Shown in pieces: positions 1-27,792 of a DNA stretch of 27,792 nt. The stretch's first letter is position 1, and each line of letters begins with the position of its first letter. The notes beneath the pieces were generated by a model that saw only the letters and a list, made by a program, of their open reading frames with translations, was not told where the DNA came from and searched no databases. The DNA comes from a virus (Duplodnaviria; Caudoviricetes). Both the position numbers and the translations under genes were made by a program. The DNA lies in the IMG/VR virus record IMGVR_UViG_3300009424_000045, positions 1 to 27,792 of that record. One strand, written 5' to 3'.

Positions 1-2219
1 ACCGCAGCCGCGGCCACGAAGTTGAACGGTGGCGGAAGCGTTGCGAGCGCCTTCTGGACGGCAACGTAACCGTCAATGGTTGCCTGAGCGATGGCGGCTG
101 CCTTGCCAATCGCACCGATCACCCCGGTGCCTTGCTTCGTCACGCTGGCGAGCGCCCCGAAGAAATCGGACGCGGCGTTTAGCCGTTCCTGATTATATTT
201 GACATAGAGGCCAGCGAGAGCGCGCTGGTATGTTTCCTCGTTGATAAGATCAGCCTGGCGCAACCTTTCCAGCTCGTTATAGACGTCCTGCTTCATTGCG
301 ATCTCAAGATTCTGGTCGAGGATGGGGGCAAGCACCTGACCCAGCTCCGACTGGATCAGCTGCTGTTCCCGCAGCGCATCATTCTTGCGAATGATCTCGG
401 CCACTTCGTCACGCAGCTTGCCCGTAGTCTCGTCGTAGAGCGACAAGCCCCGGTCCTGGTATTCCTGCCGCAGCTGCTCAAGGAAAAGCGTCTGCTGTGT
501 GGCTATGCCATATTGCCGAGTTGCGTTCTCGGCCGCCTCGATCCCCTGCTTGAAGCGGAATAGCGGGTCGGTCGCGGCTGCGTAGTCCAGCCCGGCCATG
601 TTGACGGCGGCGGAGTAGTCGGTCTGCGAGATTGCGTTCTTGGCGAGCAGGTCGTAGGCCGCTTGGAGAGTGGCGTTGTAGTTCCGCGCCGGAGTGATGA
701 TGTTGGCGAGGATACGGTCGGCCTCGTTTTGGGCGAAGCTGGCCTGCTGCATCGTCACTAGCTTGGACTGGAGCGCCGTCCGTTCCTCGTCTGTCAACTT
801 GATCTTCTTTTGCGACAACGTCTGGTCGATCTGATCCAACCGCTGCTGAACCTCTCGGGCGTCCTTGAGCATGCCCATACGCTCCAGCTCATTGTCAAGC
901 TGCATATTGACCAGGCGCAACGCCTCGGCCCGTTTCATCTCAGGGGTGTCTTTGACGGTCTTGGCTGCGCTGTCCGGACGGTCTTCGATGATCGCCTTGG
1001 CTTGGGCGGCAATGCGTGCCTTGGCGATCTGAGCGGCCCGATCCGTGATCCGCTTGCCGAAGGCATCGAGCGCCGCGTTGGCTTCGTCAAACTCTTGCTT
1101 GAGCGTGTCGCCGATCTTGAGCTCCTGCAACGGGCGCAAGCCCTCGGCCAGGTCGCGCCCGTTAACGAGGTTGCTGGCCCCTTGCCTGATGTTGGAAAAG
1201 ATCGTGCCGATGTTTCCCGCGCTGACCTTGGCGACTTCGACCAACGTGAAGAACAAGGCCCTGCTTGCCGCCACTGTAAACTTGAAGGCCTCAACAATGA
1301 AGTCGGCGGCGTCGGAGAAGAATGTTTTGATGTCCTGAGTTGTGATGCCTGCCGCGTCAAGGATCGATTCCATGCTGACCTGCCACGCCGCCTTGATCGT
1401 GTCACCAGCCGTGACAGTTACGTCCTCCAATTCCTTGACCTCTTTGGCCGTCAAGCCGAGACTATTGGCGTAGGCGTTGAGATCCCCTGCCGTCTCCCGC
1501 GCCTCGTTCCGCAGCTGGCGAAACACGAGAGCGATCCCTCCCATGACCACAAGCAGCGGGGCGAGCTTGAGCAGTAGCATGCCGGTGACACGAAGCACGC
1601 CCAGCCAGCCGTTCTCCATCTGTCCGGCAACGTAGCTGATCTGCGACCCCTGCTGGACAAGAACAAGGAGCGGGTTCATCCCGCCAGCAAGGGAGACGCC
1701 AATATCGTTATACTGGGCGACCAGGTTTGCTGTGTTGGCCCGGGCTGCCCCTGTCCCACGGGCGTTCCGCTGGAGCGCGGTCGTCATCCGATCTAGCCCA
1801 GCCGTTGCCGCTTTGAGCTTCGCGTCCGCGGCGCTGACTGCCTGCTGGTAAACATTCATCTTGATCGCCCCCGCACCGAGCAGGGCGTTAGCCTCGTTTA
1901 GCTCGTTGTTGTAGCGCATCTGCGCGGCGTAAAGGGGGTCGATTGACGACCGCAGGCGATTGACGCGGTCGTAAAGATTCTCTGTTTTGCTGCCGGAATC
2001 CGCCATCGCGGACGCGAGCTTTTGCGACGCCCCCGCCGCCTTCGTTTGTGCGGCAGCCAGGCGGTCAACGGCCGAGGTGTTAGCCGAGGACAGCGCGGCC
2101 TGGAGCTTGTCAACTGCGCTCGCTCCTTTGGTCGCCTCGGCCGCGATGTCCCGCAACTTCTTGACAATGGTCCCATCGACCTTGTCTGTTACCTGAATGC
2201 CAACAACTTCGGTGGTCAT
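1..2219 (-). CDS. Tail tape measure protein (3' end beyond window edge)
   Basis: Not in the ORF track because it is open at the edge. ATG at 2219 (MTTEVVGIQVTDKVDG...); the same frame reads ...VQKALATLPPPFNFVAAAA at the left edge. Ala-rich and helical, with the lambda-type TMP N-terminal motif ANLVAQYNDIGVSLAGGMNPLLVLVQQGSQI. Lies after the tail chaperones. Confidence 0.92.
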   Translation of the reverse strand, partial: MTTEVVGIQVTDKVDGTIVKKLRDIAAEATKGASAVDKLQAALSSANTSAVDRLAAAQTKAAGASQKLASAMADSGSKTENLYDRVNRLRSSIDPLYAAQMRYNNELNEANALLGAGAIKMNVYQQAVSAADAKLKAATAGLDRMTTALQRNARGTGAARANTANLVAQYNDIGVSLAGGMNPLLVLVQQGSQISYVAGQMENGWLGVLRVTGMLLLKLAPLLVVMGGIALVFRQLRNEARETAGDLNAYANSLGLTAKEVKELEDVTVTAGDTIKAAWQVSMESILDAAGITTQDIKTFFSDAADFIVEAFKFTVAASRALFFTLVEVAKVSAGNIGTIFSNIRQGASNLVNGRDLAEGLRPLQELKIGDTLKQEFDEANAALDAFGKRITDRAAQIAKARIAAQAKAIIEDRPDSAAKTVKDTPEMKRAEALRLVNMQLDNELERMGMLKDAREVQQRLDQIDQTLSQKKIKLTDEERTALQSKLVTMQQASFAQNEADRILANIITPARNYNATLQAAYDLLAKNAISQTDYSAAVNMAGLDYAAATDPLFRFKQGIEAAENATRQYGIATQQTLFLEQLRQEYQDRGLSLYDETTGKLRDEVAEIIRKNDALREQQLIQSELGQVLAPILDQNLEIAMKQDVYNELERLRQADLINEETYQRALAGLYVKYNQERLNAASDFFGALASVTKQGTGVIGAIGKAAAIAQATIDGYVAVQKALATLPPPFNFVAAAA

Positions 2220-2229
2220 AGCCGGCCCC

Positions 2230-2670
2230 TTAGGAGAACAACGTCTTGCGGGCTTCTTCGACCGCAACACGGAATGAGATCAGGGCGCGCGGAACGAAGC
2301 CACCAGCGAATTGCGAGGACGAGCCCTCGTCCAGGCGTTTGATGTAAGGGGTCAGGTTGTAAAGGAACAACGTCTGCCCGGGCTCCTTGACGGTCAACGC
2401 CGCCTCCGCCTCATTGATCGCCTGCTCCGCGCTGCTGCGACGGGTGGATCCCTTGATGCCGGGGTAGTAAGGCGGGATATTGACCGCAGGCGGGGCGTTG
2501 AGCGACACCTGCCAGTTGGACAGGGCTTCGGACGTGTCAACTGGCGTGACATAGACGAGCTCACGGACGGCAGCGCGGACGCCGGCGACGGCCAGGCGGG
2601 ACGCGCTCGTCTCGACCAGGCCTGCCAGACGCTCCATACGGGCGGCGAGATGATTAAGATCCTTTGTCAC
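2230..2670 (-). CDS. HK97 gp10-like neck/tail-completion protein
   Basis: 146 aa; motifs TPVDTSEALSNWQVS and YNLTPYIKRLDEGSSSQ are typical of the HK97 gp10-like family; position in tail module. Confidence 0.8.
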   Translation of the reverse strand: MTKDLNHLAARMERLAGLVETSASRLAVAGVRAAVRELVYVTPVDTSEALSNWQVSLNAPPAVNIPPYYPGIKGSTRRSSAEQAINEAEAALTVKEPGQTLFLYNLTPYIKRLDEGSSSQFAGGFVPRALISFRVAVEEARKTLFS

Positions 2671-3016
2671 CCTTGGTTGCCTTTGCCTTTGTGCGCTTTC
2701 CGTGCCATTCGAGAAACGCGCTGTCCATTGCCGCTATGTGTGTCCAGAGATCGTCCCGTTGCTCATGGTCCAGGTCGTAGTCCCTCGCATACTGGAAACA
2801 TGACGCCCGCGTGATGCCCTGCCCCTTCGACCTGTCTCGTTCCGGATCGAGGTCGAACCATGCGTTAAGGAAGAGCGCGGACCCAAAGTGCAAGGCTGGT
2901 TTCTCAGCAATTCGCTTTGGCAGCGGTTCCTTGAACCTCTTGCATTCCCGCCGGATTCGGGCTTCGATCTCCGGCGGGTATTCATGCAAGTAGAGCAGGA
3001 CAGCGATCAGTTTCCC
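2654..3016 (-). CDS. Tail assembly chaperone, C-terminal extension (T part of gpGT, reached by -1 frameshift)
   Basis: The -1 frame is open from the GGGAAAC site (GKLIAVLLYLHEYPPEIEAR...AMDSAFLEW...); its own TTG start at 2989 is weak. Confidence 0.8.
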   Translation of the reverse strand, partial: GKLIAVLLYLHEYPPEIEARIRRECKRFKEPLPKRIAEKPALHFGSALFLNAWFDLDPERDRSKGQGITRASCFQYARDYDLDHEQRDDLWTHIAAMDSAFLEWHGKRTKAKATKGDKGS

Positions 3017-3450
3017 GTCGTGACCTCCTTTTCCTTTTCACGGAAAGCGGCAGCCTTCTGGGCGCGCGCTTCCCAGTCGTTATAGAGCTCCGGAAGCTCC
3101 TCGAAGAGCGCGTGAGCGTTGTCCGGTGTGAACTCAAGCGGCTGCGTGTCCGCGGCGTCGCCGGTCAGCTCCGACTTCGGCAGGTTGTTCCAGCCGAGAA
3201 GAATGGTGTTGACAAACACCTCCCGCAGCATCTTGCGGGCCAGGTCGTTGTCCATGGCATCGTTGGCGATTGCCGACTGATGCGGCTTGGTCACACGGTT
3301 GAGCTCGGCCGTGTAGCGACGATTGGTCGGCCCCATGCGGGCCAGGCGGATCGTGATGGGCTGCCCGTTGTGCTCATTAACGGCCACTTCCATCTCAACG
3401 CCATCGGTCTCGGCCTGCTTGTCGGTCTTGAATGTTTTCCGGAGTGACAT
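3007..3450 (-). CDS. Tail assembly chaperone (gpG-like)
   Basis: 147 aa between tail tube and TMP; motifs IRLARMGPTNRRY and ILLGWNNL...LEFTPDNAHALF; ends on a slippery heptamer. Confidence 0.85.
   Translation of the reverse strand: MSLRKTFKTDKQAETDGVEMEVAVNEHNGQPITIRLARMGPTNRRYTAELNRVTKPHQSAIANDAMDNDLARKMLREVFVNTILLGWNNLPKSELTGDAADTQPLEFTPDNAHALFEELPELYNDWEARAQKAAAFREKEKEVTTGN
3010..3016 (-). other. Programmed -1 ribosomal frameshift site G GGA AAC
   Basis: Minus strand ACG GGA AAC TGA: an X XXY YYZ heptamer directly before the stop, with the -1 frame matching the downstream ORF. Confidence 0.85.
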
Positions 3451-3468
3451 ATTCTGATCCTCTTGTTA

Positions 3469-3499
3469 GTCGGGGGCGACTTTGCCAACCGCCCCCGAC
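3469..3499 (-). other. GC-rich stem-loop downstream of the tail tube gene
   Basis: GTCGGGGGCG-N11-CGCCCCCGAC, a 10-bp inverted repeat with no U-tract on the minus strand. Confidence 0.5.
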
Positions 3500-3532
3500 C
3501 TTAACGCCAAACGATCAGACGGGCACTGCCGA

Positions 3533-5056
3533 TCAGCAGTCAACCTCGGCCATGGCGGCGTTCGGCAGATACGAGAACCAGCCCATCAGCGCAGTGTGGC
3601 CAAAGTTGCTTTCTGCCGCCATCGTCTCGACCGGGATGATGATTGCCGCGTCCTGCTCGATGTTGAGCCGGCCGCCACCGAGCCCGACAAGCGGGAGATC
3701 GATATACAGCCCGGCGTTGTTCTTGCAGTAGATGGCATCGAAGGTCACATCCGCGTTGCAGCGGACAGCGTGGATGGCTTCGACCGTGCTGAAATAGCAA
3801 GAAAACGATCCGTCAACGTCAAAGTTGCCGGTGATCGTATCGAAGCTCCCGAGCACGCCCTGAGCCTTCGCCGGGGTGACGTTGTTGTTAAATGTGAGGC
3901 TCCATTCCGTCACGCGGGCGAAGAGCGGGGTCGGATTCAACGTCGCCGCGTCCAGCACGCTCATCCGAAGGCGAAAGATATTGGACGCCGTGTTGAAAGC
4001 GTCTTCCCCGAGCGCCGGCAGGACCGTGTTGCTCGCCCGGGCGATCAGTGGGCCTTCGGTGCCTGTCCGCGTGTTGGCACGCTGGGCAATGTAGCCCATG
4101 TCCACATTGACAAGGCCCGAGAGGGGGCTTGTCCATGTGAGCTCGTTGGCAACCGCCCCGGTAAGGAACTCCGATTGCGTCCCAACGTCGTCACGGCCGA
4201 TGGTCCGCTCCAGCGTGGAGCTGAACCGCTTGATGAGATCGGGGTCTTCCTCGTTCTTGATAACGTCGGAGAAGTAGACGGGGACGGACAACCCTGTCCC
4301 CGCCTGCGCCGTCACGGTCGCGGTCGCCTTGTCGAGGGTGAGGAATGACCCGTCAGCCGCGATCCCGTCGGGGGCAATTCGGGCATAGAACGCGCCGAAG
4401 GGGAAGAAGGAGAGGGCCGTATCCCCGCCGATGAAAACCCACATCCCCGGCACCAGGTCATAGTCGCGGAAGTCGCCTGCCGCGGTGTTGAGCTGGAACG
4501 TGCCGGCAACGTCAGTGATGGACAGGTCCGAAGCCGGGAACGTGTGACCAACGAGCTTGACCTTGGCCCCGGCAGGAGGGGTTTCCGCCGCCTCGGTCGC
4601 CGTCGTCTCGATCAGCGTTCCGGTGACGCCGGACACGACCTTCATGCCGTTGTTGCTGGCCACAGCGAAGCCGCTCGCCAGCAAGATCGCCCCCGCTGCG
4701 ATGGAGCCGGGGACGGCCGTCGCAGAATTATATCCTGCCGCAACAGCATCGATCACCAGCTCCGGCGTCCGGCGCATATCGGCGAAGAAGAATTCCTCCA
4801 TATCGCTCTGGAGGTTGTTCTGGGTGACGTCCTCGTTATACCCGCCGTCGGCGTTGAGATCGGTAACCGACCCCTTCTTCCGCTGCCGGGAGGGTGAGAA
4901 CGGCCGACGAGCCGTCTTGACATATTCCCCGCCCAAGGCATCGAAGGAGTTTGGCTCCCGCGTCTGCCATGTGCCGGTTGCCGGAACCTCGCCGAGCACG
5001 GTCTCCCTGATCTTGTAGAAGCCAACGAGGTTGGAGTCCTGCTTTTGCACCGCCAT
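3533..5056 (-). CDS. Major tail tube protein
   Basis: 507 aa; motifs ARRPFSPSRQRKKGSVTDLNADGG and SLTFNNNVTPAKAQGVLGSFDTITGNFDVDGSFSCYF; located between tail terminator and chaperones. Confidence 0.88.
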   Translation of the reverse strand: MAVQKQDSNLVGFYKIRETVLGEVPATGTWQTREPNSFDALGGEYVKTARRPFSPSRQRKKGSVTDLNADGGYNEDVTQNNLQSDMEEFFFADMRRTPELVIDAVAAGYNSATAVPGSIAAGAILLASGFAVASNNGMKVVSGVTGTLIETTATEAAETPPAGAKVKLVGHTFPASDLSITDVAGTFQLNTAAGDFRDYDLVPGMWVFIGGDTALSFFPFGAFYARIAPDGIAADGSFLTLDKATATVTAQAGTGLSVPVYFSDVIKNEEDPDLIKRFSSTLERTIGRDDVGTQSEFLTGAVANELTWTSPLSGLVNVDMGYIAQRANTRTGTEGPLIARASNTVLPALGEDAFNTASNIFRLRMSVLDAATLNPTPLFARVTEWSLTFNNNVTPAKAQGVLGSFDTITGNFDVDGSFSCYFSTVEAIHAVRCNADVTFDAIYCKNNAGLYIDLPLVGLGGGRLNIEQDAAIIIPVETMAAESNFGHTALMGWFSYLPNAAMAEVDC

Positions 5057-5060
5057 GATT

Positions 5061-5519
5061 TTATCCCTTTGTCTGATTGAACTGGAAATCTACAATGACG
5101 TTCCAGCGATACCACGTCCCGTCCGCCTCCAGCTCATTGATCCGAGGGTTGCGGAACCAGACCCCGGACGCTGTTTCAGCCGCCATGAATATACATTGCA
5201 CGAAGGCGGCCAGCAACTCCCCAGTCGCGTATGCTGTTGGGCTCTTCATCGGCGCGAAAAGCTGGACAACAAGAAAGCCATCGGTCACATATTCGGGCGG
5301 GGACATACCTGGACCGTCCGGCATGATATGTGCTCGCTGCCTGGTTGTGACGAGCTGGGTCGATGCCATCGCCCAGAATTTATCCGCGCCGGGCGTTGCT
5401 GCCTTCTCAACGCCTTGGTAGCGAATCTCAGGGACGGGGCTGACGATCGTGCCGGCTGCCCACTTGTCCGCGAGCAGCGCAAAAATCTCTTTACGGGCCT
5501 GCTGCGGCGTCGCGCTCAT
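5061..5519 (-). CDS. Tail terminator protein
   Basis: 152 aa; GFLVVQLFAP...GVWFRNPRINE...WYRWNVIVDF pattern; directly before the tail tube gene. Confidence 0.75.
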   Translation of the reverse strand: MSATPQQARKEIFALLADKWAAGTIVSPVPEIRYQGVEKAATPGADKFWAMASTQLVTTRQRAHIMPDGPGMSPPEYVTDGFLVVQLFAPMKSPTAYATGELLAAFVQCIFMAAETASGVWFRNPRINELEADGTWYRWNVIVDFQFNQTKG

Positions 5520-5908
5520 GATTGCACCAGCAGGTAGTAGAGGACCGGCGTTCCGTTGGGGGCGACGGCATCGATCTTCTTGACCGAATAGACGCGGCCG
5601 TCCGCCCGGGTGATCGTGTCAGTCAGCTCGGGGACAAAAGGGACGCCTCCTTGCATCAACCCCAGCTCGGCAGACTCGGGAACGTCGGTCCCCTTCATTG
5701 ACTGGCGAAAAGCCATCGGCATCATGGCCACGTCCCGCGACGAGAAGAACACGATCTCACAAGGGACAGGGCTGGGCTCGCTGCCCTCGGTCGGGTAGCC
5801 CGGGTCGCCGCCCGCCACAGGCCGCGGCTTTTGCCACTGGCATTGTGCACCAAAGGCGCCAATAAGTGCCTTTGCAGCGCCAATATCCTGTGTGTAAACG
5901 TCCGCCAC
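5516..5908 (-). CDS. Head closure / head-tail joining protein
   Basis: 130 aa, beta-rich C-terminus (YSVKKIDAVAPNGTPVLYYLLV); position after the adaptor; overlapping start/stop codons. Confidence 0.7.
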   Translation of the reverse strand: MADVYTQDIGAAKALIGAFGAQCQWQKPRPVAGGDPGYPTEGSEPSPVPCEIVFFSSRDVAMMPMAFRQSMKGTDVPESAELGLMQGGVPFVPELTDTITRADGRVYSVKKIDAVAPNGTPVLYYLLVQS

Positions 5909-6411
5909 TACGCTCTCACCGTCTTGAGGCCGAAGGAGCCCGCATCACAAAGGTGGGGAGAAAGGTAGGCCATTGCGACAACCAGGCGGGGCTCAAGGCC
6001 AAGGCCGCCGGCAACTTCGTAGAACTCGCGCTCAAGCGGGCCGACCTTAACCTTGCTCAACTGTGGGTCGAGAGCGCCGGAAGGGGTCAGGACGATGCCG
6101 CCAAAACTGTCAACGGCAAGCTGAGCCTGCGCCTGCTTAATGTTGCGCGGAATCGTGTGGGCATAGTCTTCGGCGGTGTCGCCATCGACCAGGCCCATAC
6201 GCGGAAACGGAAGTTCCTGGTCGATGGCGACAACGTCACCCCGAAAACAAAGGGTCCGGAAGTAGTCCATGGCCTTGATGGCGTGAAGTGTGGCGGCGGC
6301 ATCGTCCGGGACGACCACACCGCGCGCTGCTGCGTATGCGATGATCTCGGCTTCCGTGACGAAGGATGTTGCCCCCGTGACGACCGTCCCATCTTCAACG
6401 ATCAAGGCCAT
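5908..6411 (-). CDS. Head-tail adaptor (DnaT-like/Ad1 family)
   Basis: Characteristic N-terminus MALIVEDGTVVTGATSFVTEAEIIAYAAARG, plus QELPFPR, IPRNIKQAQAQLA and KVGPLEREF. Confidence 0.85.
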   Translation of the reverse strand: MALIVEDGTVVTGATSFVTEAEIIAYAAARGVVVPDDAAATLHAIKAMDYFRTLCFRGDVVAIDQELPFPRMGLVDGDTAEDYAHTIPRNIKQAQAQLAVDSFGGIVLTPSGALDPQLSKVKVGPLEREFYEVAGGLGLEPRLVVAMAYLSPHLCDAGSFGLKTVRA

Positions 6412-6416
6412 GCGTG

Positions 6417-6584
6417 TTACGCAGCGGGGGCCATGACGCCAAGCGCGACCAGCACGGCAGCAAGGTCGGCGGCCGTGGTGGAATACGTGGCGGGGGCCGC
6501 CCGTGCGGCTGCGAGGGCCGCGCTGGCGGCCGCATCTTCGAGCTGCTCGGGCTTCGTCTTGGGGATAACGTTCTTGATGGCCAT
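6417..6584 (-). CDS. Small Ala-rich virion protein (possible head fibre/decoration), 55 aa
   Basis: ATG at 6584 with GGAGGAATAAC RBS; MAIKNVIPKTKPEQ...LAAVLVALGVMAPAA; lies in the head module. Confidence 0.55.
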   Translation of the reverse strand: MAIKNVIPKTKPEQLEDAAASAALAAARAAPATYSTTAADLAAVLVALGVMAPAA

Positions 6585-6585
6585 G

Positions 6586-6942
6586 TTATTCCTCCGTATC
6601 GATTGCGCGCCGGGTGACGCGGGTGCCGTAATGGGTGGTCCCATCGATGATGTTGGCTGCGATGTTGCGCGCGAGCTTGCCCCGGATCATCGTGGCTTCG
6701 GTGTTGATCCGAAAAAGCGCAACCGCGGCATCCAGCTCGGCCTGCTCGGCGTCGTCAAGGATGCTTGTGGATTCTTCGTCAACGGCAGGGGCAGGGGCCG
6801 GCGTTGCGGCGGTCGTGACGGGCTGCGGAATCTCCGCGCTGTCCCCAGCCTTTGCCCAAGGCGAGGCGGGCGCAGGTGCGGGGGTCGGGGAGGGGGCAGG
6901 CGTCTCGGACTTTGGGTCCGGATTGTTCGGGGCCTTGGCCAT
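6586..6942 (-). CDS. Hypothetical Pro/Ala-rich protein after the major capsid gene
   Basis: 118 aa; AAAGGA RBS; low-complexity N-terminus. Confidence 0.6.
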   Translation of the reverse strand: MAKAPNNPDPKSETPAPSPTPAPAPASPWAKAGDSAEIPQPVTTAATPAPAPAVDEESTSILDDAEQAELDAAVALFRINTEATMIRGKLARNIAANIIDGTTHYGTRVTRRAIDTEE

Positions 6943-6963
6943 CGGATGTCCTTTCTTGTTGGA

Positions 6964-6990
6964 AGAAAAACGGGGGCCGAAGCCCCCGTT
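6964..6990 (-). terminator. Rho-independent terminator after the major capsid gene
   Basis: Minus strand AACGGGGGC-TTCG-GCCCCCGTT-TTTCTT: cUUCGg tetraloop plus U-tract. Confidence 0.85.
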
Positions 6991-6999
6991 CCCCTTGGG

Positions 7000-8034
7000 T
7001 TAACCGTTGGTGATGAGGAAAGCGAGCGGAATGTTCTTCCGGTCGATCACCCGATCCCAGTTGGCAGCCAAAGCAAGGTTGGCATCCGTCGGCGAGATGT
7101 TGTTGACAGTCTTGCCGGTCGGGCCGGTCACCGTGTTGCTGGTGAACTGATAGCCGAAGGGGTGGATCACCCACGTCTTGCGGGTCCAGAGGTTCTCGAC
7201 ACCGGCACCGTTGCCCTGCGCCGCTTCGCGCTCGACCTCGGTCGGAACGAGGGGGGTGCCTTCGCCGTAACCGAAGGCGGCTTCGCCGAAGAGCATCGAG
7301 ACGTAACGAAACCCGCTGGTGGTGCCGGCGATGACGGGGGCACCGTCATCGACCACGATCCGACGACCGAGGTAGGTCGGAATGGTGAGCTGCCCCTGCG
7401 AGTCCGGGATATAGACAATGTCATCCCCTTCGATCATGCGCTGCATGACGACCGAGTGGACGACCATGGTCCGAATCCCGTCCCAGCGATCACCGAGGGT
7501 GAAAGTGGCCGAGATGAGGGCCGACCGCGAGAACAGGTTTGCGGCCGTGGCAGCGTCGCCGTCCTGGATCGAGATGTCATGGACCATGTCCGAGCTGTCC
7601 TGAGCGACGTTGGCGAGAAGAACGCCGATCGAGCTCGCCACCAGCCGGCGCTGCCAACGCTTCGTCCAATAGCTGTCCACACGGGCGCGGATGCGCCGCA
7701 TGGCATTGCCGCCCATGGCGAGCTCTGCGGCAAGATCGGACTCCGACCAGCCTTGGTTCAGGAACGCCTTGCGGGCGATCTGCTCGCCCTGCTCGATGGT
7801 CTTCGGCACGGCAACATCGCCGGGGGCGTCGTTGGAGTAGTTGGGCTCATCGGCTGCGTTGAGATCACGCCAGAACGGGAGCTCGGCGGTCTTGCCTGGC
7901 GAGTTGGCCAGGTTGTCGAGCATCGCATTGCGCGCGATAACGCCGGACGCGAAGAAAGCGGTCTTCTCGGGGCTGTCCTCGGCCGGGAGGTCGTTGAAGA
8001 TGGTCACATCGATGATGTTGGCAAGGCGAGACAT
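7000..8034 (-). CDS. Major capsid protein (HK97 fold)
   Basis: 344 aa; motifs TAFFASGVI, ELPFWRDL, VVHSVV...IPTYLGRRIVVDDG, IHPFGY and ANWDRVIDRKNIPLAFLITNG; GGAG RBS; follows the scaffold gene. Confidence 0.93.
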   Translation of the reverse strand: MSRLANIIDVTIFNDLPAEDSPEKTAFFASGVIARNAMLDNLANSPGKTAELPFWRDLNAADEPNYSNDAPGDVAVPKTIEQGEQIARKAFLNQGWSESDLAAELAMGGNAMRRIRARVDSYWTKRWQRRLVASSIGVLLANVAQDSSDMVHDISIQDGDAATAANLFSRSALISATFTLGDRWDGIRTMVVHSVVMQRMIEGDDIVYIPDSQGQLTIPTYLGRRIVVDDGAPVIAGTTSGFRYVSMLFGEAAFGYGEGTPLVPTEVEREAAQGNGAGVENLWTRKTWVIHPFGYQFTSNTVTGPTGKTVNNISPTDANLALAANWDRVIDRKNIPLAFLITNG

Positions 8035-8082
8035 GGTATTCTCCGTGTGCTGGGGTTTGTTGGGTGCGAGGGCGAGATAGGA

Positions 8083-8835
8083 TTACTTGCCCTTCTGGTG
8101 CTCGGCGCGGAGCCGGTCATAGCGGGCAGGGTCTTCCTTGCGAAGCGCAATCAATTCCTCATCGGTATGATCGAGCCACTTCTTCTCGGCGGCACCGCCG
8201 CCCGAGCCGGGTCCGCCGGCACCGCCGCCAGAACCCTTACCGCTGATAATAATAGCGGCATATTTCGGGTTGGCAAGCAGTTCCTGCTTGAGCTCGTCAA
8301 GCGTCTTTGCCGACGGGGCACCGGCCTCGTCCAGCACGCGGGTGAAGTAGCGCCCATCCGCGCCCTTCTCGACCTTGAGACGCTTCTGGATCACGTCCTG
8401 AAACAGCTCTGGCACGGTGCTGATCTCAGCCGCCGTGGCCACCGCCGTGTTGGTCACGAGCAGACGCTCGATCTCACCGGTGAGGGACGAGGTCTCATTC
8501 TTGGCCGCATTGATGGCCGCATCCAGCTTCTGCTGCCATGAGGCTTCGATGGCCTGGACGTCCTTGCCCTTGTCGGCCTTGGCGGCGGTCAGGTCGTTGG
8601 TCAGGGTTTCGATCTGTGCGGTCGCTGCCGTCGCCGCGTCCTTGGCGGCCTTAGCGTCGTTCTCGGCTGCCACACGGAGGTTCTTCTCGTGCTCCTTGGC
8701 GTTCTTCAACGCGGTGACGTCTTCCACGTCCTTGCCATCGACCTGGAGGACGAACTTACCGTCCGCCCCCTGCTTGTAGAACGCCTTGACGGCCTCGTCC
8801 AGACCGTCCAGTGTTTCGAGGATACGCTTGAGCAT
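8083..8835 (-). CDS. Capsid scaffolding protein
   Basis: 250 aa coiled-coil; LDGLDEAVKAFYKQGADGKFVLQVDG N-terminus, Gly-rich linker and short helical tail; directly before the MCP gene. Confidence 0.85.
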   Translation of the reverse strand: MLKRILETLDGLDEAVKAFYKQGADGKFVLQVDGKDVEDVTALKNAKEHEKNLRVAAENDAKAAKDAATAATAQIETLTNDLTAAKADKGKDVQAIEASWQQKLDAAINAAKNETSSLTGEIERLLVTNTAVATAAEISTVPELFQDVIQKRLKVEKGADGRYFTRVLDEAGAPSAKTLDELKQELLANPKYAAIIISGKGSGGGAGGPGSGGGAAEKKWLDHTDEELIALRKEDPARYDRLRAEHQKGK

Positions 8836-8847
8836 GATAGTTCTCCC

Positions 8848-10050
8848 TTAAAGGCCAGCACGCCGGAAGGCGTTGGGTTTGAGCTTCCGCATCTCATCCA
8901 AGGTCAGGGGTTTGAAGTTCCGACCAAGGTTCAACTTCGCAAAGGTTGCGGCACTCATCCCACCCTTGCGAAACAATTCCGCTCTTGTCACCCCTAAAGC
9001 GTCATCTTGAAAGGCGGCGGGTTGTGTTTTAAGCCACTCGTAATATGTGGCCCCGCCGTCAACTGGTTCTACACCGCCCGCACCTGTCGCTGTCCGCTCA
9101 TCCCGCCGCGTAAAGCGACCGGAAGCGTCGCGCCTCAAGTAGCGCCCAGCGATCTCCGCCGTGATGCTTGAGCGGCAGTTAACATGAGCAGGGGGCAGAG
9201 GCCCCTTGCCAAACTTAAACACCTGCTGGTCGAGTGACCGGCAGATTTGAGACGTCTTGTTGTCAAGGATGGATATCCAGCGGTAGCCCATCAACTTAAC
9301 ATTGTCCCCGACCTTGATCCCGGCGCGCTTGGCTGCGCGGCTCGTGATGGAGGAAACCGTCCCCTCCGCTGTCACCTTGATCCGCCCTGCCCCACGGAGC
9401 TTGAAGATCGTCTTGTCCATCGTCCGGGCGCGGGCGCTTGCGGAAACATGCTGGACAGCCGTGTTGATCGTTGCCGACGTATTGCGCCGGGCACTGCCAA
9501 ACAAACCGTCCACGAAGCGCCCTTCGTTGGTGCCGCGGTAAGCGCGGATCACCTGCGCCCTTGTCCAGTCTTCTGCCGCGGCACGCCGCATAAGATCGGT
9601 TGATCGCCGCACCTCGTTTGCCGCCCAGCCGACGAGCCACACAGAAAGCAGCGCCCCGGTCGAGCCCATAGGCTGTTCCTGGACGAATGCCCACACGGGG
9701 GCTGCGTCGTCCTCGGTGACCGCTTCGATCTCAGGGACGAGGACTTCGTTGATGGATTCGAGCTCAAACTCCTGCTCGAATTGCGCGAGGGCGACGAACT
9801 CGCTCAGGAGGGAATCAATCCTTTCCTGATAGGCCCCCGCCTGCCCGTCGCGAAGCGCGTCCAGCAGGCGGCGACGTTGGACGGCGGTCAACACGCCCAT
9901 CCGCTCAACGCCAAAGCGATTGAGCAGGGCGACCAGGTCACGATTGAGCTGGACGAAAAGCTGATCCGTCGCCTTGAGCAGCCCAGCCTTGAACCGCTCA
10001 AGATAAACTTGATGCCGTGTGGCAATGTCAACTAGTTCTTCACTGAGCAT
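8848..10050 (-). CDS. Minor head morphogenesis protein (SPP1 gp7 / Mu gpF family)
   Basis: Signature YRWISILDNKTSQICRSLD...PPAHVNCRS; follows the portal gene. Confidence 0.9.
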   Translation of the reverse strand: MLSEELVDIATRHQVYLERFKAGLLKATDQLFVQLNRDLVALLNRFGVERMGVLTAVQRRRLLDALRDGQAGAYQERIDSLLSEFVALAQFEQEFELESINEVLVPEIEAVTEDDAAPVWAFVQEQPMGSTGALLSVWLVGWAANEVRRSTDLMRRAAAEDWTRAQVIRAYRGTNEGRFVDGLFGSARRNTSATINTAVQHVSASARARTMDKTIFKLRGAGRIKVTAEGTVSSITSRAAKRAGIKVGDNVKLMGYRWISILDNKTSQICRSLDQQVFKFGKGPLPPAHVNCRSSITAEIAGRYLRRDASGRFTRRDERTATGAGGVEPVDGGATYYEWLKTQPAAFQDDALGVTRAELFRKGGMSAATFAKLNLGRNFKPLTLDEMRKLKPNAFRRAGL

Positions 10051-11509
10051 TGGCTGGGTCCGTCATGTCGCCGGTGGCGTCGGCTTCGAGCGCCAACGCC
10101 TCCTCTCGGGCCGATGCGATGGACTCCTTGGCTACTTCGTCGTCCTCATAGGCGACGCCGGCCCTCTTGAGGTTCCAACGCATCTCATCCCAAGTGATCG
10201 CTCCCTTGAGCCAGGAGGCGACGATGTCCGCCCGTTCGGCCGGCCCAAGCGAGGCGGCGGCGAAGTCGGTAGACAGCTCGTAGTCGATGATCTCAAGATC
10301 TGTGACCACTGCGCCGTCAACAAACTGCCACGCCCAGCGCAAGCACTTGCGGTAGGCGTCGGACACGTTGCGAGCGGCCGTTCCGAGAACGCTGTTATCC
10401 ATCACGCTGTCAATCGCCGCCTCGGTGGCTGTCTGTTGTGTTCCCGTGTTCTCAACGAGCTTGGCACCGAGGGCGACCATCTGAGCCTCCTTGTGCTCCA
10501 TCGCTTCCTTGCAAACCTGGTTTGGCGCAACCTGCAAAAGCGTGGCGTCTCCGCCGACCGGCAGGGCGATTGCCCCGCGTGAGCCGAAGCGGATCCTGCC
10601 CTTCAAAACCTCGTCTACCCACTGCTTCGTAAGCCCGGTCAAGACTGGGGTCGCCTGGCCGCAGATAAAGGACGATTCTTCATAGTCCGCAGAGTTGCAA
10701 AAGTGCGCCTTGTTGAGCTCGGCCAGGTCGAGCAGGGGCGGACGATCAACTGCCCCCGTGTTTTCCTCAGCCCCGACGAAGGTAAACGGGATCTCCCGGA
10801 AGGGTGCGCCATTGCCGTCGGTCGGCATGTAGGTTTCGCTCGGCTGGCCCCCGTTCCCGTCTGGCCACAATTCCACCTGATAAACGAGACCGCCGACGCC
10901 CGGCACTAGCCGGAGGACGCGGTATCGGATATCGAAGTCCTCGGCAAAGCCATCATCATCGACAACGACCTGCTCCTTGAGCACAACAAGGCTCAGATAA
11001 ACGCGACTGCCGACGGTGACGGTGCGCCAGTTGATGACCTGCTCCGGCTCGTAGCGCGTGATGGTCGGGCGGATGTTGCCCTGCTGGGCCTGGAGCACAG
11101 TCACCGGCCCCGCGGTGCGCGGGTAATCGGTGAGCAGCCCGGCGCGCCCCAGCGACACGGTCGAGGACAACGTCTTGGCCGCCTGCTGGTTGATGCTCAT
11201 GCCCGAGCCGTCAACATCGACCAGGAGGGGCTCAAGCAGGGTCGGAACCTGAACCGCGGGGTCGGTCTGAAACACAAGACCCACCAGGCCGCGCAATGTC
11301 CGCCCCGTCACACCGTAGAACACGGCGCGGCCGAGGTAGCTCTCGTAGCGGTCCTCTCGGGCCTTCTCGTCCGGCTCGTTGGGATCAGGGTCGGGCAGAT
11401 AACGTGTGCGCTTCTTCTTCATCGCGCGCTGCCCAGCAACACAGTCGCGGATCAGCTCGTAGTCGGGGATGCGCTCGCTCAACGCAAGAAGAACAGTATC
11501 AACGGCCAT
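10040..11509 (-). CDS. Portal protein (DUF4055 type)
   Basis: 489 aa; RYESYLGRAVFYGVTGRTLRGLVG, YEPEQVINW, IPFTFVG and PPLLDLAELNKAHFCNSADYEE; follows TerL. Confidence 0.92.
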   Translation of the reverse strand: MAVDTVLLALSERIPDYELIRDCVAGQRAMKKKRTRYLPDPDPNEPDEKAREDRYESYLGRAVFYGVTGRTLRGLVGLVFQTDPAVQVPTLLEPLLVDVDGSGMSINQQAAKTLSSTVSLGRAGLLTDYPRTAGPVTVLQAQQGNIRPTITRYEPEQVINWRTVTVGSRVYLSLVVLKEQVVVDDDGFAEDFDIRYRVLRLVPGVGGLVYQVELWPDGNGGQPSETYMPTDGNGAPFREIPFTFVGAEENTGAVDRPPLLDLAELNKAHFCNSADYEESSFICGQATPVLTGLTKQWVDEVLKGRIRFGSRGAIALPVGGDATLLQVAPNQVCKEAMEHKEAQMVALGAKLVENTGTQQTATEAAIDSVMDNSVLGTAARNVSDAYRKCLRWAWQFVDGAVVTDLEIIDYELSTDFAAASLGPAERADIVASWLKGAITWDEMRWNLKRAGVAYEDDEVAKESIASAREEALALEADATGDMTDPANAQ

Positions 11510-11518
11510 GATGCCCCC

Positions 11519-13024
11519 TCAGCTCACAAAAGTGGTCGGGATATCGGCGAGGAACCGCCCGCCGCCCGACAAGACGCGGTAGCGCGTGTCGTCCCAGATG
11601 TGATCCTCTGCGCTCGTGTCAACGTCGTCCATGTTGTCCTCGTCTCTCGGCAGCGTCGGAATATACTTGACAAACTGGCGGCAATTCGCCGTAACGTATA
11701 GGCCCGGGCCAACCCCGTCAACTGCCGCTTCGAGTCTGTCGCGCGCAACTTGAAGACCGATCTTCCGCGATCCCGGGGCCTTGTCCGAAGGCTCCCAGTC
11801 GATGCCCTCGTCCGCCATCTTTTTAGCTATCGTATCGGTGTCCCGCTCGTTCACGTTGTTGATCTGATTATCCGCGGGACCGGGCGACGGCCGCCGCGCC
11901 ACCCAACCCTCGGCAACCAGCGCCGCTTCCCGCTCGATGATGCCCTTGGCGACCTTGGTGGCGGACATCTTCAGACCCTCGTTTGGGTGCCCTGTTGAGC
12001 CATACCACTCGGCTATGCGGATCAGCGTGCCGGCAGGAGGGCAGAAGGTCGTGCCGTCCGGCATGATCGCCTCCTCCCCGTTCGCCTCGGCCCACCAGCC
12101 CACACTGAACGGGTGAGTGGAGCCCCAGTCAAAAGAGCGATCAACCCGCCAGCTATGCGGAACTTTGAAGCGGGGCAGGATGTGGACACCGGCGTTCCAG
12201 ACATCATCGAAGGCCCCGCCGGCCACAATATCCCAGTCTCCCCACAACCAGGCCTTCCGCTTGTTCTCGTCGCGGATCGATTCCAGCTCCGCGACGTATT
12301 CCGGGGCCAAGTAGATATTTTCCTTGTAACTGCCGAAGATGCGGACATGATACTTGACCAGGTCAACCCGCATCTGTGTCCGGGGATTAAAGACGTTGTA
12401 GTCCTTGCGTATCAGCTGCCCGGGCTCGGCGGCATCGATGAACCGTTCCTTCACCCAGTTGTGGCCGGGGCCGTATGGGTTGGTCGTCGCAAAGCACACG
12501 AGAGGAATCTCTGGCAGGTATTCGATCTGCGACGAGCTAGGGTCAATGATCGGATGATCCTGCGGACGAAAGGACGAGCGATTGCAGGAGAACATCGCGT
12601 CAAAGAGTGTCGGCATGGCATACTTGCACAGCTCGTTCCATCCGATGAAAGGGAACTCCTGACCGTGATAATTCCAATAGTCAGCGTCCCTCTTTACCTG
12701 CCGAAACAGAAGCTCTTCCCCAGTTTCCCACACCCACTTGAGGTCCGAGGTTGAGGACAGGAACTTGGGCTTGGGGCCATCGAGCTGCGGAAACCAGCGG
12801 AGCGACTTCGATATAAGGTCGTCCAGGTTCTTATACTCGCGGTCGAAGATCACGCCGCGCCAAAAGCGCCCGTAACCGCGGCCAACGTGCTTCCGGAAGG
12901 CCATCAACTGGGCGTCGGTCTTGCCTGGCCCGCGTGTGCCTTCGTAAAGGATCACATGGGCGGGGCATGCAAGGGCGAGGGCCTGCGATCCATGTAAAGG
13001 GGTCCACCCGACGTTCTCAAGCAC
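11519..13024 (-). CDS. terL: Terminase large subunit
   Basis: 501 aa; Walker A GTRGPGKT, Walker B-like FIGWNEL, TTNPYGPGHNWVK, nuclease motifs FDWG and EDHIWDDTRY. Confidence 0.95.
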   Translation of the reverse strand: MLENVGWTPLHGSQALALACPAHVILYEGTRGPGKTDAQLMAFRKHVGRGYGRFWRGVIFDREYKNLDDLISKSLRWFPQLDGPKPKFLSSTSDLKWVWETGEELLFRQVKRDADYWNYHGQEFPFIGWNELCKYAMPTLFDAMFSCNRSSFRPQDHPIIDPSSSQIEYLPEIPLVCFATTNPYGPGHNWVKERFIDAAEPGQLIRKDYNVFNPRTQMRVDLVKYHVRIFGSYKENIYLAPEYVAELESIRDENKRKAWLWGDWDIVAGGAFDDVWNAGVHILPRFKVPHSWRVDRSFDWGSTHPFSVGWWAEANGEEAIMPDGTTFCPPAGTLIRIAEWYGSTGHPNEGLKMSATKVAKGIIEREAALVAEGWVARRPSPGPADNQINNVNERDTDTIAKKMADEGIDWEPSDKAPGSRKIGLQVARDRLEAAVDGVGPGLYVTANCRQFVKYIPTLPRDEDNMDDVDTSAEDHIWDDTRYRVLSGGGRFLADIPTTFVS

Positions 13025-13637
13025 GGACGTCCGCTTTCAGCTTCGCCTGCTGCCCCATTGCGTTCCGCTCCCAGTCTTCCACACTGGGCGAGTAGGGGAT
13101 GAGCAGAACGCCGCCCCGCACCCCTTGCGCCTTGGCAGGGTCGTCCGGGGGCAGGTGCATTCCCATGAGCTTGGCCAGCTGCCCCCATGCGGCGACCCGG
13201 GCGGACGCGCTTGCGCCCGGCCCGTGGTAGCATGCTTCTTCGAGCAGCCCGTAAAGGATGCGCTCCCGGGAGACGATCTTGTCAGATTCGATCCGGTGGA
13301 TATAATCCCGCATTGCCTGCTGGACATACGGATCGCGCTCGTATCGCTGAGCCTTCTTGTAGAGGGCTTGGGTCGAGGCGTCGGGCTTGGCCCAACCTAG
13401 GCGGAGCAGCGCCTTGACAGGGTTAAAGTCGATGATAAGCTCTTTGGCAAAGGCCTGCGCTTGCAGGCGATCAACCCGGAGCCCCTCGCCGCGCGCTGTT
13501 GCGGACGTCCGATGGGCCTGGATTATCTCGGGGGCGACGTTGGGAAGCGGGGGATCCCACGGCTTGCGCTCGCTGTCCTCGATTGCGGCGTCCACCACTG
13601 TGTCGCTGCGCTTACGCTTCCATGGCTCCTCAAACAT
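13017..13637 (-). CDS. terS: Terminase small subunit
   Basis: Motifs FAKELIIDFNPVKALLRLG and ARVAAWGQLAKLMGM; overlaps the terL start. ATG 13637 preferred; GTG 13685 is possible. Confidence 0.85.
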   Translation of the reverse strand: MFEEPWKRKRSDTVVDAAIEDSERKPWDPPLPNVAPEIIQAHRTSATARGEGLRVDRLQAQAFAKELIIDFNPVKALLRLGWAKPDASTQALYKKAQRYERDPYVQQAMRDYIHRIESDKIVSRERILYGLLEEACYHGPGASASARVAAWGQLAKLMGMHLPPDDPAKAQGVRGGVLLIPYSPSVEDWERNAMGQQAKLKADVRA

Positions 13638-13730
13638 TGCTACCCATTCCCTAAACCGGCACCGCCGCTCGTGGGAACCTCCCACGCTCGGGCAACGTAA
13701 CGGCAGCCCAGCGTAGCCGGCAAGCCCCGT

Positions 13731-14093
13731 TCAGAAAATTCCTAGGAACCTCTTGCGCCTTGTGAGCGCGGCCCGCATCGCCGCGTCTCGGGCGCGGCAC
13801 TCGGCCTCGAAGCGAAAGATTGCTTCCTTGTCATCGTTGGCCAGGTCGAGCTGTCCTGTCTGGGCGTCGGCAAAGGCTGCAAGGCTGCCAGCCGTGCGAA
13901 CTGGCGGGATCGGGGCGGACGGAGTCGGGGCACCGAGGGTCTTAGCTATCAGGCTCAGACACGTTGGCGCAGGCGGGGTCAGATTGAGTTGCTTCGCGCC
14001 GCAAGCACAGAGCATAAAGAAGGCGCTCATCCACAGCAGGAGGAATAGGGTCTTGCGCGCCAGGCGCGGCCATGATGCGGATGGTGTTCTCAC
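13731..14093 (-). CDS. o-spanin (Rz1-like outer-membrane lipoprotein)
   Basis: GTG at 14093 with AAAGGA RBS; signal ...RKTLFLLLWMSAFFMLCA-C lipobox; Pro-rich mature part; overlaps the 3' part of the i-spanin gene in another frame. Confidence 0.8.
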   Translation of the reverse strand: MRTPSASWPRLARKTLFLLLWMSAFFMLCACGAKQLNLTPPAPTCLSLIAKTLGAPTPSAPIPPVRTAGSLAAFADAQTGQLDLANDDKEAIFRFEAECRARDAAMRAALTRRKRFLGIF

Positions 14094-14331
14094 GGGTGAT
14101 CCTTTCTGTGACGATCTGCCGTTCCACTTTGTCGGCCGTGGCATCGACCGCGGCTTGAGCGTTTTCCGATTGCACGCCTGCCGCGGCACCGTCAACCCTC
14201 GCTGCGATGGCTTCATCTTGGAGCTTGTCGGGTCTGATGAAGAACCACCACACGAACCACCACAGGAGCGCAACAACGAGCAGCGCAGCCGCGCCGGCGA
14301 TGATCGGATTGGCTTTTGCGCGGCGGATCAT
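13942..14331 (-). CDS. i-spanin (Rz-like)
   Basis: ATG at 14331 overlaps the holin stop (ATGA); one N-terminal TM (IIAGAAALLVVALLWWFVWWFFI), helical periplasmic part, two C-terminal Cys. Confidence 0.8.
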   Translation of the reverse strand: MIRRAKANPIIAGAAALLVVALLWWFVWWFFIRPDKLQDEAIAARVDGAAAGVQSENAQAAVDATADKVERQIVTERITRENTIRIMAAPGAQDPIPPAVDERLLYALCLRREATQSDPACANVSEPDS

Positions 14332-14567
14332 GTGTGCTCTCCATAAACCTCTGGTTTCGGGGCTCGCATCTTTTCCCAGCCCCGAATCCCTATCACCAAC
14401 GCATCGAAACCGAGCATGGCGTAAAGCTCGTCTGATGGGATGTGAATCCCTCGCATTGGCAACAAAACGAGAATCAGCCAGGCATTGCAGGTGCAAGCCC
14501 AGCCGATGATCGGCCGCCACCAGGCCGAGGTAGCGGCGAGCCTGCGAGAAACAAGCCCGATAACCAA
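14328..14567 (-). CDS. Holin (GTA 3TM-holin family-like)
   Basis: 79 aa; WRPIIGW...AMLG...GIRGWEK motif matches the GTA_holin_3TM pattern; between lysin and spanins; TTG start is uncertain. Confidence 0.75.
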   Translation of the reverse strand: MVIGLVSRRLAATSAWWRPIIGWACTCNAWLILVLLPMRGIHIPSDELYAMLGFDALVIGIRGWEKMRAPKPEVYGEHT

Positions 14568-14570
14568 GGG

Positions 14571-14954
14571 TCAGGCCTTAACCACAAGGTGACGATCACC
14601 GCTCCGCCACATCCGCTCCCGGACAGAGCGGGGCAGGATGATGCAGCCCATGCTCGCCGTCCCCGGTGCGCGGATGCTGTCACCGTGGATGCGGAACGCG
14701 CTGCGCCCGGTCGGCTCGTGGATATCGTCAACCTTGGAATCGTCGGTCGAGTGGAGAGTGATGGTGAAGGGACCAACCCGCTTGCTATTGTAAACCCCGG
14801 CCATCAACCAGTTGCCGGCAGGGAGTGGTCCGACGCCGCGGACACCTTGCATGGAGGGGTTGTTTTTCCCGCGCCCTTTTCCTGAGTAACCCCGGCTCAC
14901 AAACTGCCCGTTGTGGGTCAGCTCGCCGCTGCTTTGGTCATACACCCATGCCAT
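14571..14954 (-). CDS. DUF2778/Tlde1-family L,D-transpeptidase-fold peptidoglycan enzyme, putative endolysin
   Basis: 127 aa; GYSG...NNP...GPLPAG...GRSAFRIHGD...ASMGCII carries the His...SxGC catalytic motif of the L,D-transpeptidase fold; occupies the endolysin position. Confidence 0.8.
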   Translation of the reverse strand: MAWVYDQSSGELTHNGQFVSRGYSGKGRGKNNPSMQGVRGVGPLPAGNWLMAGVYNSKRVGPFTITLHSTDDSKVDDIHEPTGRSAFRIHGDSIRAPGTASMGCIILPRSVRERMWRSGDRHLVVKA

Positions 14955-15327
14955 TGCTGTTCTCCCGTTCTTCCTGTTGTTTCCGTTTGATGCGGTCGAG
15001 AAAAGCGCGGGCGTTATTCTCCGCCACGGCGCGTTGCTCGACTGTCTCTGCGGTCAAAATGGCTTCAAGGTGATCCAACGCCTGTTGGAAGAGGTAGAAA
15101 TGAAGCTCCAGCGAGCGGAGCCCCTTGACCTCTGCGCGAAGCGTTGCCACCTCTACCTTTGCCGCTGCCATCTCGGCTCGCGCGCCCCCGAGAAGCTCAA
15201 GCGTGAGATCATCTCTGTGCTTCGAGACTGTGGCAACGTGCTCGTTCCGGAAGCGATAGGCCTGGACCAGCCATGACATTATCGCCGCAGCCCCGGCGAG
15301 GAGCCCTGTTGATACTAGGTCTAGCAC
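14938..15327 (-). CDS. Single-TM coiled-coil membrane protein (holin/antiholin-like)
   Basis: 129 aa; N-terminal hydrophobic helix followed by a heptad-like region; first gene of the lysis cassette, overlapping the lysin start. Confidence 0.55.
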   Translation of the reverse strand: MLDLVSTGLLAGAAAIMSWLVQAYRFRNEHVATVSKHRDDLTLELLGGARAEMAAAKVEVATLRAEVKGLRSLELHFYLFQQALDHLEAILTAETVEQRAVAENNARAFLDRIKRKQQEERENSNGMGV

Positions 15328-15387
15328 TGTGCCGACTGCCTTTCGTTAGAGGACCCTCGGCCCCCCGTCGCACAGCTCTGCGCGGCC

Positions 15388-15422
15388 TGTCAACACAGAC
15401 CCCGCCATAACATCGATTTAAC
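15388..15422 (-). promoter_or_regulatory. Putative late/lysis promoter -35 (TTGACA) with an upstream CtrA-like box
   Basis: TTGACA on the minus strand at 15393-15388 with only a poor -10; plus-strand ATAA-CATCGAT-TTAAC at 15407-15422. Confidence 0.4.
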
Positions 15423-15445
15423 GCTGGATTCTCACCCGTGCGCGG

Positions 15446-15703
15446 CTAGCGCAGATGACGCCTCCGGGCGATCATCACCATCCACGGAACGCGGATTCCT
15501 TGGGCGTCGTCTGTGTGACCCTCGAAGATGATGGTGTTGGCATCGACCAGAGCAGCACCTATGTCCACAGTGCGCCAATCGGGTGCCGCATCGATCTGTG
15601 CGGTGGCAGCCTTATACCAATGGGTCAGGCTTGCCTGCTTTGGAGGGTGGAAGCCCTTCATGGACTCCACCCTCCCGTTCAACGAGAACGAAGCAACCGC
15701 CAT
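15446..15703 (-). CDS. Hypothetical protein
   Basis: 85 aa; ATG overlaps the upstream stop (TGATG). Confidence 0.65.
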   Translation of the reverse strand: MAVASFSLNGRVESMKGFHPPKQASLTHWYKAATAQIDAAPDWRTVDIGAALVDANTIIFEGHTDDAQGIRVPWMVMIARRRHLR

Positions 15704-16053
15704 CAGTCGAGCCGCGAGCCGACGGTGGCGGCGAGGCCGAGGCGATGGGCGAGGACGCGGGAAAAGGCCTGCGCCCCGGCGCGCTGGCAGTCCATGTCCT
15801 GCCCGTTATATTCGCCGGGAGCCCAGAACTGCCAGCCACGGGGATAGCCCTTGCTGCCATAGTAACCGCGATCCTGACCGCTCTCGTTCTTCCGGCACCA
15901 GCGGGCGAGCGGGGTCGTGCCGTCAATGTTGACCCATGCGAACCCGCAGTTGAAGGGGAGCTCCTTGTGGTCAAGAACCCACTGCTTCATCGCCTCGGTC
16001 GCTGCCTCATGTGCGTCTTTGAGCACTTCGGCCAGGTGGTCGTTCTGCGTCAT
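15703..16053 (-). CDS. Conserved phage hypothetical protein (CGFAWV...SRLD type)
   Basis: 116 aa; GGAG RBS; the CGFAWVNI...AQAFSRVL...SRLD pattern is one I recognise from other phage proteins. Confidence 0.75.
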   Translation of the reverse strand: MTQNDHLAEVLKDAHEAATEAMKQWVLDHKELPFNCGFAWVNIDGTTPLARWCRKNESGQDRGYYGSKGYPRGWQFWAPGEYNGQDMDCQRAGAQAFSRVLAHRLGLAATVGSRLD

Positions 16054-16086
16054 GTGTCGTCTCCCGTGCCGTTGATCGGCATGGAC

Positions 16087-16115
16087 ACGTTAGCCCAAGG
16101 GGGAAGGAATAGCAA
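16087..16115 (-). promoter_or_regulatory. Sigma70-type promoter
   Basis: Minus strand TTGCTA-N17-TAACGT, just downstream of the tmRNA and upstream of the 16053 ATG. Confidence 0.6.
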
Positions 16116-16120
16116 TAGAG

Positions 16121-16445
16121 AAAGTGGCCCGTTCTGTTTCCCGGTGGAGCCATACCGATGCCAAGCAGCCTTAGGCTGCGAGGCGGAGTGCCGTTGCCGG
16201 CGAGTTGTCGTTGGCAGTTGCCTTCTTGTCAGCATCACGGGGCCAACCTAACCGGGCCGCGTTCCTCATCCCTTGCGCCTGTCGATCCTGGTTCGCCCCC
16301 AACATGAGCACAGGGCCTAAGCTCTATGAGGAGCCGCGACAACGACAGCCCTGTGCTCATGGTGGAGGCGGCGGGTGCTGCCCCCGCGTCCAGACGCTTA
16401 AAACTCGGACCGAATAACGGCCATACCCCTTTCGGGGATCTCGTG
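16121..16445 (-). ncRNA. ssrA: Circularly permuted (two-piece) tmRNA, alphaproteobacterial type
   Basis: Acceptor piece ends GGAC-GCGGG-GGCAGCA-CCCGC-CGCCTCC-ACCA (last A at 16360). Intervening segment 16359-16301. Coding piece starts GGGGGCGAACCAGGATCGAC at 16300. 7-bp acceptor stem with G3.U70; helix CAGGCGC/GCGTCTG joins the pieces. Tag frame ANDNSPATALRLAA*. Outer ends are approximate. Confidence 0.93.
16171..16215 (-). other. tmRNA tag reading frame (A)ANDNSPATALRLAA
   Basis: GCAACT|GCC AAC GAC AAC TCG CCG GCA ACG GCA CTC CGC CTC GCA GCC TAA; the stop lies in the hairpin GCAGCC-TAA-GGCTGC. Confidence 0.92.
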
Positions 16446-16446
16446 C

Positions 16447-16539
16447 TTAGTCGAGCGGCGGCAGGGGGTTGTTCTTGCGCCAACGCTTGCGCTGGATCTG
16501 CCACCGAGCGACGAAGTAGGATCGGAATCGTCCAAACAT
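16447..16539 (-). CDS. Small basic peptide, 30 aa (MFGRFRSYFVARWQIQRKRWRKNNPLPPLD)
   Basis: ATG overlaps the stop of the upstream micro-ORF (TGATG); ends right before the tmRNA. Confidence 0.5.
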   Translation of the reverse strand: MFGRFRSYFVARWQIQRKRWRKNNPLPPLD

Positions 16540-16583
16540 CACTTCTTGCCCTTCTTCTTCTTCGACTTGCGCTTGTAAGGCAT
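16539..16583 (-). CDS. Lys-rich micropeptide, 14 aa (MPYKRKSKKKKGKK)
   Basis: Strong RBS AGGAGG-ACTT-ATG; 8 Lys (all AAG) and 1 Arg; too short for the ORF track. Confidence 0.6.
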   Translation of the reverse strand: MPYKRKSKKKKGKK

Positions 16584-16594
16584 AAGTCCTCCTG

Positions 16595-16780
16595 GTTACG
16601 CGGGGTGCCGTCAGCCCGGGGTATCCGGCGGTCACTTGCAGCGGCCCGATCCGCGTGCCTGATTTGGTAGGGCACCGGGCCTGACCCCGGATCACCTTCC
16701 CGCAAGGTTCGCGCCTTGCTTCCAACTAACTTGAGGGCGTTTCTCCGATCCCGACCGGCGCTATTGCACAAGCTGTTGCC
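16595..16780 (-). ncRNA. Candidate structured RNA with a permuted tRNA-like domain
   Basis: No credible ORF between promoter and micropeptide RBS; arms CCGGG/CCCGG, TGCC(C)T-ACCAAATC-AGGCA and GCGG/CCGC are closed by CTTGCG/TGCAAG. Confidence 0.45.
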
Positions 16781-16782
16781 CC

Positions 16783-16812
16783 CTGATAGCAAGCGGACGG
16801 CGAGAATGTCAA
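16783..16812 (-). promoter_or_regulatory. Sigma70-type promoter for the RNA cassette
   Basis: Minus strand TTGACA-N18-TATCAG with a TGn extension; the -35 overlaps the upstream stop codon. Confidence 0.6.
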
Positions 16813-17081
16813 TGGGGCTTGCGTTCCCCGCTCTCGTAGAACTCCCGCCCGTCCCAGCTGTTATGGACCAGGCACATGGCCCCGCGCCCTTCGTCCACGT
16901 AAACGGGGTGGCACCAGCATTCCTCGTCCAGCTGGTGCGGTCGATCATCGAGCGTCGGCAAGGCGTGGAACACAACTGGGCCTGCCGCGTCAACGTGGAA
17001 CATGGGCAACGTAATCCAACCCCACTCGTGGTCTTGTTCCTCGAAAAGCAGGGGGCAAACGGGATAGGGGCTAATCCGCAC
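16809..17081 (-). CDS. Small His/Cys metal-binding phage protein
   Basis: H...CWCHP...VHNSWDGRE motif; start uncertain (GTG 17081 or ATG 17003). Confidence 0.6.
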   Translation of the reverse strand: MRISPYPVCPLLFEEQDHEWGWITLPMFHVDAAGPVVFHALPTLDDRPHQLDEECWCHPVYVDEGRGAMCLVHNSWDGREFYESGERKPH

Positions 17082-17325
17082 AACCGCAGATCCCTGTCTC
17101 GTCGCCGCAGACATGACAACGCGGGTGGCCGGTGCCTCGGTTGCAGGCGGCGCAGTAGCTGGCAACTGAGACCCCGTGTTGGCAGGTGTCCCAGTCGTCC
17201 AGGACGCCGTCCTCGATCCCGAGAAGCTCACAATAGTCGGAGGCGTTCATGCGACGGGCCAGGTTCTTGAAGTTCTGTTGTGTCCTTTCCCTCGGCTCAA
17301 AGCCCGGTCCCCAACGCCTACCCAT
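17071..17325 (-). CDS. Cys-rich putative zinc-finger protein, 84 aa
   Basis: ATG overlaps the upstream TAA (TAATG), GGAGG RBS; CQHG...CAAC...CHVC...CGC. Confidence 0.65.
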   Translation of the reverse strand: MGRRWGPGFEPRERTQQNFKNLARRMNASDYCELLGIEDGVLDDWDTCQHGVSVASYCAACNRGTGHPRCHVCGDETGICGCAD

Positions 17326-17840
17326 TAGACCCTCCACCCCGGCATGGGCCGCCCTGTCCACACGGGTGGGCGCTTGTCGAGCAGCCAGCGGGCGCTGAGG
17401 TAAAGGCGATAGGCTTCGAGTGTGTCGGGAACGTCTCGGAAGTCAAGGCCAAGCGCCTGGTTACTGGCTGCGTTGTGGAACGTGAAGGCGGGCGGCTTGT
17501 CGCGCTTGCACCACTCCATCCTGCCGAAGCGGACGCGGTGGTCGGCGATCATGGCGTCCAAGTATTGCTCACTCACGCAGCGCCGTCCATAGGTCTTGGT
17601 GTAGAGAAGGTTGCAGGCGAGGGCATAATGCCAGCCCCAAAGCCATTGCCGCGGATCGGCAGCGAGCCATTGGATCAGGCCGTGCTCCGGCTGGTGCACA
17701 CCATAGGGCGCGGGGAGATCCAGGACGGCGCATGCCGTGCTCAGGATAATGACCGCCTCCGATGCCTGCCGGACCAGGCGCTTGTCGTCCAACGCCTCGG
17801 CCGAGGCCCAAGGGCTGTTGCTAGTGGGGAATATGTTCAC
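17325..17840 (-). CDS. Pyrimidine-dimer DNA glycosylase/endonuclease V-like (Pyr_excise) protein
   Basis: N-terminus MNIFPTSNSPWASAEALDDKRLVRQASE and C-terminal EAYRLY...PVWT-RPMPGW are typical of this family. Confidence 0.75.
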   Translation of the reverse strand: MNIFPTSNSPWASAEALDDKRLVRQASEAVIILSTACAVLDLPAPYGVHQPEHGLIQWLAADPRQWLWGWHYALACNLLYTKTYGRRCVSEQYLDAMIADHRVRFGRMEWCKRDKPPAFTFHNAASNQALGLDFRDVPDTLEAYRLYLSARWLLDKRPPVWTGRPMPGWRV

Positions 17841-18172
17841 AGCGAATCCTCTGGCTCGATCTGGTCGAGCGTGTCGCGGATCATCTGACCGATGATCGCC
17901 TGCAACTGCTCGGCCGTCTCAGCGATATCCTTGCCGATGATGGCGTGGATGGCAAGGGCGAACCCCGGCAAGTCAACGATGCCCTCGCCGTCCAACGTGT
18001 AGGTCTCGTCCCAGTCCTCCAGCGTCGGATAATCGATGCCGACGTCCGGATCTGCGGGTGACCAATATGTTGGCTCGATCTCGACCTCCATGGTCGGCCA
18101 GCAGCCGGGATCGGCATCGTCGGTGAGCGTCAAACGCTCGCAAAGGTTTTCCAGGTCAACAGCTTCGCTCAT
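17837..18172 (-). CDS. Highly acidic hypothetical protein, 111 aa
   Basis: ATG at 18172 with GGAAGGA RBS; about 28 Asp/Glu versus 3 Lys/Arg by hand count. Confidence 0.7.
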   Translation of the reverse strand: MSEAVDLENLCERLTLTDDADPGCWPTMEVEIEPTYWSPADPDVGIDYPTLEDWDETYTLDGEGIVDLPGFALAIHAIIGKDIAETAEQLQAIIGQMIRDTLDQIEPEDSL

Positions 18173-18185
18173 GTGTGGTTCCTTC

Positions 18186-18365
18186 CTAGATGAGGCGTTC
18201 GCCAACGTAGAACAGCGCAAGGCCAAAGGCAACCATCCCGGACGTCCCAAGGACGCGGTCGAAGAAGCCCTTGCCCCACGGGTGCGAGCTGAGCCCGGAC
18301 ACCAGCAGGACGAAGGACGCCGCGTAGAGGATCAGCAGGACGACGATCAGCGGCAGGTGTCCCAT
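18186..18365 (-). CDS. Small two-TM membrane protein
   Basis: 59 aa with two hydrophobic helices; start overlaps the upstream stop. Confidence 0.65.
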   Translation of the reverse strand: MGHLPLIVVLLILYAASFVLLVSGLSSHPWGKGFFDRVLGTSGMVAFGLALFYVGERLI

Positions 18366-19042
18366 CACCCCTGCCCTCCCCAGCCATAGATCGCTTCGTA
18401 GTCGTCTTTGCTCAGCCCAACATCAGCGCCGGGATCGTCCTGGCCCGTCTGCATGATCTCGTCCAGGATCTGCTGCCCGTCCTCGAAAACTTCCGACGGC
18501 AACAGATCGACCATCCGGACGGCGAGGACGAGCGCGGAGGCGTGCTCCCACCCAATCAGATCGCCGCGTGTTGTTTTGCCGCGCAGCATGTCCTGGACAA
18601 TGCGCTCGGTCAACGTGTGGAGGAGCTGGTGAATGGCAGGGGTGAGAAGCTCAACATTCGTCCCGAGGTTGTCGCCGTTCATGGCGAACCGAAGGGCGTC
18701 CATTCGTTCCTCGAACTCGACCTTGATGCTGTCGGAGGGAGGGGCGGGGGGCTCGTCGGCAAGCGGCTCATCGGTGGGGAGGACGATCCCGTGGATATCG
18801 TTGCCGGAGATGCGGGCGACCACAGTCTTGCCGATCAGCTCGTCCGTGTCGCTCACTACGGTGAGGCCTGCGCCAAGGACGAGACGCCCTAGCTTGACCT
18901 GAGCGACCTCTCGGGCCACCTCGTCCTCATGGTTTAGGTAGCAAGCATAGGGGACATCCGCGCCGGCGACGTCTAGCATAAAGACGAAGCCGTCCGGAAC
19001 TGAGGTGCAGCCCTTGATTGTTGCTTGATAGTCGATGGCCAT
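18365..19042 (-). CDS. Hypothetical protein with a degenerate DUF669/SSB-like N-terminal domain
   Basis: ATG at 19042 with GGGAG RBS; LNHEDEVAREVAQVKLGRLVLGAGLTVVSDTDELIGK aligns by eye with the DUF669 SSB at 25484. Confidence 0.65.
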   Translation of the reverse strand: MAIDYQATIKGCTSVPDGFVFMLDVAGADVPYACYLNHEDEVAREVAQVKLGRLVLGAGLTVVSDTDELIGKTVVARISGNDIHGIVLPTDEPLADEPPAPPSDSIKVEFEERMDALRFAMNGDNLGTNVELLTPAIHQLLHTLTERIVQDMLRGKTTRGDLIGWEHASALVLAVRMVDLLPSEVFEDGQQILDEIMQTGQDDPGADVGLSKDDYEAIYGWGGQG

Positions 19043-19043
19043 G

Positions 19044-19754
19044 TTACTTGCTCCCGAGCTTGAGGGTCGATGCCGAAGAAGCCTGCCGGTGCAGGCCGAT
19101 GGAACCCGCAGCGGCGCGGCTGAGGCTGTCCGAGACACCACGCGACGTCCGCGCCGGGGCGAGATCCGGGTAAAGCGCCAGGAACTTTGCTTCGACCTGG
19201 TCGAGGATCACCAGTGCATTGCGCCCTGCTGCCGTCGCCGGGGCCGATGCCTTGTTCTCGACAACGAGACGCCAGATGCGGCTGATGAGTGCCGCGGCAA
19301 CGCGCTTAGCCTGCCCCTGCTCGCTCATGCCCGTGATGGCGGACAACGCCTTGGCGTGCTGCTTGACCTGCGCCACGATCCAAGGATACATGAGCTCGGC
19401 CGTGATGACCGCGGACTCCCGCCCCACCAGCTCAACTCGCCACATGGGGGCGCGTCCGCCGCGGCCGTTGGCATCGTAGCCATCGAAGCAGTAGGCGCTG
19501 CGAGCCCCGTAGAGCGCGCCGACGGCGCAGTAAAGCTTCCACTTCCATGCGTGGCCGCCCTCGGCCTGCCGATAACCGAAGTGCTGGATGATCGGATCAT
19601 CCGCGCCGACGAGGTCGGCGACGTCCAGCTGGTATTGCTCCAGCATCGCGTGTGCCTTGGCCAGGAACGCCTCGGCTTCGTGCTCGTTATCCGTGCCGCT
19701 GGCCTTCGCCAGCAGGGCCATGATCGTGGCCTTGATCTTGTCTGATGCCTTCAT
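19044..19754 (-). CDS. DUF2786-domain protein
   Basis: KIKATIMALLAKASGTDNEHEAEAFLAKAHAMLEQYQL is the DUF2786 signature; AAGGAG RBS. Confidence 0.85.
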   Translation of the reverse strand: MKASDKIKATIMALLAKASGTDNEHEAEAFLAKAHAMLEQYQLDVADLVGADDPIIQHFGYRQAEGGHAWKWKLYCAVGALYGARSAYCFDGYDANGRGGRAPMWRVELVGRESAVITAELMYPWIVAQVKQHAKALSAITGMSEQGQAKRVAAALISRIWRLVVENKASAPATAAGRNALVILDQVEAKFLALYPDLAPARTSRGVSDSLSRAAAGSIGLHRQASSASTLKLGSK

Positions 19755-19780
19755 CTGTGTGCTCCTTCGTTGTTGCTATA

Positions 19781-19808
19781 CCCTTGTCCGCGAGATTGCG
19801 GACAAGGG
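19781..19808. promoter_or_regulatory. 11-bp inverted repeat upstream of the DUF2786 gene
   Basis: CCCTTGTCCGC-GAGATT-GCGGACAAGGG. Confidence 0.5.
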
Positions 19809-19819
19809 CAACCAATTTC

Positions 19820-19936
19820 TTAGATGGCCGCGTTGGCCTTGCGGTAATCGGCCTCTGCGGCCTTGTGGAAGTAGCCGTGGCCGAAGCTGCCGCGCTGGAG
19901 CATCTCGACCGGGGTCAGCTGGGGCGAGAAGCTCAT
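19820..19936 (-). pseudogene. 38-aa ORF, probable truncated remnant of a conserved family
   Basis: MSFSPQLTPVEMLQRGSFGHGYF resembles the FxPxLTPxEMLxxGxFGGxY N-terminus of a longer hypothetical family; ATGA overlap with the upstream ORF. Confidence 0.4.
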
Positions 19937-20034
19937 ACGAGCCACAGATACCAGCCGGTCGCCGCACCGATGAGAAGCCCCCCGGCGATCTCGGGCATGT
20001 GATGGAAAAGCAGGATTTTGATCCAAGGGCGCAT
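19933..20034 (-). CDS. Small single-TM protein, 33 aa (MRPWIKILLFHHMPEIAGGLLIGAATGWYLWLV)
   Basis: GAAGGA RBS; hydrophobic; below the ORF-track size cutoff. Confidence 0.55.
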   Translation of the reverse strand: MRPWIKILLFHHMPEIAGGLLIGAATGWYLWLV

Positions 20035-20086
20035 TGTGTGTTCCTTCGATGTTGGCGGGGGCACCTGGCCCCCGCTGGTTGATCGA

Positions 20087-20473
20087 TCAGCCCCGCAGCC
20101 ACTTCTGATACTGGGTGCGGGCGGTGTAATAGGCGACCCCGTCGCGGACGGCCTTGGCGATGAAGTCCTTGCGCTTGAGCGTCACGCCGCGTTCCTCGGC
20201 TTCGGCCTCATACTCGGAAAACATATCGTGCACCAGCGAGGTGATGCCTTCCGGCTCCTCCGAGCGGCGGCGAAGAGCGACACCCTTGTAAATCCGGCTC
20301 TTGACCACAGGGGCGGCGACCTTGTCGAGCTTGATCGAGAAGGTGCCATCTTCGTTGGCGACAATGTAGCGGTCGAAGATCTGCGCGCTGTCCAGGCCCT
20401 CGGCCAGGCGCTGCTGGGCGCGACGGAAGCCACGGATTGCGGTGGCCTTGATGGTGTAGCTCTGGTTCGTCAT
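20087..20473 (-). CDS. Hypothetical phage protein with a C-terminal helical motif (possibly DNA-binding)
   Basis: ATG at 20473 with AAGGAG RBS; 128 aa; C-terminal RKDFIAKAVRDGVAYYTARTQYQKW motif. Confidence 0.75.
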   Translation of the reverse strand: MTNQSYTIKATAIRGFRRAQQRLAEGLDSAQIFDRYIVANEDGTFSIKLDKVAAPVVKSRIYKGVALRRRSEEPEGITSLVHDMFSEYEAEAEERGVTLKRKDFIAKAVRDGVAYYTARTQYQKWLRG

Positions 20474-20508
20474 TGACTTGCTCCTTGCTTCGTTGTTGAT
20501 GTCCCCTT

Positions 20509-20973
20509 TTACGGACCAAAGAGGCCTTCGGCTACAAGAAAAGTATCCCCGGCGATCTTTTTTATCTCGACCTCGGCGCGCTTCTCGAACCACACGATGA
20601 AGCTCTCCCAGTCGATGTCTGCCACGACCCTGAGCAATCGCCCCTGCTCGATCACCAGCCGCGAGAACATCCGGACACGCCATTGGCCGCCATGCTGCTT
20701 CCAGATCAGGATCGGCTCTCGCTCGTCGGTCGCCTGCCGGAGAGTCTGCGCCCACCAGCTTCCGAGGCTGACCTGCTTGTGATGCTTGATCTCGATGGCG
20801 AGCCAATCGAGGCCGTCCAGATCGAACCCGCCCTGCTGGACCTGCTTCAAGTTGCGCTGCAACCTGGCCACAGGAACGCCTGCTTGCCCACACACGAGCG
20901 CCAAGCTCTCATTCAATCGGCGCGCCACGTCTCGCTCGGCCCTTTTCCCTTTCTGAATTGATAGCGATCCCAT
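20509..20973 (-). CDS. Holliday junction resolvase-like PD-(D/E)xK nuclease
   Basis: KGKRAERDVA...GGFDL...AIEIK...WWAQ...PILIWKQ...WRV; AAGGAG RBS. Confidence 0.8.
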   Translation of the reverse strand: MGSLSIQKGKRAERDVARRLNESLALVCGQAGVPVARLQRNLKQVQQGGFDLDGLDWLAIEIKHHKQVSLGSWWAQTLRQATDEREPILIWKQHGGQWRVRMFSRLVIEQGRLLRVVADIDWESFIVWFEKRAEVEIKKIAGDTFLVAEGLFGP

Positions 20974-20983
20974 ATCCTGCTCC

Positions 20984-21211
20984 TTTGTTTAATGATGTTT
21001 AAGTTGCCCTTAAACAAAAGTATCATTGAAATACAATAATTTATCATCATTTGTTTAATGTTTAATGTGTTTAATGATATTGCCCCCTTTTCATCGTGTA
21101 TCTGATCTGTCCCTGTTTGTGTGTTTATTCATTAAACACGTTAAACACATTAAACATGGGGGTTTTCAATGGGTTAGTCATTAAACAGCCCATTAAACAA
21201 CATTAAACAAG
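20984..21211. repeat. AT-rich iteron array, probable replication origin
   Basis: 12 exact TGTTTAA/TTAAACA heptamers in about 225 bp, arranged with dyad symmetry, directly downstream of the primase-helicase; the most AT-rich tract in the window. Confidence 0.8.
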
Positions 21212-23569
21212 TCACTCATCCCATTGTTCCCCGACGGCATACACCGAAGCCGACGTCTTGAACCATTCCCTAGCCTGCTGCTTCGGCAGCTGGACGAGCA
21301 TGCCCGCCTCGACCATGCCGGCGAGCGTGTCCTTGAGCGCCCGTGTTGCCCCGAGCTTGTGCGTCTTGAACGCCGCCCGCGATGCCGTGGCTTGCATGAG
21401 CAGGCGGTGAGGGATGCAGCCCTTGCGGTGATAGTCGCTGAACCGCGGCGCTCCTGTGGACAGATACTTCTTCACAACGCCCACCAGGTCGGCCTGCAAC
21501 TTGCTGTCCCCGCTGCCAACGTCGCCCTTGCGATAGCGCGCCTGGATCGTGTCAATGTCCTGCTTGACGAGCTCAATGGCCCATGCCGCTTCACCTGCGG
21601 TGATCGTGGGCTTGTTGCTGTTGACCCCGACTGCGACGAGTGCCGCCATGCGGATCGCTTTCAGGTGGGCGCGATTCCAAAGGTAACGATCCGTGCTACT
21701 GCCCTCATTGATCTGATTGTCTGCGAACTCATCGAAGCGGTCGAGCAGGGCGAGGGCGTCGGCTGAGATTGCAACGTCGGTGCAGGCATGATTGGTGCTC
21801 ATGGCCAGGATCGTCTGGATCAGGCTCGCCATCTTCTGGACGAGCGCCTCGGGCGGGGACGTCCAGGCGTTGCGATTGCGCCGGGGCCTGTCGCCGGTAT
21901 ATTCGATCACCGTGAACCGGGGGAGGAACCCGCTGGTTACGGCGCGCTCATCCAACGCAGAGAAAAACCCGTCGGGTTCTGTTTCGCCAAGAATCGTCAA
22001 CGACGGAGCATGAACGACCGTCGTGTTCTTCTCCTTCTCGCTATAGACGGATGAGCGGAGCATCTGCCCCCATCCTGACTTTCCGTAAATGTCCAGGAAC
22101 GCGGCGAGCAGGGTCGTCTCGGCCCCGTTGGCGCGCGGATCGGTCATCGCCTTGAGCCGGTGCCCAAACTCACCTAGCACCGAGACGAAGCAGGGCTTGT
22201 CTTGGAACGTCTTGACGAGCGCAGGCCCGGACGAGAAGTGGGCGGGGCCGATGAATTGGTCGGCCTGCGGCGTGATCTTTGACACCTGGCCAAACAAGCG
22301 GTCGATGCTCGACTGGACCGATTCCTTGCCTGAGCCCGTCTTGGCGAGCAGCAGGACATATTGGTTAAGGCCTGTCCGGCTCACGTTGAAGTTACGCCCG
22401 ACGATCCCGGCCAGGACCGTGATGGCGGTTGCCAGCGCAATCTCACGGACAGGACGAATGGACGCGCCATACACGTATTCCGCCAGCTCCCCGATGAGCC
22501 CGGGCGGGAACGTGGTCGCGGCGCTGTCGCCCTTCGATCCCAGCGAGGGCGGCGGTGGGACAGATTGTTCAGTGCCTGCGGTGTTTACACCAGGCGGGGG
22601 CGGAGGGGGTGGATTCCCCCCAGTGGGCGCGGTGTTGACGCTGGGAGGGGGCGGAGGGGGCAACGCGACGGCCTGCGCCCGTTGCATGATCGCCGTAGGA
22701 TCCACGGGGGGCGGTTGATCGTTGGTAATGCGCTGCCTCATCCGCATGATCGTCCTAGGGATATAGTCAGGGCGATAAGCCTTTTCCCGCTCGGCAAGCT
22801 TGGACATGAGGAACAGGCGCGTGACCTGCTGGTTGTCCGGCGTATAGAAGCACAAGAACTCGATCAGCGCGGAATCGGCGACCGACCAGTTGCCGTCGTA
22901 GTCGGTCATATCACCGCGGCAGAGGCGGTCAAACTTTTCCCCGTTGTCGGCGTTGCTCGCCATCTCGATCACCGCGGCATCGCTCATTGTCGCCGGGTCG
23001 CCGTCGCCAAGCTCCTTCCAGTTGATCGGTCCAAGCGACCCCTCGTTCTTGAGCAGGGGATAGATGTAGTCGAGAAGCGCCTGAATATCCGCAAGAGGCT
23101 TCTCGTTCTTGACGTCCCCGGTGCAGATCATAAATCGCTTGCCGGAATAAACCTCCAGGCAGTTGAGCTCGTTGTTGGCCCCTGTCGGGACAACACCAAG
23201 GCCGATGATATGTGTCCCCGCGCCCGATTGCGACCACTCGGAATAGGTCGTGCTTGCGGCCTCCATGATCGCCTCATGGAGATCTAAGACCATATCGTTC
23301 TTGGCCTTGTATGTGTCCAGGTCGATAACAGCGAAGGGATCTTCGTCGGTAAAGACAAATCCCTTGAGCGGCAGGGGCGAAGCCATGGCCTGCTCGAAGG
23401 TGCCCCAAGTGGAGGGATCTGTGGGCGAGCCCCAGCGGCCAGTCTTGGGGTCAATCGGCCTCTTGTATTCCGGGTTCTGTTTGCCCGTCGCATCAAAGGG
23501 CTCGCCGGTGCCGGCAACCATCCATTGAGCGCGCGCCCGCAAGGCCTGCGGAAAGTTGTTGCTCTTCAT
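21212..23569 (-). CDS. Primase-polymerase/helicase (AEP NrS-1-like N-terminus, helical bundle, C-terminal P-loop helicase)
   Basis: 785 aa; IDLD, EWSQSGAGTHI and LEVYSGKRF AEP motifs; WSVADSALIEFLCFYT bundle; Walker A AKTGSGKE; SGFLPRF. Confidence 0.88.
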   Translation of the reverse strand: MKSNNFPQALRARAQWMVAGTGEPFDATGKQNPEYKRPIDPKTGRWGSPTDPSTWGTFEQAMASPLPLKGFVFTDEDPFAVIDLDTYKAKNDMVLDLHEAIMEAASTTYSEWSQSGAGTHIIGLGVVPTGANNELNCLEVYSGKRFMICTGDVKNEKPLADIQALLDYIYPLLKNEGSLGPINWKELGDGDPATMSDAAVIEMASNADNGEKFDRLCRGDMTDYDGNWSVADSALIEFLCFYTPDNQQVTRLFLMSKLAEREKAYRPDYIPRTIMRMRQRITNDQPPPVDPTAIMQRAQAVALPPPPPPSVNTAPTGGNPPPPPPPGVNTAGTEQSVPPPPSLGSKGDSAATTFPPGLIGELAEYVYGASIRPVREIALATAITVLAGIVGRNFNVSRTGLNQYVLLLAKTGSGKESVQSSIDRLFGQVSKITPQADQFIGPAHFSSGPALVKTFQDKPCFVSVLGEFGHRLKAMTDPRANGAETTLLAAFLDIYGKSGWGQMLRSSVYSEKEKNTTVVHAPSLTILGETEPDGFFSALDERAVTSGFLPRFTVIEYTGDRPRRNRNAWTSPPEALVQKMASLIQTILAMSTNHACTDVAISADALALLDRFDEFADNQINEGSSTDRYLWNRAHLKAIRMAALVAVGVNSNKPTITAGEAAWAIELVKQDIDTIQARYRKGDVGSGDSKLQADLVGVVKKYLSTGAPRFSDYHRKGCIPHRLLMQATASRAAFKTHKLGATRALKDTLAGMVEAGMLVQLPKQQAREWFKTSASVYAVGEQWDE

Positions 23570-23572
23570 AAT

Positions 23573-23791
23573 TTACAGCCCCAGCGACTTGCCTGTGAGA
23601 AAAGTATAAAGGGCCTCGACACGATTAACGCCGGGGTCATTGATCCGCCCCGCTGTGAAGCGTGCCTGCCAGTCAGGCGAGACGCCCGTGGCATCATATA
23701 TGGCCAGTGCCGTGTGGTCAGTCGCCTTGAGAAGCTCCCGGGTCCGCGTCATAAGCGTCCCTGTCTCGTGCCTTGTCCATCGTCGCTTCAT
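23573..23791 (-). CDS. XRE/Cro-like helix-turn-helix protein
   Basis: 72 aa; LAIYDATGVSPDWQARFTAGRINDPGVNRVEALY; AAGGGAG RBS; first gene of the leftward operon. Confidence 0.75.
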   Translation of the reverse strand: MKRRWTRHETGTLMTRTRELLKATDHTALAIYDATGVSPDWQARFTAGRINDPGVNRVEALYTFLTGKSLGL

Positions 23792-23815
23792 GTTGGTCTC
23801 CCTTGCTGGCCTTCA

Positions 23816-23909
23816 TTCATAGGCGAGGCCATCGAGATCTTGCAAGGAATTTTTGCATGCTGCAATTTTTCGCTTGCAGGCTTCCGCAGGCATCGCATAG
23901 GCTGCAATT
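23816..23909. promoter_or_regulatory. Divergent promoter region
   Basis: Minus strand TTGCAA(23845-23840)-N18-TATGAA; plus strand TTGCAG(23874-23879)-N18-TAGGCT; strand-switch point; repeated GCTGCAATT. Confidence 0.55.
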
Positions 23910-23936
23910 CTCAACACGCAATTAAGGAGACGTCAC

Positions 23937-24374
23937 ATGGCGAAGAACGCAAAGTCGAGCAACGAAAACCCTGACCCCTATTTGCAGCTCCTGTCCGAGT
24001 GGGAGGAGAACAAGCGCATGGCCGAGCATTACGCCGCGCTGGAAAAGGATCAGCGCGCGCTGCTTTTCGCCGGGGCGTTTCCGAACCCGGTCGAAGGCAC
24101 GCAACGCCACCAGCTCCCAGACGGGCGGGTGATCGTCGGCCAACACAAGGTCAATCGTCGCATTGACGAAGCCGCACTGACCGTGACGCTCCAGGCACTG
24201 CGGGAGCAGGGCGTCGCCAACGCGGATCAGCTGGTGAAGTATAAGCCCGAGCTGGCCAAGCGCGAATGGAACAGCCTGTCCCCGGATATGAAGCTGATCT
24301 TCTCGACCGCGGTCATTGCAACACCTGGTTCGCCCACCATCGAAGTGCAGGCGGCCAAGGGGCTCAAGGCATGA
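23937..24374 (+). CDS. Conserved siphophage hypothetical protein (recombination module)
   Basis: 145 aa; TAAGGAG RBS; FPNPVEGT...LVKYKPEL...ATPGSPTIEV. Confidence 0.8.
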   Translation: MAKNAKSSNENPDPYLQLLSEWEENKRMAEHYAALEKDQRALLFAGAFPNPVEGTQRHQLPDGRVIVGQHKVNRRIDEAALTVTLQALREQGVANADQLVKYKPELAKREWNSLSPDMKLIFSTAVIATPGSPTIEVQAAKGLKA

Positions 24375-24682
24375 GCGTTATCCACCAGCTCGACTTGATC
24401 GGCGACGAAATCCACTTCGCCGGTCATGTTGTCGCCATCGTTGCCTCGGACGTGCCGGCCTCAGTCGTCGGCTCTTTCGAGGACTTCATCCGCGACCCTA
24501 TCGGCGAGCTTGAAGATGACAGGCCCGACCCTGAGCCGGACGAGATCGCCGACGGCGTGCGCGCCCGTTTCACGGAGCGCATGGACGAGCTCGAAACAAT
24601 GGCGAGCAAGGCGGCGAGGGGCGGGTTGATTACGGTCGCCGCCCTCGCTAAGATCGTCGCTCAGCTCAAAGAGGAATTGTGA
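24371..24682 (+). CDS. Hypothetical acidic protein, 103 aa
   Basis: ATGA overlap with the upstream gene and TGATG overlap with the downstream gene. Confidence 0.7.
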   Translation: MSVIHQLDLIGDEIHFAGHVVAIVASDVPASVVGSFEDFIRDPIGELEDDRPDPEPDEIADGVRARFTERMDELETMASKAARGGLITVAALAKIVAQLKEEL

Positions 24683-25482
24683 TGACCACACCGCCGCCCC
24701 CGCCGCCCCCTCCGCCCCCTTCCCCTGCTGGGTCGATCCCGCCGCCCCCTCCGCCCGGGCGTCCCGCGCCCCCTCCACCGCCCCCGATGGCGCGTCCGGC
24801 GATCTCTGGGATCACGATCAAGACGGCGCGCGAAGCCTCGGCAGGGCATGGTATCAAGTGCCTGGTTTACGGCCGCTCGGGCATCGGCAAGACGCGCCTT
24901 TGCGCGACGGCCCCGCGCCCGGTCATCATCTCGGCCGAGGCCGGCATGCTGTCGCTGCGGGACAGCGATGTTGCGGTCATCGAGATCAGCAAGCTTGACG
25001 ACCTGAACCGCGCGCACGATATGCTGGTTGGCCCGACTGGGGCGGCGTTTAGCACCATCTGCATCGATTCCCTGTCTGAGATCGGGGAAAAGGTGTTGAG
25101 CAACGCCAAGGCGGGGACGAAGGACGGGCGGCAGGCATACGGCACGCTGGCTGACCAGATGTGGGCGACCATCCGCGCCTTCCGAGATATCAAGGGTAAG
25201 CATGTTGTGATGACCGCCAAGGCCGAGTGGGTCAAGGACGAGCACAGCGGTATCACGCGGTGGGCACCATCGATGCCTGGCCGCCAGCTCACACAAGGGC
25301 TTCCCTACTTCTTCGATGAGGTTTTCTATTACGGCTCCTTTAAGGGCGGCGAGTCCGGGGAGTTTAAGGCATTGCAGACCGGTGTGGATCTGCAATATGA
25401 AGCAAAGGATCGGTCCGGGGCCTTGCTTCATTATGAGTTCCCGGACCTTAGTGCAATCTTCAGCAAAATCCAAGGAGCATAG
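24682..25482 (+). CDS. Sak4-like AAA_24 ATPase / ssDNA-annealing recombinase
   Basis: Walker A YGRSGIGKT, Walker B ICIDSLSE, LPYFFDEVF and AKDRSG; followed by a DUF669 SSB; N-terminal polyproline. Confidence 0.88.
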   Translation: MTTPPPPPPPPPPSPAGSIPPPPPPGRPAPPPPPPMARPAISGITIKTAREASAGHGIKCLVYGRSGIGKTRLCATAPRPVIISAEAGMLSLRDSDVAVIEISKLDDLNRAHDMLVGPTGAAFSTICIDSLSEIGEKVLSNAKAGTKDGRQAYGTLADQMWATIRAFRDIKGKHVVMTAKAEWVKDEHSGITRWAPSMPGRQLTQGLPYFFDEVFYYGSFKGGESGEFKALQTGVDLQYEAKDRSGALLHYEFPDLSAIFSKIQGA

Positions 25483-25483
25483 A

Positions 25484-26206
25484 ATGGCAATTCTCAACTT
25501 CAACGCCCGGCAGGTCGACCCCAACACGGCGCTCGAACCGCTGCCGGAAGGCTGGTATAACGCCAAGATCATCAAGTCGGAGATCAAGGCGACGAGCGCC
25601 GGCACGGGGTCCTACCTGTCGCTTGCGTTCTCGATCATTGACGGGCCACACGCCAACCGGCAGGTCTACACCAACCTCAACCTTGACAACCCGAACCCGG
25701 TGGCGGTCGAGATCGCCCAGAAGGATCTCTCGGCAATCGCATGGGTCACGGGGGTGATCGATGTCCAGGACAGTCAGCAGTTGCACGAGATCCCGTTGCA
25801 GATCAAGCTCGTGCCGGAGCCCGGTGGCACGACACCGCAGGGTAAGTCCTTCGATGCTGGCAACGAGATCAAGGGTTATCGGGACATCCATGGGCGCTCG
25901 GCCGTGGACGTGAAGGGCAGCACCGCCGCCGCCCCGCCCGCCGCTGGTCACGCCGCCCCCGTCGCGCCTGCGGCCCCGGTCGCACCGGCGGCAGGGCCGA
26001 CCAGGCCGACCGATCCGAACCACATCCACGCTGCCGGCACACCGGACGAGATGTGGTGGTCTGGGACGGAATGGGTCAAGGCCCCCGTTCAGGCCGCGCC
26101 GCCTGCGCCCGTGGCACCTGCTGCCCCGGCTGCGCCTGCTGCGCCCGCTGCGCCGACGGCCCCGGCTGCGACCGAGACGCCGGCATGGGCCAAGCCTGCG
26201 GCTTAA
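25484..26206 (+). CDS. DUF669-family single-stranded DNA-binding protein
   Basis: ATG at 25484 with AAGGAG RBS; EPLPEGWYNAKI, YLSLAFSIIDG...RQVYTNLNL, NEIKGY, Ala/Pro tail ending PAWAKPAA. Confidence 0.88.
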   Translation: MAILNFNARQVDPNTALEPLPEGWYNAKIIKSEIKATSAGTGSYLSLAFSIIDGPHANRQVYTNLNLDNPNPVAVEIAQKDLSAIAWVTGVIDVQDSQQLHEIPLQIKLVPEPGGTTPQGKSFDAGNEIKGYRDIHGRSAVDVKGSTAAAPPAAGHAAPVAPAAPVAPAAGPTRPTDPNHIHAAGTPDEMWWSGTEWVKAPVQAAPPAPVAPAAPAAPAAPAAPTAPAATETPAWAKPAA

Positions 26207-26212
26207 TCGGAT

Positions 26213-26328
26213 AGGGCAGGCGCAACCCCCCAGCGCCTGCCCTCACCTCGGCCCCGCCCGTTCATGCGTCCGTTGCGATGGCTAGGACGGCTCTCATGCA
26301 GCCCGGTGTCGGGCGGGGTCATCTTTTT
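26213..26328 (+). terminator. Stem-loops/terminator-like structured intergenic region
   Basis: AGGGCAGGCGC-N9-GCGCCTGCCCT (26213-26243), then GGCCCCGCCCG...CGGGCGGGGTC (26250-26320) followed by ATCTTTTT. Confidence 0.5.
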
Positions 26329-26341
26329 GGAGCGTTGTCCT

Positions 26342-26812
26342 ATGTTGATTGGATCGGTCGCTGACCGTGTTAAGAATCAATTCCCCCGCCCGACCTACTG
26401 CGACTGCTGCGGCAGCCACAATGTCCATTTGCAGAAACGCTCCCTTATGGGCCTACCCACACAAAACAAGTGGGATCTCGTCTGGCATTGCGGCAACTGC
26501 AATGCTTTGGTCGGCTGCCATCACGGCACGGACATCCCCCTCGGCAGGCTCGCAGACAGGGAAACGCGGCGCGCTCGCTACGAGCTGCACCGAGCATTCG
26601 ACCCATTGTGGAAAAAGCACGGGTGGCGCAGAGAGGCCGCTTACGCCTGGTTGGCGCGCACCCTGAACCTGAGCGAGGCCGAAGCGCATATCGGCCTGCT
26701 GGACGTTGACGCCTGCCGCAAGGCCCATCTGGCGCTCCTGACCGTCAAGACCGACCTGGCCCCTCGGAAACGGCATTGGTCCCAAGACAAACGAAAGAGA
26801 AGGAACAAGTAA
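26342..26812 (+). CDS. DUF3268-family zinc-finger protein
   Basis: CDCC...CGNCNALVGCH...PLGRLAD...HRAFDPLW...AYAWLA...HIG; GGAG RBS before ATG 26342. Confidence 0.85.
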   Translation: MLIGSVADRVKNQFPRPTYCDCCGSHNVHLQKRSLMGLPTQNKWDLVWHCGNCNALVGCHHGTDIPLGRLADRETRRARYELHRAFDPLWKKHGWRREAAYAWLARTLNLSEAEAHIGLLDVDACRKAHLALLTVKTDLAPRKRHWSQDKRKRRNK

Positions 26813-27747
26813 TGGTCGCCCTCACAGCACGCTCCCCGCTTCGTCGGGCTAGGAGGACAGAAGCCGCAATCGATGCCGCCATTGCTGCGGACGGGGGTGC
26901 GCGCTTCCGCGAGCTCCAGCGCAAGTGGTTCCCGACAATCGAGGACGCATACCGGGGCGAGGACGAAGACCCTTTCCGGTCGCATCTCGGGGCGTCGCAG
27001 ATCGGGCGTAAATGCGTCCGCGAGATCTGGCTGGGCTGGCGTTGGACAGGGGTCAAGGAGTTCCCGCCCCGCATGCTTCGTTTGATGAACCGCGGTCACC
27101 TGGAGGAGGCGCGCTTCCTGGCTCTCATGGAGATGATCGGCGTCCACCTGTCGATCCCGGAAGACGGCGGCCAGGAGCGCATCAGCGACCACGGCGGGCA
27201 CTACGGATCGGCTTTGGACGCGGTGATGTATGGCCTCCCAGACGCGCCGGAGCAGTGGGCGCTCGGCGAGTTTAAGACGCACAATACCAAGTCATTCGTG
27301 AAGCTGGTGGCCGAGGGCGTCGCCGTAGCGAAGCCAGAGCACTACTCGCAGATGCAGTCTTGCATGGCGCGCCGGGGCATCCCGTTGTGTCTTTACGTCG
27401 CCGTCAACAAGAACGACGATGACCTCTACTGCGAGCTTGTCGCGCTCGATCAACCTGCCGCGGCAGCGATTAGCGCCAAGGCGCAGGACATTATCACCAG
27501 GCGCAACGCCCCTCCCCGCATCAGCGAGGACCCGTCCTATATGGACTGCAAGTGGTGCGATAGGGCGGCGGTTTGCCACTTCCCCGACCGGCAGCCCGTC
27601 CTGCGGAATTGTCGGACGTGCCGGCACAGCGTTGCCGATCTCGGCGGGCTTTGGGGGTGCGAGCTTCACCAGCATGTGCTAGACAAGAAAGCGCAGCTCA
27701 AGGGCTGCGACCAACACGATCCGATCCCGGATCTGACCAAGAGGTGA
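26812..27747 (+). CDS. Cas4-like PD-(D/E)xK exonuclease
   Basis: HLGASQIGRKC, D...GEFKT, HYSQMQ and CKWC...C cluster plus a C-terminal CRTC...C; TAATG overlap. Confidence 0.85.
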   Translation: MVALTARSPLRRARRTEAAIDAAIAADGGARFRELQRKWFPTIEDAYRGEDEDPFRSHLGASQIGRKCVREIWLGWRWTGVKEFPPRMLRLMNRGHLEEARFLALMEMIGVHLSIPEDGGQERISDHGGHYGSALDAVMYGLPDAPEQWALGEFKTHNTKSFVKLVAEGVAVAKPEHYSQMQSCMARRGIPLCLYVAVNKNDDDLYCELVALDQPAAAAISAKAQDIITRRNAPPRISEDPSYMDCKWCDRAAVCHFPDRQPVLRNCRTCRHSVADLGGLWGCELHQHVLDKKAQLKGCDQHDPIPDLTKR

Positions 27748-27750
27748 TCT

Positions 27751-27792
27751 ATGAGCGAAGCAAAGGACGTTCTTGCCGGCCTTCTCGAAACA
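27751..27792 (+). CDS. Start of the next gene (truncated by window)
   Basis: GAGGTG RBS followed by ATG AGC GAA GCA AAG..., open to the edge. Confidence 0.5.
   Translation, partial: MSEAKDVLAGLLET

Follow-up and report, generated by a model that had tools for sequence, protein, structure and literature searches.

A divergent two-piece tmRNA gene in a variable region of an uncultured siphovirus genome

Two-piece phage tmRNAs have been published and are common: PMC9004378 classed 53 of 133 unique phage tmRNAs as two-piece, and the curated set described in PMC11915505 holds 79 phage sequences. The Methylophilales phage Melnitz and other aquatic phages (PMC9004378) carry tmRNA genes with a permuted order, the alphaproteobacterial subtype, and a tag of the form ANDN...LAA, all of which are shared by the gene described here. 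Roles for phage tmRNAs are only proposed in PMC9004378, and our literature search, which left most subscription journals outside its coverage, retrieved no functional test of any phage two-piece tmRNA. The present locus adds a divergent member to this group.

The window, by which we mean the whole stretch of DNA that was analysed, corresponds to a linear virus record 27,792 bases long with an estimated completeness of 52%; an identical sequence lies inside a 46,963-bp metagenome contig, the genome being that of a siphovirus of approximately 47 kb. Nearly all genes are carried on the minus strand, including a primase gene, a small-gene region, and the lysis, terminase, portal, head, and tail genes. 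The nearest cultured capsids were those of Achromobacter siphoviruses, at 54%, so the phage is without a close cultured relative. The stretch was present in 23 of the 24 runs listed (21 labelled aquifer and 2 hot spring), which possibly belong mostly to one campaign. No RNA run carrying the stretch was among the 24 listed, which speaks neither for nor against its expression. Contigs of four runs, representing at most three samples that may be the source samples, showed zero base or indel differences from the stretch and therefore yielded no covariation.

Our analysis concerned the interval 16121-16812, in which the original prediction had placed a promoter-bounded cassette for translation quality control made up of a tRNA-like RNA, two basic micropeptides, and a tmRNA. 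As predicted, these approximately 700 nt hold no conventional gene; they are flanked by ORFs of 171, 116, and 140 amino acids with PHROG matches on the minus strand. The features of the interval are listed in Table 1.

Table 1. Features of the interval and its borders, in window coordinates
Feature	Coordinates	Strand	Details or basis
Promoter-like site P1	16777..16812	minus	-35 TTGACA 16812-16807; 18-nt spacer; -10 TATCAG 16788-16783
P1 post -10 hexamer GGGGCA	16782-16777	minus	predicted +1 at approximately A16776; no T at -7
Non-coding 5' leader, ~183 nt	16594..16776	minus	no Rfam or ARAGORN call; z ~0
Leader arms proposed as tRNA-like	16690-16675; ACCA ending 16665	minus	5-bp hairpin with 6-nt loop
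ORF1, MPYKRKSKKKKGKK	16583-16539	minus	14 aa, 9 basic residues; ribosome-binding site AGGAGG 16593-16588
ORF2	16447..16539	minus	30 aa, 8 basic residues; start overlaps ORF1 stop (TGATG)
tmRNA gene, whole	~16437-16123	minus	intact, permuted (two-piece), alphaproteobacterial type
tmRNA acceptor piece	16360..16437	minus	Rfam alignments; 5' end approximate
Acceptor piece: 5' hairpin; T arm	16437-16426; 16387-16371	minus	T loop GGCAGCA; Rfam alignments
Acceptor piece: acceptor 3' strand; encoded CCA	16370-16364; 16362-16360	minus	discriminator A between the two; Rfam alignments
tmRNA intervening segment	16301..16359	minus	59 nt, long hairpin; fold z-score
tmRNA coding piece	16123..16300	minus	ARAGORN, Rfam, pair probabilities
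Coding piece: 5' acceptor strand, D loop, resume codon	GCC at 16215	minus	acceptor strand GGGGGCG (G3·U70 pair)
Coding piece: tag ANDNSPATALRLAA, stop, 3' motif	stop 16173-16171; 3' motif 16156-16124	minus	
Promoter-like site P2	16087..16115	minus	TTGCTA-17-TAACGT; for downstream 116-aa gene 16053-15703

The claim of a tmRNA was borne out. ARAGORN called a permuted tmRNA at 16080-16452, and two Rfam models were matched over their full length and above their cut-offs (RF04321, 107 bits against a cut-off of 47; RF01849, 103.9 bits against a cut-off of 50). The acceptor piece with its CCA comes first, followed by the intervening segment and the coding piece. In the folded precursor, the acceptor stem comprises 7 bp, including G3·U70, with pair probabilities of 0.97-1.0, and the T stem comprises 5 bp closed by a 7-nt loop (0.98-1.0); the discriminator is A, and the D loop has no stem in the Rfam alignment. 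The tag frame called by ARAGORN is open from the resume Ala codon to the hydrophobic LAA end, and the context of the resume codon keeps the A at -4 and carries C at -5, the position at which U is commonest. The intervening segment, with a terminal helix of 13 bp, folded far better than shuffled sequences (z = -5.78; 0 of 200 shuffles folded equally well). The window's tmRNA gene is real, intact, and two-piece. A search of the 27.8-kb record revealed no SmpB gene, so that host SmpB would serve this RNA unless one is encoded in the other ~19 kb of the ~47-kb genome.

A 20-letter motif from the coding piece occurred in approximately 1,300 viral stretches, as extrapolated from 7 of 64 parts scanned; 120 were retrieved, and ARAGORN detected a tmRNA in 46 of the first 80. 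Our tree and feature set consisted of 98 of the 120 viral loci and 26 of 30 cellular loci that could be parsed, together with two Rhodobacter phages, the cellular loci being the best-scoring 30 of 121 genomes searched and biased to typical genes. The 26 cellular genes formed one clade (99/97 support, with the bootstrap not settled), and the window's gene did not fall within it but ended a long branch (0.5), its best identity being 62%. A spacer helix of at least 8 bp was present in 70 of the 98 viral genes versus 5 of the 26 cellular genes, and the 3' motif string of the window's gene was also found in 5 of the 98 viral genes and in none of the 26 cellular genes. Against RF01849, the window's gene scored 104 bits versus 123-313 bits for 114 full-length cellular genes in a differently configured search. 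By these measures the gene looks phage-lineage rather than freshly host-derived.

The same data bear on two other readings of the gene. Since ssrA is a common integration site (PMC11915505), the gene might be a host copy of ssrA, either retained as the integration site of a temperate phage or left behind by it; however, neither piece is truncated, the tree places the gene apart from the cellular clade, its spacer and 3' features are of the phage type, and no integrase was found among the 49 ORFs of the window (a record of about half of the genome), making this origin barely credible. The low Rfam score and the long branch would also suit a decoy or decaying passenger that titrates SmpB and inhibits host trans-translation, for which the tRNA-domain-only RNA of DS6A is a precedent (PMC4131195, PMC11915505). 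The DS6A RNA is described as having no coding part, whereas the window's tmRNA retains an intact tag frame, resume context, and LAA end as well as its G3·U70 and CCA. A decoy of the DS6A type is unlikely given this intact frame, and we give decoy or decay in general very little credence.

Two promoters had been proposed to bound the interval. Promoter-like sites are indeed present at 16812-16783 and 16115-16087; however, the latter, P2, points away and serves the next gene, and it therefore delimits the unit and does not drive it. The homologue of that 116-aa gene in L143, one of two close relatives of the phage, has a promoter-like site at the same position as P2. A generic sigma-70 scan listed neither P1 nor P2, and a scan fitted to this phage group was used for L143 and the window. 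In L143, three sites fit the pattern TTGCC-N17-GA[CT]AAG and continue with G[GT]G[GC]CA, each located 12-15 nt ahead of a ribosome-binding site; the hexamer, which has a background frequency of approximately 0.0015 per base, follows three of the four promoter-like sites listed in L143 and is absent at the fourth. P1, with G at -7 and the hexamer GGGGCA, has the layout of these three promoters. The modal distance between the -10 element and +1 is six bases (PMC8407463), on which basis transcription is predicted to start at approximately 16776. Our promoter scans detected no promoter-like site between 16812 and 16115, and no terminator was found in 16121-16812. Most phage tmRNA loci (54 of the 73 that could be parsed) have a promoter-like site no more than 90 nt from the T arm; because no internal one was found in this unit, a single transcript from 16776 through the tmRNA is the simplest reading. 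Thus, the leader, the Lys micro-gene, and the tmRNA are likely spanned by one transcript from P1.

The tmRNA subtype and the promoters lacking T at -7 (PMC7703639) suggest that the host is probably an alphaproteobacterium, although Melnitz is reported as a case in which the tmRNA subtype misleads about the host (PMC9004378). The exact T-arm/acceptor string of the window's tmRNA was found in 1 cellular genome among 185,579, within an alphaproteobacterial ssrA, which is too little for naming the host.

The tRNA-like RNA proposed at 16782-16665 did not hold up as drawn, given a 5' acceptor strand that coincides with the promoter hexamer, non-canonical arms, a poor fold, and the lack of any homologue in our searches. 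A cloverleaf can be drawn on this segment, and a relaxed descriptor, which was tuned to the element itself, matched only there in the window; the same descriptor gave 0.175 matches per shuffled window and four unexplained matches in 1.48 Mb of other loci, with none in the 403-kb GC-rich part. The putative 5' acceptor strand, GGGGCA, is exactly positions -6 to -1 of P1 and lies upstream of +1 if transcription starts from P1, although read-through from upstream genes could still transcribe it. Without this strand, what is left is a T-like 5-bp hairpin plus NCCA, a combination expected 5.3 times per shuffled window and seen four times, once as the tmRNA itself; it was also present in 1.8% of shuffled leaders. 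Compared with a canonical tRNA, the element has a 6-bp acceptor, a 6-nt T loop, a 4-nt loop at the anticodon position, and no GG in the D loop, and it is without G3·U70.

Structure predictions and homology searches gave the same picture. ARAGORN did not call the element at score thresholds of at least 80%, and the leader matched no Rfam model at E<=10, including those for tRNA and tmRNA. The fold of the element was no better than that of shuffles (z = -0.14). The hairpin at 16719-16702 alone was well predicted (pair probability 0.93), the T-like arm reaching 0.07; the acceptor reached 0.0 in context and 0.16-0.21 alone, whereas that of the adjoining true tmRNA was approximately 1.0. Blastn found no homologue of the leader in 132 loci, phages, and plasmids, and a search of viral contigs with the T-like arm as an exact pattern returned the self match and one chance match antisense to a gene. 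A covariance model built on the single sequence (R1) found no homologue in 97 sources (434 kb) or in 151 alphaproteobacterial genomes, and its best match when run unfiltered on seven loci (E = 0.088) lay inside another region; since single-sequence covariance models are weak, this does not prove that homologues are absent. In the most likely reading, the "tRNA-like RNA" combines promoter sequence with a hairpin that arose by chance; the 183-nt leader is non-coding and probably not a tRNA mimic.

Other identities for the leader were also considered. T-like, acceptor-like, and D-like hairpins can be drawn at 16690-16630 in the permuted order of the bacterial Y RNA YrlA. YrlA-type Y RNAs are described as having a GNCGAAN0-1G Ro60-binding motif, the T loop conserved in tRNAs, and a neighbouring Ro60/TROVE gene (PMC4201824). 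The leader has no GNCGAA motif, no tRNA-type T loop, and no Rfam match, and this identity was rejected; the 27.8-kb record, which covers the neighbourhood fully, contains 0 matches to the Ro60/TROVE family (PF05731). The YrlA-like permuted fold (-63.2 kcal/mol) lies approximately 13 kcal/mol above the minimum of -76.7 kcal/mol, and a downstream partner that pairs fully would arise by chance 0.58 times per shuffled window. An SRP RNA, an RNase P RNA, a cobalamin riboswitch, and an HDV-like ribozyme received no Rfam support, and a DS6A-type tmRNA decoy was rejected since the leader lacks G3·U70 and matched no tmRNA model. It is improbable that the leader is an orphan tRNA-shaped processing signal or decoy, in which read-through would produce an 11-bp acceptor/T minihelix plus CCA to be cut from a precursor that also yields the Lys peptide and the tmRNA. 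If it were, the orphan tRNA-shaped leader, a ribosome- or RNA-binding Lys peptide, and the tmRNA would together provide a small phage with a 700-nt kit for ribosome rescue or against tRNA nucleases.

The two basic micropeptides fared differently: both ORFs exist, and ORF1 is probably real, whereas ORF2 is unsupported. ORF1 has a strong ribosome-binding site, and all eight of its Lys codons are AAG, the codon that the phage genes use 136 times versus 8 for AAA. Because a comparable ORF led by a ribosome-binding site occurred in just 3 of 200 shuffled windows, ORF1 is probably a real micro-gene. ORF2 had no PHROG or Pfam match, and its best ESM Atlas score of 0.76 was uninformative. Its codon adaptation of 0.64 was reached by 20% of null stretches, and an overlap of the TGATG type with 30 open codons followed 15 of the 385 minus-strand TGA triplets. 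Whether ORF2 is a gene is uncertain.

The back-translated N-terminal pattern of ORF1 was found in 52 viral stretches, corresponding to 36 distinct ORFs, 8 of them no longer than 40 aa. When the self match, L218 (the in-frame end of a 478-aa ORF), and the L232 group (within a longer ORF in another frame) were left out, five distinct stand-alone peptides beginning with Met-Pro and rich in Lys were left: L134, L200/L236, L201, L222 (its context known from the flanks only), and L224. Like ORF1, these have a ribosome-binding site, a Met-Pro start, and a Lys run, with lengths of 11-39 aa; unlike ORF1, they have no tmRNA within 1.5 kb. The L134 peptide is located just ahead of a gene that, judged by eye, resembles that for the terminase small subunit. 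No tmRNA lay near any of the 35 distinct non-self ORFs with the pattern and, conversely, none of 76 other phage tmRNA loci with at least 700 nt of upstream sequence had an ORF of 8-40 aa led by a ribosome-binding site with at least 45% Lys plus Arg. We found no named family or paper for stand-alone Lys-rich phage micropeptides in our literature search. From its distribution, we regard the Lys peptide as probably a phage micropeptide of a generic kind, under the same promoter as the tmRNA without being its partner; judging by its charge only, it may bind nucleic acids.

The two close relatives, L143 (capsid 70%, TerL 76%) and L157 (capsid 78%, TerL 83%), both span the syntenic interval between homologues of the flanking genes. 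About 20 TerS homologues with 58-67% identity were also detected. In neither (2 of 2 relatives) did this interval contain a tmRNA, a Lys peptide, or a blastn match to the unit. The cassette therefore failed the check for synteny and co-conservation: it was found in 0 of 2 close relatives, a basic micro-ORF in 0 of 76 tmRNA loci, and a tmRNA beside 0 of 35 peptide ORFs. The interval belongs to a variable region populated by small promoter-led genes. In the same slot, L157 has its own promoter, a run of hairpins of approximately 150 nt, and a terminator (z = -5.0 when the terminator is included and -1.7 when it is left out); this non-coding stretch had no Rfam match. Homology between the leader and the L157 stretch, suggested by a shared motif and a three-way-junction layout, both noticed by eye, was rejected: local alignment was no better than background, a joint pattern gave four non-self viral matches that were all judged to be chance, and the leader was absent among the 36 matches at E<=10 of the L157-derived model R2, nor did R1 link the two. 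Given this different promoter-led structured stretch in L157, the slot may conceivably act as an exchange hotspot for non-coding RNAs. The tmRNA unit was likely inserted recently in this variable region, as its distribution suggests; with two relatives only, two losses fit too.

We consider it improbable that the four parts co-evolved as a cassette whose products (a processed tRNA mimic, the pair of basic peptides, and the tmRNA) would act jointly in translation quality control. All four do lie in a single promoter-led interval in which no terminator was found, the cloverleaf descriptor is unique to this spot in the window and matched nothing in the GC-rich control, and the corresponding slot of L157 is also occupied by a promoter-led, hairpin-rich non-coding stretch, though a different one. 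However, the 5' strand of the acceptor is the promoter hexamer, a hairpin plus NCCA is common by chance, the leader arms are non-canonical and without G3·U70, no homologue of the leader was found, the peptide and the tmRNA do not co-occur elsewhere, and neither R1 nor R2 connects the leader with the RNA of L157. A role of the tmRNA mainly in counter-defence, whether by standing in for host tmRNA that toxins or anticodon-type nucleases have cleaved or by cleaning up after mRNA-cleaving abortive-infection toxins, is somewhat less improbable but still unlikely. The gene is patchy in close relatives and lies in a variable region of small promoter-led genes, its divergence from cellular tmRNA could allow it to escape cleavage, and an analogous idea is in print for phage tRNAs (PMC10264068). 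On the other hand, we found no test of this idea for a phage tmRNA in the literature, and it is inseparable by sequence from plain supplementation.

We favour, with fair assurance, the reading that the locus carries a phage-lineage two-piece tmRNA that was likely inserted recently, is likely co-transcribed with the leader and the Lys micro-gene from P1, and likely supplements ribosome rescue dependent on host SmpB. Host RNA polymerase would start near 16776, and the Lys peptide would likely be translated from the end of the leader. Host RNase P and 3'-trimming nucleases would then excise the 59-nt hairpin, as has been proposed for permuted tmRNA precursors (PMC3985003). At the acceptor piece, either an extra 5' cut would be made or a long leader would be retained. 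An acceptor with G3·U70 directs alanylation, and host alanyl-tRNA synthetase would be expected to charge the RNA. With host SmpB and EF-Tu, the tmRNA would release ribosomes stalled on broken mRNAs. The LAA end is a ClpXP degron; tagged nascent chains would be passed to ClpXP, and ribosomes would stay available during infection. Ribosome rescue by an RNA matured through RNase P-type and 3'-trimming enzymes had been part of the original prediction; this part is supported for the tmRNA, whose permuted gene form calls for such processing (PMC3985003), but a functionally linked four-part cassette is not supported.

The layout of leader, Lys micro-ORF, and tmRNA has so far been seen in this phage alone, and our literature search, subject to the coverage stated above, retrieved no paper with it. 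Such a unique layout fits a rare module no better than it fits parts brought together by chance in a variable region. Were the cassette real, it would represent a translation-takeover module of a new kind; our tests point against it. What the window adds is a divergent tmRNA gene in an unusually small phage and an example of a tmRNA gene that likely moves as an accessory unit between close relatives. Since its phage is uncultured, the window does not itself make the role of phage tmRNAs testable; the cultured Rhodobacter phages RcRudolph and RcSimone-Hastad, which have complete permuted tmRNAs, do.

These two phages (63-65 kb) are mid-sized siphoviruses, as is the window's phage, and their alpha-type permuted tmRNA genes (95-109 bits) are not annotated as tmRNA in the GenBank records consulted. 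Like the window's gene, theirs have non-coding flanks and no promoter-like site directly upstream; unlike it, they are not accompanied by basic micro-ORFs, and they are not sister to the window's gene in our tree. The Melnitz-type phage tmRNAs, as described in PMC9004378, resemble the window's in the long hairpin of the intervening segment and in belonging to a larger transcription unit, and they are similarly patchy, being present in 17 of 47 contigs of the Melnitz cluster. Melnitz, however, is a 140-kb myovirus, in contrast to our ~47-kb siphovirus, and the window lacks both the promoter right before the acceptor piece and the glutamine riboswitch reported there. It also differs from the Melnitz type in the non-coding leader and Lys-rich micro-ORF upstream of the tmRNA, the latter having a best identity of 62%. 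With the cellular two-piece tmRNA of the Caulobacter crescentus type, the window's gene shares the determinants of the tRNA-like domain and the tag type and, by analogy, would be expected to share its processing and SmpB dependence. It differs from the sampled cellular alphaproteobacterial genes, which have a median spacer of 33.5 nt and a long terminal helix in 5 of 26 cases and form a clade of their own.

Permuted tmRNA genes in the cultured Rhodobacter phages RcRudolph (L138) and RcSimone-Hastad (L139) scored 95-109 bits. Neither gene is annotated as a tmRNA in the GenBank records examined, and in the RcRudolph record a 'hypothetical protein' overlies it. Since both phages are cultured, they provide a direct test system for phage tmRNA. 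Short matches, none coinciding with an annotated feature, were also found in phages of Erythrobacter, Roseobacter, Ruegeria, and Mesorhizobium and in RcXuper. The RcRudolph gene is directly followed by approximately 390 nt of hairpin-rich, non-coding sequence, of which only the final 69 nt are common to RcSimone-Hastad (93%); no phage matches beyond RcSimone-Hastad were found for this stretch, and Rfam returned nothing at E ≤ 0.1.

Features located in the window and in other phage loci
Feature	Locus	Position	Strand
Permuted alpha-type tmRNA gene, complete	L138 (RcRudolph)	1442-1806	
Permuted alpha-type tmRNA gene, complete	L139 (RcSimone-Hastad)	1415-1805	
Hairpin-rich stretch	L138	1810-2200	
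Candidate small RNA	L157	4588-4830	
Hammerhead type II ribozyme match	L151	2154-2221	
sRNA-Xcc1 match	L146	4338-4422	
Promoter-like motif sites	L143	785, 3943, 4404	
Promoter-like motif sites	window	19811, 16812	
Possible antisense promoter-like site	window	16764-16793	+
Tlde1-domain protein (domain match, PF10908, E 9e-14)	window	14571-14954	-
phrog_624 protein	window	17325-17840	-
Cas4-domain exonuclease	window	26776-27747	+

In L157, one of the two closest relatives of the window, the slot that holds the tmRNA unit in the window is occupied by a candidate orphan small RNA, comprising its own stand-alone promoter, approximately 150 nt of hairpins (one three-way junction among them), and a terminator that overlaps the next promoter. 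Two other phage loci gave a ribozyme match right at the cut-off (37.4 bits, L151) and an sRNA match (L146).

A promoter-like motif, which carries G at -7 and consists of TTGCC-N17-GA[CT]AAG and then a G-rich hexamer, recurred in the window and in L143, the other close relative, where the sites are located within inverted repeats. A possible antisense site (TTGCAC-17-TAGCAA), spotted by eye only, overlaps the -10 region of P1, the promoter-like site heading the tmRNA unit.

The Tlde1-domain protein sits in what is likely the endolysin slot of the window; no homologue was detected at the matching position in L157 or L143. The phrog_624 protein showed a weak N-terminal match to pyrimidine-dimer glycosylase (DenV-like, E 0.048), and the Cas4-domain exonuclease is the sole clearly plus-strand gene identified in the window.

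Stand-alone Met-Pro-Lys-rich micro-ORFs of 11-39 aa, resembling ORF1 of the window, occur in unrelated phages (L134, L200/L236, L201, L222, and L224), and their N-terminus also opens several basic phage proteins of 60-101 aa.
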